Part shown: in pieces, positions 1-64,000 of the stretch
How the letters are laid out: each line of letters begins with the position of its first letter
Numbering within the stretch: position 1 is the stretch's first letter
Source of the DNA: Escherichia phage vB_Ec-G1
Strand: one strand, 5' to 3'
DNA length: 64,000 bases
Sequence record: PQ433349.1
Made by a program: the position numbers and the translations under genes
Notes under the pieces: model-generated
The model's database searches: none
What the model saw: the letters and a program-made list of their open reading frames with translations, nothing else
Told to the model about the DNA's origin: nothing

Positions 1-323
1 TAAACATAAAGCAAATGGTTAGCCTTATCATCTTCCAAATATTTCCCGTCTGCATACGCATAGTCTGCATATGCTTTACCTGCATCTTCTACAAGAGAAC
101 GATCAAGCAGGGTAGGAAATGGTTTCTCTTTTTCTTTTAGTTTGCTCACCAACCAATGTGCAATATCATTCCATTCTGCATCCATACCACTAAAGCAACT
201 TGCTTCTTCTCCAAAAGAAGCTTCTCCTAAATCGCCACTAATACGAACAACATTAGATGAATTATAGCCACACGTTTCACAATCAGAGTAACTATTATGC
301 ACATTGATATTTACTTGAAACAT
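1..323 (-). CDS. hypothetical protein, partial (3' end runs off window start)
   Basis: Minus-strand open frame from ATG at 323-321 preceded by AGGAGGG; continues to position 1. Confidence 0.45.
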   Translation of the reverse strand, partial: MFQVNINVHNSYSDCETCGYNSSNVVRISGDLGEASFGEEASCFSGMDAEWNDIAHWLVSKLKEKEKPFPTLLDRSLVEDAGKAYADYAYADGKYLEDDKANHLLYV

Positions 324-339
324 ATTCCCTCCTATAAAA

Positions 340-368
340 GAAAAGCCCCCTGAAACAGGAGGCTTTGT
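340..368 (-). terminator. rho-independent terminator (minus strand)
   Basis: On minus strand AGCCTCCTG-ttt-CAGGGGGCT hairpin followed by TTTTCTTTTAT. Confidence 0.6.
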
Positions 369-381
369 TCAGATGTTGGCA

Positions 382-1035
382 CTATACCAGACTTTGTAGG
401 TATTTGTCAAGGGCTTCTTGATCACCTTGGCAAACATAGCAACGGAAGTCTTGAGCCGAAGGTTGTTTATTTTCATCCCAATCCCAATAAACGTTACCTT
501 TATAACGTGAACCAGGGAACTCAAAAGAGGCTGTATGTGTAATGTACCCTGGGCCACCAGTGAAATCACAGAATGAAAATTGAGGGTATGCCGCCTTTAC
601 TGCCTCAATAAACCAAGCTTTACGATCTAAGGCTTCATTGATGCTATATGCATGTCTCTCCATTTCTTCCCAAGTTTTCCAGACACTTCTCTCATCAGGG
701 GAAAAGACAAGCCATTCTGGAAGGTAGAGAGTGTCATAGTAATCATCATATTCGATCTCGGAGGCGCACGAAGCTGACTCTTCCAGTTTTGAGTAATCAA
801 AAGCAGAATATACCCACCAACCATCTTCCAGTAAAGCTTTGATAGGGACGAAGCCTTTATCAGCATATTGATCGAATTGTTTGACACGGTGGCTTGTGCA
901 GTCTTCAAACTCACATTCTAAACGATATGCACCTTTTCGACGAGCCTCAAGACCGTGTGTACTGAAAATAACAACACTTCCTTCACCATCATTACGATCT
1001 ACTTGATAAGCAACTACTGGTTTTGAATTTGACAT
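382..1035 (-). CDS. hypothetical protein (217 aa)
   Basis: Long minus ORF in operon context; no recognisable motifs. Confidence 0.55.
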   Translation of the reverse strand: MSNSKPVVAYQVDRNDGEGSVVIFSTHGLEARRKGAYRLECEFEDCTSHRVKQFDQYADKGFVPIKALLEDGWWVYSAFDYSKLEESASCASEIEYDDYYDTLYLPEWLVFSPDERSVWKTWEEMERHAYSINEALDRKAWFIEAVKAAYPQFSFCDFTGGPGYITHTASFEFPGSRYKGNVYWDWDENKQPSAQDFRCYVCQGDQEALDKYLQSLV

Positions 1036-1718
1036 TATTTCTCCTTATCTAGAAGATTGTTAGACAAAAACACTGCACGAGCAAAACCGCGTGCGGTTAG
1101 TGATCTAAGTTGTTTTGTTTTTGCACTAGCTCCGCCTAAGCTTTTCCAACCCCAGAAGCAGCCTATATGATCTACTGGTTTCTTCACTGGTTGAACAAAG
1201 CCATTCCCGTGCCAAATACAAGTTTTCTTTGTATACCCATCACGGGTAGGCATTTTAGGATGAAAGCTTCCTTCCTCTTCAAACAAATACCCACCATACT
1301 CATAAGGATCAAAGTAAAAATCGGGTTTACGCCATAAGGTTGAAAGTTTACCTACTGGGTTCTCAATCATCCAAGGAACATTGTATTTGTTACCCAAAGC
1401 TTCCACTACACGAATATTAGCTAAAGCTTCATCTAATTCCTCTGTGCTGCGTTCGTGTTTGCTACCACTACCTGCTAACATAGTGCAAGGTGGAAATCCA
1501 AAAATAATATCGGGTTTAGGTATTCCATGATCTTCAGGGTTGAATGTAGAATCTATCCAAGCATTCACATAGGTTATGTTTGGGTGCTCCATCCTAACCT
1601 CGTATTTACCGTGGTCCCCTTCATCAGCGTTTACACAAAAACACTTGTGACCTGCTTCGGCATAACGTAACACCATGATCCCAGATCCGTCAAACATAGA
1701 CAAAACTGTTTTACTCAT
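1035..1718 (-). CDS. C5-cytosine methyltransferase-like SAM-dependent enzyme (short, no obvious target-recognition domain)
   Basis: Motif I-like FDGSGI, motif IV-like GFPPCT (PCQ-like), motif VI-like ENPV; start refined to ATG 1718 with GGAGGGG SD. Confidence 0.5.
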   Translation of the reverse strand: MSKTVLSMFDGSGIMVLRYAEAGHKCFCVNADEGDHGKYEVRMEHPNITYVNAWIDSTFNPEDHGIPKPDIIFGFPPCTMLAGSGSKHERSTEELDEALANIRVVEALGNKYNVPWMIENPVGKLSTLWRKPDFYFDPYEYGGYLFEEEGSFHPKMPTRDGYTKKTCIWHGNGFVQPVKKPVDHIGCFWGWKSLGGASAKTKQLRSLTARGFARAVFLSNNLLDKEK

Positions 1719-2106
1719 TACCCCTCCATTCAAGACAAGCCATAACTTTACGCCAATCACTTTCTGTAAGAAAAATCTCGTTTGCTTTCTTCCACAAATC
1801 TAGATCGTGAAGGGTTGGAATACGATATGTTAGTTCACAGAATCTATGTTCTTCTTCTGTAATATAACCAAAATGCAGAGCCACATCGTGAAACCAACAC
1901 CAACCATGCATCTCTCGAACAACATGGTCATGTTGAGACATTATTTTATGCCGTAAACCTAACCAACAAGGAACAGATACTTCAGTAGTCTTTAATCTGT
2001 GATCAACAGTATTAGAGTATTCAATAATAGCTGTCAGTTTCAATCGTGCTTTTTCTAAATCCTCATGCGTCACTTTGAAATAACTTTCTGAAAGATATCC
2101 ACACAT
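1711..2106 (-). CDS. hypothetical protein, His-rich (possible HD-like)
   Basis: ORF with AGGAGG SD before ATG 2106; H/D-rich segment QHDHVV..HGWCWFHD. Confidence 0.45.
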   Translation of the reverse strand: MCGYLSESYFKVTHEDLEKARLKLTAIIEYSNTVDHRLKTTEVSVPCWLGLRHKIMSQHDHVVREMHGWCWFHDVALHFGYITEEEHRFCELTYRIPTLHDLDLWKKANEIFLTESDWRKVMACLEWRGNE

Positions 2107-2107
2107 A

Positions 2108-3049
2108 TTAATAACCTCCTTCAAAAGGCTTTACTACATGTTGATTAGCTTTAAAACGTTCAACATAGTCGTTTTCGCCCATGTTTTCATATAGCTTAAT
2201 AACAACATAAAAGTTTTCCCAAGCATATTCCCTAAACCAACCACTAGTGATGGATGTGCAGACTTTAGATAAAGCCATTATAAAACTTTGCTTAGGGGTT
2301 GGACCTCCGATCTCTCCACCGAAAGGAATTTGTGAACGTTCCAAAGCCAAAACACACGCTTCTTCATAAACACCTAACAGGCGCACATGTTTTGGTTGAG
2401 CAAAAAACTTTTCTTTGCTGGTCATAACTTCACTTCCATCTTTCATATAAGATTTATATGCCGGAGCATCCATTACCGCGATTGCTTCATGGATAGAATC
2501 ATGATCATAAACATACGGAACCTCATCACCTTTAAAAAAGTCTTTACTTTTTACGTTTAAGTTCGGATGAGAGTAAGTGTATGTTTCTTTCTCACGCAAC
2601 TCATAAATACTCTTAAGATTTTCTGGGATCTTTGCGCCCAGTGACCGCATGAAATGAATATCTTTCATAGTTTTAAAGAAGTGAGGACTATCCTTTTTAA
2701 AACGATGACTCATTTTAAGAAGGTAGAGCACATCTAAAGGAGCAACAACATGTCCAGCGTAAGTTCGACGAACATCATCAGAATCTTCACAATAACTAAT
2801 CAAAGCTTCTGTGCTATCTCCTTGAGAAGCAATATCGTATTCCAAATGTGCACCAGCTATCATTTTGACATGGCCTTTGTTTCCTTTACGTTCTACAAGT
2901 TCAACAAACTCCTCTTGAGAGAACATTTTTGATAATTCTTCCCACTCTTGTTCTGTACACAGGTAATCTAAATCTACACAAGGGCGATACAAGTCTTTTC
3001 CCATGTCCATAGCATGAATTTGCAATGCACGGCTACCAATTAACACCAT
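2108..3049 (-). CDS. hypothetical protein; possible Pol-beta-superfamily nucleotidyltransferase
   Basis: 313-aa ORF, GAGGAG SD; N-terminal GS...DLD pattern weakly resembling nucleotidyltransferase signature. Confidence 0.5.
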   Translation of the reverse strand: MVLIGSRALQIHAMDMGKDLYRPCVDLDYLCTEQEWEELSKMFSQEEFVELVERKGNKGHVKMIAGAHLEYDIASQGDSTEALISYCEDSDDVRRTYAGHVVAPLDVLYLLKMSHRFKKDSPHFFKTMKDIHFMRSLGAKIPENLKSIYELREKETYTYSHPNLNVKSKDFFKGDEVPYVYDHDSIHEAIAVMDAPAYKSYMKDGSEVMTSKEKFFAQPKHVRLLGVYEEACVLALERSQIPFGGEIGGPTPKQSFIMALSKVCTSITSGWFREYAWENFYVVIKLYENMGENDYVERFKANQHVVKPFEGGY

Positions 3050-3107
3050 AATATTTCTCCTCTATTGGTTGATAGGTTAAGTTTATCAAGCTTCCAGATT
3101 TCTGTCA

Positions 3108-3131
3108 ATAAAAAACCCGCCGAAGCGGGTT
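3108..3131 (-). terminator. rho-independent terminator (minus strand, UUCG tetraloop)
   Basis: On minus strand CCCGC-ttcg-GCGGG followed by TTTTTT; -35 TTGACA of next promoter directly after. Confidence 0.7.
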
Positions 3132-3139
3132 ATTATTTA

Positions 3140-3412
3140 CTAACACATTGAGGAAGAAGAGATCCAAACACCTCTTGTGGTTAAACCATTTTCATCCAAC
3201 TCTACACCATAATCTTCACAAATGAAATCAATATAGTGATCTGCGGCTGGCGTTCCTGTAGGGTAATAAGTTTCTCCGTTACCGTAGTCACCTATCCAAG
3301 CTTGTTCCTGAAACTGTTCACAAAGTTCTTCGATTTCCTTACGAAACTTTCTTTGTGCTTGTTCCATCTCTTTAACTTTCTTTTTTATCAGCAGTTCGCC
3401 TTCAGACTCCAC
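3140..3412 (-). CDS. small acidic protein, W-x-SSS-C tail family member
   Basis: 90-aa ORF ending ...GVWISSSSMC; followed by UUCG-hairpin terminator. Confidence 0.5.
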   Translation of the reverse strand: MESEGELLIKKKVKEMEQAQRKFRKEIEELCEQFQEQAWIGDYGNGETYYPTGTPAADHYIDFICEDYGVELDENGLTTRGVWISSSSMC

Positions 3413-3421
3413 AATCTCTCC

Positions 3422-3682
3422 TTAACAGCTACTACTGTGCCAAACGCCTTGAGAATTAACGACGAAACCATCATCACCTTCACCATAACAAGAAGAGGAT
3501 TGCCAATCTTCAAAACAGATTGCGTTATCTTCTAAACTAAGACCAAAACCAGCATCTTCAGCTTCTTTTGTAAGTTCGTCCACTAAAGCCATAATAGCTT
3601 GGGCTTTTTCAGTTAATTCTTCAACATTACGATCACTCATTAGTATTTCTCCTCCGGTTGGAAAACTGAACGACAAGCCCAC
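3422..3682 (-). CDS. small acidic protein, W-x-SSS-C tail family member (motif present twice)
   Basis: Ends ...WQSSSC...GVWHSSSC; alternative start at 3640 possible. Confidence 0.5.
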   Translation of the reverse strand: MGLSFSFPTGGEILMSDRNVEELTEKAQAIMALVDELTKEAEDAGFGLSLEDNAICFEDWQSSSCYGEGDDGFVVNSQGVWHSSSC

Positions 3683-3954
3683 ATACTAGCTTCTTTTAAA
3701 TGTTTAATAGCACAACGGATTTGATCAATACGCTCGTATGCAACATCTAATTCTTTTTCTGTGCCGTCAAAAGACCCATGATATGCTTCACAATACTCTT
3801 CCTCTAAAGCTTTGAAGATTAAACCTAAACGCTCTTCTGCATCTTTAATAGCGTTAACCTTGCCAATCTTATCGTCAGTATGCGCCTTATAACCTTTGAT
3901 ATCTTCGATTCCCACTTTACCTCCTATTAACAACTTAAAGAAGATGGATGCCAA
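3640..3954 (-). CDS. hypothetical protein (104 aa)
   Basis: Minus ORF in tandem small-gene array. Confidence 0.45.
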   Translation of the reverse strand: MASIFFKLLIGGKVGIEDIKGYKAHTDDKIGKVNAIKDAEERLGLIFKALEEEYCEAYHGSFDGTEKELDVAYERIDQIRCAIKHLKEASMWACRSVFQPEEKY

Positions 3955-4124
3955 TTTGTTCCAGTATTCTCATTTTCATCTTCTGGATCATAATAGCCAC
4001 CCATCCCATATTCAGGGGAGAAACGGAAACCTTTACCAGTCTCATCTGCTAACTGCTCTGCTTCCGCTAAAGCCTCATAAGCTGCTTTTACGGCTTCTTC
4101 TACTGTTTTAAACTTGGTCGTCAT
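3927..4124 (-). CDS. small acidic protein, W-x-SSS-C tail family member
   Basis: 65-aa ORF ending ...NWHPSSLSC. Confidence 0.45.
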   Translation of the reverse strand: MTTKFKTVEEAVKAAYEALAEAEQLADETGKGFRFSPEYGMGGYYDPEDENENTGTNWHPSSLSC

Positions 4125-4398
4125 AAAATTTCTCCTCTCCTAAAGACATGTTGACATGAAATGCACGATATGTAAATTCGTTGTCCGTTGTGTTTGAATA
4201 AAACTCAAATTGAACAACACCGTCTTGAGAAGACAGATACATGCCAATTTGAACTGTTCCTTCTGGTACCAGGTAAGCATACTCTGGACGTAGTGTTACA
4301 TTGTAAAAATAAAGTTCCCCAACACCCATTTCATCCCAAGCTTCCCAAGCGGTAACGAAGTTACTTTCAAAACTTGTTACTGATCTGAACTCTGCCAT
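4108..4398 (-). CDS. hypothetical protein (96 aa)
   Basis: Minus ORF, operon context. Confidence 0.45.
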   Translation of the reverse strand: MAEFRSVTSFESNFVTAWEAWDEMGVGELYFYNVTLRPEYAYLVPEGTVQIGMYLSSQDGVVQFEFYSNTTDNEFTYRAFHVNMSLGEEKFYDDQV

Positions 4399-4889
4399 AA
4401 AACCTCCTCAATCTTGTAGTTTGACTCCATCTCCAACACATTTCCACGAACGTCTCTCCGAAGAAAGGCATAAGCTTTATTAGGTATTGTAGACTCATAT
4501 TTAACCATATCTGGCACAGCAAAAGATACTACTACTCCTGCTGGGCTTCTGTCAAGAGCCTTATTAATATTTCTAAGGATATCGTTAGCCAAGATTTCTG
4601 CCAATTCTCCAAGAACGGTTTCGGTTATATCTTTATATCCCATTAAGTATTTGTTGATATCTTTCATCTCTGTATTGTTCAGAGTATAATCCAAAGGATA
4701 GAAATTCAAAGCGGAGTCACTTTTATGTGTCCACATGAAATGCACCCGATCCGAGCAGAATCGTAACCCTCTTTGAAGAATATCTTCTACAACAGGCAGA
4801 ATTTCTTTTGTCACATCATTAACCATGTTGTAATCTAAGATTTCTGCCAAGTTTGTTCTTTGTTCACCACGTTTACGTTTAGGAATCAC
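4377..4889 (-). CDS. hypothetical protein (170 aa)
   Basis: Minus ORF, operon context. Confidence 0.5.
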   Translation of the reverse strand: MIPKRKRGEQRTNLAEILDYNMVNDVTKEILPVVEDILQRGLRFCSDRVHFMWTHKSDSALNFYPLDYTLNNTEMKDINKYLMGYKDITETVLGELAEILANDILRNINKALDRSPAGVVVSFAVPDMVKYESTIPNKAYAFLRRDVRGNVLEMESNYKIEEVLWQSSDQ

Positions 4890-5460
4890 TTGTTATTGCC
4901 CTCATTACCAAAGGTCGTAGAAAATCGTAAATCTCTTGTTTTGTTTTCCCACGAATGTTTAAACAAGGAACATTATTGGCTTTAGCTATCTTCCAAGCCG
5001 TAGCTGTTCCACCTTTTGCATCTCCATGTTTATCAGTATTAGCACAAGCCAACAAGAAACATGATGGAGCAGGATTCTCCAAATCTCTACCTAACACTTG
5101 ATGCACATTACGTTGGTGCAATTTTCTAGCACCCTGCTTAAGCTTTTCATAGGCTGGGTGAACATCTTTGATCCATTGCACAGAGATAGCATAGTTCATT
5201 GTATCTGGTTTTGCAAGAACAATAACATCCCCTGGAATCTGATTACCTTTGAAATTTTCCCAAGGAACATAAATCTCCTTGTTAGTAGGATTTTCAGACT
5301 CTTGGACACCTGTTTCAAAAGCAGAATCACTACCCTCTGCCTTCCCAGACCTTAATTTAAACCCAAGGTTTGAAAGCCATTTCCCTATGCCTACCATCAA
5401 AGCCCACTCTTCTTCGGATATGTCTCTACTTCCAACTCCCGTATAGAACAGTTCTACCAT
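4879..5460 (-). CDS. DprA/Smf-like (SLOG) Rossmann-fold nucleotide-binding protein
   Basis: YTGVGSRDI...SGKAEGSDSAFE pattern typical of DprA/LOG-like Rossmann domain; start refined to ATG 5460 (GAGGTGA SD). Confidence 0.5.
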   Translation of the reverse strand: MVELFYTGVGSRDISEEEWALMVGIGKWLSNLGFKLRSGKAEGSDSAFETGVQESENPTNKEIYVPWENFKGNQIPGDVIVLAKPDTMNYAISVQWIKDVHPAYEKLKQGARKLHQRNVHQVLGRDLENPAPSCFLLACANTDKHGDAKGGTATAWKIAKANNVPCLNIRGKTKQEIYDFLRPLVMRAITSDS

Positions 5461-5467
5461 AATCACC

Positions 5468-5776
5468 TCAACAAGTAATTTCAAAAGGTGTATACGGTTC
5501 CGTATTTCTCATGATCCAAGGACTGCTAGGATTGCTCGGATCATAAGGACCAAAAGGTTTTATGGTCGGTTGTGTTTCTTTCTTCTGAATCTCTTCAAAA
5601 ATACGACGAAGTTCAGAATATTCTTGATCCACCATAAGATTCGGTGCATCTGATTCTACAGCTTGCAGGTTATCTTCCTTAAGAACAATCTCACGAACAA
5701 GATTAACATCTTCTGTTTCTAAGATAACTTCTTTACGGATATTACCTACACTTTGAATAATTGTAATCTTATACAT
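5468..5776 (-). CDS. hypothetical protein (102 aa)
   Basis: Minus ORF. Confidence 0.45.
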   Translation of the reverse strand: MYKITIIQSVGNIRKEVILETEDVNLVREIVLKEDNLQAVESDAPNLMVDQEYSELRRIFEEIQKKETQPTIKPFGPYDPSNPSSPWIMRNTEPYTPFEITC

Positions 5777-6519
5777 TAATCCTCCTCAAGAGTTGAATAA
5801 AATTGAAGACCACCGTCCATATCGAAATAAGCAAATGTTAAGTTATTATTGAACACAGATCCAGTATCCATATAAACACGATTCGCATTGATAATAGGTG
5901 TTTTTACATAAGAGTGTCCATGAAACACATAATCCACACCCATCACAACAGGAAGTTTCATTCCCTCTTTAGCACAGTCTACCATATCTCTGTCCCACAT
6001 AAGTGCTTCAGCAAAACGGTTTTCCTGTGTTTTTGTCATCTTCGAAATGTATTCTGGAATATCTGTTACAGGGAGATATTCCAAAGAAGATGGATACCCA
6101 CCATGAATAAACGCAAGTTTCATGCCTCTGTAGTTAACAATGAGAACAACAGGTAAATCTTCTGTCATCATTGCTAAGGCTGTAGCTCCTTCTTCACCAC
6201 ATTCTTCAAAGACCGTATATCCTCCATTTTGATACCAACACTCGTAGTAGCTACGATCTCCTTCCAGCATACCTTTAATCATCATGTCTTCATGATTGCC
6301 ACGAATAGCGTAGCGATTGTGTTTACGAGTAAATTCTAAAACACAACGAAAGTTTTGCTTTCCACGGTCAGTAAGATCTCCTAGAGATACAACCACATCT
6401 GTATCTCGGATACCTAACTTTGCCTTTCCTTTTTCATACAAATTATAACAACCGTGTAGATCTCCAATTATAAAAAGATCTTGATCGCTTTTAACAGTAA
6501 TTTCTCTGTGTATGATCAC
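5776..6519 (-). CDS. Ser/Thr protein phosphatase (calcineurin-like metallophosphoesterase, PP-lambda type)
   Basis: GDLHG, GDLTDRG, GNHE metallophosphatase motifs in order. Confidence 0.85.
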   Translation of the reverse strand: MIIHREITVKSDQDLFIIGDLHGCYNLYEKGKAKLGIRDTDVVVSLGDLTDRGKQNFRCVLEFTRKHNRYAIRGNHEDMMIKGMLEGDRSYYECWYQNGGYTVFEECGEEGATALAMMTEDLPVVLIVNYRGMKLAFIHGGYPSSLEYLPVTDIPEYISKMTKTQENRFAEALMWDRDMVDCAKEGMKLPVVMGVDYVFHGHSYVKTPIINANRVYMDTGSVFNNNLTFAYFDMDGGLQFYSTLEED

Positions 6520-6845
6520 TTATCCTCCTCAAAATCTAAGAAAATAAAAATATTCACCTTTCCTTCAATCTCTTGTTCTAAAACAAGATCGGCAAATTCT
6601 GCATAAGCTTTCTCTTCAACTTTTTCAATATGTTCTGCGGCATCTTTAAAAGGCGTATCCCCATCCACCTTTACTAATAAGAAAAGAGATCGCATTTCGA
6701 CGTTTTTACTGTTACGAGGAAGGAAATCTACAGCTTCAACAATTCTCCAACCCAAATAGCCAGGGGTTTTATGAATCTCCCCTAAATACTTTTCTAAGAT
6801 TTTACGACCCTCGTCGATAAGGGCTTGTTCTGTAGTAATTTCCAT
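6516..6845 (-). CDS. hypothetical protein (109 aa)
   Basis: Minus ORF, start overlaps upstream stop. Confidence 0.5.
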   Translation of the reverse strand: MEITTEQALIDEGRKILEKYLGEIHKTPGYLGWRIVEAVDFLPRNSKNVEMRSLFLLVKVDGDTPFKDAAEHIEKVEEKAYAEFADLVLEQEIEGKVNIFIFLDFEEDK

Positions 6846-6855
6846 TCCTTCCTCC

Positions 6856-7446
6856 TCAAATTATTAACGAAACCGCATGACTAAATCTTGGTTCAGATAT
6901 AACCTCTGCTACAGTCACATATGTATCGTGCAGCCAAAAAGATTCTACTCTACAAACACAAATACCGTTGATAATGAAATCTACACAGGCTTTATTATTT
7001 TCGCACACTTGTTGACTATAAACAACCCCTAAAGAGTCATAAAGTGATCTAACTGTTGCTACCATTTCATCTGTTTCATCTTCGTGCGAAACAAAGAAAA
7101 CGAATACAGACAAGTTGTTAGCGAAAGTACTGCTATTCTCTACTTCAACCGACTTACAAGGTAAAAAGGAGTAATATTTACCGTTAGGTATCAATTTCGC
7201 CTCAACCTGGTTAAGTATGCTTTGAGATGGTTTTGTTACATAAAAAAGATTTTCTGTTGGGTTTTCAACATTACTCCTTACTATGCAACGAGTGGGGTTC
7301 GAAGGATCAAAAACATGATCGAAATCGACACACACAGGTAAGTTAACAACTTTAAACTTTTTGCTAAGAATGCTTACTGCGGTAAAAATCAAACCAGCGT
7401 TTATTTTGCCAGTGAAAGTTGAACGCATAACTACTCCTCGGATCAT
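6856..7446 (-). CDS. hypothetical protein (196 aa)
   Basis: Minus ORF. Confidence 0.5.
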   Translation of the reverse strand: MIRGVVMRSTFTGKINAGLIFTAVSILSKKFKVVNLPVCVDFDHVFDPSNPTRCIVRSNVENPTENLFYVTKPSQSILNQVEAKLIPNGKYYSFLPCKSVEVENSSTFANNLSVFVFFVSHEDETDEMVATVRSLYDSLGVVYSQQVCENNKACVDFIINGICVCRVESFWLHDTYVTVAEVISEPRFSHAVSLII

Positions 7447-7637
7447 TCTACCAAAGAGAATTCCGCCTCTTCCAGGTAGATTACAGATCTTGTTGCATGG
7501 TATTTAACGCTCCAGAAATTACCTTCGCGCCGTAAAAGTATCTCATTCACATCAAGATTGCTTAGAAAAACCATATAACTTAAAGCTTGTTGACGCGTTG
7601 AGAATTGTTTCTCTAAAAGTTCTTCTCCGCTCTGCAT
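7443..7637 (-). CDS. hypothetical protein (64 aa)
   Basis: Small minus ORF, stop/start overlap with neighbour. Confidence 0.4.
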   Translation of the reverse strand: MQSGEELLEKQFSTRQQALSYMVFLSNLDVNEILLRREGNFWSVKYHATRSVIYLEEAEFSLVE

Positions 7638-7683
7638 AATCCCTCCTTAAAAATACTCCCTCCGAGAAGGGAGTATAAGTATA

Positions 7684-7887
7684 TCACGTAGTTGTTATGT
7701 TGCCTTCTTGGATACTAGAATCCACTTCTGCAAACATATCTTCTGCACTGTAATTATTTCCAGTCCAGCGTGATAAAAGGATAGCACCAATCTCTTTTGC
7801 ATGAGATTCAGACTCCGCATAAACGTTAGTCCCAGTGTCACCTTTCTTCTTTTCATGTGCATAAATGCAGTAATAATTGTAAGCCAT
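7684..7887 (-). CDS. hypothetical protein (67 aa)
   Basis: Small minus ORF. Confidence 0.4.
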   Translation of the reverse strand: MAYNYYCIYAHEKKKGDTGTNVYAESESHAKEIGAILLSRWTGNNYSAEDMFAEVDSSIQEGNITTT

Positions 7888-8123
7888 TAGTCTTCCCAGT
7901 CATTGTCCTCGGTAGAGTGAACCAAAGCTCGCACGATACCACCGTAATCTACTGCCTGATTTGCAGCATGTTCGGCATAAACTTCAATGGCTTTTTTGAA
8001 GAAAAGAGCAGTAGCTGCTTCAATATTATCCATTTCGCCATCTACGTCAGTAGAAAGTGAAAGGTTGAGGCTTTCATCTACTTCATCAAAATCAATAGCC
8101 ACTGTCATAATTAGTTTACCCAT
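7887..8123 (-). CDS. hypothetical acidic protein (78 aa)
   Basis: Small minus ORF, acidic. Confidence 0.4.
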   Translation of the reverse strand: MGKLIMTVAIDFDEVDESLNLSLSTDVDGEMDNIEAATALFFKKAIEVYAEHAANQAVDYGGIVRALVHSTEDNDWED

Positions 8124-8135
8124 AGTTCACACTCC

Positions 8136-8645
8136 TTAAACAAAATAAAATGGTTGAGAGAGGCCCAAACGATTTTTTGGGTCGTATACATACCAAGCGT
8201 ATGCTGTCTTATCTGTTCCACCTGCAACAAACGAAGGCCGTTCTGAAAGGACTATAAGGTTTGTTGGTGGATTCTTTTGATGGAACTCTCGTCGTTTCTT
8301 TGACTCCAAGAAGCCCAACCGAAGAAGATAAATACAAACATCCGCCTCTTTTAAGCTCTTTTCCAAGAACTCCATTGCTAACTTGAATGGAGGATTTGTG
8401 ATTATAATGTCGGGACGATTTTCCCATTCATGACTAAAATAATCTTTACCTTCTTCAAGTTCACAATATTCTGAACCTTCAGGAAAATGGCGATAAATCG
8501 CTTCAGCTTCACCTCTACAAGGTTCTGCAAAAATCCAACCTTCTTCCTTTAGATTTTTGAAATCTATAACACTAAACAAACTGTTGATTGCTTTTTGCGG
8601 TGTCGGATAATAATCGCTCGTTGGGCGATCATAATCTAATGCCAT
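8136..8645 (-). CDS. small DNA N6-adenine (or N4-cytosine) methyltransferase-like protein
   Basis: IITNPPF catalytic motif (NPPF/DPPY class) and upstream DYYPTP. Confidence 0.55.
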   Translation of the reverse strand: MALDYDRPTSDYYPTPQKAINSLFSVIDFKNLKEEGWIFAEPCRGEAEAIYRHFPEGSEYCELEEGKDYFSHEWENRPDIIITNPPFKLAMEFLEKSLKEADVCIYLLRLGFLESKKRREFHQKNPPTNLIVLSERPSFVAGGTDKTAYAWYVYDPKNRLGLSQPFYFV

Positions 8646-9063
8646 CTAAAATCTCCTCTTTTGTAATATTATCCAACTCTTTAAAGGATGAAATCTCGTT
8701 TAATAATCCTATTTGATCAGCCTCTAGAGGATAAGTGTTTTTATCTGTTTTTCTAGACAGAATATCTTCAACAAACTTATCAATAGCCAAAGAAGAATCA
8801 TAAAATTTTAAAAGTTGGTAATCCATAGGAGATATTTTGTCATCTCTTAGAAATATTTCTAACATGTTTTCAGGAGTATCGTGGTTTAGTTTATGTTCAC
8901 CAAAAATATTAACTTCGTAAACATCTTTGCCAAACCAACGTTTTTTCTTTTCAACAGTATAGGTTTTTGCCACCAGACCATCTAAACAGTTTCTTGCCCT
9001 CTTACATGTTTGACGGTAAGAGTGGATAGCGCCTTCAACAAACTTAGCAGGAACTTGTAACAT
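8629..9063 (-). CDS. hypothetical protein (144 aa)
   Basis: Minus ORF. Confidence 0.5.
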   Translation of the reverse strand: MLQVPAKFVEGAIHSYRQTCKRARNCLDGLVAKTYTVEKKKRWFGKDVYEVNIFGEHKLNHDTPENMLEIFLRDDKISPMDYQLLKFYDSSLAIDKFVEDILSRKTDKNTYPLEADQIGLLNEISSFKELDNITKEEILDGIRL

Positions 9064-9108
9064 TATTAATCTCCTATGTTTAAGAAATGCCCCCGAAGGG
9101 GCAGTTTG

Positions 9109-9801
9109 TTAAATAGCGGTTCCTTCGAAATCCGCCACATTTACGAGATTAATATTTTCAGATTTAGAAGTCAAGTTGTTTTCTGCAACAGATTTTTCTT
9201 CAGTATCCGCCTCGTTACCTGCCACGTTACGAGGTTCTTCTTCACCGTAGGGATTACCGAATTTCAAAAGATTGATCAATTCTTCTTTGGAGAAGTTTTC
9301 TAAATCATCGTCTGTTAATTCAATAATCTCATCTTGTTCTTCAACAAATGTTTCACCACCAGAAAAAGCATCTCGCTTTTTAGCTACTTCCATAGCCTGT
9401 TCTGGTGTTGCCCCTGCATCAAGAGCAGCTAAAGCAAAGTCTGACCCGCTTCCTACCGCATAATATTCTTCATCAATCGGATATGCACGTGTTGGGTTGT
9501 TACCTTCGTGCAGGAAAATACGTCCGTCAGGATGAACAACAAGTGCAATAAACTCTTCATCTTCTTTATCTGGATCAGAGTGAATCATCAAACCAGGGAC
9601 AGCATCACGTGCTGCTTCGCACTGTAGATTTTGTTCAAACCATTGAAAGAAAGAAAGCACGGAGGTCAGACGACCAGCACCACCTACAAGGTAATCTCCA
9701 ATTTTTCGGACCTTTTTGAAATTAATAGAATCTACACGTCCACCAAAAGTTACCTTACCGTCACTCAAAATCTTATTTTTGGTTGCAATAATTGTCGTCA
9801 C
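9109..9801 (-). CDS. HslV-like Ntn-hydrolase peptidase with acidic C-terminal extension
   Basis: N-terminus MTTIIA...DG...VTFGG, KKVRK...GGAG and AVGSGSDFALAA align with HslV core; no HslU-like ATPase adjacent. Confidence 0.8.
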   Translation of the reverse strand: MTTIIATKNKILSDGKVTFGGRVDSINFKKVRKIGDYLVGGAGRLTSVLSFFQWFEQNLQCEAARDAVPGLMIHSDPDKEDEEFIALVVHPDGRIFLHEGNNPTRAYPIDEEYYAVGSGSDFALAALDAGATPEQAMEVAKKRDAFSGGETFVEEQDEIIELTDDDLENFSKEELINLLKFGNPYGEEEPRNVAGNEADTEEKSVAENNLTSKSENINLVNVADFEGTAI

Positions 9802-10304
9802 TATTCTTCCTCCTCTGTTAATGTTTTAAGAACCGCTTTCCCGCCATTCACATATTTGCAGATGTATTCTATCGCACGTAGTGTCTCTTTGTCAACAAAA
9901 ATTTGATCAGACGTTGCGAGCGGGTTATTAAGAAGATCACTGCAATCACGAACAAGCAGTGCTTTCTTATTAAACAAATTACTTAAGAACAGTAACTTCG
10001 CCTCTTCTTCTGTTATGTGCAGAAGGCTAGGATCGGAGCCAGCTATTCCTATTATACAATCAAACAAGCTTTCTTTACTATCAGAAAGTTCTTGAAAATG
10101 GTTTAAAAGCCAATCTTCTCCTAGACACCAACATTTAAACATTTCCAGTTTATCTCGGAGGGTCATATTCTCTAAAGTAAGAGCAATCTCTTTTTCAATA
10201 TGGTTTACACAAATTTGACGAAATTCGTTAGGTTTTACGAGTCCCGTTTGATAGCACTCATCTATACCGCTTCTTCCGATAGCTATTGTTGCTACACCCA
10301 TCAA
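9801..10304 (-). CDS. hypothetical protein (167 aa)
   Basis: Minus ORF. Confidence 0.5.
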   Translation of the reverse strand: MMGVATIAIGRSGIDECYQTGLVKPNEFRQICVNHIEKEIALTLENMTLRDKLEMFKCWCLGEDWLLNHFQELSDSKESLFDCIIGIAGSDPSLLHITEEEAKLLFLSNLFNKKALLVRDCSDLLNNPLATSDQIFVDKETLRAIEYICKYVNGGKAVLKTLTEEEE

Positions 10305-10336
10305 TCCTCCTTATAAATGGCTTCCCTGCCATGTTA

Positions 10337-11095
10337 TTAAATAAACACTTCAGTAATCAGTTTAGACAAACGTCCACGTTTATTATCGTCCGTTGTCAGT
10401 TCAACGTATCCAATAAAATCTACAATTGGCTCACGAACACCCTCTTCATTTTCTGGATACAAAAGTTCCAAAATTTGATGCAGACCATTGCTACGTTTTT
10501 TAATTGCATATGTCTGGCGAACATCGCCTAATACAATAACATGCGTATTAATACCTGCACGTTCAATAAGAAGTTTAAGTGTTTCTGTTGACATAAGTTG
10601 TGCTTCGTCAATAATGACGATTGTATTATCCAGGGTAGCCCCCAACAAATAGTTAGGAATATTCAATTCGATCTTACCTGATCCAATATCGTTTTCCAAT
10701 TTGTTGGCTGTCATGAATTGCTGGAAAATACGTTTTGTAGATTCATAGTGTGCTGCTAGTTTATCTGTTTTATCCCCAGACAAGAAACCAATCTGGTCAT
10801 CTCCGACTTCAGTAGGGTTCTTAATAAAAAGTAGTTTACGGAAGTCTCCTGAACGAAGCATCTGCAAAGCTTTCCATAAAGCAACAGAGGTTTTACCAGT
10901 CCCTGCCGGAGCATTTACAACAGTCAGATCATTCCAAATCATGCTTTGAACAATCTTATTTTGGTCCCCTTCAGGCATAAATTCATCTAAACGGTAATCG
11001 TCATTACCTACCGCTTTTGCTGCATAACGGCTTTCAATCTTTGCTGAATTAGCCAGTTTCTGCCGTTGTGTTTTAGCTGCGGTTTTATTTCCCAT
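10337..11095 (-). CDS. phoH: PhoH-like ATPase
   Basis: Walker A GTGKT, IIDEAQ Walker B, PhoH-like overall pattern; start refined to ATG 11095 with AAGGAG SD. Confidence 0.9.
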   Translation of the reverse strand: MGNKTAAKTQRQKLANSAKIESRYAAKAVGNDDYRLDEFMPEGDQNKIVQSMIWNDLTVVNAPAGTGKTSVALWKALQMLRSGDFRKLLFIKNPTEVGDDQIGFLSGDKTDKLAAHYESTKRIFQQFMTANKLENDIGSGKIELNIPNYLLGATLDNTIVIIDEAQLMSTETLKLLIERAGINTHVIVLGDVRQTYAIKKRSNGLHQILELLYPENEEGVREPIVDFIGYVELTTDDNKRGRLSKLITEVFI

Positions 11096-11109
11096 AGTAG
11101 CACTCCTTT

Positions 11110-11128
11110 TAGAAGGGGCCGAAGCCCC
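11110..11128 (-). promoter_or_regulatory. intergenic UUCG-tetraloop hairpin between lysozyme and phoH
   Basis: On minus strand AGGGGC-ttcg-GCCCCT, no U-run; sits just upstream of phoH SD. Confidence 0.45.
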
Positions 11129-11132
11129 TTTA

Positions 11133-11633
11133 TTAGTTGTAAGCATCTAAAGTTCCAGAAGTCAGAACTTTAATTACTCGTTCAGCACGGTTTGGCGTCT
11201 GGCTATACCATCGGCTTTTACGCATGTTTTTACCTGCTTGAGTATAATATGCATTGCTGATTAAAGTCAAGCTATTTTGAAACCCTTCAGCACCTTTTAA
11301 CCCCAACTGGAAAACCATGTTGATTATTCCCAATTTACGAGTATCACTAACCTTATCATAGATTGGTGATAAGATAGTACTGTTTTTTATGTCTCTCTTC
11401 ACTTTTGCAACATCGTCAGCAAAGATTTGACGGGCTTCTTTTTCTGTGATAACTCCATTAGTCTTACGACCAAGAAGATTATCTAAGATTTGAATAGCCT
11501 TTGCTTTATCTTTTATTTTAGTCAGAAGGTGTCCTATGCCGACTGTCCAATAACCAAGATGGTCTTGATAAACAGTAAGCTTCAGTCCTTCATCGACTCG
11601 TAGCATATCAAACTCATCTACTACTTTAGCCAT
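11133..11633 (-). CDS. e: T4-type lysozyme (endolysin, muramidase)
   Basis: Strong similarity to T4 gene e lysozyme: MLRVDEGLKL..YTIGIGHLLTK..GVIT..INMVFQ..SRWYSQTPNRA. Confidence 0.9.
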   Translation of the reverse strand: MAKVVDEFDMLRVDEGLKLTVYQDHLGYWTVGIGHLLTKIKDKAKAIQILDNLLGRKTNGVITEKEARQIFADDVAKVKRDIKNSTILSPIYDKVSDTRKLGIINMVFQLGLKGAEGFQNSLTLISNAYYTQAGKNMRKSRWYSQTPNRAERVIKVLTSGTLDAYN

Positions 11634-11640
11634 TTACTTC

Positions 11641-11790
11641 CTATTCGTCGTCTCCTACTCCGTGATCCAACTCGTTAAACAACAGATGTTCTGGAGAAGT
11701 TTCACGTTTTGGTTTCGTTTTCTTTATGTTGGACTTCAGCTCATTTGCCAAAGCACGAGAAAAGATCTTACGTTTCTGTTTACTTTTCAT
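11641..11790 (-). CDS. small basic protein (49 aa)
   Basis: Unlisted short ORF MKSKQKRK... with GGAG SD; fills intergenic gap. Confidence 0.35.
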   Translation of the reverse strand: MKSKQKRKIFSRALANELKSNIKKTKPKRETSPEHLLFNELDHGVGDDE

Positions 11791-11795
11791 AATTG

Positions 11796-12056
11796 TTACT
11801 CCGCAATTTGAGCCATGAGATCACGCAGTTCGGTAAAACCGCCTACGTATGTTACCTCCCCGTTCACTTCAGACAGAATTTGTGGAAATGTGCGTGGAGG
11901 AACTCCGGTAAGATCAACAACTGTTTTAGTCATTGATTCTAAATCATAGTCTTGGTCAAGACTTAAATATTCAAACTGTTTATTGCGCATAGTCAATAGT
12001 TGTTTTGACATTTCACAAAATTGACAGTTAGGTTTACCAAAAATTACAAATTCCAT
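11796..12056 (-). CDS. glutaredoxin/NrdC-like redoxin
   Basis: CQFC active-site CxxC near N-terminus, GGF near C-terminus; adjacent to RNR genes. Confidence 0.75.
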   Translation of the reverse strand: MEFVIFGKPNCQFCEMSKQLLTMRNKQFEYLSLDQDYDLESMTKTVVDLTGVPPRTFPQILSEVNGEVTYVGGFTELRDLMAQIAE

Positions 12057-12898
12057 TACCTCTCCTTATTAAGTAATACTGCTAAAGACTGTTCAATACC
12101 TTTATTTAAATCTGATTTTGTAAGATAGTGACTGGTTACTAGTTGTGACTTCACCGGACGTGCTGCTGGAGCATTATAGGTTGAAGCTGATACCGCCGAT
12201 ATCTTAACAGGTTCTGGCATCTGTGTCAAGATCTTTTCCGCAAACTCCGCCCAAGAAATAAGATGGCTTCCTGCAAAATGGTAAGTCTTAACAGACCTTG
12301 ACCAACCTGTTTTTAATACTTCAAAAATAGCTTCTGCTAAATCTGGAGCATATGTTGGACAAGAGAACTGATCAGCAACAATAATAAAATCACGTTGTCC
12401 ATCATTATAGCGAGACAACATGGTTTTTAGAAAGTTATTTCCAAATTCGCTATATACCGAGGCTGTTCGAATAATATATGCATTTGGGTTAACTCCTCGC
12501 ACCATTTTTTCACCAAGTTCTTTCGTATACCCATAATTGTTTATTGGGTTAGGTGTAGTATCTTCAAAAATAGGATGAGAATAATTAAAAATATAGTCTG
12601 TGGAAATATGCACAAAATCAATTTTAAGTTTGCTGCACAGTGCCGCAATATTTGCAGGGCCATAAGCATTAACAGCCAAAGCAGTAGCAAAATCTTGTTC
12701 GGCTTTATCTACAGCCGTATAAGCGGCGCAATTAATAACACCATCTACATAATCTTCAATAATAGCGTTTCGCACAGCTTCAAAATTTGTAATATCTACA
12801 CGTTCTTTAGGATAAATTAAAGATACATTTGCAGGGGCAACTTTACGTAAAGCTTGTCCCAGTTGTCCATTACCACCCAATACCAAATATGTTAGCAT
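12056..12898 (-). CDS. rmlD: dTDP-4-dehydrorhamnose reductase
   Basis: STDYIF, YGYTKELGEK, RTASVYS, NF..TML, DQFSCPT motifs matching RfbD/RmlD. Confidence 0.85.
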   Translation of the reverse strand: MLTYLVLGGNGQLGQALRKVAPANVSLIYPKERVDITNFEAVRNAIIEDYVDGVINCAAYTAVDKAEQDFATALAVNAYGPANIAALCSKLKIDFVHISTDYIFNYSHPIFEDTTPNPINNYGYTKELGEKMVRGVNPNAYIIRTASVYSEFGNNFLKTMLSRYNDGQRDFIIVADQFSCPTYAPDLAEAIFEVLKTGWSRSVKTYHFAGSHLISWAEFAEKILTQMPEPVKISAVSASTYNAPAARPVKSQLVTSHYLTKSDLNKGIEQSLAVLLNKER

Positions 12899-13458
12899 AC
12901 ACCCTCGCTACGTAGCTGTTGAAAAGACTTAGCCATTGCATCTTTTGTTGATAAGATAGGTTTAAAATCTTCGTCAAAAATCATATCGAAGCCCCAATCA
13001 ATCCCTATATCAGGATCATCCCAACGTAAACTTTGTTCGCTGGAAGGGTCGTATGGAGTTGTGCATTTGTATTCGAAGATAGCATCCATACTCAACACTA
13101 TAAAACCATGTGCCAAACCAGGTGGAAGCCAGAACTGTGTATGGTGTCGTGCACGAAGAACAACACCGTCCCAAGCACCGTAAGTAGGACTATCTTTACG
13201 TAGGTCTACAGCGAAATCCAATACTTCCCCACTTACACAACGAACAAGCTTACCTTGCGGATTATTTGTTTGAAAGTGCATTCCTCGCAAAACACCGAAG
13301 TTTGATTTAGACATGTTATCTTGAACGAAAGTTTGTCTACCAATGATATCTTCGTATTTTTGTTCATTATATGTTTCTAAAAAGAAACCACGATCATCTT
13401 TATAAACGTCTGGTTTGATAATTACCGCACCTTCAATTTTTGTTTTTTCTACTTTCAT
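12892..13458 (-). CDS. rmlC: dTDP-4-dehydrorhamnose 3,5-epimerase
   Basis: [44 protein letters not shown] motifs; ATGA overlap with rmlA stop. Confidence 0.85.
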
Positions 13459-14333
13459 TTTCTCTCCGCTAATTTGAGCAGGTATTGCCCGTACTCTGTT
13501 TTCTTCAGTGAGTTTCCATGATAGACCAAAGTCTCTAAAGAAATCCACCCTTTTTTGAAAGCAATTTCTTCCAGGCACGCAATCTTCAATCCTTGACAGT
13601 TCTCAATAGTCTGCACGAATTGACCAGCTTCCATCAGACTGGCGTGTGTTCCTGTGTCAAGCCAAGTAAATCCTCGTCCGAGAACTTCTACTTGTAACTT
13701 CCTGTCTTCGAGGTAGCTGCGATTGATATCGGTGATCTCCAGTTCTCCACGCGCGGAAGGGGTTACTTCTAATGCACGTTGAATAACAGAGTTATCATAG
13801 AAATACAAACCTGTGACAGCATAATCTGATTTAGGATTTTCAGGTTTCTCTTCAATAGAAATAGCTTGATGATTACTCCCAAATTCAACCACACCGAATC
13901 GTTCAGGATCTTTCACCAAATACCCGAAGATACAAGCTCCGCCACAAACATCTACCATCTCACTGGCGTTAATCAGTAGTTTACCAAAGCTTTGTCCGAA
14001 GAATAGGTTGTCACCTAAAATAAGAGCAACAGAGTCTTCTCCGATAAAATCTTTACCGATGATGAAAGCGTCCGCAAGACCTCGTGGCTCGGATTGGATT
14101 GCATAAGTGAGTTTTATCCCAAACATAGACCCATCTCCGAGAAGATACTCAAAGTCTTCCTGATCGCCTGGTGTGGTGATGATTAAGATATCCTTAATGT
14201 CAGCCAACATCAATACCGATAAAGGGTAGTAGATCATGGGTTTGTCATACACAGGGAGCAATTGCTTGCTCACACTGCGTGTTACCGGATGAAGGCGGGT
14301 TCCACTTCCTCCCGCCAAAATAATACCTTTCAT
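13455..14333 (-). CDS. rmlA: glucose-1-phosphate thymidylyltransferase
   Basis: [40 protein letters not shown] pattern; start at ATG 14333 with AAGGAGG SD. Confidence 0.9.
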
Positions 14334-14341
14334 AGCCCTCC

Positions 14342-15334
14342 TTAAATCTTCCCACTCCACCATTGAGGGTTGTTTAAGTACCATTCAATCGTTGAGTAGA
14401 GATCTTGTTCAAATGTAGAGTTTGCACTCCAACCCAGTTCAGACTCTATCTTAGAAGGATTGATTTCATAACGCAAGTCATGTCCTTTACGATCTTCAAC
14501 AAAAGTTATCAAGTTGGAAGAAGGGTAGGTTCCTGCTTCTGGATGTACAGCATCCATGTAGTCACAAACCATATAGATGATCTCCATATTGGTTTTGGGA
14601 TTACGTGTTCCCACATTATACGTTTGACCTGGTTCTCCACCTGTTGCCACTTGAAGAATAGCTCGCGCATGATCCTCAACAAAAAGCCAGTCTCGCACCT
14701 GATCGCCTTTACCATACACCGGAATCTCTTTATTCGTCAAGATACTTGTGATGATTTTTGGGATCAGCTTTTCTGGATGTTGATAAGGTCCAAAGTTATT
14801 GGAGCAGTTGGTTATCACAACAGGTAAACCGTAGGTACGGTACCAAGCTTTCACAAGATGGTCAGATGCTGCCTTAGACGCACTGTACGGGCTTGAAGGG
14901 GCATAAGCTGTCTCTTCGGTAAAGGGAACGCCAGAGTCTGCCATATCGCCGTACACTTCGTCTGTGGAGACGTGTACGAACATCTTCAGTTTATTTTTTG
15001 GGAGGAGCCTTGCAGCTTCCAATAAATTGTATGTGCCAATAATATTGGAGTCGATGAAAACTCGTGGATTCTTGATAGAATTATCCACATGACTCTCTGC
15101 CGCTAAGTGAATGATGAAATCGGGATTGCACTCTACTACTAAACTTTTGACCTGGGTTTCGTTTGCCAAATCTGTTATGCTTAGTTTAACGTGAGTGATA
15201 TCGCCTACATTCTCAATATCTGCTGCATAGCCCATCTTATCAACGACAAAAACTTCGTTATTGGGATCTTGACAAAGAGAGCGCACCACGGCACTCCCAA
15301 TAAAACCAAGACCACCTGTTACCAGATAGCGCAT
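14342..15334 (-). CDS. rmlB: dTDP-glucose 4,6-dehydratase
   Basis: [10 protein letters not shown] Rossmann motif, YSASKAASD catalytic Yxxx[18 protein letters not shown]. Confidence 0.9.
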
Positions 15335-15343
15335 CAGTTCTCC

Positions 15344-15670
15344 TTACCAGACATGTTGAGAAATAATAGTTTCCGTTTTAATGTTATATTTTTCAAGTAG
15401 CTTTGCATAGGCTTCTTTTGCATTCTCATTCAATTGCTCAAGATCTACAGCTATGCTTCCTTCTCCGCCTTCTAAATCAAGGCCATATATGCAATAAGAC
15501 TCATCCGCATCGTAGAAAGGAGAGATGCGGCTTAAGTCAAGACCTTCTTGTAAGAACCAGTTAAAATCTCCGTCAAATTCTTCTTCAATTCTAGGATCTT
15601 CTCCTACAGCCTCTTCCCACTTATTAAAAGGTGCACCCTGTAACATACGCCATTCGATATCAATACCCAT
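15344..15670 (-). CDS. hypothetical acidic protein (108 aa)
   Basis: Minus ORF. Confidence 0.5.
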   Translation of the reverse strand: MGIDIEWRMLQGAPFNKWEEAVGEDPRIEEEFDGDFNWFLQEGLDLSRISPFYDADESYCIYGLDLEGGEGSIAVDLEQLNENAKEAYAKLLEKYNIKTETIISQHVW

Positions 15671-15824
15671 TTTTCATCTCCTCCTCTTCTTGAGCAGCTT
15701 TAATAATTGCTTCATAAATATCGTAAGCAATGCCTCCACAACATCTAGCTTCGAAAGCTATTGCTTCTGCAATGTGATCTGTTAATTCTCGTGGAATGCG
15801 AACATACTCTTTTTCACTCTCCAT
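15660..15824 (-). CDS. small hypothetical protein (54 aa)
   Basis: Unlisted short ORF MESEKEYVRIP...; start overlaps upstream stop. Confidence 0.3.
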   Translation of the reverse strand: MESEKEYVRIPRELTDHIAEAIAFEARCCGGIAYDIYEAIIKAAQEEEEMKNGY

Positions 15825-15966
15825 CTTCTACCTCCAACCCTTCTTTTTCAAAGACTACTACTCGTCCCTCACCATGACAATTCAGGCAAGGAAATGTTAC
15901 CATAATTTCCACTTCCATCTGTCCCGTCCCACCGCACACAGGACAAAAAATAAGTTTTTCAGCCAC
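15814..15966 (-). CDS. small zinc-ribbon protein (50 aa)
   Basis: Unlisted short ORF with GTG start after GGAGGA SD; CPVCGG...CLNCHG four-Cys pattern. Confidence 0.35.
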   Translation of the reverse strand: MAEKLIFCPVCGGTGQMEVEIMVTFPCLNCHGEGRVVVFEKEGLEVEDGE

Positions 15967-16175
15967 TATTCCTCCTTAATTATTTCAAATTTGGCAACAC
16001 CATTTACAATAATATGACCACAAGACATAACTCCTAGCCAAGGATCGCCGTTTTTCTTCAGGCGTTTACCGAATACATCACAAAAACCATTCTTCATTTC
16101 AGAGGCTTCATAAGAAGCCCCTTTATCAAAAACGTCTTTGAATGTGTCGATTATACCAACACATTTCAAAATCAT
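15966..16175 (-). CDS. hypothetical protein (69 aa)
   Basis: Small minus ORF. Confidence 0.45.
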   Translation of the reverse strand: MILKCVGIIDTFKDVFDKGASYEASEMKNGFCDVFGKRLKKNGDPWLGVMSCGHIIVNGVAKFEIIKEE

Positions 16176-17260
16176 TCGAAGTCAAGCTCCTCATCATCAG
16201 AGAGATCTTTGTTAGCTGAATTCAATTTGTAGTTAGTTAACTGAATCTCTTGGGCTGCTGACTGAATCAAATCAGGATTCAACCATTTTTCCATCCAAGC
16301 TAAAGGGCTATGTTTAGGTGCTTTAAACTTGGCTTTCATTTTCAATCGACGATAAATAGGAGCAGCATTGAAATAAACCCACTGTTTAGACAATTCGGCG
16401 TTAAGACCTACAATAAAACGACCTTCACTAAACAGGTAGTCACACCACTGTTCCTCTTGTTCAACAACAGTGTCGAGGATCAAAGTCAACTCTTCAGTAT
16501 TGTCTTCGTAAATTTTACGCCAAATTGGGTCATGCATCAATGCATCAATTACAGCATAATCCATCTTAACATGCAAGATTTCATCTAGCATAATTTTCTG
16601 GATCAGTTTACAAGCCCCAACAAACAGTTGTTGTTCTGCCATAGCAAAAGTAGCAGAGAAGGAAGATATAAACTGAATACCTTCTAATCCAATCAGGGCT
16701 ACCATCCCTTTAAGAATCAGCAGTCGAAGTTCATCGTTAGCTTCAATCAATCCTAGAGCATACTTATGACCAGCTTCTTCCAACTGACCCATGATATCAG
16801 CAATGATACCCATACGATTGAAAATTTTATCATTAATCATAATCTGATTGATGACTTCGATTGGATCTGGAGTACATTGACGGATTATTTCAGAATACGT
16901 TAACGCATGGAGAACTTCCATTTCACTCTGCTTCATCATCATAGCACAGGCTTCATTGTTACTCAAGAATGGAGAGAACAAAGTGATGATTGATTTTGCA
17001 AGAGAATCATTTTCCCATTGGAACGATAAGTTTTTAATCATAACATCATAGTTGTTTTTAGAACAAGCTACGAAATCTTTACGTGTCTGATCCAAGTTAA
17101 CTTCGTTTTCATCCCAATCTTGTGCTTTTTGAAGTTTGTAGAGTTTGTGCATTTCTGGATAAGTTACGTTAACAGAATCAAAGATCCCTAATTGCTCCCC
17201 CAAAAATACTGGATATTTTCCTGTTTTGTAAACTTCATTGTGTAAATTAATTGCTGCCAT
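16172..17260 (-). CDS. nrdB: ribonucleotide reductase class I small subunit
   Basis: Di-iron/tyrosyl radical motifs (E..H..Y region MEVLHALTYSEII; EGIQFISSF..ILDEILH). Confidence 0.9.
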   Translation of the reverse strand: MAAINLHNEVYKTGKYPVFLGEQLGIFDSVNVTYPEMHKLYKLQKAQDWDENEVNLDQTRKDFVACSKNNYDVMIKNLSFQWENDSLAKSIITLFSPFLSNNEACAMMMKQSEMEVLHALTYSEIIRQCTPDPIEVINQIMINDKIFNRMGIIADIMGQLEEAGHKYALGLIEANDELRLLILKGMVALIGLEGIQFISSFSATFAMAEQQLFVGACKLIQKIMLDEILHVKMDYAVIDALMHDPIWRKIYEDNTEELTLILDTVVEQEEQWCDYLFSEGRFIVGLNAELSKQWVYFNAAPIYRRLKMKAKFKAPKHSPLAWMEKWLNPDLIQSAAQEIQLTNYKLNSANKDLSDDEELDFE

Positions 17261-17585
17261 TTAAATCCTCCACTATTTCACAAAAACCTTTTAAGTTTAA
17301 AATATCTTGTTCCTCAACATCATTAGTCCGGTAGAAACCTTCTAAGGCTTGCCATACGCTTCTACCAAGTATAACAGTCACTGTTTCTTCACTTCTTGCT
17401 CTTGTTATTGCGTAAGCCGTAGCTTCTGGATAAAAAGATTCCCAAATCTGGATATTAGCTATTTCAAGTCCGCCAAGATAATGGTGACACCAAACAGGGG
17501 TAAAATCTTCAGGGGGAATCAACAAAGGCTTAAACCCAGGACGGTAGATTGGGGTTACTCCAGGTAAAACTATAAGTGTGCTCAT
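17247..17585 (-). CDS. hypothetical protein (112 aa)
   Basis: Minus ORF with GAGGAG SD between homing endonuclease and nrdB. Confidence 0.45.
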   Translation of the reverse strand: MSTLIVLPGVTPIYRPGFKPLLIPPEDFTPVWCHHYLGGLEIANIQIWESFYPEATAYAITRARSEETVTVILGRSVWQALEGFYRTNDVEEQDILNLKGFCEIVEDLNGSN

Positions 17586-17598
17586 AATCTCTCCTCAA

Positions 17599-17620
17599 TA
17601 AAAAAGGGGCCGAAGCCCCT
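17599..17620 (-). terminator. rho-independent terminator (minus strand, UUCG tetraloop)
   Basis: On minus strand GGGGC-ttcg-GCCCC followed by TTTTTT, after homing endonuclease gene. Confidence 0.7.
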
Positions 17621-17626
17621 GTATTG

Positions 17627-18283
17627 TTAGCCTCGGAATACTGTTTTTGTTTCTGCCAGATTGTAATAGAAATCCGACTTGTTTACAAGTGTTTTGTAAA
17701 CATCCTTACAAAAATGATCTTCCTGTTTGTAACGTTCCGCTGTTTCCCTGATTGACTTAGCTTTATCCTTTAGCCAAGCGAAGTGTGCCTCTTCCTCTGT
17801 AGCGAAGTAGCCTAAATGCTTACCTTTACTCCCAGAAGCTTTGGCATAAATCTTACCATCTTTCCTAACATGTGCTCCTAGTAAGTATTTTCTTTCATAC
17901 CTCTTAGCATAACTTAAGAGTGTATTTATGTAAGGAGGAACAAACCTACAATATTCAGGACAATAAACAGTATTTCCTTCAAGAACAAGATCTTTATCTA
18001 AAACAAAGCCTTCCACATTGTGTTCTTGATACCAGTTATCAAAGTTTGAAAAGGTGAACCAAGCATCACACACAGTAACATCTTTATAACCTGGTCTAAT
18101 GTTTTCCATACGATATGCACGATTAAACATGCCTTTCCAAGCTGCATAGGAAGGGTCTATGAATGTATTAACCCTTTTCCCATTGATAACACCACCTTCC
18201 CACAATCTACGTTCAACATCCACAATCAAGGGGATTTCTCCCCTCTCTGTGAGAACGGTAACTTTACGTTTACCCTTCTTCAT
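17627..18283 (-). CDS. HNH-family homing endonuclease with AP2-like DNA-binding domain
   Basis: AP2-like GYFATEEEAHFAW segment; basic N-terminus; free-standing between nrdA and nrdB. Confidence 0.7.
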   Translation of the reverse strand: MKKGKRKVTVLTERGEIPLIVDVERRLWEGGVINGKRVNTFIDPSYAAWKGMFNRAYRMENIRPGYKDVTVCDAWFTFSNFDNWYQEHNVEGFVLDKDLVLEGNTVYCPEYCRFVPPYINTLLSYAKRYERKYLLGAHVRKDGKIYAKASGSKGKHLGYFATEEEAHFAWLKDKAKSIRETAERYKQEDHFCKDVYKTLVNKSDFYYNLAETKTVFRG

Positions 18284-18294
18284 CTGTTCTCCTA

Positions 18295-20538
18295 CTACAT
18301 TTTACAGGCACTACACCCTTCGTCTTCAGAATCTTCTTGTGCTAAAGAATCTGCTGATTTCGTTCTACTGTTAAGATAATACAACGACTTGCCACCCAAT
18401 CTAGCAAAATTCAGAATAAACTGCATCTCGGCTTTCACTGATAAACGTCCACCTACCAATTTAGAATAATCTAGCCAAGAATCACAAGAAATTCCTTGGT
18501 CTGTAAACTTGGTAAAGATACCATACATTTCTGCAAGATCTTTAGCCGGAGTATCCCAGGCGGATTGGTAGAACATTTTCAGTTTTTCGTAGTCTGGAAC
18601 AATAAATAATACACTACCTTTCTGACTTTGTTTATACATAATAGTATCACGAACAGGGTACAGAGAGTTAGTAGTATTGCTTACCAAACTGCTGGACTCA
18701 TTAGGTGCAATAGCAGCCAAGACACTATTACGGATACCACCTTGTTCAATGATTTCAGCACGTAAACCTTCCCAGTCCATTTTAAGATCAAAGTTACCGA
18801 CACTATCTACTGCTTTAGCATAGGTGTCAATCGGTAGCCAACCTTGAGGCCATTTGGTCTTATCGATCCATTCCGCATTACCTTTTTCCTTAGCCAGACG
18901 CAGAGAGGCTTTTGCCAACCAAAAGTAATGACGTTCTGCAAGTTCATGCATTAATTTTTTAGCATAAGCATCTGAATAATTTACAAAATTACTTGCCAAG
19001 TAATGCGCTAAGTTTGTAATACCTACACCAATAGATCTACGTGCTTTAGCAGTTATTTCGTTATGTTTAAATGGATAATCCATTGTTTCAATAACGTTGT
19101 CAATTGTCAATACAGTGTAGTATGCAACATCCTCATATTCTTCAGGTAAGACACGACCAGCAACAATAGAAGATAAGAAGCATAAAGCCAATTCTTGATC
19201 TTCTGTATTCTCACCAGTAAAGAGATCCGGCATACTGTGGAAAGCTTTAGTTGGTAAGAAGATCTCTTGACACAGGTTTGATTGATACACCGTATCCAGG
19301 AAAGGTGTATGGTTGTTAACGTTGTCAGCAAAGAACATGTAAATACGTCCTGTTTCTGCACGTTGAACAATAATCTCTGTCAGAAGATCACGAGCCTTAA
19401 CAAATTTTTTCTTAATGCGACGACGGCTTACTTTGTCATAAACTGCATCAAACTCTTCTTCACTTTTATACAAAGCTTCATAAAGTTCAGGAGCATCATC
19501 ACAACTAACTAACATCCAATCTTCGTTTTTTGCTGCTCGACGCAAGAACGAACGGTTAACAACAATAGAATAATCTAGTTTATCCACTCGTTTATCTATA
19601 GGTGTTGTTGGATTCTTCAGTCGAATCAGATCGTCGAAGTCTGGTTCAAGTATGGTAAAGGTAACTGTAGCACTACCTCCACGGCTTGCTTGCTTTGAAG
19701 CTCCAACACTATCTTCCATCCATTTCAGATACGGAAGAAGACCACCGTGAATAATACGATTATTCTTAACACCTTGACCTGTGGCACGAGTTTGAAGATT
19801 AACACCAATACCTGCGTTATTCAACGTATACTCATGAGCTAAGTAATTAGCAATGGCTAAAGACTCTGCCGTATCGTCTGCACGGAATAAACAACAAGAC
19901 GCACTTCCTTTGATTGGAGTTCGTAGAGTTGTCAGATATGGCGATGGCAGATTAATCTTAAGATCGCTAACATAAGTATAAAGTTTTTTAATATCTTCTA
20001 TACGGCGTTCTTTTGGTTGGATCTCCATAACCTTCATTGCGATACCAATGAAAAGAAACTGTGGAGACTCATGCACCACATCGTTTACTGCATCTCGAAT
20101 AAGATATTTATCTACCATCTGACGTAAAACAGAATAACCATAAGTTAGATTTTTATTATGCTTTACAATCTTACCGATTTCTTTGATCTCTTCATCAGTA
20201 TAATCCATTTTAGCCCAATGTCCACGTTCTACCATATCATGATAAAAGGTATTCAGTGAAGGGATACTGTGGTATCCCCCATGAGCCTGTTTGTAAATCA
20301 TACCAAGAAGAAGTCTTCCTGCCATATCACTGTAAGCTTGTGTTTTCTTGTCAATACACGCTGCAATCATTGCTTTATGCAGATCACGTGTAGACACACC
20401 GTCATAACACCGCTTCACAGCTTCTAATTCAATTTCAGACCAGTTTAGTTTACCTGCTGCAAATTCAGACCACTTACGAAGTTTTTCTGGATTAAACTCC
20501 TCTGTCTTACCATTAGATTTAGTTACAAAACGAATCAA
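18295..20538 (-). CDS. nrdA: ribonucleotide reductase class I large subunit
   Basis: 747 aa; N-terminal ATP-cone-like region, catalytic NLCQEI and PNESSS regions, C-terminal Cys tail. Confidence 0.92.
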   Translation of the reverse strand: MIRFVTKSNGKTEEFNPEKLRKWSEFAAGKLNWSEIELEAVKRCYDGVSTRDLHKAMIAACIDKKTQAYSDMAGRLLLGMIYKQAHGGYHSIPSLNTFYHDMVERGHWAKMDYTDEEIKEIGKIVKHNKNLTYGYSVLRQMVDKYLIRDAVNDVVHESPQFLFIGIAMKVMEIQPKERRIEDIKKLYTYVSDLKINLPSPYLTTLRTPIKGSASCCLFRADDTAESLAIANYLAHEYTLNNAGIGVNLQTRATGQGVKNNRIIHGGLLPYLKWMEDSVGASKQASRGGSATVTFTILEPDFDDLIRLKNPTTPIDKRVDKLDYSIVVNRSFLRRAAKNEDWMLVSCDDAPELYEALYKSEEEFDAVYDKVSRRRIKKKFVKARDLLTEIIVQRAETGRIYMFFADNVNNHTPFLDTVYQSNLCQEIFLPTKAFHSMPDLFTGENTEDQELALCFLSSIVAGRVLPEEYEDVAYYTVLTIDNVIETMDYPFKHNEITAKARRSIGVGITNLAHYLASNFVNYSDAYAKKLMHELAERHYFWLAKASLRLAKEKGNAEWIDKTKWPQGWLPIDTYAKAVDSVGNFDLKMDWEGLRAEIIEQGGIRNSVLAAIAPNESSSLVSNTTNSLYPVRDTIMYKQSQKGSVLFIVPDYEKLKMFYQSAWDTPAKDLAEMYGIFTKFTDQGISCDSWLDYSKLVGGRLSVKAEMQFILNFARLGGKSLYYLNSRTKSADSLAQEDSEDEGCSACKM

Positions 20539-20554
20539 CTTCTCCTCCCTATTA

Positions 20555-20809
20555 TTAATGCATATTCAAAACATCTACATCATAACCGAACTTCATTTCA
20601 TTAAAAAGTCCATTAGCATATAGAAAACCTTCAAAATGAGTTATGTCATCAAACCCTTTTGCTTTTGCTCGACGGTCTGCTTCTTGTCTTTTAGGAGATA
20701 AACGTTTTGAAGTGTCTAGAATTACAGTTACATTACAACCAACAGTTTCATCAAAATAGACTTCGATTTCACAGCCTTCATATTTATTATCAGTCATTGT
20801 CCCTCTCAT
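20555..20809 (-). CDS. hypothetical protein (84 aa)
   Basis: Minus ORF. Confidence 0.45.
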   Translation of the reverse strand: MRGTMTDNKYEGCEIEVYFDETVGCNVTVILDTSKRLSPKRQEADRRAKAKGFDDITHFEGFLYANGLFNEMKFGYDVDVLNMH

Positions 20810-21249
20810 TGATTAGCATCATCTGCTTTCGCAGGATCATAAGAGTTACCGAAATCATCCATCTTAATATGTGACGCACCCCAACCTGTAAATTCTTCAT
20901 CACCAAAATGAAAAATATCATTTTCTTGATAGATTCGTTTAAAACCACAATTAGGTGAAACAGGGAAAGTGAAAAGCGTTGTATTTGCAAACACTACTCG
21001 CTTATCGTTATTGCTTCTGATATTCACATTACGCTCAACAGAATAGTGTGAATCTTCAGCCATACCCAGCATTACAAGCGACGCTCTAATAACAGCATTT
21101 TGTTTCTCGTGTGGGATATTGCCATTGTGTTTATTTGATTCTAGTTTCCAGATAGGGGTAGACATTACAGTAGACATGCTTACGGTAGCCCAAGTTGTAG
21201 TATTTACTAATGACATATTTTCTCCTTCATTTTGAATGGGAGGACTCAC
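20806..21249 (-). CDS. hypothetical protein (start possibly internal at 21216)
   Basis: Minus ORF; AT-rich promoter-like region upstream. Confidence 0.45.
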   Translation of the reverse strand: MSPPIQNEGENMSLVNTTTWATVSMSTVMSTPIWKLESNKHNGNIPHEKQNAVIRASLVMLGMAEDSHYSVERNVNIRSNNDKRVVFANTTLFTFPVSPNCGFKRIYQENDIFHFGDEEFTGWGASHIKMDDFGNSYDPAKADDANQ

Positions 21250-21314
21250 CTCCTCCCAGTATTGTGCTATATTATACTAAAACTAATACTAAAGTCAATA
21301 ACTATTTAAACAGA

Positions 21315-22313
21315 TCACCATTTAGTATGATTTGTTAAAAGTTGACGATGTTGAATCCAGCCTTTGAAATTGCCAGACCAAAACTTACCATTACGATCTA
21401 CATGGGTAATACCTGGTTCCCAAGAGTTAAAATCCCAAGGAGCATTGATAAACAAATCTTCAAAACAGTTCTCTCCATATTGTTCGCATGTTTCTTGCAT
21501 TGGAGTGGCTTGATGTTCAAACGGAGAAGCATGAACCTTGCGCCCAGTCAGCAAGCGACCATAGATATCTAAAGCTTTATCTTTAGTTGCATTTAAACGA
21601 CGATAGCTAACCTGTGCACAACACGACGCTGAAATAGCTTTGGCTTCTTCCAAAGTAAGCACAACGACTTCTCCAGATTCATCTTGAACGTAGTATCCAC
21701 CAAAAACAAAATGATCGTCACCTTCTGTGCCAATAGTATCATAGAAATGGTCTACATAAGGTGTGTGCCATTGCCCTGGTTTCAGCACTTCTGGTGTAGA
21801 TCCTTCATACTCTTTGTGCATCTCTTTAGCCAAAGCTTCGATAGTAGGATCGGCTTCTTTGTCATCACGTAGCCACCAGAAATTTTCATATTCTGTTGCT
21901 GTCAGAACTGTTTTAATTCGTTGGAAAGGTTCCAGAAGACGGTTTGCAACTTGTTTGTGGTACCCTGCCAAAGAGAATTCTTCTGCAAAACGGGCTGCAC
22001 TAAGCGCGGCAAGATCCCACCACTCTTGAGCAGTATAACCTGCATCAATAAAAGCATCATGGTCAACACCTTTATCCTGCATACCAGGTTGGTTAGCCCC
22101 AAAACGATAAGGACGAGCAGGTTGATTTCGCACCATTTCAATCAGTGTTTTAACAGGTATAGCACGGCTAGAAGCAGCATTACGACTGAACAGGCGGTGA
22201 GTCATCAATTCTGAATGAATAATACGTGGATATTCTAGTTCAAAAGTTACAATCTCTTTTCCGTCTTCAGTGATGGAATGCGCAATAATACTAGCCGAAA
22301 TCTGTTTTGTCAT
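21315..22313 (-). CDS. ThyX-like protein (flavin-dependent thymidylate synthase family), divergent
   Basis: N-terminal THRLFSRNAASSR matches ThyX RHR-x7-S-x-R motif with first Arg replaced; C-terminal HASPFEH and WIQHR resemble ThyX His/RHR motifs. Confidence 0.6.
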   Translation of the reverse strand: MTKQISASIIAHSITEDGKEIVTFELEYPRIIHSELMTHRLFSRNAASSRAIPVKTLIEMVRNQPARPYRFGANQPGMQDKGVDHDAFIDAGYTAQEWWDLAALSAARFAEEFSLAGYHKQVANRLLEPFQRIKTVLTATEYENFWWLRDDKEADPTIEALAKEMHKEYEGSTPEVLKPGQWHTPYVDHFYDTIGTEGDDHFVFGGYYVQDESGEVVVLTLEEAKAISASCCAQVSYRRLNATKDKALDIYGRLLTGRKVHASPFEHQATPMQETCEQYGENCFEDLFINAPWDFNSWEPGITHVDRNGKFWSGNFKGWIQHRQLLTNHTKW

Positions 22314-22322
22314 TTTTTCTCC

Positions 22323-22931
22323 TTAGTTTTTAAAATTGTTCAAAGTGTTAAAAACATCCAAACATGTTAGCCACTGATCTTCTAAACCTGTGATCACAAC
22401 ATTTGGTTTTTTCTTTAGTTCTTCTAGATGGTTATCTTTATAAGGCGTATTAAAATATATTTTAACCACTTCATCTGGAAAATATAGTAGGTTATCAGCC
22501 CTGTCATCTATTGCTATATCACAAGGCAATAAGTATTTTTCTTTCGTAGCAAAAAAGCCGTTACCAGATCCTTTGCTAAAATCAATCGTGTTCAATGTTC
22601 TTAAAACATGTTTATGTTTAGAACTCAAGTGACCACCTTTTGTCACACTTGCGATCAAAAGATTGCCACCTTTCCTTGAAACATACTTTAAGAAATCTGG
22701 CATACCTGGAACAAAACCCATTGTATCATAGAGATGAGGATTATCCAGAAATCCGTAAGGATCTATATTGAACTCCTCCCTGAAACCAGGAAAGTAGTTG
22801 GTAAGATCATAGTCTGCATTTTTTGTGAATGTGTCTATCTTAACACCAAGTCCACTAATCTTATTCAACCATTCTAACCAAGCAACATCTAATGGAGCCA
22901 CAACTAAATCCCAATCACATACTATCTGCAT
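22323..22931 (-). CDS. HAD-superfamily 5'(3')-deoxyribonucleotidase-like protein
   Basis: N-terminal CDWDLVVAP (DxDxV HAD motif I-like). Confidence 0.6.
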   Translation of the reverse strand: MQIVCDWDLVVAPLDVAWLEWLNKISGLGVKIDTFTKNADYDLTNYFPGFREEFNIDPYGFLDNPHLYDTMGFVPGMPDFLKYVSRKGGNLLIASVTKGGHLSSKHKHVLRTLNTIDFSKGSGNGFFATKEKYLLPCDIAIDDRADNLLYFPDEVVKIYFNTPYKDNHLEELKKKPNVVITGLEDQWLTCLDVFNTLNNFKN

Positions 22932-22967
22932 AAAACCTCCTCTCTCTTTTAGTATAGTTATCTTATA

Positions 22968-23543
22968 CTAACTTTCAATTTCCTGCAATAGGATTTTGAC
23001 TATTTGTTTACGGCGTTTTGCTACTGTGCTTTCAGGTTCTATTTTACGCTTCTTCAGCCACGCTTTATCTTTCTTAGCTTTACACAAAGCTATCGCTTCT
23101 TTTTCAGCTTTTGCTTCTTCAAAAGATATGCCTTGCTTGTCTGCATAAGCAAGAATAGAGTTGCACAATTTACAAACCATTCGCAAATCTTCTTCTTTCA
23201 CATAGATCAAACGGAAAACAAAAAGGGGAATATCCTCAAAACATTGAAGTTGTTTTGCTGCGTGAATATGATCCACTTGGAAGTCTTTCATTCCTCCTTT
23301 GTGTCCACATATTTCGCACTCACAATTCCAAACTTGTTTTGGTTTTCCAGTTTTCTTGTCTATCATTACATTGCCGTCTTTATCTACGCGATCAACTTTA
23401 AAACGCCTTGCATTGATAACCTTAATTTTATTAGGGTGTCTCATCCATGCTTTTCTAAAGCATCCCCTAAGATAAGTATAAAATTCAGCTTGTGTTTTCC
23501 AGGGTGTTCCTTCACCCCACATTATTTTTGGTTCACCTGCCAA
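22968..23543 (-). CDS. hypothetical zinc-binding protein, possible HNH-type nuclease
   Basis: CECEICGH...DHIH Cys/His cluster; basic C-terminus. Confidence 0.4.
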   Translation of the reverse strand: MAGEPKIMWGEGTPWKTQAEFYTYLRGCFRKAWMRHPNKIKVINARRFKVDRVDKDGNVMIDKKTGKPKQVWNCECEICGHKGGMKDFQVDHIHAAKQLQCFEDIPLFVFRLIYVKEEDLRMVCKLCNSILAYADKQGISFEEAKAEKEAIALCKAKKDKAWLKKRKIEPESTVAKRRKQIVKILLQEIES

Positions 23544-23587
23544 TATTGCTCACCTTTTTAGCTGTATATTCCCCTGGTGGGATATTA

Positions 23588-23612
23588 TGTTTAAAAAACA
23601 AAAGGCGGTCTA
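23588..23612 (-). terminator. rho-independent terminator (minus strand)
   Basis: On minus strand AAGGCGG-ggttaga-CCGCCTT followed by TTGTTTTTT. Confidence 0.6.
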
Positions 23613-23710
23613 ACCCCGCCTTGCACATTGTTTCTGGAATAGTCAAAGTTAGTAAAAGTTTATCACCTTTTCGGTTGAATATTTTATAAACTTCTCCTGC
23701 TCCATATTGT

Positions 23711-24112
23711 TTAGTATTGCTCGCCACTAATACGTTCCTTAAGTTGTTTAATAGCTTCGATTGCATCTACATAAGAAGAGTTATACATGTGTTTCAGTGC
23801 TACTCGTACTAAAGGATCTTTTGTGAAGAAATCAATAAGAAGCATAGCTTGATCATGTTTAGCTGCATTTGTCATAGATGGATAATTTTCACGAACCATA
23901 TACGTGTTATTTTGCATAAGGGTTCTTTCTAGTTCAATACAATGAATAGCTTTATCTAGATTAATCTGACGTTCACCTTTAATACGTGTTGCGTATTTTG
24001 CCAATTTGCAAAAACAAGGTGTGCCACCAACCAAATAAGCTAGTTCAATAGGTTGCATTGCCATTTTTGTGTAGTGATCACCGTCAACCTGATTATCAAA
24101 AGCATTAGACAT
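23711..24112 (-). CDS. DUF3310-like phage protein
   Basis: GDHY..QPIE and KYATRIKGE..DLDKAIHCIE pattern recalled for the DUF3310 family. Confidence 0.5.
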   Translation of the reverse strand: MSNAFDNQVDGDHYTKMAMQPIELAYLVGGTPCFCKLAKYATRIKGERQINLDKAIHCIELERTLMQNNTYMVRENYPSMTNAAKHDQAMLLIDFFTKDPLVRVALKHMYNSSYVDAIEAIKQLKERISGEQY

Positions 24113-24332
24113 AATTTTCCTCCTGAATTCCTATTGCGCCTTCTTCTGGGCAGTCTGTATAATAAGCTACCCTACCTTGATAGATAACATCACCATCATT
24201 ATTGTAGATTGCTGTATCTTCTTGAATTGTTATTTCAACATCAAGTAAATCTGGGTCTTTCTCGATGGTATAGTTCAAACCTAACATTTCAAACAGTTCG
24301 AAAATTTCGTTACCTGTTAATGTAATGCTCAT
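24105..24332 (-). CDS. hypothetical protein
   Basis: Start refined to ATG 24332 with AAGGAGG SD; promoter TTGACA-17-TATACT immediately upstream. Confidence 0.4.
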   Translation of the reverse strand: MSITLTGNEIFELFEMLGLNYTIEKDPDLLDVEITIQEDTAIYNNDGDVIYQGRVAYYTDCPEEGAIGIQEENYV

Positions 24333-24359
24333 ATTTCCTCCTTTTATTGTGGTTAGCAG

Positions 24360-24388
24360 AGTATACACTAATATCAAATTTTTGTCAA
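24360..24388 (-). promoter_or_regulatory. sigma70-type promoter (minus strand) immediately downstream of terminator
   Basis: On minus strand TTGACA, 17-nt spacer, TATACT; SD and ATG 24332 follow. Confidence 0.6.
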
Positions 24389-24412
24389 TAAAAAAGGGAG
24401 CAATAAGCTCCC
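24389..24412 (-). terminator. rho-independent terminator (minus strand)
   Basis: On minus strand GGGAGC-ttatt-GCTCCC followed by TTTTTT. Confidence 0.7.
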
Positions 24413-24418
24413 TGATTA

Positions 24419-25378
24419 TTAGATTCCAATAATAGTTGCTGCTCGTTTATCTTTGGATCTGGTGTTTGCTCTACTACGTGACAAACCTCCACAAGATTCA
24501 CAACGAATGATATCGAAAGAACTTACCGCAGTGTGGTATTGCTTACCAGTAACAACGTGAACATGATCACTGCCGCAACGAGAACAACGGACTTTCTCAT
24601 CTGGGTAATAAGCGGATAAGTTAGGATGCTGTGGAATCCACGGAAGGATTTTCATATACAAATCACGGAGTGAAACAACATCACCATCATTGTAAATCTG
24701 CATACGTTCAAAAGCATCACGATCACCTTCACAACATGCTTTCCATAAAGGGAACCCCTCGTTATCCAGTTTTTCACTTTCTGTTTCGAAATATGCTCCC
24801 ATTTCTTTAAGGGAGTTGGAAGGAAGTGCAAATTGTTTCTTAGCTGCCTTCAATGTATCAACAACTACATAATTAGAAGGAGGAGCCATATCGTGATATG
24901 CAAATCGTTGGTTAATGTATGCACGGTCAAACTTATACCCGTTGTGTGCCACAACTACATCTGCCTCGTTCAGAAGGTTCCAAAGATCTTGGCAAAGCTC
25001 CCAATCATCTGTATGATCAATATCAAAAAGAGGATAAGAAGACAAGTTCTTACCTTCCACTTCACCAGTATACAGGTCAGCAGAAGAGTAGGATAACAAA
25101 TAACCTCTGCGAATTACCTGGTCTGGAGAAATGAAGGCTTTGAATCGACGGAAAGTATATGCAATCTCTGGTGCAGTTTCAACATCAATAATTTTAATAA
25201 CTGGTTGTTTCTTTTTAACGGGTTCTTGTTTACTTCCACTGAAACGTGCAAGGAAATCATTTACTGTGCTTTTTCTTGTTGGGCTACCTAAAACAATTGC
25301 TGCAATATTTCGAGAAGACATACCCTCTGCACTCATACTAAGGATATCTGCTTTCTGCTCTTCTGTTAATCTGCTCAC
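24419..25378 (-). CDS. DEDD-family 3'-5' exonuclease (DnaQ-like) with N-terminal HTH and C-terminal zinc ribbon
   Basis: Exo I IIDVET, Exo II HNGYKFD, Exo III YNDGD; CSRCGS...CESCGG; N-terminal helix-turn-helix-like segment. Confidence 0.7.
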   Translation of the reverse strand: MSRLTEEQKADILSMSAEGMSSRNIAAIVLGSPTRKSTVNDFLARFSGSKQEPVKKKQPVIKIIDVETAPEIAYTFRRFKAFISPDQVIRRGYLLSYSSADLYTGEVEGKNLSSYPLFDIDHTDDWELCQDLWNLLNEADVVVAHNGYKFDRAYINQRFAYHDMAPPSNYVVVDTLKAAKKQFALPSNSLKEMGAYFETESEKLDNEGFPLWKACCEGDRDAFERMQIYNDGDVVSLRDLYMKILPWIPQHPNLSAYYPDEKVRCSRCGSDHVHVVTGKQYHTAVSSFDIIRCESCGGLSRSRANTRSKDKRAATIIGI

Positions 25379-26493
25379 TCTGCCTCCTGTTGCGAGATGT
25401 ATGACTGAAGCATACTCTCAAATGTTGTATCGTCATTATCCCAGCGTTTCATGTATACCAACTGGAAAATTGTTTCTATCCATTCATCTGTTGTCATATG
25501 GACTTCTTCTCCATCCCAAGAAGTAAAATTAACACCATCTGGGAACCATGAGTAGTAAGTATCTTTAACTGTTTGGAAAAGTTCTGCTTGAGTTTTACAA
25601 GCTGAAAGAAGATTAAAACAAGTAATATCTCCGAACTTAATATCAAAATCTTGATAAGGTCGGATACTATCTGTTTTATCTCCCATTAGCATCTGATATG
25701 CTAACCAGTAACTGCCCCAACCTTTAACTTCTTTCTTTTTACCTTTATCTACGATCCATATATCGCCAATAGACTCGTCAATAAGAATTATATCTGGATT
25801 TTTAAATACTCCATCCTCTTTGTAGAAATTAAAAAGGATACTAGGAGTATGTAAACTATCTTTATCTATAGACACTACGATATAAGAAAATTTACCCGTC
25901 CTTTTATAATCTTTATAACCTTGGAAACCATACTTCTCTAACTCATCATCAGCTTCTATTACAGTAACAACATCACCATTGTGGAACTCCACAAGATAAT
26001 CTTTGGTTTCTGAAAGCTGAAGTGGTTTGATATCTAATCGTTCAGATTTATATTCTACAGGCATTTTGAAGGCGTGTCTGAAAGTTTTTCCTACGCCAAT
26101 AACTCCGCAATATTTTTCTAAACGTAGATGTTTTAGAATACCTAAGACTTTTGTTTTAGCTGCTTGGAAGGTGTGTCCGATATCTTCTGGCGGGTATTGC
26201 TTATCAATGATTTCGAACTCTTCCTTTGTGAAGGGACGTTTGTTTTTGGAGGCTCTTTCTGCATTTGTATCTCCTAGCCAACCTCCAATTTTAGTCTTGC
26301 TTTTACCCCAAAACTCTGTCTTATTTTTAAATTCCTTTTGAGCACCTGAAGGGATGTGCTTCGCAATGATTGTTCTTTTCTCTAATGCAGACGCTGCTTG
26401 GAAAGCGATCTGATCATAATCAATTGCAGCTATTGTTTCTTCGTTGACATATAAATGAAGATCTTCAGGTTTAATTAAAATATAACCGCTAAT
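25375..26493 (-). CDS. flap endonuclease / RNase H (5'-3' exonuclease); start codon uncertain
   Basis: IDYDQIA (T4 RNase H IDFSQIA-like), GKS...YK.R, IDESIGD, MGDKTD motifs; frame open to stop at 26506-26508 with no in-frame ATG/GTG upstream of 26064. Confidence 0.65.
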   Translation of the reverse strand: MSGYILIKPEDLHLYVNEETIAAIDYDQIAFQAASALEKRTIIAKHIPSGAQKEFKNKTEFWGKSKTKIGGWLGDTNAERASKNKRPFTKEEFEIIDKQYPPEDIGHTFQAAKTKVLGILKHLRLEKYCGVIGVGKTFRHAFKMPVEYKSERLDIKPLQLSETKDYLVEFHNGDVVTVIEADDELEKYGFQGYKDYKRTGKFSYIVVSIDKDSLHTPSILFNFYKEDGVFKNPDIILIDESIGDIWIVDKGKKKEVKGWGSYWLAYQMLMGDKTDSIRPYQDFDIKFGDITCFNLLSACKTQAELFQTVKDTYYSWFPDGVNFTSWDGEEVHMTTDEWIETIFQLVYMKRWDNDDTTFESMLQSYISQQEAE

Positions 26494-26505
26494 ATTTCCC
26501 CCTAA

Positions 26506-26715
26506 TTATTCATCGTCATCCTCTGTTGAGAATGTTTTAGTATACGGACATTGACGACTTTTCGGGATTGCTATAACTTCATCTTGGTTAGCGTTAGAAT
26601 AGTAGCAATATTTTGTGTTGCCATTAACTTCAGAATCAGACAAGATTAAAGTAATTTGACCTGCTGCTACTGTGAAACTAAAAGCTAAAAGAACGACTGT
26701 CAGAATCTTTTTCAT
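26506..26715 (-). CDS. small secreted/periplasmic protein with signal peptide
   Basis: MKKILTVVLLAFSFTVAAGQ signal-peptide-like N-terminus; two Cys. Confidence 0.5.
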   Translation of the reverse strand: MKKILTVVLLAFSFTVAAGQITLILSDSEVNGNTKYCYYSNANQDEVIAIPKSRQCPYTKTFSTEDDDE

Positions 26716-26787
26716 AACGCCTCCTAAAAAGCCTACCTCATTAAGTAGGTAGGCATAATATCATAACTAATCCCGCAAGTCAAGAAC

Positions 26788-27666
26788 TTATTTAAGGATT
26801 GTTGCTTTGGTTAAATCTTCCATCAGACCTCGAATCTCATTGAAGCACAGAAGGACTGAAGCTTCAATACTACCTTCTTCGTCTGCAAAATATTTCGGAA
26901 AACGTAGTTTAGAAAGTTTAAACTCTTTATCCACTACAAAATCTACAACACCGTCATATTCAAGACCGATTGCAACAACATCTTTACCATCTTCTTTTAG
27001 TTCGACAGCTTTAGACTCGTATAGGGATTCTTTACTCCAAACAACAACGCCCTCGCTATCCTCCATTTTGATATAATTTCCGAGAGTAATACGATCTGCT
27101 TCGTGATTCTCCAGCAATTCACCAAAACCTTTTACAATAGCTTCTTCGTGCACACTAAAACCTACCGAAGGGAAAGTCCCCAGAACGGAACGGAGGAAAG
27201 AAGTAATCTCTTCTGCAACCTTTTTACTTCCATTAAGAACATAAAGAAGATTCGTAGTTTTATCCAAGACAACATAGTTAAAGAAATCTTCAGGTTCTGT
27301 TTCAGGCAATAGTGCAAATTCAATATCTTCCTTCATTGCTTTGACTACTTCTTTATCGACATAAAACTCTTTACCTTCGCTCTCCATGTCCTGACGCATT
27401 TCTTCTAGACGTTCATTAAGAATACGTTTAACTTTCTTTTTATCTACCTTCTTCACAGATTGACCTACATTAAGCAGTTCAAGATCTGAGAACTCTTTTA
27501 CAAATTTAGAGTCATCTTCGAAACGAACAAGACCGATAGTGTGTGACTGGGAGCCTTCTGCTGTTACAAATTCCAGAGGAATATCTGTAATGCTGTTAAG
27601 GGATGCTACAGAAGCATTGTCACCAACAACCATAGGCAGAGCGGATTTAAAAGATTTTACAAACAT
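26788..27666 (-). CDS. RdgC-like recombination-associated protein
   Basis: LLPETEPEDFFNYVVLDKTTNLLYVLNGSKKVAEE and C-terminal LRFPKYFADE resemble RdgC. Confidence 0.6.
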   Translation of the reverse strand: MFVKSFKSALPMVVGDNASVASLNSITDIPLEFVTAEGSQSHTIGLVRFEDDSKFVKEFSDLELLNVGQSVKKVDKKKVKRILNERLEEMRQDMESEGKEFYVDKEVVKAMKEDIEFALLPETEPEDFFNYVVLDKTTNLLYVLNGSKKVAEEITSFLRSVLGTFPSVGFSVHEEAIVKGFGELLENHEADRITLGNYIKMEDSEGVVVWSKESLYESKAVELKEDGKDVVAIGLEYDGVVDFVVDKEFKLSKLRFPKYFADEEGSIEASVLLCFNEIRGLMEDLTKATILK

Positions 27667-27722
27667 GTTTCCTCCTATTTAATACATCTCACATTACCGC
27701 CCGTAAAGGGCGGCTTACAACA

Positions 27723-28448
27723 TTACTTGTTAATAATATCTGCAATATTAGGTTTGACAAAGGTCGATGGTTTCATGATCTTACCTTTATCATCAAAGAA
27801 CACATACACTTTCTGTTTTTCATTATAAACAGCATGAACACCAGTGTATGCCCCTTCTGGACGATTGGCATTTCGTTCTTCAATTGCAGCGCATTCTTGT
27901 GCAATGGCTGAATCGATATCCGAAGTTTTCCAAGTTTTCAGCAACTGTTGTTTAGTTGGATACTTGGAATCATTACTTTTCAATACCTCTTTAATAACTT
28001 TCTTTTCTGGATATTTTGAACGGATTAGAGTGTCACGAGACATACGCATAATACCAGCAGCCATTAGTGCCATTTGAACTGGCTCTGTAAATGTTTGTTC
28101 CAAAGCATCGAAATCGGTATACACAGTTGGAGTAAAAACATCGCCTACAGCATAGTCCAAGAAATTCATCGTATGTTCTTCACCAAAAAACATGTAAGTC
28201 AGATAACTGGATACTACAAAAATATCCGCTGCTGCATCCAAGAGTTCTACATGATCGTTTACTTTCGCGGCTGTTTCATACTCTTTAAGCTCTTCACGAA
28301 CGAACCCGATTTGGGACATAAATAGCTCTTGAGTGAATTCAGGTTGTTCACCACCTCGTGCTTTGGCATTCCAATCAATTACGTGCTTTGCTGCATTTTT
28401 GAAAAATTCAGTATCGAATTTAATATCTTTAAAAAAATTCTCGATCAT
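27723..28448 (-). CDS. MazG-like all-alpha NTP pyrophosphohydrolase
   Basis: EELKEYE...ELLDAAAD acidic helix motif characteristic of MazG/dCTPase-like enzymes. Confidence 0.5.
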   Translation of the reverse strand: MIENFFKDIKFDTEFFKNAAKHVIDWNAKARGGEQPEFTQELFMSQIGFVREELKEYETAAKVNDHVELLDAAADIFVVSSYLTYMFFGEEHTMNFLDYAVGDVFTPTVYTDFDALEQTFTEPVQMALMAAGIMRMSRDTLIRSKYPEKKVIKEVLKSNDSKYPTKQQLLKTWKTSDIDSAIAQECAAIEERNANRPEGAYTGVHAVYNEKQKVYVFFDDKGKIMKPSTFVKPNIADIINK

Positions 28449-28457
28449 TATAACTCC

Positions 28458-28640
28458 TTATTTAAAATAGCTTTCTAGAAATTTGCTAATATTTACTACA
28501 GACTCACCCATGTAAATCCCTGCGAAACCGAAAACAAGCATACGTGGAATATTGAAATACCATTTATCCGCCGGAAAAGATGCCAGAATTACAATAGCAA
28601 TTGCTATCAACATCATAAGAATTGTTGCTAAAATTATCAT
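28458..28640 (-). CDS. small membrane protein
   Basis: Hydrophobic helices; start refined to ATG 28640 (GGAGG SD) to remove overlap. Confidence 0.4.
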   Translation of the reverse strand: MIILATILMMLIAIAIVILASFPADKWYFNIPRMLVFGFAGIYMGESVVNISKFLESYFK

Positions 28641-28831
28641 AAAAATGCCTCCAGGTATTTTGCACAATGATAAGCTAAGAAACAAGAAACTACCGCATAC
28701 CCAACTCCAGACATACATGAATCAATCGCAACACATATGGTTCTTTTCTTTGAATTCTTAGGAAAGTTTTCAGAAGCATTCATACAATAAAAAGAAAGCA
28801 CACTGAAAACGATTAAAATGGCTAAGAACAT
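28637..28831 (-). CDS. small membrane protein
   Basis: AGGAGG SD before ATG 28831; hydrophobic N-terminus. Confidence 0.45.
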   Translation of the reverse strand: MFLAILIVFSVLSFYCMNASENFPKNSKKRTICVAIDSCMSGVGYAVVSCFLAYHCAKYLEAFL

Positions 28832-28840
28832 TTTTCCTCC

Positions 28841-29956
28841 TTATTCTGCTGGTTCCCAAGTGCCTGGGATCATTTCTCGAATACGAACACCAACAGGTTT
28901 TGTTGGAATACCTTCATCTGAAAATTCTTCATACTCTATTTCAACGAACTGATTAATCAAGGTAGAAGCATTCTCTGCTTTACGATAATTGATAGTCTCA
29001 TGAGCATCTTTACGCATTAAGAATTCGACTACTTTACCATTTTCCATCTCACCTGTCAACACTCCATCACCATTTTTATCACTTTTTGAATTTGTTACTT
29101 TAACTTCAAGGGTGTGGCGAGGCTTACGTTTAATAACGTCATAAGAACGTTTATCAAATTCGTAAACTCCGTGAGCATTACGATATACTACACCTTCAGC
29201 TTTCTCAAGTAAAGCTTTTTCATAGAAAGCATCAAACTGTTCTTGGTTTTCAATATACTCTGTATGAACTACGCAAATAAGCTCGTCAAGACCATAATCT
29301 TCAACTACTGCCTTAAGAGCAGCAAGAACATCAACACGTTTTTCAAACGGTAGATCTGGAACTGGAATATCATATACGTAATAATTCAGCAAAGGTGTAT
29401 TTGCATTATGCTTCTTCCAGGCACTGTTAATTTGTTGCAGACTAAGAACACCTAACCCAGCAAACACTTCACCATCAAGAGGATGACCAACAACTTCACT
29501 AATAAAGTTTGGAATACCTTTCCAATGAGGTGGCAGGTTATACACTTCTCCAGCTTTTGATAAACACTCCCCTTTCATGTTAATCATAGAACGTAACCCG
29601 TTCAGTTTGTATTGTGCATAACCAGGGAACACAACCCTTTCAGGATAATCTTTATAATCCTGGCATTTCATTGGTGTGGAAGGAACATGGTTTTCAGCTT
29701 CTTCTTTTGTTTTATAATAGCCATTCTTTAACTGTTTTGTCCATTTGGCAAAAGCTTCAAGTTCAGCTTGTTCTTCTGGTGTTGTTTCATTGGAACGACC
29801 GATGTTTTTTGCTTCTGCTGTATAAGATTTTTCTGTGATTTTTCCACCTACCCTTCCATGAGCTACAGTAACAACTGCACCATCTGTATACACTGTCCAC
29901 TGTTTAAGTTTTCCTTTTGAATCTTTACCATACAGCGTTTGATTTGTTTGTTGCAT
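28841..29956 (-). CDS. ATP-dependent DNA ligase
   Basis: Motif I KLNGLR (KxDG-like), DGEVF, motif IV EGVVYR, motif V IKRKP; start refined to ATG 29956. Confidence 0.8.
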   Translation of the reverse strand: MQQTNQTLYGKDSKGKLKQWTVYTDGAVVTVAHGRVGGKITEKSYTAEAKNIGRSNETTPEEQAELEAFAKWTKQLKNGYYKTKEEAENHVPSTPMKCQDYKDYPERVVFPGYAQYKLNGLRSMINMKGECLSKAGEVYNLPPHWKGIPNFISEVVGHPLDGEVFAGLGVLSLQQINSAWKKHNANTPLLNYYVYDIPVPDLPFEKRVDVLAALKAVVEDYGLDELICVVHTEYIENQEQFDAFYEKALLEKAEGVVYRNAHGVYEFDKRSYDVIKRKPRHTLEVKVTNSKSDKNGDGVLTGEMENGKVVEFLMRKDAHETINYRKAENASTLINQFVEIEYEEFSDEGIPTKPVGVRIREMIPGTWEPAE

Positions 29957-30177
29957 TAGTCCTCCCATTTAAAAACTGAAATTTTCAATCTGTTACACAC
30001 TTCATCCAAATCTGCGTCGAGTAACGTTGTAGATGTTGCCAACATATAATCAATGCTTGTGAAACCTTGCCCTTTGGCATAGTCAAGCATATCTTCATAC
30101 ATATCTTCAAGATCACCGTCATCAAAAGTAGCTAGAAAATCCTCGTCCCCACTACGAACATAAAATGCAGTACTCAT
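29956..30177 (-). CDS. hypothetical acidic protein (73 aa)
   Basis: Minus ORF. Confidence 0.45.
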   Translation of the reverse strand: MSTAFYVRSGDEDFLATFDDGDLEDMYEDMLDYAKGQGFTSIDYMLATSTTLLDADLDEVCNRLKISVFKWED

Positions 30178-30362
30178 TCATCTTCATCCCAAGATTCAAA
30201 AGCACAGCAGTCATCGGTTTCTATAGTACCAGTACGTCCACAAGAAAGGCAAGTGATTTTATCACCGTAGAATACATAATTCTCGTCTCCGTTGGTATTC
30301 ACGGAAATCTGATCACTGCCACAGGGACATTCCAACCAAGGCACAATGATATCTTTCTTCAT
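30174..30362 (-). CDS. small zinc-ribbon protein
   Basis: CPCGS...CLSCGRTG four-Cys pattern. Confidence 0.45.
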   Translation of the reverse strand: MKKDIIVPWLECPCGSDQISVNTNGDENYVFYGDKITCLSCGRTGTIETDDCCAFESWDEDE

Positions 30363-30371
30363 GTTTTCTCC

Positions 30372-30524
30372 TTAACCTTTAGGTGTGCAGAATCCACGAT
30401 CAAATACATTCTTACGGATGCCTTCTGCTAAAGCCATCTCACAAGCCCCTTGCGATCCGAATTCTTGTGTATAATCATTACTACCATGACTCCAAAGAGC
30501 AAACAAAATATAGATTGTTGCCAT
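30372..30524 (-). CDS. small hypothetical protein (50 aa)
   Basis: Unlisted short ORF MATIYILFALW... with AAGGAGG SD. Confidence 0.3.
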   Translation of the reverse strand: MATIYILFALWSHGSNDYTQEFGSQGACEMALAEGIRKNVFDRGFCTPKG

Positions 30525-30533
30525 TTTTCCTCC

Positions 30534-30860
30534 TTAAGCATTCAGTTCGTTGTTGAGTTCGTAAATCTCCTCCTGGAGAGCATCAATCTCTTCTTCCAAA
30601 CGGGAGATCTCTTCTTTTAGATATACCATTTCGGATTCTTTCTCTTCTAATTCATTTTCAAATTTTACTTTATTAGCCTCATTTTCATAATGCAGTTCAG
30701 CGTAATCATCACGCATTTGTTCAATAAGATGAATCAGAGACAAGATATAATTGTCTCCCGTTTCATCACGCCACTCTTCACCGTGACGGAGAACGGTAAT
30801 TCGTCCAGTATCTTCATCTAAAATTGTCTCATATTTACGATCATCTGTATAAATCTGCAT
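30534..30860 (-). CDS. hypothetical coiled-coil protein
   Basis: Heptad-like EE/LE-rich C-terminal half. Confidence 0.5.
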   Translation of the reverse strand: MQIYTDDRKYETILDEDTGRITVLRHGEEWRDETGDNYILSLIHLIEQMRDDYAELHYENEANKVKFENELEEKESEMVYLKEEISRLEEEIDALQEEIYELNNELNA

Positions 30861-30869
30861 TATTTCTCC

Positions 30870-31274
30870 TTATTGAAGTTTAAGTGAACCACGAAGACGT
30901 TTCTCTTGCTGATCACGGATATATTGTGGAACATCGTGAATTGAATCATTACCGTGCCTATTTTCAACAACTAAAGAGATAACTTGATAACCAAACTCTT
31001 CAGCAAGAGCTAGATAAGGTTTAAGTTCTTTCTCTGTGGTTGAAGTATTAGAAACAATAATCTTGTTAAGATTAGATGCCATAGCATCACGAACAATACC
31101 CTGACACCATGCGTGTGCTTTACCTACATTTTCTGGCTTCCAGTCGTAAACACCACTTGCTGTGTAATGATATTGATCTGCCTCACAGATAGGCCAATAA
31201 CCTTCAGAAATAATTTCTGCTACCGTAGATTTACCAGCACCTGAAACGCCACGTAAAATGATAAGTTGTTTCAT
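30870..31274 (-). CDS. P-loop polynucleotide 5'-kinase-like protein
   Basis: MKQLIILRGVSGAGKST Walker A at N-terminus as in T4 Pnk kinase domain. Confidence 0.65.
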   Translation of the reverse strand: MKQLIILRGVSGAGKSTVAEIISEGYWPICEADQYHYTASGVYDWKPENVGKAHAWCQGIVRDAMASNLNKIIVSNTSTTEKELKPYLALAEEFGYQVISLVVENRHGNDSIHDVPQYIRDQQEKRLRGSLKLQ

Positions 31275-32207
31275 TTATCCTCCAAAGAAGTTTTCGATTT
31301 TTTCACGTCGCTCTTGCTGATTTAAAGCAGCCCATTGAGTCTTCGTAAAATTATTTCGAATCCATTCTAACAAAGCGTAATATTCTTCGTCAACAATTTG
31401 TTTGGCATTTTTCGGATTATCCCAAATCAGATCCCACTTTTTATCTCCACCGCGCATAAGAAACTTCTTAGTAAGATAGTGTGGTGATTTAATTTTTAAA
31501 AGTAAGTTGAACGGATAGTTTGTTTCACGAACTACAAACCCTTCGTGTTTACAATGTTTAGACATTTCAACAACATCTGAAAACTTAACCATTGGATGAA
31601 CTTCAGGACGCTTAAATTTGGTGACAGAAGCAATTCCATCAAGAGCACCTTCAGGTAACATAAAACTTGTCCCATCAGGATTTTGAATTCTGGCACCAAT
31701 TAAGTATGCACCTGGTTCTTCTTCGACAATATGCGGATCAGAAGGATCACAGATTTCAAAAAGGAAAGTTGCTTTTGCACTCTCTGTCCATTTGATGAAA
31801 TGTTCTATGTCATCACACTCTGAAACAATATGCTTCTTTGCAATACTTGCAAAATCTGATTCAAGGCTTCCTGTTGTCGATACAATAAGTTGACCTTTAT
31901 ATACACCTACAGAGGCCATAAAACCATTTACTTTACGAACCACATCTACAAGTTCATCCGCTGGTAGATCTGTGCCATTCTCAAAACGATTAAAAATCTT
32001 AGTGAAAGGCCAAATAACAACATTGTCATCAGCGTCAACAACGATTCCGCGACATTCTAGAAGACGAGAATCAATGCTCCATAAGTTATCCCAGAAAACT
32101 TTGTTCTTATACTTAAGAACAGATAGACCAGAATACTCTCCTTCTTTATATGTTTTCTTATGAACTAAACCTTTTTCAACCAAATCGTCGCAATTAAATT
32201 TAGCCAC
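31275..32207 (-). CDS. RNA ligase-like nucleotidyltransferase (Rnl2-type)
   Basis: Motif I-like KVNG, motif IV EGFVVRE, motif V LKIK; flanked by kinase and phosphoesterase. Confidence 0.55.
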   Translation of the reverse strand: MAKFNCDDLVEKGLVHKKTYKEGEYSGLSVLKYKNKVFWDNLWSIDSRLLECRGIVVDADDNVVIWPFTKIFNRFENGTDLPADELVDVVRKVNGFMASVGVYKGQLIVSTTGSLESDFASIAKKHIVSECDDIEHFIKWTESAKATFLFEICDPSDPHIVEEEPGAYLIGARIQNPDGTSFMLPEGALDGIASVTKFKRPEVHPMVKFSDVVEMSKHCKHEGFVVRETNYPFNLLLKIKSPHYLTKKFLMRGGDKKWDLIWDNPKNAKQIVDEEYYALLEWIRNNFTKTQWAALNQQERREKIENFFGG

Positions 32208-32208
32208 A

Positions 32209-32760
32209 TTACTCTCCTTTGATTATTTTGTGATGGTCTACAGTCACGATATCTCGTTTACTCATCATAGAAATTATCTCATCAAAATGCAAGATTTTTC
32301 CGTGTGCATCCCAACCCACATCTAACATTTTACCATAAGCTTCATCAGGGAAAGATCCGTGGGAATGCCCGTGTAGCATGATTGATCCACGACCTTGTTT
32401 ATTCCAGGAGGCCATAGGGTAATGGCTTAAGACGAAGAACAGCTTCTGATATTTCACTTCGTCATAATACACCACTTCTCCATACTCTGCAAGCACTTCT
32501 CGGTGTTTGCTGTAGTCATGGTTCCCAACACAGTAGGTGATATCTCCTTGGAGACGGGAAGCAATTTTACGGGTATCTTCTTCAGTTCCGAAACAGAAGT
32601 CGCCCAAATGCCACATCTTAACACCAGGAGTAGTAGCACATTTGTTCCATGCTTCGATCAAGGCTTCTGTCATGTGGTCCATATCTTCCCAGGGACGATA
32701 TTCAGGAGCAAACTCTCGAATACGTTTATGCATAAAATGCAAATCGCTTGTAATAAACAT
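32209..32760 (-). CDS. calcineurin-like metallophosphoesterase
   Basis: DLHFMH, GDFCFG, GNHD, HGHSH motifs. Confidence 0.75.
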   Translation of the reverse strand: MFITSDLHFMHKRIREFAPEYRPWEDMDHMTEALIEAWNKCATTPGVKMWHLGDFCFGTEEDTRKIASRLQGDITYCVGNHDYSKHREVLAEYGEVVYYDEVKYQKLFFVLSHYPMASWNKQGRGSIMLHGHSHGSFPDEAYGKMLDVGWDAHGKILHFDEIISMMSKRDIVTVDHHKIIKGE

Positions 32761-33116
32761 TAGTATAATCCCTCGCTAAATAATTCATGGTCGTGACCAT
32801 TACGCTCATGGTCGATCTGGTCAGCATTTTCCGCGATGATGTAAGCATCCGCACGACTCCACCAATTGTAATACTGATCGATAAAGCCTTGATTATCTGG
32901 TCTGCACAAAGTTTTGTTGATTACACCTGCTTCTTTCAACACGTTTAACTGTGCATATAGTACAGGATTTGCATGTCGAACACAAGGAATAATTAACTCT
33001 TCACCATTATTCAAAATATACTTATTTGCAGCACAGACGATAACACGTTGCGCATAATGACCCTCACCCATCCAAGTGAGAGGTTGGTAACAAATGTTCT
33101 GATCAATACTGCTCAT
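32760..33116 (-). CDS. hypothetical protein (118 aa)
   Basis: Minus ORF. Confidence 0.5.
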   Translation of the reverse strand: MSSIDQNICYQPLTWMGEGHYAQRVIVCAANKYILNNGEELIIPCVRHANPVLYAQLNVLKEAGVINKTLCRPDNQGFIDQYYNWWSRADAYIIAENADQIDHERNGHDHELFSEGLY

Positions 33117-33127
33117 TAAGTTTCTCC

Positions 33128-33484
33128 TTAATAGTGAACACGCTTCATTTGAATACCATAACGCAGCATGGATTCTTTTGCAAGCATGAATTTATCCCCA
33201 GCGGAGGGATTAGAAGTATGCACGAAAATAGTAGGTGAACCAAAACAAGGTTTACCAAACATCAGGAGTTCTTCCAAACGTAAGAAAACATCATACCCAT
33301 CTTGATCAGAGTCTTCACCCAAATCGTTGTCAAAATGCCACTCGTCTACAAAACGATAACCCTTCTGCACCTCGTTCATGTAACGAGAGGCAAGAAGTTC
33401 CTGTGATGTTTTAAACCAGATTGCATCTGGATAACCATAATCTTTTGGATCACGTAAATCATCAAGCCAAATAATAGTATCCAT
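33128..33484 (-). CDS. hypothetical protein (118 aa)
   Basis: Minus ORF. Confidence 0.5.
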   Translation of the reverse strand: MDTIIWLDDLRDPKDYGYPDAIWFKTSQELLASRYMNEVQKGYRFVDEWHFDNDLGEDSDQDGYDVFLRLEELLMFGKPCFGSPTIFVHTSNPSAGDKFMLAKESMLRYGIQMKRVHY

Positions 33485-33494
33485 ATAACCTCCT

Positions 33495-33965
33495 CTAAGC
33501 AGGCATGATTAAAAAAGAACTCTCTACTTCAAAATGCCAATCCTCCACAAGCCCTGATTCCCAATCCTTCTCTTCATGGAAAGAGCAAATCCAACGGTAC
33601 ATACCTGGCGGTGTATTCTCAACATCTTCTGGCAACCCATAATCCAAAGCTGTCTTACCGTTCTCTGTAAAACTAGGATGGAGATTAGGAGCTTTCAATA
33701 CAGAAACCCTGCCTCCAACATCTACAGCCACAATCCACTCTGTCATGTATGGGCTGTCATATTGAGGCTCATCAGAACCTAACTCAACAGCCTCTGTGCG
33801 TAAGATGATAATAGCCTGCTCTGTGATTGGAGCTTTGACAATATAACCGTGGTCCTCAAAAAGATCGATAACCTCGAACTCATCGCCGTTTTCGACACCA
33901 TAACTCTTATTCAAAGAGATAAACTTCGGGTTATCATCGTAAGCTTTAGTTACTTTAATTCTCAT
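33495..33965 (-). CDS. hypothetical protein (156 aa)
   Basis: Minus ORF. Confidence 0.5.
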   Translation of the reverse strand: MRIKVTKAYDDNPKFISLNKSYGVENGDEFEVIDLFEDHGYIVKAPITEQAIIILRTEAVELGSDEPQYDSPYMTEWIVAVDVGGRVSVLKAPNLHPSFTENGKTALDYGLPEDVENTPPGMYRWICSFHEEKDWESGLVEDWHFEVESSFLIMPA

Positions 33966-34186
33966 TTTTCCTCCTTCACTTTAACCTCAAATTCTACAGG
34001 CTTACCCTCAATGTAAAAACACTGATACTCTGCCTTATCATCCTCGTCACGAGGCCAAGTTACCAAGGAGTTATAGCAATCTTCTGGTGCTTTGAAGATG
34101 TTTTTAGTCTCCACAGTAACATTCCCATTAAGTGTTGCCAATACCACCCAACCAGCTACAGGGATCATAGTGTCTCCACTTTCCAC
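33962..34186 (-). CDS. hypothetical protein (74 aa)
   Basis: Small minus ORF with stop/start overlap. Confidence 0.4.
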   Translation of the reverse strand: MESGDTMIPVAGWVVLATLNGNVTVETKNIFKAPEDCYNSLVTWPRDEDDKAEYQCFYIEGKPVEFEVKVKEEK

Positions 34187-34347
34187 GTTTTACCATTATC
34201 AACCAAGGTCTTTGCTACAGCATACTCCTTCCCATTAATAATGAAATAATAAACTATAAAAGATTTTCCGATTGTTACTGTCTTAGTAACCTCTACGCGT
34301 TTAACACCTTGCATGTATTTCGCCTTACCGGAATAGAGTAAAATCAT
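34165..34347 (-). CDS. hypothetical protein (60 aa)
   Basis: Small minus ORF. Confidence 0.4.
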   Translation of the reverse strand: MILLYSGKAKYMQGVKRVEVTKTVTIGKSFIVYYFIINGKEYAVAKTLVDNGKTWKVETL

Positions 34348-34625
34348 TTTGCATTCCTCTTGTTGTTGATAACATCCATAGCAGTATATGGTTTATTAGT
34401 GCCATGATACTCTAGAATCATTGGAGAGCCTTCTTGCACTACTTCAAAGATACCATAAACAGAACTTTCAGCAAATACCATTTGCTTCGTGCCTTCATCG
34501 TTTACAACGAGAGAAAACTTCTTGCCTGTCCCGTTGAGGATCTCGTATTTCTTGCCAGCAGTGAATAATCCAGAGTACCACTCATTATCTGTTGCTTTTA
34601 CACACTTCAGGAAAGTCTTGATCAT
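34344..34625 (-). CDS. hypothetical protein (93 aa)
   Basis: Small minus ORF. Confidence 0.45.
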   Translation of the reverse strand: MIKTFLKCVKATDNEWYSGLFTAGKKYEILNGTGKKFSLVVNDEGTKQMVFAESSVYGIFEVVQEGSPMILEYHGTNKPYTAMDVINNKRNAK

Positions 34626-34975
34626 TTCTTTTTGCTCCTCTTTTTAGATTTCTCATACAAACCTAACACAGCCGCTTCTTTTGCACAAGTAGGAACTGAA
34701 GTCATTCCTCTTCTTTTTGCTTCTGGTAGTTGCAAAGTCCATATTCCCCACCAATAAATTTGGTCTGCCGTGAGTGGTTCAGCCATTGGATCTGCCTCCT
34801 GCTCCTCAAGACGTTGCAACGCTTCTTCAATCTTCGCGATTGGTGTGTCAAAGACGAATGCCTCCGTATCAAATTTATCTTTCTTAGGAACTGATTTGGC
34901 TACTTTGAGAACCTCGTTTTTCGGTTTCTTAGTAACGTTCTTTGGCTTTGATAACTTCTTCGGTGTTTTCGCCAC
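34622..34975 (-). CDS. hypothetical protein with lysine-rich N-terminus
   Basis: KKxxKPK-rich N-terminal 35 residues. Confidence 0.45.
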   Translation of the reverse strand: MAKTPKKLSKPKNVTKKPKNEVLKVAKSVPKKDKFDTEAFVFDTPIAKIEEALQRLEEQEADPMAEPLTADQIYWWGIWTLQLPEAKRRGMTSVPTCAKEAAVLGLYEKSKKRSKKK

Positions 34976-35168
34976 TTACTACCTCCATACGATCTAAAAA
35001 GTCATTCACAAATCTCCAATAACGTTGACCTGTTCTAAGATCTTCATAGATAACAACAGGATCAAACACTTTAGATATTCCGGCAGGTTTTGGAAATTCC
35101 ACGACCGTATATAAGCCACCTTTTGATACACAAGAATAGGTTACACCTGTAATTGGATATTTGCTCAT
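34929..35168 (-). CDS. hypothetical protein (79 aa)
   Basis: Small minus ORF. Confidence 0.4.
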   Translation of the reverse strand: MSKYPITGVTYSCVSKGGLYTVVEFPKPAGISKVFDPVVIYEDLRTGQRYWRFVNDFLDRMEVVSGENTEEVIKAKERY

Positions 35169-35359
35169 TTCTTTACGTACTCCATGATTGGGGTATGGTC
35201 GCCAGTGAGCGTCACACGGTTGTAGGAAACGTTTTGTGTCTTCAACGTCTCAATCCATTCCAGGAAATGTTCTTTCGCTTCTGTGTAGTTCTGGGTGCCT
35301 TTAACAACATGAATATCATCCAGGGTGACACGGAATACCATTTGAATAACGTCTTTCAT
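35165..35359 (-). CDS. hypothetical protein (64 aa)
   Basis: Small minus ORF. Confidence 0.4.
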   Translation of the reverse strand: MKDVIQMVFRVTLDDIHVVKGTQNYTEAKEHFLEWIETLKTQNVSYNRVTLTGDHTPIMEYVKK

Positions 35360-35472
35360 TTCTTACCTCCTTTGCTGTCAAAATAGCTTACCAGAACATC
35401 GTGAACCACACAAATGGCGAAAATCAGAACAATTGTTGCCAGGACTGGGTGCTCACTAATTAGTGCTATCAT
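35356..35472 (-). CDS. small hydrophobic peptide (38 aa)
   Basis: Unlisted ORF MIALISEHPVLATIVLIFAICVV... with GGAGG SD; ATGA overlap with next gene. Confidence 0.3.
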   Translation of the reverse strand: MIALISEHPVLATIVLIFAICVVHDVLVSYFDSKGGKK

Positions 35473-35779
35473 CTTTAACTACCTCCAGTTGCCTTTCGAG
35501 TTTAACTTTGTTTGAGAACTGATAATGACACAGCTTACAATCAATGTCAACAATCTGATCGTGATTTAACCCTACAATTTTAACTTCCTTTGCACCATCC
35601 CACTCTAAGTATTCGAAGTCTGATAAACAACTACTCTTACTTAAAATAAAATCCACCTGTTGCCACTCCACCTGCATATCATCGATATGATAAGCTGCAC
35701 AGAATACATCATGGTAGTAAAATGCTATCATAACCATCTTTTCATCAATAGCAACTACTTCCCGCCTTGTAAATCTCAT
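35456..35779 (-). CDS. hypothetical protein (107 aa), first gene of minus-strand block
   Basis: TAGGAGG SD before ATG 35779; adjacent to divergent control region. Confidence 0.5.
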   Translation of the reverse strand: MRFTRREVVAIDEKMVMIAFYYHDVFCAAYHIDDMQVEWQQVDFILSKSSCLSDFEYLEWDGAKEVKIVGLNHDQIVDIDCKLCHYQFSNKVKLERQLEVVKDDSTN

Positions 35780-36039
35780 TCTAGCCTCCTAAACGCGTCT
35801 CTGACGCACTTTTTATATATAAGATGATAAATCACCTTACCTCGTAAGTAAACTTGCTCTACGAGCCTCTTATGAAGCTTGTGTTATAGGCTATACTATT
35901 GCTACCTGCTTAAGCAAGGTTTTTGCACACAGAAAATAATTTTAATAAAACTCTTGACTTTTGTGTTCGAAGTATGCTACCCTAGAAATCTATTAACGAG
36001 CGCAGCGAGTTAAGGTTTTAGGTTGTTGATGTAGTACTC

Positions 36040-36245
36040 TGTACTCAAGTACTGTACTCCGTACTAGATTAATAATTATTAAATATTAATAATAAATAAT
36101 TATTAGATCTAACAAACAGGTACAGTGTATCAGAACTGGTACGTACAGATCAACTTCTATCAATTAAAAAATAAAATAATAAATTATTATAAATAATAGT
36201 TGATCTATAGATCAGTATGAAGTACAGTACGGAACATCTTAACAA
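36040..36245. repeat. AT-rich dyad-symmetric region with GTAC-containing repeats (candidate origin/divergent control region)
   Basis: CTGTAC copies on left, GTACAG copies on right, palindromic AATAATTATT core, GATCAACT/AGTTGATC inverted pair. Confidence 0.5.
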
Positions 36246-36260
36246 GAATGGAGGTGTGCA

Positions 36261-36446
36261 ATGATTAGTGAGAATCCGTGCAAATGGCATCATGTGCCTA
36301 TTAAAGATTGTATGTCTTGTAATCCACGTTCTATTTATAACATTGCATCTTATGACGATGACAATGTGTTAGACGATGATGAAGGCTGGGAGGATTTAGA
36401 TTGGACTGGTTATGAAACCAAAAAGGATAAAATTATTCCTAGTTGA
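36261..36446 (+). CDS. hypothetical acidic protein (61 aa)
   Basis: GGAGGTG SD; first plus-strand gene after control region. Confidence 0.5.
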   Translation: MISENPCKWHHVPIKDCMSCNPRSIYNIASYDDDNVLDDDEGWEDLDWTGYETKKDKIIPS

Positions 36447-36483
36447 CTTAAGATATCCTTCGTGCTAAACTAGAAGTGAGGAG

Positions 36484-36735
36484 ATGCCGATCACTCCCCA
36501 TTTGGGGTTCGAAGGATATATGCAAAATAGTTTTTATTTTAGGTGCCGTGCTTGTAATAGGCATTTGACAAACCACTCCAGACGTGATAAAAATGGAGTC
36601 ATCAAGGAATCAGACCTCTGTTCTATTTGCACAGGTTTGGCTTTTGATGATAGTCCCGAAAGGGTTTATCAGCATCAATGTATAACAGACGTTCTCGTGT
36701 CAAACTTGGTAGAGGACGAACAACTAACAGATTAG
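36484..36735 (+). CDS. hypothetical Cys-rich protein (83 aa)
   Basis: GAGGAG SD; CRACN...CSIC Cys pairs. Confidence 0.5.
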   Translation: MPITPHLGFEGYMQNSFYFRCRACNRHLTNHSRRDKNGVIKESDLCSICTGLAFDDSPERVYQHQCITDVLVSNLVEDEQLTD

Positions 36736-36743
36736 GAGGAACA

Positions 36744-36992
36744 ATGTCTCTATTAGAAAAACACGTGTTTGAAGATGGTAACGGCAATGCAGTTTTTCTT
36801 TTCCATCCAGAAAAATACACATCTGAAAACAATGGTACAACTTCTATTGTAATCACTAAAGATGTTAAAGTTATTGATTTCTTGGCTCTGATGCGAGAGA
36901 TGGATCTTGAAATTAATACTTTTAACGCAGAAGCTTTGGTTGTTGCTCTTCTGGAAAAGAAAGATAGTGAAGAAGTAGCAGAATATGCTTAA
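36744..36992 (+). CDS. hypothetical protein (82 aa)
   Basis: AGGAGG SD before ATG 36744 (shorter than the track ORF 36678..36992). Confidence 0.5.
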   Translation: MSLLEKHVFEDGNGNAVFLFHPEKYTSENNGTTSIVITKDVKVIDFLALMREMDLEINTFNAEALVVALLEKKDSEEVAEYA

Positions 36993-37238
36993 ATAACTAT
37001 TGACAAACGTATCCTTCATATGTTAGGATACGTTCATCAAGTGTGGTAACAGGGTCGTTGACTTTTGTTAAGAGGGGCTTGCACTGCGGTAGTGTTAGAG
37101 ACTACTTCTTCAGAGGTTAGCTACCAAAGAGGAAAAGGAATAGTCTCGGCTCAAGAACTTTTACGCTGAAAGTTGGGCTTGGTCTTAGAGAATGTAGCGG
37201 TTCTCTGCAATTGTCAGCGTCTCTGTTACCACATTTAT

Positions 37239-37313
37239 GGCCCTGTAGCTCAATGGGAGAGCTGTCGGCTCATAACCGATAGGTAGCTGGATCGAAACCA
37301 GCCAGGGCCACCA
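37239..37313 (+). tRNA. tRNA-Met (anticodon CAT; elongator or Ile2-type)
   Basis: Acceptor GGCCCTG/CAGGGCC, anticodon loop CTCATAA, T-arm, encoded CCA. Confidence 0.75.
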
Positions 37314-37315
37314 AC

Positions 37316-37390
37316 GTCTTTATGGTGTAATGGATAGCACAGGAGTCTTCTAAACTCTTAGTCAAGGTTCGATTCCTTGTAAAGACACCA
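37316..37390 (+). tRNA. tRNA-Arg (anticodon TCT)
   Basis: Acceptor GTCTTTA/TAAAGAC, anticodon loop CTTCTAA, T-loop TTCGATT, CCA. Confidence 0.8.
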
Positions 37391-37586
37391 GAACATTTTA
37401 ACATGAATTAGCTCAAGTGATTTGAACCCACTACTGATCATGGTGGCAGAGAATGAGGCAAGTATGTCAGACATTATAAACAAAGGCCACGGTTATATTA
37501 GAAGACATAAATGCTCGAAGAGCACCGTTCGTGGAGAACGGGGGTTGGTGGAGTCACCATTCATGGTAAAATGTTTTAAAAAACTA

Positions 37587-37615
37587 TTGACAACAAACAT
37601 TATTTTATGTTAGAT
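37587..37615 (+). promoter_or_regulatory. candidate sigma70-type promoter upstream of tRNA-Ser
   Basis: TTGACA, 17-nt spacer, TTAGAT. Confidence 0.4.
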
Positions 37616-37624
37616 TATAAATAT

Positions 37625-37715
37625 GGAAGGGCAAATCGACGTGGCGACGAAAACGGTCTTGAAAACCGCCGAGCTTGAAAGAGCCTTGGGAGTTCGACTC
37701 TCCCTCCTTCCGCCA
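37625..37715 (+). tRNA. tRNA-Ser (anticodon TGA), type II
   Basis: Acceptor GGAAGGG/TCCTTCC, anticodon loop CTTGAAA, long variable arm, CCA. Confidence 0.7.
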
Positions 37716-37740
37716 GATTGGTAGATTGGTAGATTGGTGA
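37716..37740 (+). repeat. tandem direct repeat (gattggta x3) overlapping tRNA 5' end
   Basis: gattggtagattggtagattggtg read directly. Confidence 0.6.
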
Positions 37741-37813
37741 AATGGTAGCCACAACAGTTTGCTAAACTGTAGTCGGAAACGGCGTGTAGGTTCGAGTCCT
37801 ACATCTACCGCCA
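37728..37813 (+). tRNA. tRNA-Ser (anticodon GCT), type II
   Basis: Acceptor GGTAGAT/ATCTACC, anticodon loop TTGCTAA, long variable arm, CCA. Confidence 0.7.
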
Positions 37814-37943
37814 AGTTCTTTTTAATATAGCTTACTTTAATAGAGTAAATTTTCGGCAGATGGCCCCCATCATCTTACCGATACCTCATAGTTAGTGGTG
37901 CGAACACTGGCTATTTTAAAAAGAATTTAAATATTAGTATTTA

Positions 37944-38031
37944 GGTGAGTTAATTCCGTAGGGGTAGCGGGGCAGACTGTAAATCTGTTATCATTGCGAT
38001 TCGGGTGGTTCGACTCCATCACTCACCACCA
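37944..38031 (+). tRNA. tRNA-Tyr (anticodon GTA), type II
   Basis: Acceptor GGTGAGT/ACTCACC, anticodon arm GCAGA-CTGTAAA-TCTGT as in bacterial tRNA-Tyr, discriminator A, CCA. Confidence 0.7.
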
Positions 38032-38037
38032 AATTAA

Positions 38038-38123
38038 GATGAGTTGGCTGAATGGTTTAAGCAGCGGACTGTTAATCCGTGTTCGAAAGAACAATATAGG
38101 TTCGAATCCTATACTCATCGCCA
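38038..38123 (+). tRNA. atypical tRNA with anticodon GTT (Asn) on a Tyr-like type II scaffold
   Basis: Acceptor GATGAGT/ACTCATC, anticodon loop CTGTTAA, extra GTTCGAAAGAAC hairpin before T-arm, discriminator G, CCA. Confidence 0.5.
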
Positions 38124-38130
38124 GAATTAT

Positions 38131-38207
38131 GGACTTGTAGAGTTAAGGTAAACCCCCAGTCGCCAATAGGCTTCTGGAATTGCAGGTATCGAATCCTGCC
38201 GAGTCCC
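38131..38207 (+). ncRNA. tRNA-like element without canonical anticodon arm (possible pseudo-tRNA)
   Basis: Acceptor-like GGACTTG/CGAGTCC and T-arm-like GCAGG-TATCGAAT-CCTGC, but no 5-7-5 anticodon arm with U33 could be folded. Confidence 0.3.
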
Positions 38208-38213
38208 AGCATT

Positions 38214-38288
38214 GCTCCTATAGTATAATGGCTATTACAACGGTTTTGTAATCCGTGGATCTCTGTTCGATTCAGTGTGGGAGCACCA
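38214..38288 (+). tRNA. tRNA-Thr (anticodon TGT)
   Basis: Acceptor GCTCCTA/TGGGAGC, anticodon loop TTTGTAA, T-loop TTCGATT, CCA. Confidence 0.7.
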
Positions 38289-38561
38289 ACACAACATTAA
38301 GAGCACTGTGATTGATCGTCGTATCCTGTGCACAAGGTCTGCTCGAAAGACAGTGTTCTTAGTATTGTGTTGATCACAAAAAGAGTCACCCGAAACTTGA
38401 CCGGAGTAGGGTTGGATGGGGCAAAATGAGAAGCGGCTCTCCCATCGACAGCAACGAAGAATAATATTTGACTTTGGTTTTGTATTATTTTAAGTTAGCT
38501 TACCGAACGTAGGGCTAGTCACCCAACGGGATACTCGTCACTGTCCCAATCAATAAAAGTC

Positions 38562-38591
38562 TTGACAACAAATAGTAAAATGTAGTATAGT
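38562..38591 (+). promoter_or_regulatory. sigma70-type promoter upstream of tRNA-Gly
   Basis: TTGACA, 18-nt spacer, TATAGT; tRNA starts about 12 nt downstream. Confidence 0.6.
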
Positions 38592-38602
38592 AAATATATA
38601 GG

Positions 38603-38676
38603 GCGTTCTTGGTGTAGCGGTAGCATTCCGTCCTTCCAAGTCGGCGGCACGAGTTCGATCCTCGTAGAACGCTCCA
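38603..38676 (+). tRNA. tRNA-Gly (anticodon TCC)
   Basis: Acceptor GCGTTCT/AGAACGC, anticodon loop CTTCCAA, T-arm ACGAG-TTCGATC-CTCGT, CCA. Confidence 0.7.
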
Positions 38677-38774
38677 AATTATTTAATAAAGGGTTGCCAG
38701 AAAACTTTCTCTTTTACTCATGGTTTTCTCCTTCTCTCACACTTCTTCTGGTTGCCCTTCATTAAATGATTTAT

Positions 38775-38850
38775 TGGTTTGTAGTGTAGTCCGGTAGCAC
38801 ACGACACTTTGACTGTCGTAGGTTTGGTTCAAATCCAGACAGACCAGCCA
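38775..38850 (+). tRNA. tRNA-Gln (anticodon TTG)
   Basis: U1:A72 acceptor TGGTTTG/CAGACCA, anticodon arm CGACA-CTTTGAC-TGTCG, CCA. Confidence 0.75.
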
Positions 38851-38855
38851 TATAA

Positions 38856-38932
38856 CGGAGTTTAGCTCAGTTTGGTAGAGCATACGCTTTGGGAGCGTAG
38901 GGTCGCAGGTTCGAATCCTGCAATTCCGACCA
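38856..38932 (+). tRNA. tRNA-Pro (anticodon TGG)
   Basis: C1:G72 acceptor CGGAGTT/AATTCCG, anticodon arm TACGC-TTTGGGA-GCGTA, T-arm GCAGG-TTCGAAT-CCTGC, CCA. Confidence 0.8.
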
Positions 38933-38938
38933 ATTAAA

Positions 38939-39012
38939 TGTTTCGTAGTTCAATGGTAGAACCCACGACTGATAATCGTGAGACACAAGTTCGATTCTTG
39001 TCGAAACAACCA
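38939..39012 (+). tRNA. tRNA-Ile (anticodon GAT)
   Basis: Acceptor TGTTTCG/CGAAACA, anticodon arm CACGA-CTGATAA-TCGTG, T-loop TTCGATT, CCA. Confidence 0.75.
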
Positions 39013-39014
39013 GT

Positions 39015-39085
39015 TTCCCGTTAGACTTACAGGATAAGAGTTCCACAGCTTATTGTGATGCTGGTTCGAATCCAGCACGGGATAC
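39015..39085 (+). ncRNA. degenerate tRNA-like element (intact T-arm, no canonical anticodon arm)
   Basis: T-arm GCTGG-TTCGAAT-CCAGC and acceptor pairing TTCCCGT/ACGGGAT present; no loop with U33 and purine-37 found. Confidence 0.3.
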
Positions 39086-39090
39086 ATAAT

Positions 39091-39169
39091 AGCGGGATAG
39101 AGGAGTCTGGTCGTCCTCGCCAGTTTCATATGCTGGAGATCATCGGTTCAAATCCGATTCCCGCCTCCA
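39091..39169 (+). tRNA. tRNA-Met (anticodon CAT), second copy, A1xC72 mismatch
   Basis: Anticodon arm CCAGT-TTCATAT-GCTGG, T-arm ATCGG-TTCAAAT-CCGAT, CCA; first acceptor pair unpaired. Confidence 0.6.
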
Positions 39170-39284
39170 AATATCGCTTGCCAGCGGTATCTTTGAAGAC
39201 CTTGCCTGGTTCCTTCTAAGATGGAGGGGTGCGACTCCTTAACGCACAATTATAATAAAGCATTTCAACTTAACAGTATTTACT

Positions 39285-39310
39285 AGCCTCCTTATTGGAG
39301 GCTTTTTGCT
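39285..39310 (+). terminator. rho-independent terminator after tRNA island
   Basis: AGCCTCC-ttatt-GGAGGCT followed by TTTTT. Confidence 0.7.
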
Positions 39311-39326
39311 ATCTATTGAATAAAAC

Positions 39327-39355
39327 TTGACTTATTATTTTTTATATGCTAAGAT
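39327..39355 (+). promoter_or_regulatory. sigma70-type promoter
   Basis: TTGACT, 17-nt spacer, TAAGAT; AGGAGG SD and ATG 39377 downstream. Confidence 0.55.
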
Positions 39356-39376
39356 AAAGTTTAGGAGGATTTTATT

Positions 39377-39673
39377 ATGCCTAAACTAAAACGTGGTCGT
39401 GGAAGACCAACAGCCGAAATGCAACAGATCTATGCAATGGATGCGGCGCAAGCAAGTGTAAAAGAATTATTTGCAGAGCATTATTTAGAAGCTATGCGAT
39501 ATATTGTTGAACTTGTTAATGATAAGGATGCAGCAAAACCTCTCCGCTTCCAAGCAGCCAAAGCTATTAAAGAGCAAGTAGAAGAATGGTTAGAAGAACA
39601 TTATGAAGCTATGGAAGAAGAAACTCCTGCCGTGCAGAATACAGATGACGTTCCTAAAAAGATCGTAATCTAA
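39377..39673 (+). CDS. hypothetical DNA-binding protein with AT-hook-like KRGRGRP (possible small terminase subunit)
   Basis: AGGAGG SD; N-terminal KRGRGRPT; acidic C-terminus; first gene of late block. Confidence 0.5.
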   Translation: MPKLKRGRGRPTAEMQQIYAMDAAQASVKELFAEHYLEAMRYIVELVNDKDAAKPLRFQAAKAIKEQVEEWLEEHYEAMEEETPAVQNTDDVPKKIVI

Positions 39674-39721
39674 TCCCTCTCCTCTCTTGGGGCTTTGCCC
39701 CTCCTCCTTGTTATTTTTAAC

Positions 39722-39757
39722 ACCCCTCTCCGAAAGGTTAGGGGCTTTTTTATTTTT
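39722..39757 (+). terminator. rho-independent terminator
   Basis: CCCCT...AGGGG hairpin followed by TTTTTTATTTTT. Confidence 0.65.
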
Positions 39758-39762
39758 AATAC

Positions 39763-39792
39763 TTGCAATTGTATATACTTTTGTGATAAGAT
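39763..39792 (+). promoter_or_regulatory. sigma70-type promoter
   Basis: TTGCAA, 18-nt spacer, TAAGAT. Confidence 0.5.
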
Positions 39793-39813
39793 CAGATATG
39801 AGGAGGATAAAAT

Positions 39814-39984
39814 ATGCGCAATTTTGTAGTTAAAAATGATTTTAACCGTTCTTCTTATCATAAAGATAAAAAGAATGATTACACACGGGCTTGGAACTTG
39901 GAGGAAGAACTTTATGATGACAGAGAAGACGTGGGAAGAGATCCTAGCGGAGGCTCAACCAATGGAAGTGAAGAAGATAGTTAA
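39814..39984 (+). CDS. small hypothetical protein (56 aa)
   Basis: Unlisted ORF MRNFVVKNDF... with GAGGAGGA SD. Confidence 0.35.
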   Translation: MRNFVVKNDFNRSSYHKDKKNDYTRAWNLEEELYDDREDVGRDPSGGSTNGSEEDS

Positions 39985-40051
39985 TAATGCCCCTTCTCTT
40001 CCTAAAATAAAATTTTACGAGGAAGTAGAAGATAATGAATCTAAAGACTAA
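39914..40051 (+). CDS. small hypothetical protein (45 aa; internal start of track ORF 39836..40051)
   Basis: GGAGGAAG SD before ATG 39914. Confidence 0.3.
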   Translation: MMTEKTWEEILAEAQPMEVKKIVNNAPSLPKIKFYEEVEDNESKD

Positions 40052-40427
40052 AACTGTATTAGGTTTTGTTTTAATTGTTGTTCTTATTCTTGCCGGAATG
40101 TTTGCTTATAACAAGATACGTGAGTCTGGCTACAAAGATGGTGTTGCCTATCAAACGCAATTATATCAAGCAGCCCAAGCAAAAGCAAAACAGGATTTTG
40201 ATGTTCTTCAAAAAAGAGCCGATGAAGAAAGAGCATTATTAAATACCCAAATAAACAACTTGTCTAAAAACAATGCACAATTAAAAGCAGATTTAGAGAA
40301 GAAGAAACAAACGATCAATGAGGATACAACGAATTATGCAAAAACTAATTCTGGCAGTATGTCTTGCTTTGCCCCTAATGATGACGGGTTGTTCATCATC
40401 AACAAAAGTTTCCCCAGTTCTTATTGA
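40035..40427 (+). CDS. i-spanin (Rz-like inner-membrane spanin subunit)
   Basis: N-terminal transmembrane helix then coiled-coil periplasmic domain; overlaps o-spanin gene. Confidence 0.6.
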   Translation: MNLKTKTVLGFVLIVVLILAGMFAYNKIRESGYKDGVAYQTQLYQAAQAKAKQDFDVLQKRADEERALLNTQINNLSKNNAQLKADLEKKKQTINEDTTNYAKTNSGSMSCFAPNDDGLFIINKSFPSSY

Positions 40428-40662
40428 TGAGTGTAAGGCTGTAGCCATAGAAAAGGTTAAAGGTCCAGATTCAGACTTGATGGATAAAGTATCGACACCT
40501 GTGCCATACACTAAAAATAAAATTGCAAAAGGGGTCAGTAGATCTGAAGTTGTTAACAACCAAACTCAAAACAACGCTCTTTGGGAGCAAGATAGACGAA
40601 AGGTTTTAGGTTTACAAACATATATTAAAACACTGCAAGAAAAAGGTATTATTGCTGAATAA
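40318..40662 (+). CDS. o-spanin (Rz1-like outer-membrane lipoprotein)
   Basis: Lipoprotein signal MQKLILAVCLALPLMMTGC (lipobox MTGC); starts inside i-spanin ORF in +1 frame. Confidence 0.65.
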   Translation: MRIQRIMQKLILAVCLALPLMMTGCSSSTKVSPVLIDECKAVAIEKVKGPDSDLMDKVSTPVPYTKNKIAKGVSRSEVVNNQTQNNALWEQDRRKVLGLQTYIKTLQEKGIIAE

Positions 40663-40671
40663 GGAGGAAAT

Positions 40672-42747
40672 GTGGCAAAGAAAAAGGCAGCAGGTAGTTT
40701 AGCTGGAGTAGATATTGAAGTAAAGGCTCAACCAGGTAAACAGACTCTTGCAATGGATTTAATGCCAGAAGTTATGATTTATGGTGGTGCCGCTGGATGT
40801 GTTTCTGCTGAAACGGAATATCTTACAAAAGATGGTTGGAGACAGATTAGTGAATATTCAGGAGAGGATATTTACCAATACAACCCTAAGAATAAGCGTT
40901 TAGAATTGGTAACACCTTATTTTGTAGAATACGATTTAAATGGAGATAACCTATACAGAATAACAAATGGTGTAGGGTTGTTCCAAGAACTTAGTATGGA
41001 ACACCGTTTTGTATTCTATAAGAAAAAGAAATCAAAGAAACATTTCGAGATTCTTGTAGGAGATCTTATTGCATTACAGCAAATAGGAAAACCCCTTCAA
41101 GGTTATGTAGAAAATCCATTCGGTAAACGTGTTCCTTTTAACATACCTGGTAAAAAGAGCACTTACTTAAAAATACACGAGGTTATTTCAACAGATGATA
41201 AGAAATATTGTTTTGAGACTCCAAGCAGTTATATTGTCTTTAGACGTGGCGATCACTGCTTCGTTACTGGGAATAGCGGCAAGTCTCGTCTGCTATTGCT
41301 GAAAGCTTTAAAATACGCCTACAAAGATCCTTTGTTTGGTGGAATACTTTTTCGTAAGAACACCACTGCTCACCGTAAACCAGGTGGTCTGTTTACAGAA
41401 GCAAAACGTTTGTATCTTCCTTTACAACCGCACGTAAAAGAAAGTACAATGGATATCATTTTTGAAGCCACTGGTGGCGGAACCCTCAAATTCGACCATT
41501 TGGAAAATGATAACGTAACAGCAGAAACAAACCATCAGGGTACACAGTATTCAATGGTAGGTTTTGACGAGTTAACCCACTTCACGCAATATGAAATGCT
41601 CTATCTTCTGGGACGTATGCGTTCAGAATCAGAAACAAGCTTCATGTTGTGCACATGTAACCCCGATGCAGATAGTTGGGTTTTGAATTGGGTGTTACCT
41701 TATCTTGATGAGGGTGGTTATCCTAGAGAAGATATGTGTGGTAAACAAAAATATTTCATCATTGTTAACGATGAACCTGTTTTTGCTGACACACCTGAAG
41801 AACTGAAAGAAAAATATCCAGAAAACTGTTTCATGGAAAACCCTAATACAGGGGAGACAGTTGTTATTGAACCACAAACTTTCGTATTTATTGGTGGGAC
41901 AATATTTGATAACCCAGAACTGATTAGGCTTAACCCTAATTACTTAGCACAGCTTAAATCACAAACAGCAATTAAAAGAGCACAGCTTCTGGATGGTTGT
42001 TGGTTTGCACGTATTCAGAAAGAATCTTTCTTTCAACGTGAATGGTTACATAAAATATCTTATAAAGATGTTCCTAACAATCTTAAACTAATGCGAGCCT
42101 GGGATAAAGCTGTTTCAGTTCCTACAGAAACTTATCGTTATCCAGACTATACAACGTCTGTCAAAATGGGTAAAGATCAAGATGGTAATATCTACATCTT
42201 TGGTGACTATGACTATGACGCTGTGGATGAGAAAAGTAAAATTTTCGGAAGGTTTAGAAGACTACCTGGGGAAAGGGATAATCTGATTCTTAATCAATGT
42301 AAGATTGATGGACCAGAAGTTACAGTAGTGCTTCCTAAAGACCCATCTGGTGCTGGGACAATAGAATATACAGAGTCTGCAAAGAAACTTATTCTAGAAG
42401 GTTTTGTTGTTAAACCAGATGCTATGCCAGGTAACAAGAAAAAGCTTCAGCGTTTTATGCCTTTTAGTAGCGCGTGTCAAAATGGTTTTGTTTATATTGT
42501 TGAAGATTCTTTCCCTAATGTGGAAACTCTAACCCACTTTTATAAAGAATTGGAATCTTTCAATGGTGAAAGATCTACAGCCACTATTAAAGATGACATT
42601 CCCGATGCTGCTGCTTCTTGTTTCAATACTCTGTCAAAAGAGAATACTTTCAAGGCAGTAGCTATCCCTGCAACAACAAATGCTCCTACAGGATACAGTA
42701 GAATGAACAGCGGATTTCACCAACCGTATAGTGTCCGTAAAAGATAA
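40672..42747 (+). CDS. terminase large subunit, intein-containing precursor
   Basis: GTG start after AGGAGG SD; split Walker A YGGAAG / SGKSRLLLL, Walker B-like VGFDELTHF; directly upstream of portal. Confidence 0.85.
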   Translation: MAKKKAAGSLAGVDIEVKAQPGKQTLAMDLMPEVMIYGGAAGCVSAETEYLTKDGWRQISEYSGEDIYQYNPKNKRLELVTPYFVEYDLNGDNLYRITNGVGLFQELSMEHRFVFYKKKKSKKHFEILVGDLIALQQIGKPLQGYVENPFGKRVPFNIPGKKSTYLKIHEVISTDDKKYCFETPSSYIVFRRGDHCFVTGNSGKSRLLLLKALKYAYKDPLFGGILFRKNTTAHRKPGGLFTEAKRLYLPLQPHVKESTMDIIFEATGGGTLKFDHLENDNVTAETNHQGTQYSMVGFDELTHFTQYEMLYLLGRMRSESETSFMLCTCNPDADSWVLNWVLPYLDEGGYPREDMCGKQKYFIIVNDEPVFADTPEELKEKYPENCFMENPNTGETVVIEPQTFVFIGGTIFDNPELIRLNPNYLAQLKSQTAIKRAQLLDGCWFARIQKESFFQREWLHKISYKDVPNNLKLMRAWDKAVSVPTETYRYPDYTTSVKMGKDQDGNIYIFGDYDYDAVDEKSKIFGRFRRLPGERDNLILNQCKIDGPEVTVVLPKDPSGAGTIEYTESAKKLILEGFVVKPDAMPGNKKKLQRFMPFSSACQNGFVYIVEDSFPNVETLTHFYKELESFNGERSTATIKDDIPDAAASCFNTLSKENTFKAVAIPATTNAPTGYSRMNSGFHQPYSVRKR
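40798..41274 (+). other. mini-intein (159 aa) inserted in terminase Walker A P-loop
   Basis: Begins with Cys (CVSAETEY), ends ...FVTGN followed by Ser; removal restores GGAAGSGKS. Confidence 0.7.
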
Positions 42748-42750
42748 TTG

Positions 42751-42779
42751 TTGACAAAAGTCACTTTAAAGTGTATTAT
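42751..42779 (+). promoter_or_regulatory. sigma70-type promoter upstream of portal gene
   Basis: TTGACA, 17-nt spacer, TATTAT. Confidence 0.6.
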
Positions 42780-42848
42780 AACTAGATAGGTGAGGTTGTA
42801 TATAATACAGCCTTGCCTTAACGATTTTATACCTGACTGGAGGAACAA

Positions 42849-44414
42849 GTGTCAACAGGAAAAAGAACGTACACTAAAAAGTCAGAATACTGGGACAAAG
42901 GTGCTGCAAATAAAGCTGCTCTCTCTCCAACAAAAGAAGCAGAGAAAGAGAAAACGTTACTCCTGTCACCTGAAATAGGAACGATCGGATTAAACTCAAT
43001 CAAAGCATTTACGAATTTCATGCAACCTTATGAGACTCGTTTCCCAGAATGTATTCGAACTTTTAAAGAGATGGGTGAAGACCCTGATGTAGCTACTGCT
43101 CTTGATGCTACGTATATCTTTGTAGATAGAGCATTCTTTGATTTTAAGATAAAATACAATGTAAGCTCGGCAAAGTCAAGAAAAGCTGCTAAGTTTATTG
43201 ATTATATGTTACGTAATATGCAAGCCCCTCTACGTCAATATGTTAGATCACTTTTGACATATAAGCAATATGGGTTTGCATTCGCAGAAAAAGTTTATGA
43301 GTTGGATGAAGATCCTAAGAGTCCTTACTTTGGGTATTGGCGATTAACTAAGCTGGCTTTTAGACCACAAGATACTCTTCACATGGCTCAACCTTTTACA
43401 TATTCGGCAGACGGACGTTCTATCTTGTCTGTTAACCAGAATATCACCAATACAATGTTAGCCCCAGGGAATACAACTTTAGAAACTGGTATTAAAGAAA
43501 TTCCTTTCAGTAAAGTTTTATTTGTTGGTAGCAACATTACAGAGAATAACCCACTAGGAGTTAGTCCGCTTTTAGCTGTATATCGTAGCTGGCGTGAAAA
43601 ATCTCTTATTCAGGAATTTGAGGTTATTGGGGTATCTAAAGATTTAGGCGGTATGCCAGTTCTTAAGGTTCCAAGTGACATTCTAAACAGGGCATCTTTA
43701 GATCCTGCTGGGGATGAAGCACAATCTCTTCGAGTTCTCCAAGCCAACATCGCTAACCTGCACTCTGGTGAGCAAGCCTACATGGTATTGCCTTCAGACG
43801 TTTATGAAGGTACAGTGATGCGTCAATACGATCTTGTATTCCAAGGTGTTGATGGCACGGGTAAACAGTTTGACACTCAAGCACTAATCAAACAACGCAA
43901 ACTGGATATTTATAACCGCTTTGGTGCGGGTGTGTTGATTATGGGTGATGGTGATGCAGGAAGTTTTGCGCTTTCTGACAACAAACAAACACTATTGTCT
44001 CATTTTATTGAGCGAGATGTAGATATTGTTGTAGAAGCTATAAACTCTCAACTGATCCCTCAAACACTACGACTAAACAATATCTTCCTTTCTGATGAAG
44101 ATATGCCTAAGTTTGTTAGTGGTGAAATGGGTGATCCTGATATTGAAGTAAATGCTAAAGCTATTCAACAGTTGGTAGCCTCTGGTGCAATACCTTTAAC
44201 CCCAGAAGTTATTAACGAGTTCCTTGAAAAAATTGGTTTTGAATATCGCATCCCTGACGATATTGTTGCCAATAAAGAGAAATTCTTTGAATTCATGGAT
44301 AACTATATGCCTGACAAAACTTCACGATCAGGAGATGGTTTAGCTACAGCGGGAACTGGAACGTCTGATACTGTTTCTGCTTTAGATCCTTCAGCACAAA
44401 ACCTGTCGAATTAA
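42849..44414 (+). CDS. portal protein
   Basis: 521-aa ORF immediately after large terminase; GTG start with GGAGGAA SD; size and position. Confidence 0.7.
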   Translation: MSTGKRTYTKKSEYWDKGAANKAALSPTKEAEKEKTLLLSPEIGTIGLNSIKAFTNFMQPYETRFPECIRTFKEMGEDPDVATALDATYIFVDRAFFDFKIKYNVSSAKSRKAAKFIDYMLRNMQAPLRQYVRSLLTYKQYGFAFAEKVYELDEDPKSPYFGYWRLTKLAFRPQDTLHMAQPFTYSADGRSILSVNQNITNTMLAPGNTTLETGIKEIPFSKVLFVGSNITENNPLGVSPLLAVYRSWREKSLIQEFEVIGVSKDLGGMPVLKVPSDILNRASLDPAGDEAQSLRVLQANIANLHSGEQAYMVLPSDVYEGTVMRQYDLVFQGVDGTGKQFDTQALIKQRKLDIYNRFGAGVLIMGDGDAGSFALSDNKQTLLSHFIERDVDIVVEAINSQLIPQTLRLNNIFLSDEDMPKFVSGEMGDPDIEVNAKAIQQLVASGAIPLTPEVINEFLEKIGFEYRIPDDIVANKEKFFEFMDNYMPDKTSRSGDGLATAGTGTSDTVSALDPSAQNLSN

Positions 44415-44442
44415 AAATATTTAATATTTTTTAATTTTTCTA

Positions 44443-44471
44443 TTGACAAAACAACAAATATCCTGTAGACT
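44443..44471 (+). promoter_or_regulatory. sigma70-type promoter
   Basis: TTGACA, 17-nt spacer, TAGACT. Confidence 0.5.
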
Positions 44472-44507
44472 AAGATTTATGGGATATCTGTTTTTAAGAG
44501 GTTTCAA

Positions 44508-44987
44508 ATGGAACTCAATAAAGATACACTGTGGGAACTCTTCAAAACCTTCGCTGGTTTTAAAGAGAATTCTGAATCCCAACAAGATTCTATACCATCT
44601 CAAAAACCTGAAACTCTAGTCAAACAAAATAAATTTGATGAAGAAAAGATGCAGGTTATTGAGGTCTTGTATTGTCCACCTGAAGAAGACGATCTCCACG
44701 GAGAGCGCATGTCTGATTTGGAAATCAGGAAGATGGTTGACAACTTCAATGAGAATATTACCAATATTAGTGGTAATCTTGGTCACATGAAGAACACCGA
44801 TAAGTTTTCTCCAATTAAAGCTTGGGTAAATGAAGTCGATTGTTACATTGGTGACGAACTCGTTGTGGAAGGAACTCCCCTCGTTAAAATCCAATTCAAC
44901 GACCCTGAATTATATCAAGCTCGTAAAGACGGCGTTCTTAAAGGTTTGAGTATAGGCGCAATGGGCGTTAAAGTCAAGAAGGACTAA
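44508..44987 (+). CDS. hypothetical head morphogenesis protein (159 aa)
   Basis: Position between portal and scaffold-like gene. Confidence 0.5.
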   Translation: MELNKDTLWELFKTFAGFKENSESQQDSIPSQKPETLVKQNKFDEEKMQVIEVLYCPPEEDDLHGERMSDLEIRKMVDNFNENITNISGNLGHMKNTDKFSPIKAWVNEVDCYIGDELVVEGTPLVKIQFNDPELYQARKDGVLKGLSIGAMGVKVKKD

Positions 44988-44989
44988 TC

Positions 44990-46105
44990 GTGGCAAATAC
45001 ATATTTAACTAACGTAGACTTTTCTGGAAAAGCTACGGAAGAGTCACTAGGTGCTCATATTGCTTACACTTTTGATTTTCAAGGTGGAGCGGCATCTGGT
45101 TATAATACCCCCCTTTTATTTAAGTCAGACGGATCTCCAGACATAACTTTTGAAAAGTTAGAAGCTCTCACTAAAATGGGAGAAGATGTTACAGAGTTAC
45201 GTAAAAGCTATATTCAACAAGTAATGGATCGCATTTCTGAAAAAGTGCGTGAAAAATTTGAAGCTGGTTGGGATTGGGTTTACGTTATTGATGCTGACTT
45301 CGATGCGAACGTTGCAATTTTCTGTTCAGATAACGGTATGTTCTCTGTTGGCTTTAAAGTTGACGGACTGAATGTTGAAGTTGAAGAGGTTGCTAAACCT
45401 GTTGTTCGTGTTACTGATTATCAAGTTGTTGATGGTGATGTAATGATCTCCATTGATTTCTTTGAGGACGTTTTAGACGATGCTTTGAGTAATCTCGTTA
45501 AGAGTTCCTTGAAACAAAGTCAAGTTAAAGATTATTTAGTGAAAGCTCACGCTAAAGCTAATACAAACTCTGTGGATGCAGAGGCTAACCCCGCAGGTGA
45601 TAAATCTGCAAACACAACTGGAATCAATAAAGGAGAAACCCCTTTGGAAAATATCAACAAAGAAGAATTCCTGAAATCTGCTGAATTCCAAGAACTGATG
45701 AAAGCACAGATCGCTGAAGCTGTAGAAAAAGCAGCCGCAGATGCACGTGCAGCCGCAGAACTTGAAGCACAGGAAAAAATCGCTAAGGCAGAACAGGAAG
45801 CAGAAGAACTTCGTAAAGCTGAACAAGCTCGTATCGAAGAAGAATATACAACTGTTGTTAAATCCTATTCTTTCGTAGAAGAAGACAAAGTTGAAGCTCT
45901 CGTTAAATATCTGGTAGACAATAAAGATATCGCTGAAACTATCGTCAAAGCATTCGAAAAAGCACGTGCAGAAGTGGACGCAGTTAAGAAAGAATTTGGA
46001 ACAGAACGTGGTGTTGATGTGATCAATACTCAACCTGTAGCTAAATCTTCTTCTGAACTGATTAGTCAGAAAGCTGCTGAACTTAAAAAAGCCCAGAAAC
46101 AATAA
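44990..46105 (+). CDS. scaffolding-like protein
   Basis: C-terminal half highly alpha-helical, A/E/K-rich coiled-coil; position before decoration/capsid genes. Confidence 0.5.
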   Translation: MANTYLTNVDFSGKATEESLGAHIAYTFDFQGGAASGYNTPLLFKSDGSPDITFEKLEALTKMGEDVTELRKSYIQQVMDRISEKVREKFEAGWDWVYVIDADFDANVAIFCSDNGMFSVGFKVDGLNVEVEEVAKPVVRVTDYQVVDGDVMISIDFFEDVLDDALSNLVKSSLKQSQVKDYLVKAHAKANTNSVDAEANPAGDKSANTTGINKGETPLENINKEEFLKSAEFQELMKAQIAEAVEKAAADARAAAELEAQEKIAKAEQEAEELRKAEQARIEEEYTTVVKSYSFVEEDKVEALVKYLVDNKDIAETIVKAFEKARAEVDAVKKEFGTERGVDVINTQPVAKSSSELISQKAAELKKAQKQ

Positions 46106-46124
46106 TCTTAGGAGATTAAATTAA

Positions 46125-46523
46125 ATGGCTAAAGGAATTACTTTATCTAACTCTCGCCAGGAATTCGGACACCTGGTTCTGGGTGGAGTGTTTAGCTCTG
46201 ACCTTGGACACTGTGTACGTGAAGTTAACCTGGTTAAAACAGCAACCATGAAAATTGGTTCTATCCTGAAAGCTGACAACACTGAAGCTGCTAAAGCTGA
46301 AGCTGCCGATGCTGCTAAAGTTCTGATTTGGACTGATGCTCTGTTCGGTATTGACGATGTAGCAGTAGGTGACACTTTCACCGCAGTTGTTGGCGTACGT
46401 GATCTTACTCTGAACCGCTTTGCAGTATACTACAAAGATGGCTCCCTGGTAGATGACGCTGGCGTAGCAGCACTGGAAACACATGATCTGAAACTGACCG
46501 AAAAAGTCGTTTTCACTTCTTAA
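46125..46523 (+). CDS. head decoration-like protein
   Basis: 132-aa ORF immediately before major capsid gene (lambda D-E arrangement); host-optimal codon usage. Confidence 0.45.
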   Translation: MAKGITLSNSRQEFGHLVLGGVFSSDLGHCVREVNLVKTATMKIGSILKADNTEAAKAEAADAAKVLIWTDALFGIDDVAVGDTFTAVVGVRDLTLNRFAVYYKDGSLVDDAGVAALETHDLKLTEKVVFTS

Positions 46524-46544
46524 TTTTAATAGGAGATTAATATA

Positions 46545-47546
46545 ATGCCAGCAGTAATTTTAGATCAGGTTGTAGATTTCAGCCCTATGATCGAACTTCA
46601 GGATTCCCCTGATACACTGATTGCCAGCCTGAATCTGTTCAGCGTTGACTATCATTCAACTACCGCTATTGAAATCGGTAAAGAAAAAGCTGAAGATGCG
46701 CTGATCTCCGCTCGTGAGCGTGGTGGTGAGCGTAACTTCCTGACCATGAAAAATCCAGAACTGAAAGCATTCCGTATTCCGTTCTTCCCTCTGGATAAAA
46801 ACATCAAAGCTCAAGATATTCAATCTTTCCGTAGCTTTGCGATGGCAGGAATCAATGACTCTCTGCGCACAGACGCTGAAGTTGTTAACCGCTATATGTC
46901 CCAGATTCTGCGTGACGTAGCAAAAACCAAAGAGAAAATCTTTGCAGAAGCAGTTATGGGTCGTGCCTATAACGGCGTAGGTGGTGCAGCTAACTCTGCA
47001 TACAACTGGTATACCGAGTGGAATGCTACCCAGAAATCTGTTGCTGTAGACTTTGCTTCTACCACTGTTTCTCCAGCAGCCACTATCGAGCAAGAAGCTC
47101 GTGCTTACATCATCGATACTAAACAAGATGGCTCTACCGCTACTCGTATCGTAGCTCTGTGTTCTCGTGAATTTTTCGCATCTCTGGTTAACTCTCCATT
47201 TGTTCGCCAGGCGTATCAGTATTTCCAGGGAACTCCTAACCTTCTGCGTGACCGCCTTAGCGGTAACATGGATGTTCAGGTGTTCGAATGGAACGGTGTA
47301 ACTTACATTGAAGATATCCACGGTAACATCCCTGCTGGTGAAGCATATGTTCTGCCTATGGGTATCGAAGGTATGTTCCAGGCGCACTACGCTCCTGCGG
47401 ATACTCCAGAACTGGCTAACACCCAGGCTCGTGAACTGTATACCTTCATGATCAGCCAGCACCGCACCATTCAGCTTCAGTCTGAATTCTCGCTGCTCGC
47501 AGTTAACACCCGTCCAGAACTGGTAGTTAAACTGACTACGGCTTAA
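46545..47546 (+). CDS. major capsid protein (lambda gpE-like family)
   Basis: 333 aa, strong SD, host-optimal codon usage, NTQAR segment shared with lambda gpE C-terminal region (from memory), strong terminator downstream. Confidence 0.7.
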   Translation: MPAVILDQVVDFSPMIELQDSPDTLIASLNLFSVDYHSTTAIEIGKEKAEDALISARERGGERNFLTMKNPELKAFRIPFFPLDKNIKAQDIQSFRSFAMAGINDSLRTDAEVVNRYMSQILRDVAKTKEKIFAEAVMGRAYNGVGGAANSAYNWYTEWNATQKSVAVDFASTTVSPAATIEQEARAYIIDTKQDGSTATRIVALCSREFFASLVNSPFVRQAYQYFQGTPNLLRDRLSGNMDVQVFEWNGVTYIEDIHGNIPAGEAYVLPMGIEGMFQAHYAPADTPELANTQARELYTFMISQHRTIQLQSEFSLLAVNTRPELVVKLTTA

Positions 47547-47567
47547 CAGAACTCTGTTAATATTAGA

Positions 47568-47600
47568 GGCTCGTCCGTGATGGGCGAGCCTTTTCTGTTT
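47568..47600 (+). terminator. rho-independent terminator after capsid gene
   Basis: GGCTCG...CGAGCC hairpin followed by TTTTCTGTTT. Confidence 0.7.
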
Positions 47601-47630
47601 ACAACAAGAGTTTACAATGAGGAGATTGAT

Positions 47631-47975
47631 ATGTCAAACCCAGAATTGAAACGTTACTTTAGTTATCACGAAATGATTCGTGATTTCGAATCGCTTTCAC
47701 CACTGATTGATGCTGATAAAACATTAGTATCTGCGCCACCAATGTCTTTCTATCTGAAAGATGGTCGTATTGCATTAGGTGGAAACTTCATTCACTTCCT
47801 CACACGTTTGAGAGAAGAAACAGGTATTCTTGTGCATCCTTTTGCAAGTGAAGAACACATGGGTTACTATCTTGTAAGTTACGAAGATTATGCACCTGTA
47901 AAAATCAAAGAAGAAGTTTTAAAAGTAGAAGCGGTAGACACTCCAGCTAAAAAACGTTCCCTTCGTAAAAAATAA
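47631..47975 (+). CDS. hypothetical virion protein
   Basis: GAGGAG SD before ATG 47631 (track ORF start 47577 lies inside terminator). Confidence 0.5.
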   Translation: MSNPELKRYFSYHEMIRDFESLSPLIDADKTLVSAPPMSFYLKDGRIALGGNFIHFLTRLREETGILVHPFASEEHMGYYLVSYEDYAPVKIKEEVLKVEAVDTPAKKRSLRKK

Positions 47976-47984
47976 GGTGGGCTT

Positions 47985-48533
47985 ATGCTGAATGCGGTAG
48001 AGTTGGCACCACTGATCCGAATTCTTGTTTATAACCCTTCTCAAGAAGTATTGCCAGATGCAATGCTGATTCAGATCATCCAGACTTGGATTGATATTAT
48101 AGGGAATGAAGATAAGGATAAGTGTGCAGTATTGTGGAACAGCTTGATTTCTGTTTTAGAGTATTTATGGAACAACGATGTTCTTAATAACAATACTCAA
48201 ACAGGAGGAGCTATGTCCCGCAGAGAAAAGATGGGTGAAGTCGAAGTTGAAGTTAAATTTAACAACGGTCAAGTAACTTATAAGTCTCCGTGGGAAGATA
48301 TTTATCATAACTATTTAAATGGTCTTATGGTTATTCCTGGGTGCACGGCAGGACGAGGAGCAACCAGTAAAGTTCTTATTGGTGGTGTTGATGCTCGTGA
48401 GATTGATCGAGTAAACAGTGATCCTAACTCTGTAAATGGTCTTGGTAATGTTGCAAGTGTTGATCGTAATACACGCAACGTTAATTATTTGCGAAATTAT
48501 GGACCTGTTTCTTTTTATCGTAGGGACAAATAA
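47985..48533 (+). CDS. hypothetical head-tail joining protein
   Basis: Position between capsid and tail genes. Confidence 0.5.
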   Translation: MLNAVELAPLIRILVYNPSQEVLPDAMLIQIIQTWIDIIGNEDKDKCAVLWNSLISVLEYLWNNDVLNNNTQTGGAMSRREKMGEVEVEVKFNNGQVTYKSPWEDIYHNYLNGLMVIPGCTAGRGATSKVLIGGVDAREIDRVNSDPNSVNGLGNVASVDRNTRNVNYLRNYGPVSFYRRDK

Positions 48534-49021
48534 TGGAAAGTGAGATCTTACCAGGTGATGATACGGATTGGGAAACCATTATCAAAAAGATGATGGACCT
48601 TGAACAAGTTCAAATCGAAGCTGGTTTTTTAACAAACAAAAGGCATCCTGAATCAGATCTCACTATTCCTGCAATAGCAGCTATTCAACAATATGGTAAT
48701 GAAACAAATAACATACCTGCTCGCCCTTTTATAACAGATGGCGCTGTTATCTCACAGAACAATATCGCTAAAAAGATGAAGCAGGTGTTTGCAAATTACT
48801 TAATGAATAATGTCGGGTTAGCTGTTTTTGAGCCTATAGCGAGAGCCTCTAGAGAAGGAATAGCTCAAGCGATTGCAATGCAACGTTATCGTCCTTTATC
48901 TCCTGTGACAATTAAGATACGACAAGATAAAGGCAACTATTCTAATCATATCTTAATAGATACGGCACACATGATAAATGCAATCGAAACAAAAATCACA
49001 AAAAGCAAGTCTAAAAAATAA
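48533..49021 (+). CDS. hypothetical head-tail joining protein
   Basis: ATGA-coupled to upstream gene. Confidence 0.5.
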   Translation: MESEILPGDDTDWETIIKKMMDLEQVQIEAGFLTNKRHPESDLTIPAIAAIQQYGNETNNIPARPFITDGAVISQNNIAKKMKQVFANYLMNNVGLAVFEPIARASREGIAQAIAMQRYRPLSPVTIKIRQDKGNYSNHILIDTAHMINAIETKITKSKSKK

Positions 49022-49033
49022 CTTGCATAAACT

Positions 49034-49483
49034 TTGTTTTTGATGTATACTAAAAAGGAGATACAAGTGTTACTAGATCAATTTACTCTCCTTGATCTAA
49101 CTGAATACCAAGGTCGTAGACGAATCTACAAAGAGGCAGTTGATTCAGTTATTGCTAACTTAGACAGTAGTGTAGAATATGAACCATTTACTATTGAAGC
49201 GGCAAGCTTACAACCGATATCTGGTAAAACACTGAATGCACTACCTGAAGGTTACAGATCTAAGGCTCAATATAGTTTCTGGACTAAAACAGAAATGAAG
49301 GGGTTACAACAAGGAACAGAACAGTTATCAGATCAGATATTGATAGATGGTAAATGGTATTCTGTTTATTCCCTTAAAGATTGGACCAGAACATCTTTCT
49401 TAGTCCATCATCACTGTGTTGCAATATTAGACGATCAAAACAACTCCTGGTCTTATGGAACAGAAGGAGGAAACTTTGGCTAA
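49034..49483 (+). CDS. hypothetical virion protein
   Basis: Plus ORF in late operon. Confidence 0.5.
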   Translation: MFLMYTKKEIQVLLDQFTLLDLTEYQGRRRIYKEAVDSVIANLDSSVEYEPFTIEAASLQPISGKTLNALPEGYRSKAQYSFWTKTEMKGLQQGTEQLSDQILIDGKWYSVYSLKDWTRTSFLVHHHCVAILDDQNNSWSYGTEGGNFG

Positions 49484-50114
49484 TATTTACCAACAAATAG
49501 AAGCATACGAAAATGCCATCTACTTAAATATAGGTGGCTTCCTTCAAGAATTAGTGGGGTTGCCAGTCTATGTTATGGATAAGCCATTCATTAAACCGGA
49601 TACTCCTTACCTAGCACTACGTATTATCACTTCCAGCGATTCTGGAGGTTGGTCTTACCGAAGCTCTATTCAAAATGATATGTATTCCTACGAGATGGAT
49701 AATACCTACGAGATTGAACTTGTAGCCTATCGTGGAAGACCTACCACTTTGATGAGCTATGTTCTGGCTGCTCTCCGTGGTGCAGAGGAATTAAAATACA
49801 AACATCTCTATTCTAAAGGTCTTGGTTTTTTAGGAGCCTCTAATATAGCTCAAGCCAATACGATTGTAGACGGAGATAAGACTGAATTAAGAGCGCGTAT
49901 GGTTATGACGTTCAACACTCGTATGAGTATTGAAGATATTGCTACTACACCAATAGAAGCAATCAACATGCACATCCGTTCATTCAGAGATAGTTACAAT
50001 GATCCTATCCCTTTAGATTTAATTCTAAACAGGGTTTATGCAATTACTTTGGTTCCAGGCGAATACTCGTCAGTTAATCAAAATGGATCATTATTTAACA
50101 ACCCTACCGAATAA
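49455..50114 (+). CDS. hypothetical virion protein (possible tail completion/terminator)
   Basis: Plus ORF immediately upstream of sheath gene. Confidence 0.5.
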   Translation: MEQKEETLANIYQQIEAYENAIYLNIGGFLQELVGLPVYVMDKPFIKPDTPYLALRIITSSDSGGWSYRSSIQNDMYSYEMDNTYEIELVAYRGRPTTLMSYVLAALRGAEELKYKHLYSKGLGFLGASNIAQANTIVDGDKTELRARMVMTFNTRMSIEDIATTPIEAINMHIRSFRDSYNDPIPLDLILNRVYAITLVPGEYSSVNQNGSLFNNPTE

Positions 50115-50148
50115 ACTCATTGGAATTAAGTTTCTAACAGGAGCATAA

Positions 50149-51522
50149 ATGGCAACTTTTCGTGAAAAGGTAGCAACCGTAACTTTACTGTATGGTGCTA
50201 CATCAATTCGTGAAACCCAGTTCGATATTCCTCTGATCCTTACAGGTCAGAACGTAACTGGCGAAGCGATTCAATATTACTCTTCTTCCGATGCACTTTT
50301 GGAAGCAGGTTATGGATTAAATGATCCAGCGTATATTATGGCAGTCAAACTGTTTAACGGTTTGTTCCCACCAGATCAAGTCATGGTTGGTAAGCGTGAA
50401 GTTACAAACTTTACTCTAACTCCAATCGTAGAAGATAGTGCAACTTACACAATTACCATCAAAAATGGTACCAAGAAAAAAGAATTTAAATTCATTGCTG
50501 ATGACACTGCAACTGCACAAGAGATTGTAGTTGGTCTGACTGAAATGATCAATGCAGATCTTGTTTATGGCCCACTGTTTACAGTAGCTAACAACGGCGC
50601 TGCAATGACTTTCACTCCAGTAGAAGGTAAGTTTGGTTCTATTGACAGCACAGGTTTCACTCAAGAAACTGTCTATGCTAATGCTATTACGGAAGATATC
50701 GCTGCTCTGCATGATATTGATAGTAGCTGGTTCTGGACCCTTTCAGATTCCCATGAAACAGAAGATGTTCTAGCTTTGGCTGCATGGGTAGAAGAGAATG
50801 ATAAAGTTTACTTCTTCTCTAGCTCTGAACCTGGAATTAAAACGAAAGCAGAAGATAACGTTCTGGAACGACTGAATGACCTCGGTTATAATAACACTTG
50901 CTTTGCTTTGTGGATGACTGATGCAGATTCTGTATTCCCAGAAGCAGCAGTTGTTGGTGCAATCTGTTCTCGTCAACCTGGTTTAACTACCCTTCACGGT
51001 AAAACACTGGTAGGAGTAGAGATCGAGAAACTGGATCAGACTTCGGAAAACAATATTGTTCAACAGAACGGTAACATCTATCGTAAAGAGCATGGAACTC
51101 TGTTCTATCGTGATGGATTGATGGTTAGCGGTTTCTTTGTTGACTATGTTGTTCATGCTTTGTGGTTTAAAGCTCGCACAGAAGAATCACTGTTTACACT
51201 GTTTAAACAACAGTCTATGCTGGGTGGTGGTGTTCGTGCTACTTCAAACGGTCTGGCTTTGATTCGACAAGCTGTTCTGGCTAACCCGATCCAAGTAGGT
51301 ATCCTCAACGGTTCCATCGCTAATGAAGTTGTTACTTCTGAAGAGACTGGTTTGCGTGTCGATCTGAAACCTATTGTTTATATTCCTTCTCGTGCCGATA
51401 TGACCGATGCGCAAATCAATGCTCGTCTGGTTGATGGGATGAAGATTGAATATGTTTACGCTGGCTTCTTCCATTACGTTAAAGTTCAGGTCAACGTCCT
51501 GACTAACCGTACTGCAAACTAA
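50149..51522 (+). CDS. tail sheath protein
   Basis: 457-aa ORF followed by tube, chaperone with frameshift, and tape measure genes; order and size typical of contractile tails. Confidence 0.65.
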   Translation: MATFREKVATVTLLYGATSIRETQFDIPLILTGQNVTGEAIQYYSSSDALLEAGYGLNDPAYIMAVKLFNGLFPPDQVMVGKREVTNFTLTPIVEDSATYTITIKNGTKKKEFKFIADDTATAQEIVVGLTEMINADLVYGPLFTVANNGAAMTFTPVEGKFGSIDSTGFTQETVYANAITEDIAALHDIDSSWFWTLSDSHETEDVLALAAWVEENDKVYFFSSSEPGIKTKAEDNVLERLNDLGYNNTCFALWMTDADSVFPEAAVVGAICSRQPGLTTLHGKTLVGVEIEKLDQTSENNIVQQNGNIYRKEHGTLFYRDGLMVSGFFVDYVVHALWFKARTEESLFTLFKQQSMLGGGVRATSNGLALIRQAVLANPIQVGILNGSIANEVVTSEETGLRVDLKPIVYIPSRADMTDAQINARLVDGMKIEYVYAGFFHYVKVQVNVLTNRTAN

Positions 51523-51568
51523 TACGGCGGGGGTTAAGCCCCCGTTATCAAAATAAAGAGGATCTATA

Positions 51569-52048
51569 ATGGATAAAATGCTTACTGGCGTAATGGCCTA
51601 CGACCCATCTCAAGTTATCCTTTCATTAGGTGGTTGGGAACCGTGGGGTTTTGCGGCTGATACTAAAATCGTTATTGCTAAATCTAACGATATTATCAAC
51701 CCTTATTCAGGGACTGATGGTGACGTTTCACTAGCTTTGAGTCGTAACCGTTTGGGAACACTCACAATGTCTTTGCAACGCACATCTCCAGCTAACGAAG
51801 TACTTGCAACATATGCACAAACAATGTATTCTACTCGTCAAGTAGCATTCAGCGTTTACTTGGAAGACCCACGTGGCTATTACATTAGCACGATTGGATG
51901 GATTCAAAGTCAGCCTGAAGATACTATTGGCGAAATGATTACAGAGAACCAATGGGTTATTGGTCTTAAAGATGCAAGCCTTCTGCGTAATGAAGTTGGT
52001 GTAGGTTTGAGCACCCTTAACTCAATCTCTGCTCTGACAATTCAATAA
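51569..52048 (+). CDS. tail tube protein
   Basis: 159-aa ORF between sheath and chaperone genes; terminator hairpin after it. Confidence 0.55.
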   Translation: MDKMLTGVMAYDPSQVILSLGGWEPWGFAADTKIVIAKSNDIINPYSGTDGDVSLALSRNRLGTLTMSLQRTSPANEVLATYAQTMYSTRQVAFSVYLEDPRGYYISTIGWIQSQPEDTIGEMITENQWVIGLKDASLLRNEVGVGLSTLNSISALTIQ

Positions 52049-52054
52049 TAAATA

Positions 52055-52077
52055 AAGGGCAGAAATGCCCTTTTTAT
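52055..52077 (+). terminator. rho-independent terminator after tube gene
   Basis: GGGCA-gaaa-TGCCC hairpin followed by TTTTTA. Confidence 0.65.
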
Positions 52078-52093
52078 CATTAGAGAGGAAAAT

Positions 52094-52576
52094 ATGTCAC
52101 AAGAACAAGATAACACAATTCAAAAATATGCTCGACCAGAAGAAGTAGTTGAGATTCCGTTAGATGGAAACAGATCTGTTACTTTCCGTATTATGAAGTG
52201 GAGTCCATCTAAAGTGTTTGACAGGATTCCAGAATTGGGTAGTGTTCTGGTTGTTCCTATGACTATGTATAGCACAGCAACAATGTCAGCAGACGAAGAC
52301 CTTGAGTCACGTATTGCTATGGCACTGATCCAACTTTTTGCGGGTTTGGAAGAAAAGAATTTAACTGTCTTTTTGCGTAAAATTTTAGATGAGGTTTATA
52401 CTCAAGACGGTTATAACGTTGCAGAAAATTTTGATGAATTATTTATGGCTCACCCAGAACTAGTGTTAGATCTTACTGCTAAAGTTCTGGAGGTAAACTA
52501 CGGCCCTTTTTTCAAACGAGGTTTCGGAAAACTGTTCACACAGCTTCAGGCGATGACGAGTTTAGCAGCAAATTAA
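52094..52576 (+). CDS. tail assembly chaperone (G-like, zero-frame product)
   Basis: Located just upstream of tape measure gene; contains slippery heptamer T_TTT_TTC near 3' end. Confidence 0.65.
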   Translation: MSQEQDNTIQKYARPEEVVEIPLDGNRSVTFRIMKWSPSKVFDRIPELGSVLVVPMTMYSTATMSADEDLESRIAMALIQLFAGLEEKNLTVFLRKILDEVYTQDGYNVAENFDELFMAHPELVLDLTAKVLEVNYGPFFKRGFGKLFTQLQAMTSLAAN

Positions 52577-52842
52577 CACCTGCGATTGAACATGCTATCG
52601 ACACAGCAACGAAAACCCTTACTTTGAAGTGGTATGAGGTTATTCTTTGCAAAGTCGTTAAAGATACCTCGGAAACACTGAAAACATTGGATAACTACGG
52701 TGTAGATTATCTTTTAAAACTATATGAGTATTTAACATACGAAGAGTATGTTGAAGCCATGTATGTTAAAGACACTTCAATAAAGAGAAAACATCAAAAC
52801 CAGACAAATAAAATGTCAGATTTGTTTAAGAAACTTGTTTAA
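52094..52842 (+). CDS. tail assembly chaperone frameshift product (GT-like, -1 frameshift at 52506..52512)
   Basis: -1 frame is open from before the slippery site through 52842; track ORF 52624..52842 is its 3' part. Confidence 0.5.
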
Positions 52843-52862
52843 TCCAACACGAGGAACATACT

Positions 52863-54851
52863 TTGTTAGAAATTAACGCCTCCAAAATTAGTAACGTGGT
52901 TACGTTTAAGGTGGACAAGAACAGTCTCAAGGAAGCAAAAGATGCCGTGTTGAGTGTTCAGAAGTTTGCAAATAAAATGCAACCCACTATGAACATGACC
53001 AAGTTTAGACAACAAATGAAAGAGATTGAGCGTGAACTTAAGAAAGCTCAAACTCAAAGTCAAAAACCTATGCGAGCACCTACTCCCGCTGGAGCGGGTG
53101 CTCCTGTAGGCGGATCTGGCAGACCTAGAACTCCTAAAACCCCGCAAGGAAGAGAAGAAGAAAAAGCTCGTAAAGCTGCTGAACGCGAAGCTAAAGCAGC
53201 AGCACGTAGGGAAGACTTAGGTAATCTTCGTTTGCAGAACTTTAACTATCGAGCAAGAGCATTTAGTAAAGCCAGTCCTGGCGCTATGCAAGAAGCTAGA
53301 GACGTTATGGGTAAAGCTGTAGAGCAATACAAAAAGGGTGAAATAACTCTTCAACGTATGAACCAAGCTCTTGCTCACCAGTTGGATGCTTTACGCAGAT
53401 CTCATCGTGAAAAGAATGCTGAAATAGAAGACGAGGTTCGCGGTCGTCGCCGTATTCGTAGAGAGTTAGAAGCAGAAGCTAAAATGCGTATACGTATGCG
53501 AAATCGTGAACTTAGGGATATAGAACGCAATCGTAAACGTGAATTAGCTCAACAAAGACGTGACCGTGATCGTCGATATGGACAATTAAAAGAAGGTGCA
53601 GCAGGTCTTAATCCACGCATGATTGCATCCTCTTTGATTGGTGCTGGGCTGTTTGCGGGTGGTTCTGTAGTTGGTAATACGTTGATGAATACTAATGAAA
53701 GAATTAAACTTGTAAGCCGTGGTGCTGAAAACGTTCAGACAAACGCCAACGCTATTTTGGCAATGACAGCTTGGGGTGAACAGAACGGTGTAGACTCTGC
53801 AAATATTATTAAGTCAATAGATAATATTAAAGACGTTCGTGAACGTCTTGGTAATACAGTTTTAGCCTCAAAATGGAATGAGAAAGAAGGGAAGTGGAAA
53901 GGCGGCGATAATGGCATAAATGACATTATGAACTTGTTTGGATGGAATCCAGAACAGCTTAAACCTTTACAGAACGATCCTTTAGCTTTTATTCAGGCTA
54001 CTGTTAATGAAGGTGAGCGTCGAGGTATGAACTCTGCTCAAATCGGGCGACTTCTTGAAAACCTTGGTGATGACCTTATGCACTACCAACGTATGTTTAG
54101 TAAAAACGGCGAAGGGTATAATGAAGTATTGAAAATGCTTCAAAGAACAGGTGCAACATTAACTCAAGAACAAATAGATGCTTCTAAAGAGTTTACTCGT
54201 TTTGCTGCAACAGTTCAGCTTGTAGGTCAAGGTATGCAGAACCATTTCTTAGAGGGTTTTGTGAAAGCCTTACCTAAAGATGATTCTTGGTTGGATAACG
54301 TTAAAGTGCTAGATCAGTTTGCCAAAGATTTAGGTGAAGAACTTGGTAAGACAACAGTGCAATTAGGAGGTTTTGCTAAAGAATTGGGAGATGGTTTCGG
54401 ATCTTTTACCAATTGGCTTAAAGAAACATTCCCAGATACATTCGGAGACAACACAGATCCTAATAAATCTATGGCACAAAAAGCATACGAGGCAACGCAA
54501 AGTGGAGACAGCAATCCTGTAGCAGATTGGTTGTACAATTTAACAGGTATTGATACACAAGATATTGGTCGTATGTGGAGAGGAGAACAAACAAGGACAC
54601 GTGCTTTTGGATTTGGTAATCCTCTTGAAGATTTACGTGAATCAGCCTATACACCTAACGTAAGTTTGGCTCGTAATCAACCTGTTGTTGAGAATACGGT
54701 AGCAATACCAAGTGATCTTATCAAAGTTACGATCAGCCCTTCTTCAGAGTTTGGAAATATTCTTGATGCAAGAATTCAAAATAGCGGAAATAGCATTTTC
54801 CAACGTTTGTCTCTTTCAACTCTAAGTGGACAATCTAACACTGGTGGTTAA
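52863..54851 (+). CDS. tail tape measure protein
   Basis: 662 aa, alpha-helical with R/E/K-rich stretch; follows chaperone pair. Confidence 0.7.
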   Translation: MLEINASKISNVVTFKVDKNSLKEAKDAVLSVQKFANKMQPTMNMTKFRQQMKEIERELKKAQTQSQKPMRAPTPAGAGAPVGGSGRPRTPKTPQGREEEKARKAAEREAKAAARREDLGNLRLQNFNYRARAFSKASPGAMQEARDVMGKAVEQYKKGEITLQRMNQALAHQLDALRRSHREKNAEIEDEVRGRRRIRRELEAEAKMRIRMRNRELRDIERNRKRELAQQRRDRDRRYGQLKEGAAGLNPRMIASSLIGAGLFAGGSVVGNTLMNTNERIKLVSRGAENVQTNANAILAMTAWGEQNGVDSANIIKSIDNIKDVRERLGNTVLASKWNEKEGKWKGGDNGINDIMNLFGWNPEQLKPLQNDPLAFIQATVNEGERRGMNSAQIGRLLENLGDDLMHYQRMFSKNGEGYNEVLKMLQRTGATLTQEQIDASKEFTRFAATVQLVGQGMQNHFLEGFVKALPKDDSWLDNVKVLDQFAKDLGEELGKTTVQLGGFAKELGDGFGSFTNWLKETFPDTFGDNTDPNKSMAQKAYEATQSGDSNPVADWLYNLTGIDTQDIGRMWRGEQTRTRAFGFGNPLEDLRESAYTPNVSLARNQPVVENTVAIPSDLIKVTISPSSEFGNILDARIQNSGNSIFQRLSLSTLSGQSNTGG

Positions 54852-54858
54852 TAAAATA

Positions 54859-54882
54859 CCTCGCTTCGGCGGGGTTTTTTCG
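54859..54882 (+). terminator. rho-independent terminator after tape measure gene
   Basis: CCTCGC-ttcg-GCGGGG hairpin (UUCG loop) followed by TTTTTT. Confidence 0.7.
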
Positions 54883-54888
54883 TTTCCC

Positions 54889-54918
54889 TTGACACGAAGT
54901 TTCTATATGTGTTACAAT
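54889..54918 (+). promoter_or_regulatory. sigma70-type promoter upstream of baseplate genes
   Basis: TTGACA, 18-nt spacer, TACAAT. Confidence 0.6.
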
Positions 54919-54977
54919 AATCAATATGGGAAGATCTTGCATCTTCCTTTTGGCATTATCATTACTACGAGGTTATC

Positions 54978-55679
54978 ATGGCAGCAATGACTCCACAACA
55001 GTCGGTGAGAGCCGTCTATAAGGCAGAACAGGAAATCAACTCTACCGAGAATAAAAATACCTCGGCATCTACCGTAAAGGGTGATAATGGTTTCTGTATT
55101 TTAGCAAGTGTTTATAATAGTTCAAGCGATCAATACATTCAAAACTTTAAAGCAATTACTTTCGATTCAGTCCCTGAAATAGGTGTAACTCGTGAAGCAG
55201 ACGTTACAAGTTTTCCTGTGGAATCAGGATCGGATGTAAGCGATCATGTTCAGATAAAAAATAACAGATTTAAACTTTCAGGTATAATTACCGAAACACC
55301 AATTCGGCTTATGCGAGATCAATTATACAGTGCAGGTGTAAATGGAGCAAGGATTTCTCAAGCAATAGAATATCTAGACCAAATATTTGAGGCAAGACAA
55401 CCAATAGTTCTTTTGACAGAACACAGAACTTTTGAAAATGTTATCCTCAAAGGTTATTCGTATGATTATAAATCTGAATTTGCTATGCAATTTGATTTAG
55501 AGTTTGAACAAATCCGTCTCGTTTCTAAGGCCACTACTAACGCTATTGCTGTAAAAACAGCACCAAATAAGTCAACTGGTGGTGATGTGAAAGGTCAAGT
55601 TGCTTCGAATGGTCCTAAGTCAGATATTACAGTAAGAACTGCTGAAGCTACTAATACCCCAACAAACAACGGAGGTTAA
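54978..55679 (+). CDS. hypothetical tail/baseplate protein
   Basis: Plus ORF after tape measure. Confidence 0.5.
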   Translation: MAAMTPQQSVRAVYKAEQEINSTENKNTSASTVKGDNGFCILASVYNSSSDQYIQNFKAITFDSVPEIGVTREADVTSFPVESGSDVSDHVQIKNNRFKLSGIITETPIRLMRDQLYSAGVNGARISQAIEYLDQIFEARQPIVLLTEHRTFENVILKGYSYDYKSEFAMQFDLEFEQIRLVSKATTNAIAVKTAPNKSTGGDVKGQVASNGPKSDITVRTAEATNTPTNNGG

Positions 55680-55681
55680 TA

Positions 55682-56095
55682 GTGACAACTTATTCTAAAA
55701 CAACAAGGTCTACAAGTAATACAGGCTACAGTGCAGTTTATCTGGAGGACCATTCTACTTATTTTGCATGGTATCTGAAAACTGAAGAGTACCCTGATCA
55801 AACATATACAGTTACATTGGATGGAGTTGATTATGACATTCGTTTAAGGTGGAACACTAGGGACGAGTCTTGGCAATGTCAGATAGGATTATCTGGAGAT
55901 GATCCAAGTATAAGTTTCAAAGTTACAAATGGTTTAGATCTTCTTAAACCTTATAAATATCTTGAAAGTGTGCCAGATGGTCAATTGTATATAGTAGATA
56001 CAGTTAAGATTAATGGTCGTCCTGGGTATACAACTACAGGTCGAGATAAACGTTTTGTATTGGTTTATATTGATAACAAACCTAATCAGGCGTAA
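55682..56095 (+). CDS. hypothetical tail/baseplate protein
   Basis: Plus ORF. Confidence 0.5.
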   Translation: MTTYSKTTRSTSNTGYSAVYLEDHSTYFAWYLKTEEYPDQTYTVTLDGVDYDIRLRWNTRDESWQCQIGLSGDDPSISFKVTNGLDLLKPYKYLESVPDGQLYIVDTVKINGRPGYTTTGRDKRFVLVYIDNKPNQA

Positions 56096-56104
56096 GGAGA
56101 TAAT

Positions 56105-57115
56105 ATGGCAGAAAGAGAGTATACAAAAGCTCCTGCCCCTAATTTAAACAGGGCATACAAATTATTAATTGGTTCTGCCACAAACACAATACAGAAGAGA
56201 ACTAAGAACTCGGCATTTAAATCTACAGTAGATTTGGATACCAAGTTAGGGACAACAGAAAAATCCTCTTCTAATTTGTATTTGTTGCAAGACCATCAAA
56301 TAACCTTCAGTATTAAGAAAGATAATAACAAAGATCCTAACCAAGCAGAGATTGTAGTTTATAACCTTTCGGATGATACTGTTAACTATATAAACCGTGG
56401 TATCCGAAATAACTTGGCTGTTGCTTTAGCGGTAGGATACGAAGGTGAAGAGTTGGTTATGGTCTTCAAAGGAACTATCCAGTGGGTTAGTGATACTTTT
56501 GACTCGGTAGACAGGAAAACCACTTTACACTGTTTGGATGGCGGTATTAACATTGCAGAAGCAAGAACAAGCCGCAGTTATCCAAAAGGAACTAAAATCA
56601 AACGTGTTGTGACAGATTTGGTAAAGGATTTAGGAACTACAGAAGGTAATATACACGTAGATAATGATCAAACCTTATCCTCAGCAACAGCTATGTGTGG
56701 AAACACTTCACATTACCTAGAACATATTTGTAAAAGTATTGATCACAATGTGTCAATACAAGATGGATCTGTTTATGTCACTCCTCGTTCACAAATGTCT
56801 AGTGCACGTAGCGCCTACATTAGCCCTGAAACTGGTCTGATAGGAAGTCCAGAACCATTCCACAACGATATAAAACCTACTAAAAAAGTTACCAAGTCAT
56901 CTAAGAAGGCAAAGAAACCTACAGATGGTGTTAAATTCAAATGCCAAATGAATGGTGCAATATTACCAGAAAAAACAATCTGGTTAAAAAGCCGAGATTA
57001 TGATGGTCCATTTAAAGTTGTTTCTGTTTCTCACAATGGTGATAAAGAGGGTAAAGAGTGGGTTACTGAAGTGGAGTGTGTATCCGTGTCTGAAATAATG
57101 ACTAAGGAGAAATAA
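56105..57115 (+). CDS. hypothetical baseplate hub-like protein
   Basis: 336-aa ORF preceding spike-like gene. Confidence 0.5.
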   Translation: MAEREYTKAPAPNLNRAYKLLIGSATNTIQKRTKNSAFKSTVDLDTKLGTTEKSSSNLYLLQDHQITFSIKKDNNKDPNQAEIVVYNLSDDTVNYINRGIRNNLAVALAVGYEGEELVMVFKGTIQWVSDTFDSVDRKTTLHCLDGGINIAEARTSRSYPKGTKIKRVVTDLVKDLGTTEGNIHVDNDQTLSSATAMCGNTSHYLEHICKSIDHNVSIQDGSVYVTPRSQMSSARSAYISPETGLIGSPEPFHNDIKPTKKVTKSSKKAKKPTDGVKFKCQMNGAILPEKTIWLKSRDYDGPFKVVSVSHNGDKEGKEWVTEVECVSVSEIMTKEK

Positions 57116-57849
57116 TGGATGCATTAAATTTTGTCACAGCAATGCGTGGCTTAATGACAGAACAATTAGCAGAAGTCCATACAGCCCTGCCAGTCCGTGT
57201 GACTGGCGTTAATTATGGTGCTAAAACTGTCACTTTAGAATCTATTGTTAAAAACACACGATCTAGTGAAGATGAAATAGATTACCCTACTTTTGAAGAT
57301 GTTCCTTTTATGGTTAATGGGGGTGGGACAGGAAGAATCTCATTCCCTATTAAAGCTGGCGATTTAGGAACTGTTATATTTTCTGAAAGAGATCCTTCTA
57401 ATGCACTGCAAACTAGTGGGGAAACCTCTTCATCATCCACTTTTATGCAGCCTTGTGGATTATACCCTATTTGTTTTATTCCTAAAATAGCTACAGGAAC
57501 AGATTCAACAGAAGCTGTAGATTCTGAAAAGGTGGTTATTTCTAATAACAAAAACACATACGCTTCTTTCGACCCCACAGGAAATATCTCAATATGGAAT
57601 AGTCAAGGGATGAAAATAGATATTACTACCTCTGGCATCACTATTACAGATGGCACAGGGACTTTGGATCTAAAAGGTGGTAATTTAACTTTCAAAGGCG
57701 GCGTAGCAGATATCAATGGTCTTAAAATAGATCAGAATGGTTTGATGACAGATGGCAATGGCATCGGATTCCATACTCACACGCACACGGTTCGTAACAT
57801 TCAGAGCGGTAACTCAAGTGCCGAGTCCTTAAAACCAACAGGAGCCTAA
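57115..57849 (+). CDS. baseplate central spike (gpV-like)
   Basis: G/T-rich beta-strand repeats and C-terminal HTHTH motif typical of spike apex. Confidence 0.6.
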   Translation: MDALNFVTAMRGLMTEQLAEVHTALPVRVTGVNYGAKTVTLESIVKNTRSSEDEIDYPTFEDVPFMVNGGGTGRISFPIKAGDLGTVIFSERDPSNALQTSGETSSSSTFMQPCGLYPICFIPKIATGTDSTEAVDSEKVVISNNKNTYASFDPTGNISIWNSQGMKIDITTSGITITDGTGTLDLKGGNLTFKGGVADINGLKIDQNGLMTDGNGIGFHTHTHTVRNIQSGNSSAESLKPTGA

Positions 57850-57850
57850 C

Positions 57851-58477
57851 ATGGGAATCCCTTTTGACTTAAAACTTGGGCCAAACAACGACCTCATCAT
57901 GGATGATGGGGATTTGGTCCTCACTACAACCAGAACAGAAATTGCAGCACAAACTCTTGGGATAACTCTGAACACGTATCGTGGGGAGTGGTTTTTAAAT
58001 ACTAACTTCGGTGTTCCTTACTTACAAGAGATTATTGGTGTTGCTAGAAAGAAAGATATTGTAGACAGAATATTTTTAGCAGAGATTGCCAAAAACGTTT
58101 ACATAGATACAATAAACAGTTATAAATCTGCTTATGACATGGACCAACGTTATTATTCAATGACAGTTATGGTCACAGTTGGAGCAGATACAGTAACATC
58201 TATATTCAATACTCAACCTTCTGAAGAGTTTATTTACCCTGAAGCTGGTGAAGACAATGCAGCGATCATTTGTGAAGCTTACAGTATTGTTGAGAATTCG
58301 AATAGACTTTATCGCTTTATCAACTTTGTTGGTTTGCCACGTGATACCTACTCTACTTGGTGGAATGAATGGTCTACAGAGTCAGCAGTGGAAAGAATCA
58401 TGGTTAACGAAAAAGGTGATGCATTAGCTACAAACAATAACTTCGGTATAACAGCTATGACAGGAGTAGAAGAGTAA
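57851..58477 (+). CDS. baseplate wedge protein (gp25/GpW-like)
   Basis: N-terminal GEWFLNTNFGVPY segment resembles the gp25/GpW family; position after spike. Confidence 0.55.
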   Translation: MGIPFDLKLGPNNDLIMDDGDLVLTTTRTEIAAQTLGITLNTYRGEWFLNTNFGVPYLQEIIGVARKKDIVDRIFLAEIAKNVYIDTINSYKSAYDMDQRYYSMTVMVTVGADTVTSIFNTQPSEEFIYPEAGEDNAAIICEAYSIVENSNRLYRFINFVGLPRDTYSTWWNEWSTESAVERIMVNEKGDALATNNNFGITAMTGVEE

Positions 58478-58950
58478 TGGCAGATTTAACTACGATCAAA
58501 ATTTCTGATCTTACACAAACAACCTCTGTGTCTGATACAGATTTCTTTGTAACAGATCAGGCTGGAATAACAAAGAAAACTTCTTTGAAAGTGCTGTTGA
58601 GTGGTGCAGGGGTAACTAGAAACCGTCTGAATGCACGGGGAACAGTAACTAGCACCCTGGCATTAGATATTAGTTCGGCAGAATATTTTTCAGCAACTTT
58701 ATCTTCTGCAACGTGCACAATTAGTTTTACTAATATTCCAGTAGCAACAAATGCAGTTTTAAACTTTACTTTAGCTTTGCGTCAAGGAAGTGGTGCAAAT
58801 AAAGTCGTATGGCCTTCTTCTGTAAAATGGAGTTTTGGTCGTTCCCCAGTTTTGAGTTATCGTCAAGGTGCAACAGACACTTTTGAGTTTATCAGTTATG
58901 ATAATGGAGCAACTTGGACAGGTAGCTTAGTTTTAGCAGGAGTTATTTAA
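58477..58950 (+). CDS. hypothetical baseplate protein
   Basis: ATGA-coupled ORF. Confidence 0.5.
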   Translation: MADLTTIKISDLTQTTSVSDTDFFVTDQAGITKKTSLKVLLSGAGVTRNRLNARGTVTSTLALDISSAEYFSATLSSATCTISFTNIPVATNAVLNFTLALRQGSGANKVVWPSSVKWSFGRSPVLSYRQGATDTFEFISYDNGATWTGSLVLAGVI

Positions 58951-61826
58951 TGTCAAGAGTTAAGCACAATATTGACAACACGTTTCAGTTGATTGAAGGG
59001 TTGGTTCAGTTTTTGGAAAGAAATACTGGGCTTACCATAGATCCTACGGTTCAGCATTACATTATCAACCCACAAAACGTATTGGCGAACAACAGACACT
59101 TTATTAACTGGACAGCGCAGGAAGGGCAACCAAACGGTGACGCTACTACCGAAGGTCAATCTGTGCTTATCACTGGTTTTGCTTATGCATATTTGGCTAC
59201 AGGGGATAAAAAATATCTTGAATCTGCCGAGAAGTATTGGCAAGCCTATATAGATCACTTCTTCGGGGGCCAACCTATTCCTGATCCTCCGGCTAAATAT
59301 CGTCCCAACTGGATCATCAATGGTAAAGAACCACGTTTAGCACACTACCCTCTCACAGATGATGGATATCCTACGCACGGCGGGTTCAAAGGTAGCATGA
59401 TGACTTGGATTAACGGAAGGACTGTTATTCCTAAAGGTGCGCCACACTGGGGAGAATACTTAGATAAAGCTTGGTTTGCTTTCAATGGTAATCTTGGTTG
59501 GAACTCTGTTAACGCAACAGTGTATGCAATTAACCCAGATGGTTCAACCAACTGGAAAGAATATGGAGATCAGTGGGACGTTGAATGGATTATAGATCGT
59601 CTAGGACGTAAAGTTGACTGGGATGGTAACATTTTATCTACTGGTCATAGCTTTGCAGAATATGGAACAGTGCAACTTAAAAACGCTTCTGTGAACGGTG
59701 ACTATAAATTCAACTACGCTACATGCAACCCTGTAGAACACGGTGGGTATCTACTTAAGCGTAATGAGATGTGGCATAACCGTCCTGTAAACGTTCCGGT
59801 AGAGTTAGGTTATCAAGATAATGCTTCCGATGCTGAAACGTGGTGGTGTGATGCAAACTACTTGATGTATCAGATCACAGGAGAGAGAAAATACTGGCTT
59901 TGCTGGCAATCTTCTTTATTGTTGTGTCAAGACTACTCAAACATCGATATGTTTGATAAATTCTTCCGTAGATCTACGTCAGCAATAATTCCTTTTACAG
60001 ATGGTATCTCTTATGATTACTCATACCCATCTACAGCAATACCTAAATATTCTCGTGACGAATTAGGATACACAGTAATTCGCCAAGATGTTTCAGCACA
60101 AACAACTCTAGAACAACAGGCAGTTTGGTTCAGAGTGGATCAGAATTCAAAACTGCGTATTGAGTTTCAAGGTGTAGATGATGCAGGGGAAGGCGTTCTT
60201 TTCCGTCCAGAGTTAGAATTAAGCAAGACTAAGAGTGAAACAGACACAGTGACATATCGTTGTGGCTTACCTCTTGGTGCAGCTAATATGACTAAGATGG
60301 ATATACCTCTATCTAGTTTTATGCGCACCGAACCTCCTGGAGGTGGTGTATATATTATTGCTGAACCTAGAATCATTGTTGACTGGGGAAGCAATACTGT
60401 GATACAATATAAATATGCAACTGGTATTGCTGGGACAAATAGTGATCAGATAGTTTCTGCTAATATGGATTCAGATGGTGGTTTTACTATTGGGTTTTGG
60501 TTAACACCAACTAAAACAACCAATTTAAAATCTATTACGTATCGTTCATACGCAGATGATTTTAACATCACTATTACGGATTCCGCAGGTTGGAGATGGT
60601 GGGCCATGTTAGAAAAAACAAATTCTACATGGGTTACTAAAGCTTTAAGTCCTGCTGATTTCAAATTAAGCACTTGGCAACCCAATCATAACGACACAGA
60701 GACAAAACCTTCGTCAATAAACCTGACTGCTGTTGATCAGATCAACATTGCATTGGATTCTGAACCTGCAAATGGCTTGACAGGGGCAATCGACTTTTAT
60801 TGCGTTAACGATATCCCATCTTTGTATTCTTCAGCCGCTGGTGATGATTACACAATGTATTTCAGGGTTACAGTTTCATCTGAAAATCCTTATACAGCAA
60901 AACTTGGAGATTGTACAATACTGGACTACAAACTTGACAGTTTGAATTATACTCCAGGAATCATTCCATTTTCCAATATTAGTGATCCTAACACAGCATT
61001 ATATGACGGTTGGCGTGGTATTCCTTACCCAGGTTATCAATACCCATCCTTATATTGTTTTAAAGGGAGAGATATTGACTGGGTTCGTATGAACAACAGT
61101 ATAGACTTTTTATATGATTCACAAATGTGGTTTTATAATAAGTTTGCTCCTGTAATGCCTGGGCCAATGGCACAAGCTTATGTTTGGGATCGTTGGGATG
61201 CTCATAAATATGGAAACAAAAATGAGTTCACAATGTATCATTGGAACGATAAAGCTTGGGATGGTTATGAAGCACGAGCATTCTTCTGTGCGTGTCATAC
61301 GGTATACGAACTGAAACAACGAGGAGCCGAAGTTCCTGAAAAACTTTTAACAGTTTGTAAAAACTGGATCAACTATCTGAAATGGTTCCAAGATAACAAC
61401 GAAGGAAGAACACCAACAATATTTTATCCCAATGGAGAAGTGGCTGCGCCTGTAGATGACTTTACAAGTCACATGTCTGCGCTCTTTATGGCGGGATGTG
61501 CTATAATGGGGATGGCTGGATATGATTCAGAAATTCCTAACATTAGAATAGTAGCAGACCGCTGTTTTGAACTTATTCAGGAAAACTATATTGTTCTTGG
61601 TCCTAATCACGTCATGAATGGTTGTTGGAGTGCCGCTCCTAGACCAGACAGTGATAACGGAGTCTTCTTTGGCTTCCACGCTGGAGAGTTGTTACGTGGT
61701 TTTGGGTTGTATGCTTTATACAAAAAACTTAATCCCCAAAATGCATTACCTGTTTTGGATTCGAGCAATATTCCTGCACTTACTGTTTTGACAATGGCAA
61801 ACATTAGTGTGGACGTTACCGAGTAA
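58950..61826 (+). CDS. large baseplate/tail fiber-associated protein (958 aa), possible glycosidase-like domains
   Basis: Long ORF after wedge genes; helical segments (ITGFAYAYLATGDKKYLESAEKYWQAY; MAGCAIMGMAGYD) reminiscent of alpha/alpha-toroid glycosidases. Confidence 0.5.
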   Translation: MSRVKHNIDNTFQLIEGLVQFLERNTGLTIDPTVQHYIINPQNVLANNRHFINWTAQEGQPNGDATTEGQSVLITGFAYAYLATGDKKYLESAEKYWQAYIDHFFGGQPIPDPPAKYRPNWIINGKEPRLAHYPLTDDGYPTHGGFKGSMMTWINGRTVIPKGAPHWGEYLDKAWFAFNGNLGWNSVNATVYAINPDGSTNWKEYGDQWDVEWIIDRLGRKVDWDGNILSTGHSFAEYGTVQLKNASVNGDYKFNYATCNPVEHGGYLLKRNEMWHNRPVNVPVELGYQDNASDAETWWCDANYLMYQITGERKYWLCWQSSLLLCQDYSNIDMFDKFFRRSTSAIIPFTDGISYDYSYPSTAIPKYSRDELGYTVIRQDVSAQTTLEQQAVWFRVDQNSKLRIEFQGVDDAGEGVLFRPELELSKTKSETDTVTYRCGLPLGAANMTKMDIPLSSFMRTEPPGGGVYIIAEPRIIVDWGSNTVIQYKYATGIAGTNSDQIVSANMDSDGGFTIGFWLTPTKTTNLKSITYRSYADDFNITITDSAGWRWWAMLEKTNSTWVTKALSPADFKLSTWQPNHNDTETKPSSINLTAVDQINIALDSEPANGLTGAIDFYCVNDIPSLYSSAAGDDYTMYFRVTVSSENPYTAKLGDCTILDYKLDSLNYTPGIIPFSNISDPNTALYDGWRGIPYPGYQYPSLYCFKGRDIDWVRMNNSIDFLYDSQMWFYNKFAPVMPGPMAQAYVWDRWDAHKYGNKNEFTMYHWNDKAWDGYEARAFFCACHTVYELKQRGAEVPEKLLTVCKNWINYLKWFQDNNEGRTPTIFYPNGEVAAPVDDFTSHMSALFMAGCAIMGMAGYDSEIPNIRIVADRCFELIQENYIVLGPNHVMNGCWSAAPRPDSDNGVFFGFHAGELLRGFGLYALYKKLNPQNALPVLDSSNIPALTVLTMANISVDVTE

Positions 61827-61834
61827 GGGGTAAA

Positions 61835-63988
61835 ATGAAACAAGCTATATTTACTGTCACGCGAGACAAGAGAGTAAATGCGAGTTCATTTAACTACACG
61901 ACTGTTGACGGAACAGCAGTCGCTGGTAGAGATTATATAGCAAAATCGGGAACACTTGTGTTCCCTGATGATGCTGATTCTGCTACCATTGTGGTTGAAG
62001 TATTTGAACGACCAAAGAACTCAATAGATCTTAACTTCTCCCTCCAAGTTTCAGGGATTAGTCAAAATAACATGATGGTTGAAACGACCATCAATTGTAT
62101 TATAACTACTATCCAAGAAAATACTACTCCAATAACTTGGACTACAAAAGACGTTAAAATGTTCTCTCCTATGTATTGGACAATAGATTCTCAAGCAACG
62201 GAAAGTTGTTCTATTGTATCTCATGGAGACTCTTTTACTGCAAGATTTGTAAACAGAACAACAGCAGGTTTGGCAGGGGTTATCTGGAGCACAGTTGACA
62301 AATATGACCATAAAGGTGTTGGGTATTTACCCCACACAGATTTAAGTTCAGAGAAACTTTGGTTTAAAATGGAAATTAGTCAAAACATGCCAGGTTTTAA
62401 AGAAGAACCTTTGGTGCCAACTTTGACTGTAACTCTCTTGGATAAAAGTGTCCACTATGTTAGTTTAGGATTTTATGCTTCAGATATTTCAGAAGATGGT
62501 AAAACAGCTACAATCAAATTAGATTTTGGTAATATCTTCTCTGGTCCTAATAATGATATTCCTTTGGACATGAGTGCTGTAGATAATATTTTCTTCTCTT
62601 TGATTACAGCAAGGTATGAAGAAATAGAAGAGGTTGTACCTATTGACAGTCAAGAGGCTTGGTTTACTTTCACTCTTCTTGAACCTACCTCTGGTTACAG
62701 TATGATGAAAGTCAGCAACCTTGTCCAGCCTGAACATGATATTCGCATGTGCACATCTTATGATGATATGTATAACCTGACTCCAGAGAGAGTTATTTAT
62801 AATACGTATGCACTAGGTTATCGTGGAATGATTAACCATTACAACGGAATGTCTCACTATTATGAGTTCTCATGGAACGGAACATCTTGGGCTTTAAATA
62901 GATCTGTTTTCCTGAATCCGGCTACAGAAGCTTGGCTTAACAGTTTCCATTCTATAGCTAATGAAAATGGCTACACAATAATGAACTCTTTGAGTTTTGA
63001 GTTGATGAGCACAGTTTGTCCTGTAGAATGGGTTCAACATGATTGGAACGATGCTCTTGCAGCAACAGGTTATGAGCCGCCTAGTTATGTGTTATCTCCA
63101 ACAATTGATGAAGGTATGGAATATTTGCAAAATGTTATTAACAAAATAGCATCTATTTCTCAAGCTAACAATATTCCAGTCGTCATTCAAATTGGTGAAC
63201 CTTGGTGGTGGTATAATACAGCAAGTAAAATGCCTTGTATATATGATTACACTACCAAACTGGCATTCAATACAGAAACAGGCTTATTTGCACAAGATGC
63301 AGGAACAATAGATAATTATAAAACAGGAACGCCATTTGACGAATACTATGCATTTTTGTCTCGTAAACTAGGGTTAAGAGTTACAAAGTTTGCAACAGAT
63401 ACTAGAGCAACTTATCCAGGAGCTAAAGTAACATTGCTTCCATTCTTACCATCAATTATTGGCAACGGGTTGATGGAGAAAGTTAACTTTCCGTCTGATT
63501 ACTACATTCCTGAAGCTTTTGATTTTTACTGTTCGGAGTGTTACGACTGGCTTCTGGAAGGTAAAATGATGAAAGCATTTGATGCAATTACCATACCACA
63601 TGAAAAATTAGGTTTTGAATATTCTGATATTCACTACCTTTCAGGTTTTGTTCCAGATGCTACTCTTGCACCTTTGTATGGCTTTGATCCTAAATCAAAC
63701 TACCGCACATATCTTTGGAAGATGATTATAGGTAACATAGTGTTGAACGCCAATAAGTTTGACGGACTTACACAATATATATGGGCCTATCCTCAAATAA
63801 TGCATGATTCTATCACGGTAGTTAATTCTCAATCCCAAGTTTTCTATATGGGTAACGTGCCTTTGAACGTTTATTTACAGGATATCACTCTTAAACAGGT
63901 AAATGTTGAGATTGCCACCATAAGTGGAATTACATTAGCCACTAAATCTGGAGAAGATTTAGTAACAACACAAAAATTTTATATATAG
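61835..63988 (+). CDS. distal tail protein with N-terminal Calx-beta-like domain (717 aa)
   Basis: TTVDGTAVAGRDYIAKSGTLVFPDDADSATIVVEV matches Calx-beta consensus; large C-terminal domain. Confidence 0.5.
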   Translation: MKQAIFTVTRDKRVNASSFNYTTVDGTAVAGRDYIAKSGTLVFPDDADSATIVVEVFERPKNSIDLNFSLQVSGISQNNMMVETTINCIITTIQENTTPITWTTKDVKMFSPMYWTIDSQATESCSIVSHGDSFTARFVNRTTAGLAGVIWSTVDKYDHKGVGYLPHTDLSSEKLWFKMEISQNMPGFKEEPLVPTLTVTLLDKSVHYVSLGFYASDISEDGKTATIKLDFGNIFSGPNNDIPLDMSAVDNIFFSLITARYEEIEEVVPIDSQEAWFTFTLLEPTSGYSMMKVSNLVQPEHDIRMCTSYDDMYNLTPERVIYNTYALGYRGMINHYNGMSHYYEFSWNGTSWALNRSVFLNPATEAWLNSFHSIANENGYTIMNSLSFELMSTVCPVEWVQHDWNDALAATGYEPPSYVLSPTIDEGMEYLQNVINKIASISQANNIPVVIQIGEPWWWYNTASKMPCIYDYTTKLAFNTETGLFAQDAGTIDNYKTGTPFDEYYAFLSRKLGLRVTKFATDTRATYPGAKVTLLPFLPSIIGNGLMEKVNFPSDYYIPEAFDFYCSECYDWLLEGKMMKAFDAITIPHEKLGFEYSDIHYLSGFVPDATLAPLYGFDPKSNYRTYLWKMIIGNIVLNANKFDGLTQYIWAYPQIMHDSITVVNSQSQVFYMGNVPLNVYLQDITLKQVNVEIATISGITLATKSGEDLVTTQKFYI

Positions 63989-64000
63989 GAGTAAAAATGT

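Follow-up and report, generated by a model that had tools for sequence, protein, structure and literature searches.

Two small genes for probable orphan DNA methyltransferases in a phAPEC8-like Escherichia coli phage

Results and Discussion

Two methyltransferase genes in a Phapecoctavirus genome

Two small genes of Escherichia phage vB_Ec-G1 (PQ433349.1), a phAPEC8-like phage, are here called gene A and gene B. They are genuine orphan DNA methyltransferase genes, but unremarkable ones. Both lie on the minus strand of the 64,000-nucleotide stretch of DNA that was analyzed (the window), at the positions where the preliminary description had put them. Their products are probably AdoMet-dependent enzymes acting on DNA, gene A as a member of a small phage Dcm family that would produce 5-methylcytosine (5mC), and gene B as a gamma-class core that would produce m6A. 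The first 10 kb of the window share 99% identity with the genomes of many E. coli myoviruses of the genus Phapecoctavirus (phAPEC8-like, Stephanstirmvirinae), and public records of this genus already label the two genes “Dcm,” “DNA methyltransferase,” or “putative DNA methyltransferase”; the copy of gene A in phage tuntematon, which is 100% identical, is annotated “Dcm.” Thus, both genes are already known from public annotation, and the gene A family has already been characterized experimentally (see below).

Gene A contains the catalytic motifs of C5-cytosine methyltransferases

The features of gene A are as follows:

1035..1718, minus strand: gene A, predicted small phage Dcm-type C5-cytosine DNA methyltransferase, 227 aa, starting MSKTV
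1680..1694, minus strand: motif I, FDGSG, AdoMet binding, aa 9–13; invariant in 30 homologs; F9 aligns with F18 of M.HhaI
1482..1496, minus strand: motif IV, FPPCT, with the predicted catalytic Cys78, aa 75–79; C78 invariant in 52 diverse members, aligned with Cys81 of M.HhaI and equivalent to C82 of K42-type Dcm
1350..1364, minus strand: motif VI, ENPVG, with Glu119, aa 119–123; E119 invariant, aligned with E119-N120 of M.HhaI and equivalent to E128 of K42-type Dcm
1221..1235, minus strand: motif VIII-like YTKKT, with K164 and K165; Y162, K164, and T166 conserved; aligns with YFKKT of K42-type Dcm
1107..1220, minus strand: putative 38-residue substitute for the target-recognition domain (TRD; CIWHGNGF...FWGWKSLGG...TKQL); strongly conserved in close homologs, unlike the K42-type sequence
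1083..1106, minus strand: motif IX-like RSLTARGF; R205, S206, G211, and F212 conserved; non-significant local alignment to M.HhaI R272-KLHPRE

A longer, GTG-started version of the reading frame extends to 1760; the homologs begin at the ATG, which is preceded by GGAGG. It had been noticed that the segments FDGSG, PPCT, and ENPV resemble motifs I, IV, and VI of C5-cytosine methyltransferases, and this resemblance was borne out. In an alignment of 30 homologs (A1), F9, D10, G11, S12, G13, F75, P76, C78, T79, E119, N120, and P121 were all invariant. Because this invariance, and that of the gene B motifs in 33 homologs (see below), spans so many sequences, the motifs are not chance matches. When a profile of 52 diverse family members (A3) was compared by hhalign with a profile of canonical C5 methyltransferases, the probability was 90% (E 1.4e-6), and F9, C78, and E119-N120 were paired with F18, Cys81, and E119-N120 of M.HhaI, that is, with motifs I, IV, and VI. 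The canonical profile was built from phage C5 methyltransferases found by tblastn, with M.HhaI (identical to PDB 10mh) as the numbered reference; a homolog search with M.HhaI as the query was too narrow for a profile, returning only isoschizomers of at least 71% identity.

Outside these motifs, gene A differs from M.HhaI and other canonical type II C5 methyltransferases (PF00145). Where the latter have PCQ, QxRxR, and the GN of motif X, gene A has PCT, YTKKT (with lysine for arginine), and no recognizable motif X. The threonine in place of the glutamine of PCQ, also pointed out in the preliminary description, is invariant in A1 and present in at least 90% of A3, and motif II of gene A carries an asparagine where an acidic residue is usual. 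The observation that the protein is too short for a normal TRD likewise holds, since only 43 residues separate the start of YTKKT from that of RSLTARGF, compared with 111 between the corresponding points of M.HhaI. No QxGN motif X could be recognized because the chain stops 15 residues past RSLTARGF. Conserved arginines are found in and near the motif IX-like segment (R205, R210, and R214 in A1). When the C-terminal halves of the gene A family and of the canonical enzymes were compared by hhalign, in local and in global mode, the result was not significant; the alignment of RSLTARGF with RKLHPRE of M.HhaI had E 0.1.

How well profile searches recognize the family depends on the library. The check proposed earlier, an HMM search against methyltransferase families, succeeded with PHROGs, in which gene A matched phrog_757 (E 1.8e-84, aa 1–225) and gene B matched phrog_799 (E 4e-59), and failed with the other libraries: the Pfam DNA_methylase model (PF00145) scored gene A at 11.6 bits, below its 22-bit cut-off, EcoRI_methylase scored gene B at 14.7 bits, below its cut-off of 26.4 bits, and NCBIfam returned no match for either protein. 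Even among 52 members of the gene A family, the best Pfam result was a single member at E 0.0067. HMMER searches of the PDB sequences returned nothing with A1 and only matches over motifs I to IV, at E ∼0.04, with A3; HMMER can therefore not bridge the distance between this family and the canonical enzymes. The AF2 model of gene A (pLDDT 87.5, pTM 0.87) has the fold of a C5 methyltransferase catalytic domain. Taken together, the alignments and the model strongly support the reading that gene A encodes a protein of the C5-cytosine methyltransferase family. That family is large, comprising 870 clusters at 90% identity (210–267 aa among the 120 clusters listed) and 1,866 clusters at 50% identity, nearly all of 200–260 aa, and it is present in 1,487 phage records.

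Gene A resembles the Dcm that triggers retron Ec86

The experimental anchor for gene A is the Dcm of phage K42, a KarlJaspers-like Hanrivervirus. Mutants of this phage that escape retron Ec86 all disrupt a 711-bp dcm gene (bioRxiv 10.1101/2023.08.16.553469; the published version is Wang et al, Cell Rep 2024, as cited in PMC12916289). According to the preprint, the AlphaFold model of K42 Dcm superposes on DNMT3A, residues C82, E128, K175, and K176 were assigned catalytic or substrate-binding functions, and expression of the protein increased 5mC on msDNA, as determined by LC-MS, while a quadruple mutant, in which these residues were altered together, was without effect. In addition, mutation of CCTGG in the msDNA abolished Ec86 defense, and a Dcm of this type was encoded by 34 of 35 Ec86-sensitive phages (bioRxiv 10.1101/2023.08.16.553469).

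For sequence comparison, K42 Dcm was represented by egaa_9 from egaa, a phage of the same genus (Hanrivervirus), which is likewise encoded by 711 bp, consists of 236 aa, and has exactly C82, E128, K175, and K176. An alignment of egaa_9 with gene A covers the full length in 231 columns and shows 50.6% identity (E 1.5e-72). C78, E119, and K164/K165 of gene A correspond to C82, E128, and K175/K176, respectively; the homolog from Warwickvirus KMB46 shows the same correspondence. Both proteins have ∼230 aa and share FDGSG, FPPCT, ENPVG, Y-x-KKT, and RSLTPRGFARAVF, and the K42-type protein also resembles gene A in the threonine after the cysteine, the asparagine in motif II, and the short C-terminus. 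Because the K42-type enzyme has both, the replacement of glutamine by threonine and the tiny TRD are normal for an active family; as signs that gene A is unusual, these features, which had drawn attention initially, lose their weight, being family-wide. Judged from the residue correspondence with this experimentally characterized relative, gene A can be given the name of a Dcm-type C5-cytosine DNA methyltransferase. The name does not extend to the target sequence. Between motifs VIII and IX, the 38-residue segment of gene A reads HIGCFWGWKSLGG, and its K42-type counterpart reads DKDNPGWAKTGG. Because this TRD-like segment differs, the target sequence may differ as well, and CCWGG specificity is not transferable to gene A; for K42 Dcm itself, that specificity was deduced by mutating the msDNA and not from a methylome (bioRxiv 10.1101/2023.08.16.553469). 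The phages differ as well, the K42-type enzyme being encoded by a 51-kb siphovirus and gene A by a 150-kb myovirus.

The same comparison bears on the notion that both proteins are relics of methyltransferases, have lost catalysis, and now function in DNA binding or as decoys. Sub-threshold Pfam scores, the lack of a recognizable motif X, and the asparagine in motif II of gene A are what one would expect of such relics. However, the catalytic and cofactor-binding motifs are all invariant across hundreds of clusters, and the active K42-type enzyme shares the architecture, the motif II asparagine, and the threonine after the cysteine. This notion is therefore given hardly any credence.

Proposed mechanism of gene A

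Judging from motifs, modeled fold, and K42-type correspondence, we infer the following activity for the gene A protein. Cys78 of motif IV would attack C6 of a flipped-out cytosine, Glu119 of motif VI would protonate N3, and the methyl group of AdoMet would be transferred to C5, giving 5-methylcytosine. The 38-residue segment, together with K164 and K165, would replace the large TRD, much as in DNMT3A/B. The parallel to the latter is one of architecture: identity between gene A and the catalytic domains of DNMT3A and DNMT3B is only 16–17%, and gene A is 60 residues shorter. Moreover, DNMT3 enzymes (∼285 aa) have kept motifs IX and X and act on CpG as a DNMT3L-assisted oligomer, whereas gene A is without a recognizable motif X.

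A chemically different reaction, transfer of a carboxymethyl group from carboxy-SAM to give 5-carboxymethylcytosine, is catalyzed by CmoX-like enzymes, and gene A might conceivably do the same with a cofactor supplied by the host CmoA. The diagnostic features of CmoX (PDB 8YF3) are an SPPC motif, an arginine (Arg350 of CmoX) at the position of Asn304 in HhaI, and neighboring genes for CmoA and CmoY (PMC12783734). Gene A, in contrast, has FPPC, with F75 being invariant, and whereas CmoX is adjoined by CmoA and/or the AMP-forming ligase CmoY, neither gene accompanies gene A. CmoA and CmoY-type ligases were absent beside family members in three unrelated genomic contexts and from the annotation of 46 kb of the phage. 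Furthermore, when the homologous K42 Dcm was produced in E. coli, a CmoA-positive host, LC-MS showed 5mC. Carboxymethyl transfer by gene A is thus very improbable.

The genomic contexts examined offer no conserved partner genes

Gene A is predicted to be part of a four-gene transcription unit:

342..3131, minus strand: predicted four-gene transcription unit containing gene A; overlapping start and stop codons; based on consensus scans only, with Pfam and PHROG assignments
3131-3114 and 3108-3080, minus strand: 5′ end of the unit, with a terminator-like hairpin and a promoter-like site, respectively (consensus scans)
3049-2108 (DUF7275/7277), 2124-1711, gene A, and 1035-382, minus strand: the reading frames of the unit, in order
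366-342, minus strand: 3′ end of the unit, a terminator-like hairpin (consensus scans)

The neighbors of gene A in the window were assigned to DUF7275/7277, phrog_16551, and phrog_8514 (Pfam and PHROG). None of them was found beside family members in the three unrelated genomic contexts. For gene B, too, no conserved partner or specificity gene was present in the unrelated genomes examined, the neighbors differing each time. The idea that one of the two genes works with a conserved specificity partner was rejected, as every unrelated context has different neighbors.

That gene A has no conserved partner speaks against a pathway of several enzymes or one at the nucleotide level; the latter, which had been considered in the preliminary description, is not supported here. 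In such a pathway, one or both proteins would act on free nucleotides or in hypermodification of DNA, for example together with dTDP-rhamnose genes. The window indeed encodes a complete RmlABCD pathway (12056-15334), Olsen et al raised the speculation that hydroxymethylated bases are rhamnosylated, and both gene A and gene B lack a TRD. However, members of both families are encoded by hundreds of small siphoviruses and prophages, where the neighbors are unrelated and sugar genes are absent, and neither a TET protein nor a hydroxymethylase nor a glycosyltransferase was found as a partner; no CmoA, TET, or ligase gene was seen in the neighborhood. In addition, the K42 homolog of gene A acts on DNA, and the high restriction sensitivity of related phages (see below) argues against a bulky modification. 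A role of the two proteins in nucleotide-level modification or hypermodification is therefore most improbable.

Gene B is a probable gamma-class catalytic core without a TRD

The features of gene B are as follows:

8136..8645, minus strand: gene B, predicted minimal gamma-class N6-adenine methyltransferase core without TRD, 169 aa
8598..8609, minus strand: motif X, YPTP, aa 13–16; T15 invariant, Y13 and P16 at least 90% conserved
8511..8525, minus strand: motif I, EPCRG, aa 41–45; E41, P42, and C43 invariant, G45 at least 90% conserved
8385..8405, minus strand: motif IV, IITNPPF, predicted catalytic, aa 81–87; I81, T83, N84, P85, and P86 invariant; site of the sub-threshold Pfam EcoRI_methylase match

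The length of the protein and its IITNPPF motif had been described correctly. Across 33 homologs, T15, E41, P42, C43, N84, P85, and P86 were invariant. The motifs YPTP, EPCRG, E62...D68-Y69, and NPPF follow one another in the order X, I, II/III, and IV, and because of this order gene B conforms to the gamma-class amino-methyltransferase pattern; RPSF is also conserved. Some relatives carry a cysteine-rich, zinc-ribbon-like insertion after RPCF. The AF2 model (pLDDT 89.4) has the fold of gamma-class N6-adenine methyltransferases. The family comprises 247 clusters at 90% identity, mostly of 165–200 aa, and occurs in 543 phage records. Thus, the claim that both proteins are methyltransferase-like, made from the letters of the sequence, stood up to the PHROG matches, the folds, and, for gene A, the identity to the K42-type enzyme.

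From NPPF to the C-terminus, only 82 residues remain, and there is no TRD. This sets gene B apart from gamma-class N6-adenine DNA methyltransferases such as M.TaqI, MmeI, M.BseCI, CamA, and type I HsdM, which have 380–750 aa or more and a TRD or specificity subunit; gene B consists of 169 aa, comprises the catalytic domain only, and has no conserved partner gene. By way of its NPPF catalytic loop, it would generate m6A in DNA.

Alternatively, the protein might be an N6-adenine methyltransferase acting on rRNA or tRNA of the host or the phage, in the manner of the small METTL5 and PH1948. In fold and small size, gene B is indeed similar to these rRNA m6A methyltransferases, but identity is 15–19%, and motif I is different. 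METTL5 also requires TRMT112 (according to the title of the PDB entry); such a partner is not evident beside gene B, whose context is phage DNA metabolism. A DNA substrate is favored because of four kinds of evidence: weak Pfam matches in the family, every one of them to a family of DNA adenine methyltransferases (EcoRI_methylase in 11 of 33 members, Eco57I and Dam in one each); a relative whose gene is clustered with those for Dam and a D12-class DNA methyltransferase; the location of family genes in replication modules; and the structural neighbors of gene B in BFVD, most of which are named DNA N6-adenine methyltransferases. As far as sequence and model comparisons go, DNA is more likely the substrate than RNA, and the reading of gene B as a DNA methyltransferase is moderately supported; action on RNA is unlikely. 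A literature search on the gene B family found no experimental work.

A role in protection from restriction would have to be narrow

We infer that the two methyltransferases would modify phage DNA as it replicates and, as a side effect, also DNA of the host and retron msDNA. Most likely, such marks would protect the phage against particular restriction systems, so that the anti-restriction role proposed for both genes is plausible. It is weakened, however, by data on relatives. In the BASEL collection, Vequintavirinae and their relatives were “exceptionally susceptible” to the six restriction-modification systems of the panel, EcoKI, EcoCFT_I, EcoRI, EcoRV, EcoP1_I, and EcoCFT_II, which include type I and type III systems besides EcoRI and EcoRV. 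Homologs of both genes are present in one such phage, Bas53 JohannBauhin (47.5% and 47.6% identity), and phi92 contains a homolog of gene B (85.8% identity). Because their host is restriction-free, the BASEL stocks should carry any phage-encoded marks. The susceptibility of homolog carriers thus means that any protection would be narrow and that the relatives of gene B are probably not non-specific adenine methylases. This argues for narrow protection by analogy, the panel consisting of relatives and not including phAPEC8-like phages themselves. Site counts in the window are uninformative as to the role: neither CCWGG (73 sites against 65 ± 8) nor GATC (279 against 217 ± 13) is avoided. A literature search for methylome data on Vequintavirinae or Stephanstirmvirinae found none.

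Enzymes without a TRD may also have been retained for something other than general anti-restriction. Gene B could act on RNA or on short or structure-defined DNA, and gene A could derive its specificity from a new 38-residue element or from dimerization, both being kept for countering a specific defense or for marking DNA for replication or packaging; this combination strikes us as quite doubtful.

Whatever the benefit, Dcm-type methylation would come at a cost, as methylated msDNA activates retron Ec86/Eco1 (bioRxiv 10.1101/2023.08.16.553469), so that a gene A product modifying msDNA in this manner could trigger the retron.

Significance

Each of the two proteins appears to be cut down to little more than a catalytic Rossmann-type domain, and with lengths of 227 aa, where a 38-residue segment stands in for the TRD, and 169 aa, where nothing does, their families would be among the smallest known DNA methyltransferase architectures. 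They could thus serve as models or tools for minimal base-flipping enzymes. Current concepts are left unchanged by these genes. The main value of the analysis is for annotation, in that gene A can be named although Pfam and NCBIfam miss its family. The remaining interest lies in how such minimal enzymes recognize their targets, in the substrate of gene B, and in the retention of the genes in restriction-sensitive relatives. For phAPEC8-like phages used in therapy or biocontrol, the presence of gene A predicts possible detection by retron Ec86/Eco1 and possible restriction by type IV systems that depend on 5mC.

Probable mis-annotation of an ORF as a third methyltransferase gene

Directly after the portal gene lies an ORF annotated as "DNA methyltransferase" in RefSeq NC_052654 (gp072):

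44508-44987, plus strand: ORF of 159 aa

In Pfam, this ORF matched Peptidase_S78_2 (XkdF-type phage serine protease) above the threshold (E = 1.4e-11). Judged from the sequence, its label is probably a propagated mis-annotation, so that the window would contain two methyltransferase genes rather than three.

Sequence features of the two methyltransferases

Gene A encodes the small Dcm-type C5-cytosine DNA methyltransferase. The residue of motif II normally contacts the ribose of AdoMet. In gene A (aa 30; nt 1629-1631) it is Asn, as it is in the close relatives and in the K42 type (the 5mC-forming Dcm of phage K42 and its like), whereas at least 90% of the broader gene A family carry Asp (alignments of gene A homologs, A1, and of diverse family members, A3). 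Replacement of Asp by Asn is a subfamily-specific change.

In the alignment of homologs of gene B, the predicted minimal N6-adenine methyltransferase (A2), a subset (for example, P0158, P0171, P0188, P0204, P0235, and P0240) contains an insertion of ∼30 residues with four cysteines (C..C...C..C) directly following the RPCF motif, and one member of this subset matched a Pfam zinc-ribbon model. This insertion, which is absent from the gene B protein of the window, could be an added DNA-recognition element.

A gene B homolog with 85.8% protein identity is present in one 146-kb record titled "Campylobacter phage". This is one example of the near-identical copies of genes typical of E. coli phages (phi92-like, rV5-like, and Drexlerviridae) that occur in dozens of such records (MG065689, MG065680, MG065658, and others), for which Campylobacter jejuni is given as the host; these records may be mislabelled or derive from contaminating coliphages.

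Genomic context and sequence composition

Two further genes are located between and beside gene A and gene B:

4879-5484, minus strand: "DprA-like" protein (phrog_768, E = 3e-62; Pfam match below threshold)
9109-9801, minus strand: HslV/proteasome-like peptidase (PF00227, E = 1.1e-5; phrog_1040)

Across the whole window, GATC is commoner than expected (279 sites versus 217 ± 13 in 100 dinucleotide-preserving shuffles, none of which reached 279), and the count of CCWGG is at expectation. The sign of the GC skew flips at ∼36 kb, the point at which transcription moves from the minus strand to the plus strand; shortly beyond this switch, the RefSeq relative has ten clustered tRNA genes (L002 5758-7770).

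A complete dTDP-L-rhamnose pathway (12056-15334, minus strand) is surrounded by genes of nucleotide metabolism:

12056-12898, minus strand: RmlD
12892-13578, minus strand: RmlC
13455-14384, minus strand: RmlA-type nucleotidyltransferase
14342-15334, minus strand: RmlB-type dehydratase

Candidate targets of the rhamnose are DNA, the virion, and a host glycan. According to the BASEL survey, relatives of the phage stay sensitive to restriction; rhamnosylation of the DNA has been a speculation by Olsen et al.

Follow-up and report, generated by a model that had tools for sequence, protein, structure and literature searches.

The orphan peptidase encoded by Escherichia phage vB_Ec-G1 is, as judged by profile searches and structural modeling, a member of the proteasome-beta/HslV (T1) superfamily that is predicted to be catalytically competent and to be under long-term selection. 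The gene was analyzed within a stretch of 64,000 nucleotides (sequence record PQ433349.1), hereafter the window. We propose a competent threonine peptidase that works independently of HslU, is regulated by clade-specific additions and plays an accessory role in takeover; this proposal as a whole is given a probability of about 0.5. The HslV-type identification itself predates this analysis as a RefSeq annotation, since the phAPEC8 counterpart (G377_gp175 / YP_007348462; 99% identical) is labelled 'peptidase HslV family'. A literature search for functional studies of any phage HslV-like protein found none, and returned genome-note remarks only (HslV without HslU).

Gene structure and annotation

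The sole long open reading frame of segment 9109-9801 lies on the minus strand, the plus-strand translation being riddled with stop codons. These coordinates had been given in the preliminary description and stand unchanged; the strand, which it left unstated, is minus, so that the gene reads from 9801 to 9109. The protein begins MTTIIATKNK. The GTG at 9801 was taken as the start because it is preceded by the Shine-Dalgarno (SD) sequence GAGGAGG, shares one nucleotide with the TAG stop of the upstream ORF and opens an N-terminus whose first four residues (MTTI) are invariant among relatives, and because E. coli hslV also starts with GTG. Some GenBank records (e.g., vB_EcoM-Ro121c4YLVW, P0023) begin the gene at an internal ATG, Met72 (9109-9588, 159 aa), which drops the Thr nucleophile, Asp14 and Lys30. 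From the sequence, the GTG with its SD is the better start of the two.

Across this region, identity to phAPEC8-like Escherichia phages (Phapecoctavirus, Stephanstirmvirinae) is 99.3-99.7%. Three records that are 'Campylobacter phage' by name, MG065650.1 (B15), MG065656.1 (C3) and MG065689.1 (A110a), match positions 8000-12000 of the window as well, B15 with a DNA identity of 99.4%, and the host labels of these records look doubtful.

Table 1. Features of the peptidase locus in the window (aa, residues of the peptidase)
Feature	Coordinates	Strand	Description
HslV-like N-terminal-threonine peptidase CDS	9109..9801	-	230 aa; GTG start 9801-9799; TAA stop 9111-9109
Shine-Dalgarno GAGGAGG	9815-9809	-	7 nt 5' of the peptidase GTG, within the 3' end of the upstream ORF
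Ntn-hydrolase core, aa 1-160	9322..9801	-	predicted catalytic set Thr2, Asp14, Lys30, Gly43, Ser118-Gly119
Conserved C-terminal helical hairpin, aa 161-189	9235..9321	-	motif ELTxExLxxF[ST]KEELhxLLxFG
Variable acidic tail, aa 190-230	9112..9234	-	predicted disordered (pLDDT ~40); sequence unconserved
166-aa ORF, phrog_14834 = phAPEC8 gp174	9801..10301	-	directly upstream, translationally coupled to the peptidase
PhoH-like P-loop ATPase gene	10337..11095	-	Pfam PhoH E 1e-36; first of PhoH / 166-aa ORF / peptidase
GC-rich stem-loop TGCCCCTTCGGGGGCA, then TTTCTT	9088..9103	-	5 nt past the peptidase stop; terminator-like, consensus match only

A proteasome-type core with a conserved catalytic center

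Sequence and structure searches agreed that the N-terminal 160 residues form an HslV-like Ntn core, as the preliminary description had supposed. The PHROG 1040 profile ('peptidase HslV family') matched with an E-value of 9.7e-64, aligning residues 1-229 with profile positions 14-247 of 277, and the Pfam Proteasome model PF00227 gave 25.6 bits, marginally above its gathering threshold of 22.4; profile HMMs thus confirmed the assignment. The top phmmer matches in the PDB were all HslV (T. maritima HslV, E 5e-9; E. coli, ~3e-5). An AF2 model based on 27 relatives showed block-mean pLDDT values of ~88-98 across the core, save for a loop at residues 61-80 (66-74), and HslV ranked first when this model was used in Foldseek. 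When tested for fold, the peptidase was recognized as an alpha-beta-beta-alpha Ntn-hydrolase of the proteasome type (MEROPS T1 / PF00227 superfamily).

The sequence features on which the initial assignment had relied were all recovered, namely a Thr directly after the initiator Met (Thr2, invariant in relatives), GGAG at residues 40-43 and GSGS at residues 117-120. T2, D14, K30, G43, G117 and G119 are identical in 26/26 family representatives and in E. coli HslV (alignment A4), position 118 is Ser or Thr in every representative, and the catalytic residues are also invariant in the 27 relatives (alignment A1). By alignment, Thr2 (Thr1 after loss of Met), Asp14, Lys30, Gly43 and Ser118-Gly119 of the phage protein correspond to Thr1, Asp17, Lys33, Gly48 and Ser124-Gly125 of HslV. 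In E. coli HslV, methionine aminopeptidase bares Thr1, and no propeptide is required.

Loss of the HslU-docking face

On profile scores, the phage peptidase is not an HslV orthologue but one of a large clade of compact relatives. It reached 32.2 and 31.4 bits on the NCBIfam HslV equivalogs NF003964 and TIGR03692, against cut-offs of 137 and 157.75, whereas E. coli HslV scores 302 and 288 bits on the same two models.

Alignment of the 26 family representatives with E. coli HslV revealed family-wide deletion of E. coli residues ~75-88 (ELAKDWRTDRMLRK) and ~134-142. The first of these segments comprises apical helix H2 and the pore region and holds A79, K80, R83, R86 and L88. It is missing in 26/26 representatives, one of which (P0197) has a Ser in the A79 column; K80 accordingly faces a gap in 26/26 and A79 in 25/26. 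The AF2 model contains one long apical helix (45-67) followed by a coil or short acidic loop (68-83) in place of H2, with no second apical helix; this replacement loop is modeled with moderate confidence only (pLDDT 66-74).

K28 is Lys in HslV of E. coli, T. maritima and B. subtilis and was reportedly found by Sousa and colleagues in 2000 to bind the HslU C-terminal carboxylate; it is Lys in 0/26 representatives, and the window protein has Ser there, with a conserved Asp just before. The pocket into which the HslU C-terminal tail inserts is lined by F54, F57, Q114, A79 and K80 (PMC6429459). F54 and Q114 are each retained in one of the 26 representatives, and the F57 position is hydrophobic throughout. 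Among the six HslU-tail pocket residues considered (K28, F54, F57, A79, K80 and Q114), the Phe57 counterpart is the sole survivor in the window protein. Because H2, the pore segment and the residues of the HslU C-tail pocket are absent, alignment and model suggest that the canonical HslU docking mode is most likely unused by the phage peptidase.

The designation of the peptidase as an orphan proved correct, as a tblastn search of the window with E. coli HslU returned nothing (best E 7.4) and no HslU-like AAA+ partner was seen. HslU/ClpX-like matches occurred in 164 of 50,697 phage records, mostly Erwinia jumbo phages and including four 'Escherichia' phages. The peptidase is carried by more than 100 records of the present phage lineage, for which the same search of 50,697 records found no HslU/ClpX-like gene.

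The missing partner could in principle be supplied by the host, as the preliminary description proposed. Phage rings would then dock host HslU to form an ATP-dependent protease of phage-chosen specificity, with the tail or hairpin aiding docking or substrate choice. That HslV is the closest solved relative, that no phage AAA+ gene is present and that the window protein keeps the equivalents of R35, F57 and E61 would all accord with such an arrangement, and the known hosts, all Proteobacteria with HslUV, fit HslU dependence; yet the H2 and pore segment are deleted, the equivalents of K28, F54, A79, K80 and Q114 are unconserved across the family, and the scores lie far under the HslV equivalog thresholds. 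Furthermore, the peptidase is as near to Thermotoga HslV as to gamma-proteobacterial HslV and therefore bears no sign of co-adaptation to a host partner. Pairing with host HslU is thus unsupported in the form proposed. We regard capture of host HslU as doubtful, and it would be possible solely through a non-canonical interface, which we likewise consider unlikely.

Family breadth and the C-terminal extension

A profile search of 1.84 billion representatives returned 6865 relatives with E<=1e-3, of which 1326 reached E<=1e-10 and 57 reached E<=1e-30. Two size classes were apparent, tailed proteins of 180-350 aa and many 'mini' forms of 134-165 aa, which are smaller than bacterial HslV. Among sequenced isolates, the compact clade occurs only in phages, and all isolated phages with a family member infect Proteobacteria. 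An argument from host range, for which a member in a phage of an HslU-less host was sought, was set aside, the isolate matches being all from Proteobacteria.

The C-terminal extension had been described as a highly acidic stretch of roughly 70 residues. Its acidity was borne out, residues 161-230 containing 18 D/E and 5 K/R for a net charge of -13. It is not one uniform tail, and consists of a conserved helical hairpin followed by an acidic stretch predicted to be disordered. The hairpin helices span residues 164-169 and 172-181 in the AF2 model (block-mean pLDDT 84-88). The hairpin was found in 35 aligned relatives, its motif is kept down to 35-40% identity, and some relatives bearing it are short (186-200 aa), terminating just past it. 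The stretch beyond the hairpin varies in length between 3 and 196 aa among 35 tailed relatives; it is nearly always acidic (median net charge -7.5). The extension types within PHROG 1040 comprise none at all (Caulobacter, Rhizobium, 'mini'), the hairpin only, and the hairpin with a long acidic tail and extra domains.

The extra C-terminal domains of longer relatives matched no Pfam family. Many of these relatives (among them P0072, P0133, P0137, P0139, P0146, P0153 and P0164) carry a C-terminal 'LGVKxxxxxSKxxLxxKL' that is HeH/Rho_N-like (best Rho_N score 15 bits, cut-off 24.9), and relatives P0061-P0063 contain a Cys-rich CxH...CxxC insert. The window protein has neither the terminal motif nor the insert. 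The terminal motifs and inserts of relatives suggest that the tail may be a platform for variable targeting modules. Two readings of the tail were rejected. A SAP/HeH/Rho_N motif was dismissed because Pfam was blank on the window tail and the C-terminus of one relative reached only 15 bits on Rho_N against 24.9. Mimicry of the HslU C-terminus (EDLSRFIL compared with DDLENFSK) was discarded because the likeness concerns positions of low conservation and the part that is conserved reads [ST]KEELhxLL.

In two Aeromonas phage contigs (L023 and L024, 5432-5983), the tailed gene is immediately preceded by one for a second Ntn paralogue that has no tail (183 aa, MTCIIALRD...; BLASTP E 4e-6 to E. coli HslV, Pfam Proteasome sub-threshold). 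This pair hints at hetero-oligomeric rings in those phages; the window holds no counterpart of the tail-less paralogue.

Genomic neighborhood and the coupled upstream gene

PhoH, the 166-aa ORF and the peptidase look like one predicted transcription unit, because PhoH has its own SD (AAGGAG, with ATG at 11095) and stem-loops flank the three genes, at 11112-11131 before the PhoH start and at 9088-9103 beyond the peptidase. A sigma-70-like promoter match, TTGACA-18-TAGAAT (11/12; 9866-9895, minus strand), is embedded in the 3' end of the 166-aa ORF, ~65 nt ahead of the GTG of the peptidase, and is a consensus match only. The same-strand genes around the peptidase include two orphan DNA methyltransferases, a NinI-like phosphatase, a DprA-like gene and a dTDP-rhamnose biosynthesis cluster (window 8136-8645, minus strand; phAPEC8 gp194, L002 1043-1726). 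These surroundings look like an early or accessory gene region. Genes for nucleotide metabolism and DNA modification lie around the peptidase gene and share its strand, which suggests early or middle expression.

The 166-aa protein matched nothing in Pfam, NCBIfam or PADLOC, and its predicted model, all-alpha with two short strands, had no detectable fold relative. The family is narrow (41 clusters). A homologue of the 166-aa protein (hmmsearch E 1e-30 to 1e-89) was encoded directly upstream at each of the 23 loci examined with a peptidase identity of 40% or more, spaced between a 4 nt overlap with the peptidase gene and a distance of 9 nt from it. These loci came from viral contigs, from three metagenomic contigs and from the records of phAPEC8 and intact VEcB. 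Same-position ORFs of ~150 aa in Vibrio phage VnaP and Aeromonas phages were tried as further homologues and rejected (BLASTP E 0.008 over 23 residues; hmmsearch E 1.3; hhalign P only 0.03-0.04 and 0.2-0.3). From its genomic association, the 166-aa protein is a candidate cofactor or regulator of the peptidase.

A natural deletion bears on the requirement for these genes. In Escherichia phage VEcB (NC_052663 / MT932211, locus L046 2501-3304), residues 1-112 of PhoH are fused in frame to the peptidase from residue ~65 to its end, giving a 267-aa protein (gp055) that is labelled 'peptidase HslV family'. The deletion of ~1.18 kb removed the C-terminal half of PhoH, the 166-aa ORF and the peptidase N-terminus with Thr1, Asp and Lys. 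A second VEcB assembly (OZ035773.1, L047), 1183 bp longer, is intact. Because the deletion variant exists beside the intact assembly, the PhoH / 166-aa ORF / peptidase block is dispensable for laboratory propagation.

The linkage of the three genes raises the possibility of a phage-specific machine, in which the 166-aa protein would serve the peptidase as a non-ATPase activator, as a cap or as an adaptor for substrates, and the PhoH-like ATPase might take part as well. Translational coupling through the 1-nt overlap, the constant position of the ORF at every examined locus with a peptidase of at least 40% identity, the enclosure of all three genes by stem-loops and the single VEcB deletion that hits all of them count in its favor. 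The order RNR, glutaredoxin, lysozyme, PhoH, ORF, peptidase is conserved in all tailed-clade loci, and PhoH, ORF and peptidase persist in order while downstream genes vary and even the lysozyme type changes; metagenomic phage contig L050, for instance, has a GH19 enzyme (4124-4672) in place of the T4-type lysozyme. PhoH also lies 0.3-3 kb upstream in Vibrio and Aeromonas phages whose peptidases are 34-38% identical. However, synteny extends over the entire RNR / glutaredoxin / lysozyme / PhoH / peptidase block, and the linkage may therefore reflect simple vertical inheritance rather than function. PhoH is, in addition, an SF1-helicase-like RNA-directed ATPase and not a protein unfoldase (PMC7824862), and it is common in phages that lack this peptidase. 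The same-position ORFs of distant phages show no detectable homology (hhalign P 0.03 and 0.2), locus L025 has no ORF at this position, and no PhoH was found near the tail-less relatives of Caulobacter phages. Such a machine seems quite improbable. That the tailed peptidase and the 166-aa protein, possibly with PhoH, would constitute a virus-specific, HslU-independent compartmental protease, a phage 'mini-proteasome' with a new type of regulator or adaptor, is a rather unlikely prospect on the available sequences.

Proposed mode of action

According to the proposal of an HslU-independent peptidase, host methionine aminopeptidase would remove the initiator Met and bare Thr1, with no propeptide involved. 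Thr1 would then act with Asp14, Lys30, Gly43 and Ser118-Gly119, the equivalents assigned by alignment. By homology, the protein probably assembles into ring-shaped oligomers with the active sites inside. Canonical HslU docking would not be used, a functional consequence expected from alignment and model, and regulation or substrate delivery might instead proceed via the hairpin, the acidic disordered tail and the coupled 166-aa protein, as their co-conservation suggests. Free HslV has little peptidase activity unless an activator is present, and the phage peptidase probably needs some activator for this reason. The protein would be produced early or midway through infection in the cytoplasm of the infected cell, with an accessory function dispensable for plaque formation, and its most plausible role would be to break down host or phage proteins or peptides, either unfolded or specific ones, as the phage takes over the cell.

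A non-proteolytic Ntn enzyme performing other amide-bond chemistry, such as a small-molecule amidase or a connectase-like ligase, has only a slim probability in our estimate. The suggestion that the protein is a decoy, which would sequester host HslU or poison host HslV rings to shield phage proteins while its own proteolysis is irrelevant, is scarcely credible: an orphan HslV-like protein in a phage invites the idea, and HslUV does degrade some regulatory proteins, but the catalytic residues, of which a decoy needs none, are invariant across a family of thousands, and the HslU-docking elements that a decoy requires are those missing.

Significance and comparison with known systems

As a rule, a self-compartmentalized protease is of no use unless it has an unfoldase or activator. 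The retention of the catalytic center and the loss of the HslU-docking face in a family thousands strong therefore imply a novel mode of activation or a novel partner for the proposed peptidase. Identifying the targets of these peptidases would reveal in what way large lytic phages remodel the host proteome, and the family could supply a minimal model of activator-independent proteasome-type proteolysis. The practical value is limited, as the gene was annotated before and is accessory, and no substrate or phenotype emerges here; the peptidase can be regarded as a divergent HslV variant that is moderately interesting.

Within PHROG 1040, the peptidase is one member alongside phAPEC8 gp175, phi92 gp058, Caulobacter phage Karma gp160 and Vibrio phage VnaP_091. 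The name of this family rests on annotation, and there is no family-level difference between these proteins and the window protein. Compared with bacterial HslV (ClpQ; E. coli, H. influenzae and T. maritima; PDB 1NED, 1G3I and 1M4Y), the phage protein is only 26-28% identical, lacks H2 with the pore segment (~75-88) and the ~134-142 segment, and has not kept the pocket residues. Its gene has no adjacent hslU, and it bears a 70-aa C-terminal extension foreign to HslV. The beta subunits of the 20S proteasome require alpha rings and usually propeptides, while the stand-alone bacterial homologues BPH and Anbu (~185-230 aa) possess both apical helices. In contrast to proteasome beta subunits, BPH and Anbu, the phage peptidase combines a smaller core with a C-terminal hairpin and tail of its own.

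Follow-up and report, generated by a model that had tools for sequence, protein, structure and literature searches.

Predicted dTDP-L-rhamnose synthesis in a Phapecoctavirus and candidate glycosyltransferase partners of the operon

Why does a lytic coliphage carry four genes for an activated sugar among its genes for nucleotide metabolism, and onto what would that sugar be placed? We addressed these questions for the rmlB, rmlA, rmlC, and rmlD genes in a stretch of 64,000 nucleotides from Escherichia phage vB_Ec-G1 (PQ433349.1), referred to here as the window. The phage rml operon is already known, annotated, and in print. The same four annotated genes are present in more than 45 GenBank phage records at 97 to 99% nucleotide identity, and both the operon and the idea of DNA glycosylation have been discussed previously (Olsen 2020, PMC7552041; Maffei 2021, PMC8594841; a 2024 iScience paper, PMC10844046). 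The window is one more member of this set and belongs to a Phapecoctavirus (phAPEC8-type coliphage) about 99% identical to TSP7_1 and ESCO13. Two points are added here, namely, that the family bears sugar-transferase genes outside the window and that the sugar is unlikely to go onto DNA.

Locus and enzyme identity

The four rml genes are consecutive open reading frames (ORFs) on the minus strand at 12056-15334 of the window, exactly where the original prediction had placed them (Table 1). A AAGGAGAA ribosome-binding site precedes the rmlB ATG at 15334. The rmlB stop codon, TAA, is followed by AAGGAGGG and then by an ATG at 14333, 8 nt past the stop. Although the program-made ORF of rmlA opens at 14384, a ribosome-binding site favors the ATG at 14333, which leaves no overlap between rmlB and rmlA. 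The rmlA stop and the rmlC start overlap as ATGA, rmlC and rmlD overlap by 7 nt (ATGCTAA), and rmlD meets the glutaredoxin/thioredoxin-fold gene (grx) at TAATG. The four rml genes are tightly coupled to one another and to grx. The grx gene is translationally coupled to rmlD and is a conserved downstream neighbor, outside the sugar pathway. Nucleotide-metabolism genes do surround the operon, as had been described: nrdB, nrdA, and the glutaredoxin gene, together with genes for a ThyX-like protein (Pfam Thy1, E = 4.5e-8) and for an NT5C-like nucleotidase (E = 1.7e-5). A consensus scan found no other strong terminator-like site on the minus strand between the two hairpins listed in Table 1, which are the probable 5' and 3' bounds of a long transcription unit holding the operon.

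Table 1. Features of the rml locus, in window coordinates
Feature	Position	Strand	Basis
rmlB, dTDP-glucose 4,6-dehydratase, 330 aa	14342..15334	-	TIGR01181 equivalog; E = 7e-111 to 1g1a
rmlA, glucose-1-phosphate thymidylyltransferase, 292 aa from the ATG backed by a ribosome-binding site	13455..14333	-	TIGR01207; E = 8e-125 to 4ho0
rmlC, dTDP-4-dehydrorhamnose 3,5-epimerase, 188 aa	12892..13458	-	TIGR01221; E = 4e-56 to 1dzr
rmlD, dTDP-4-dehydrorhamnose reductase, 280 aa	12056..12898	-	TIGR01214; 3sc6 and 1vl0 matches, E about 1e-44
grx, glutaredoxin/thioredoxin-fold gene	11796..12056	-	Junction sequence; annotation and synteny in relatives
Terminator-like hairpin upstream of the nrdB block	17605..17620	-	Consensus scan only
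Terminator-like hairpin, downstream end	9088..9103	-	Consensus scan only

The threshold for membership in each enzyme family was the curated NCBIfam equivalog cutoff. RmlB scored 429 bits against TIGR01181 (cutoff, 365), RmlA 465 bits against TIGR01207 (cutoff, 361), and RmlC 225 bits against TIGR01221 (cutoff, 156), and RmlD passed narrowly with 237 bits against TIGR01214 (cutoff, 224). The Pfam assignments agree with NCBIfam for all four proteins. In a structure-sequence alignment with Salmonella enterica RmlB (1g1a), the phage RmlB keeps Thr133-Asp134-Glu135 and the Tyr167/Lys171 pair of the YxxxK motif. RmlA keeps the GGSGTRL, LGDN, EKP, and WLDTGT motifs of 4ho0, and RmlC keeps His63, Lys73, Tyr133, and Asp170 (1dzr numbering). 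Compared with 3sc6, RmlD keeps STD, with the catalytic Thr, and YGYTK (YxxxK). Judged by enzyme identity and active sites, the four genes are predicted to form an intact dTDP-L-rhamnose pathway, and the earlier enzyme assignments and the description of the pathway as complete are upheld. RmlA, RmlB, RmlC, and RmlD would act in that order to convert Glc-1-P and dTTP to dTDP-glucose, dTDP-4-keto-6-deoxy-D-glucose, dTDP-4-keto-L-rhamnose, and finally dTDP-L-rhamnose.

The last step is the one at which the end product might differ. RmlD barely clears its cutoff, is the most divergent of the four proteins (55 to 56% identity between phage genera), and is closer to Firmicute than to enterobacterial RmlD, its best solved relatives being those of Bacillus anthracis (3sc6) and Clostridium acetobutylicum (1vl0). 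These features would fit a fourth enzyme that reduces C4 with the opposite stereochemistry, yielding a related 6-deoxyhexose such as 6-deoxy-L-talose. However, the score is still above the curated equivalog threshold, the catalytic Thr and YxxxK are kept, and every structure matched at an E value of 1e-15 or lower was deposited as a dTDP-4-dehydrorhamnose reductase or dTDP-glucose oxidoreductase. We consider such a product very unlikely.

Conservation of the operon and loss of rmlB and rmlA

The gene order rmlBACD-grx downstream of nrdB is common to Phapecoctavirus, Justusliebigvirus (phage alia), and Citrobacter phage Tr1, and a megablast search also matched the region to phiWec phages, in which all four genes are annotated. 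RmlC matched 64 records at 95% identity or more and 65 at 60 to 80%. The amino acid identity of the Rml proteins between groups is 55 to 73%, with pN values of 0.21 to 0.31 against pS values of 0.64 to 0.83 and, where estimable, dN/dS values of 0.13 to 0.27. The rml genes have been under long-term purifying selection.

These patterns bear on whether the operon is a dispensable metabolic passenger, captured from bacteria and serving no dedicated phage role. Roughly one-third of the sequenced Phapecoctavirus genomes have lost rmlB and rmlA with viability unaffected, as a passenger might be. However, rmlC and rmlD are kept in every match within Stephanstirmvirinae, and synteny and purifying selection persist across genera whose synonymous sites are saturated. 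Moreover, the GC3 of rmlD and rmlC (0.23 to 0.29) is below the overall GC content of the window (39%), and recent capture from an E. coli-like genome is therefore not suggested. A mere passenger is highly improbable.

The loss of rmlB and rmlA is itself informative. It is clean, and rmlC, rmlD, and the glycosyltransferases described below are kept. More than 20 Phapecoctavirus records matched rmlD and rmlC only in a nucleotide search. In ESCO37, a clean junction joins TAAGGAGA to GAAAATG between two GGAGA ribosome-binding sites, and Mt1B1_P17, also without rmlBA, retains the glycosyltransferases. Since these genes are kept when rmlBA is lost, the conserved need is the rhamnose-specific branch; rmlCD, not rmlBA, is the conserved core. 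From dTDP-4-keto-6-deoxyglucose, one route leads to dTDP-Fuc4NAc, used for the enterobacterial common antigen (ECA), and another to dTDP-rhamnose. Enterobacterial hosts always make this branch-point intermediate for ECA via RffH and RffG, so that rmlB and rmlA can be lost, and the RmlC/RmlD branch would be the essential contribution of the phage. The natural rmlBA-less phages are ready-made comparison strains.

Glycosyltransferase cassette and candidate acceptors

Profile searches and the annotation of relatives identified no glycosyltransferase in the 64-kb window. The original prediction had said the same, which is true of the window rather than of the genome. In near-identical relatives, four adjacent glycosyltransferase genes lie about 75 kb from the rml operon, and this cassette adjoins primase/helicase genes in both EF1-1 and Bas61 EmilieFrey. 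The EF1-1 cassette (gp189 to gp192) encodes two GT4-like GT-B paralogues, a minimal GT-A protein with a DDD motif, and a small protein annotated as a glycosyltransferase. Proteins like gp191 were matched in 64 records at 95% identity or more, in 62 at 60 to 90%, and in Tr1; TSP7_1, 99% identical to the window, is in both this match set and that of RmlC. Across the subfamily Stephanstirmvirinae, the distribution of the cassette parallels that of rmlC, mostly within one phage lineage, and the parallel is therefore not independent evidence. The presence of four glycosyltransferases in near-identical relatives and their tracking of rmlC nonetheless lend support to the earlier suggestion that the phage makes dTDP-rhamnose for its own use.

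We think it somewhat more probable than not that phage glycosyltransferases draw on this operon for their donor and act on a non-DNA acceptor, most likely a protein. The rml genes would be expressed with the early/middle nucleotide-metabolism genes as a single tightly coupled gene chain and would give the phage a host-independent supply of a 6-deoxyhexose donor. This donor would be consumed by the conserved cassette located elsewhere in the genome, and the acceptor would be a protein made in lytic growth, with a virion protein as the leading candidate. The use of dTDP-rhamnose by the cassette is what we infer, as is the nature of the acceptor.

A non-DNA, lytic-cycle acceptor is supported by the presence of the core GT-A/GT-B pair in the late regions of temperate enterobacterial phages. 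In a Serratia prophage, the pair is flanked by the lysis genes and terS; in a P22-like contig, by terL and the portal gene; and in a lambdoid contig, by the antiterminator region and the lysis genes. A 135-kb phage contig also links the pair physically to a sugar-nucleotide enzyme, the gene for an NDP-hexose 4,6-dehydratase-like SDR enzyme lying immediately upstream of it. The gp189 model (pLDDT, 93.7) resembled GT4-type enzymes in a fold search, including the protein O-glycosyltransferases Gtf3, GtfC, and SdgB. Overall, the fold searches with gp189 and gp191 returned generic GT-B and GT-A relatives acting on proteins, lipid-linked glycans, teichoic acid, or small molecules and did not single out one type of acceptor. 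Counting against a donor role for a non-DNA acceptor are the distance between the rml and glycosyltransferase clusters in Stephanstirmvirinae and the weak similarity of gp191 to DNA-base glycosyltransferases. A further point against it concerns mechanism: known rhamnosyltransferases mostly invert the anomeric configuration, which GT4-like enzymes usually retain. GT4 rhamnosyltransferases, such as WsaF, do exist.

As already hypothesized in print (PMC7552041), rhamnose could instead be placed onto a hydroxymethylated pyrimidine or another modified base of the phage DNA and protect it from host nucleases, like the glucosyl-hmC of T4. In favor of this reading, the operon has nucleotide-metabolism genes around it, and the neighbors of the cassette encode primase/helicase and DNA polymerase. 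In addition, gp191 is weakly similar to TET-associated glycosyltransferases and to the T-even beta-glucosyl-HMC alpha-glucosyltransferase family. It scored 19.4 bits against Pfam TAGT, below the cutoff of 27.5, and matched phrog_842 at E = 1.4e-5, and TAGT proteins ranked 28, 35, and 46 in its viral fold search. However, no ThyA-type dCMP/dUMP hydroxymethylase, TET/JBP enzyme, or hmdU kinase is annotated in EF1-1, a complete relative genome for which PHROG- and structure-based annotation was used. The sole thymidylate synthase relative, a divergent ThyX, retains the THRxxSxxxxSxR motif. The same GT-A/GT-B pair is present in temperate lambdoid, P22-like, and HK97-like phages without nucleotide-modification genes. 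Furthermore, phi92-like phages, which share these rml and glycosyltransferase genes, have been described as "exceptionally susceptible" to restriction-modification systems of types I, II, and III (PMC8594841); Bas61, which is among these restriction-hypersensitive phages, carries both clusters. Of the three acceptors first proposed (a modified DNA base, a virion protein, and host surface polysaccharide), DNA is the least supported given the hydroxymethylase/TET result, the temperate phages, and the restriction susceptibility, and we regard it as quite improbable.

The host envelope was another of the proposed acceptors. The phage enzymes could rhamnosylate a host glycan carried on lipid (ECA, LPS core, or O-antigen intermediates), or RmlC and RmlD could drain dTDP-4-keto-6-deoxyglucose, the ECA precursor; the phage's own primary receptor would then be altered or reduced on infected cells and debris. 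The position of this precursor at the branch point fits such a role, as does a conserved core of exactly RmlC and RmlD. ECA is the primary receptor and the LPS outer core the secondary receptor of these phages (PMC8594841, PMC12753057). Enzymes for lipid-linked or wall glycans (PglA, PimA, and TarM) are among the GT-B structural relatives of gp189, and TarP, through which a prophage modifies wall teichoic acid, is among those of gp191. However, in lytic and temperate carriers alike, the genes are wired to the lytic cycle and co-oriented in late operons, and a new surface glycan would have little time to form. The neighborhood of the cassette showed no membrane-embedded flippase or Gtr-type partner, and pure diversion leaves unexplained why most genomes retain rmlA and rmlB, both of which raise flux to the shared precursor. 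Remodeling of the envelope thus appears rather unlikely.

For a protein acceptor, the reading that we prefer, we tentatively raise the possibility that virion proteins carry a rhamnose glycan made by the cassette from phage dTDP-rhamnose and that the temperate GT-A/GT-B pair acts likewise with host sugars. To our knowledge, no virion-glycosylation system has been described for phages of Gram-negative bacteria, and this one would be the first. Among the C termini checked, only that of the portal protein was moderately Ser/Thr rich (9 of 20 residues); the capsid, decoration, and tail-tube proteins have no Ser/Thr-rich C-terminal extension, which counts against this reading. Virion structures of phi92 are available in the PDB (21uy, 21vm, and 21wl).

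The narrowed hypothesis is that the acceptor is probably not DNA and that the partners of the operon, with its rmlCD core, are a defined four-gene cassette. Phapecoctavirus and Justusliebigvirus phages infect a broad range of hosts and are for this reason popular candidates for therapy and biocontrol. Glycosylation of virions by the product could alter how the immune system recognizes them, how stable they are, and which hosts they infect, and it would be relevant to how antibodies recognize therapeutic phages. Modification of DNA or of the host envelope would instead concern evasion of phage defense and superinfection.

Comparison with known systems

Bacterial rmlBDAC/rfb operons (E. coli and Salmonella O-antigen; RffG and RffH for ECA) encode the same four families with the same catalytic residues. 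The nearest matches to the phage RmlB are S. enterica RmlB and E. coli RffG, and S. enterica RmlC is the nearest to the phage RmlC. In contrast to the bacterial operons, the phage set resides in a lytic myovirus in the order B-A-C-D, is fused into a nucleotide-metabolism unit with glutaredoxin, has a Firmicute-like rather than enterobacterial-like RmlD, and has no adjacent O-antigen glycosyltransferase, flippase, or polymerase genes. Nothing material separates it from the rml operons of phAPEC8, ESCO13, phi92-like phages, and other Stephanstirmvirinae, some of which have the shorter rmlCD form.

The hmC glucosylation of T-even phages and the arabinosyl-hmC of RB69 likewise involve lytic phages with sugar-transfer enzymes near replication genes, and the faint similarity of gp191 is to a T-even enzyme family. 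However, T-even phages use host UDP-glucose and need a dCMP hydroxymethylase, and no hydroxymethylase is annotated in EF1-1. T4 AGT and BGT were absent from the best 50 fold-search matches of gp189. T-even DNA is restriction resistant, whereas phi92-like phages are hypersensitive (PMC8594841).

Virion glycosylation has been described in mycobacteriophages (Che8 gp108-110 and Corndog gp38), as related in PMC11256854 and PMC12363180. As in the phages considered here, several phage glycosyltransferases are clustered outside the structural module. The gp191 protein aligns with the GT-A domain of Che8 gp108 (24% identity, E = 1e-4), a weak match that is generic to GT-A domains, and matches similar genes in about 350 mycobacteriophage records. 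The Che8 region examined contains no sugar-nucleotide pathway, unlike the present phage. Freeman et al. reportedly found in 2023 that glycosylated capsid or tail-tube subunits of mycobacteriophages bear a Ser/Thr-rich extension; the capsid and tube proteins of the coliphages, in contrast, have no such tails. Giant viruses use a UDP-based, eukaryote-type pathway in a different host domain. They offer a parallel in that Mimivirus (UDP-L-rhamnose) combines a virus-encoded 6-deoxyhexose donor with glycosyltransferases for fibril or capsid glycans.

The rhamnose operon and its surroundings

An ORF scan found four consecutive minus-strand ORFs at window 12056-15334, where the original prediction had placed a complete rmlB-rmlA-rmlC-rmlD operon. 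The curated equivalog cutoffs of the NCBIfam models were used as the criterion for RmlA-D identity, and all four proteins scored above them, RmlD narrowly, with concurring Pfam assignments. The catalytic residues are intact: alignment to 1g1a and 1dzr (numbered accordingly) recovered Thr133-Asp134-Glu135 and Tyr167/Lys171 of RmlB and His63, Lys73, Tyr133, and Asp170 of RmlC, and alignment to solved structures showed that RmlA keeps the GGSGTRL, LGDN, EKP, and WLDTGT motifs and RmlD its Thr and YxxxK residues. The four enzymes had therefore been named correctly, and their order and coordinates stand; only the start of rmlA had to be moved. The rmlB stop codon is followed by AAGGAGGG and then by the ATG at 14333, indicating that RmlA is a protein of 292 aa rather than the 309 aa of the mechanical ORF.

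Coordinates of the features described (window positions unless a compared locus, L number, is named)
Feature	Position	Strand	Detail
rmlB	ATG 15334	-	TIGR01181, 429 bits (cutoff 365)
rmlA	ATG 14333	-	TIGR01207, 465 bits (cutoff 361)
rmlC		-	TIGR01221, 225 bits (cutoff 156)
rmlD		-	TIGR01214, 237 bits (cutoff 224)
rmlB and rmlA, absent from two-gene variants	13455-15343		
ESCO37 junction	L006 6403-6420		
Terminator-like hairpins	17620-17605; 9103-9088	-	
313-aa protein	2108-3049	-	DUF7277 (E = 1e-13), DUF7275 (E = 7.5e-76)
218-aa ORF	17627-18283	-	between nrdA and nrdB
ThyX-like protein, 332 aa	21315-22313	-	partial Pfam Thy1 match (E = 4.5e-8)
NT5C-like nucleotidase	22323-22931		
10-tRNA cluster	37239-39169	+	Met (two), Arg, Ser, Asn, Thr, Gly, Gln, Pro, Ile
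Capsid and tail-sheath proteins	46545-47546; 50149-51522		match recently deposited phi92 virion structures PDB 21uy, 21vm, 21wl
gp189-192, EF1-1	L004 12301-15445		
Same four genes, EmilieFrey (Bas61)	L010 3428-6604		
GT-A/GT-B pair in temperate enterobacterial phages	L011 5589-7670; L012 9558-12019; L013 9394-10969		
SDR gene and GT-A/GT-B pair, 135-kb phage contig	L015 2667-5319		
Tellurite-resistance-like genes in relatives	L014 1-5404; L004 16768-27254		

Upstream, the TAA stop of a 108-aa ORF is separated from the rmlB start by AAGGAGAA. Downstream, rmlA and rmlC overlap in ATGA, rmlC and rmlD in ATGCTAA, and rmlD and the glutaredoxin gene in TAATG. In a consensus scan, the only strong terminator-like hairpins on the minus strand near the operon were the two listed in the table. 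Because these flank it, rmlBACD probably lies within one long unit comprising nrdB, small ORFs, the four rml genes, grx, a lysozyme-like gene, phoH, and an hslV-like gene.

Several other features of the window were recorded. The 218-aa ORF is missing from the corresponding place in ESCO13 and ESCO37, an HNH endonuclease is annotated at the equivalent place in EF1-1, and the ORF probably encodes a mobile homing endonuclease. The divergent ThyX-like protein carries a THRxxSxxxxSxR motif and about 150 extra, unexplained C-terminal residues, and a sequence search gave no usable PDB match for it; the nucleotidase gene follows. The 313-aa protein belongs to the early block, and the tRNA cluster marks the switch in coding strand and GC skew between the early/middle block and the structural block, whose phi92-like capsid and tail-sheath proteins are also listed in the table.

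Conservation of the operon and loss of rmlB and rmlA

The rml region is 97 to 99% identical to that of more than 45 GenBank Phapecoctavirus phages (phAPEC8, ESCO13, TSP7_1, and others), whose records already carry the same four annotations. The operon and its leading interpretation are already in print for this phage group, and as a discovery it is ordinary; a literature search found no functional study of it. What we add is its link to a defined glycosyltransferase cassette, its natural rmlBA deletions, and the temperate-phage contexts of the cassette.

The order rmlB-rmlA-rmlC-rmlD-grx 3' of nrdB also occurs in Justusliebigvirus (alia) and Citrobacter phage Tr1, and megablast matched the region in phages of the phiWec group, whose records annotate all four genes. 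Between these lineages the rml proteins are 55 to 73% identical, with pS values of 0.64 to 0.83 (at or near saturation) and pN values of 0.21 to 0.31; dN/dS was 0.13 to 0.27 where estimable and similar for the glutaredoxin neighbor. Given this cross-lineage synteny, the saturated synonymous sites, and the low dN/dS, the operon is old in the subfamily Stephanstirmvirinae and under purifying selection. The nearest relatives of RmlB and RmlC are Salmonella enzymes, and those of RmlD are Firmicute enzymes (E of about 1e-44, versus 3e-29 for Salmonella enterica RmlD). The GC3 values are likewise split (0.41 for rmlB and rmlA, 0.29 for rmlC, and 0.23 for rmlD), and together these differences hint at a mosaic origin. 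Recent capture from an E. coli-like host was rejected on the Firmicute-like RmlD, the low GC3 of rmlC and rmlD, and the cross-genus synteny with saturated synonymous sites. The dTDP-L-rhamnose operon is real, intact, and long conserved.

More than 20 of the 70 matching records aligned only to query positions 1 to 1412, that is, to rmlD and rmlC, and exactly rmlB and rmlA are missing from about a third of the Phapecoctavirus genomes. ESCO37 is one of them, as was noted when the ESCO phages were described (PMC10269720); ESCO5 is an example of the four-gene form. In this phage the 108-aa ORF lies directly 5' of rmlC, and the junction, TAAGGAGA joined directly to GAAAATG, shows that the stretch between the GGAGA ribosome-binding site of rmlB and that of rmlC has been deleted, with the spacing of rmlC kept correct. 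We also considered rmlBA as a later insertion and rejected it, since the outgroup lineages all carry four genes and the two-gene form is therefore derived. dTDP-4-keto-6-deoxyglucose is always available in enterobacterial hosts, where RffH/RffG make it for enterobacterial common antigen, so the indispensable phage contribution is the rhamnose-specific RmlC/RmlD branch. Mt1B1_P17 is without rmlBA yet retains the glycosyltransferases.

A glycosyltransferase cassette outside the window

No glycosyltransferase was found in the window by Pfam scans of the ORFs of unknown function (167 to 313 aa) or in the annotation of the equivalent EF1-1 region, which bears out the original prediction on this point. 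However, in the complete genome of EF1-1, a close relative, four glycosyltransferase genes (gp189-192) stand side by side next to the primase/helicase gene, at a distance of about 75 kb from rmlBACD. The BASEL phage EmilieFrey (Bas61) shares all four, and the cluster is found in every close relative. The gp189 and gp190 proteins are paralogues (41% identical) with weak GT-B Pfam matches, gp191 is a 227-aa GT-A protein with an invariant FDDD motif, and gp192 (187 aa, PHROG 14179) is annotated as a glycosyltransferase; sequence searches with gp191 and gp192 gave no usable PDB matches. In relatives, a tellurite-resistance-like gene set adjoins the cassette, with TerC, TelA, TerD, and vWA-TerF-like genes, a putative phosphoribosyltransferase, and hydrolases.

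Codistribution of gp191 and RmlC was judged by match counts per identity band, and the counts agree: 64 gp191-like records at >=95% identity and 62 at 60 to 90%, plus Tr1, against 64 RmlC records at >=95% and 65 at 60 to 80%. Both sets include TSP7_1, which matches the window best. The Escherichia counts are near equal (106 for gp191 and 105 for RmlC), which suggests that rV5-type Vequintavirus phages carry neither gene set.

Homologues of the GT-B proteins are few and almost all on phage contigs. In a Serratia prophage the GT-A/GT-B pair, here accompanied by a gp192 homologue, lies between the lysis cassette and terS. A P22-like contig carries the pair between terL and the portal gene, and in a lambdoid contig it is flanked by the antiterminator region on one side and lysis genes on the other. 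Homology of the pair was confirmed, and all three positions are co-oriented and within late operons; these three phages lack nucleotide-modification genes. The pair forms a mobile cassette in the late regions of temperate phages of enterobacteria. On a 135-kb phage contig it adjoins genes for a primase/helicase and DNA polymerase A, and directly 5' of it is an NDP-hexose 4,6-dehydratase-like SDR enzyme (best match TIGR01181, 171 bits, below the cutoff). That a 6-deoxyhexose-pathway-like enzyme is physically linked to the pair lends support to a relationship of donor and transferase.

Candidate acceptors of the rhamnose

The gp189 model (pLDDT 93.7) matched GT4-type GT-B enzymes in a PDB fold search, among them PglA, GlgM, BshA, MshA, PimA, TarM, and the protein O-glycosyltransferases Gtf3, GtfC, and SdgB; the T4 alpha- and beta-glucosyltransferases were not among the top 50 matches. 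The gp191 model (pLDDT 89.5) is a minimal GT-A, with A197 of the archaeal virus STIV as its best solved match, followed by collagen galactosyltransferases, the prophage enzyme TarP, and GalNAc-T12. Among viral models (BFVD), generic GT2/GT25 proteins outranked TET-associated glycosyltransferases. As modeled, the folds are settled (GT-B/GT4-like and minimal GT-A) and do not discriminate the acceptor class.

The original prediction offered DNA, a virion protein, and host surface polysaccharide as acceptors, of which DNA proved the weakest. Rhamnosylation of hydroxymethylated nucleotides was proposed by Olsen et al. (PMC7552041), and Vequintavirinae and relatives were noted to be exceptionally susceptible to restriction-modification systems even though phi92-like phages encode a "putative dTDP glycosylation machinery" (Maffei et al. 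2021, PMC8594841), a point also made in a 2024 iScience paper (PMC10844046). A literature search found nothing relevant on rhamnose-modified phage DNA or functional work on Phapecoctavirus glycosyltransferases. We regard DNA as quite improbable, because relatives with both the rml and glycosyltransferase clusters are restriction hypersensitive, the EF1-1 genome annotation contains no hydroxymethylase or TET enzyme, the ThyX-like protein retains the ThyX motif, and the cassette is present in ordinary temperate phages.

Remodeling of a host envelope glycan is somewhat less improbable but still unlikely. Enterobacterial common antigen is the primary receptor of these phages, a receptor that disappears when the host loses RffG/RffH and RfbB/RfbA completely, and RmlC/RmlD consume its precursor. 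The genes, however, are set up for lytic or late expression, and a membrane partner was not seen. Some other or unknown acceptor takes the remainder of the probability.

We tentatively favor a protein acceptor, with a virion protein as the leading candidate. Protein glycosylation, of the virion or otherwise, best fits the late-operon placement and some of the structural relatives, although the capsid, decoration, and tube proteins have no Ser/Thr-rich tails, which counts against it. A comparable system may be that of mycobacteriophage Che8: gp191 is weakly homologous to the GT-A domain of Che8 gp108, which is encoded two genes 5' of gp110, which is reported to be essential for capsid glycosylation (PMC12363180).
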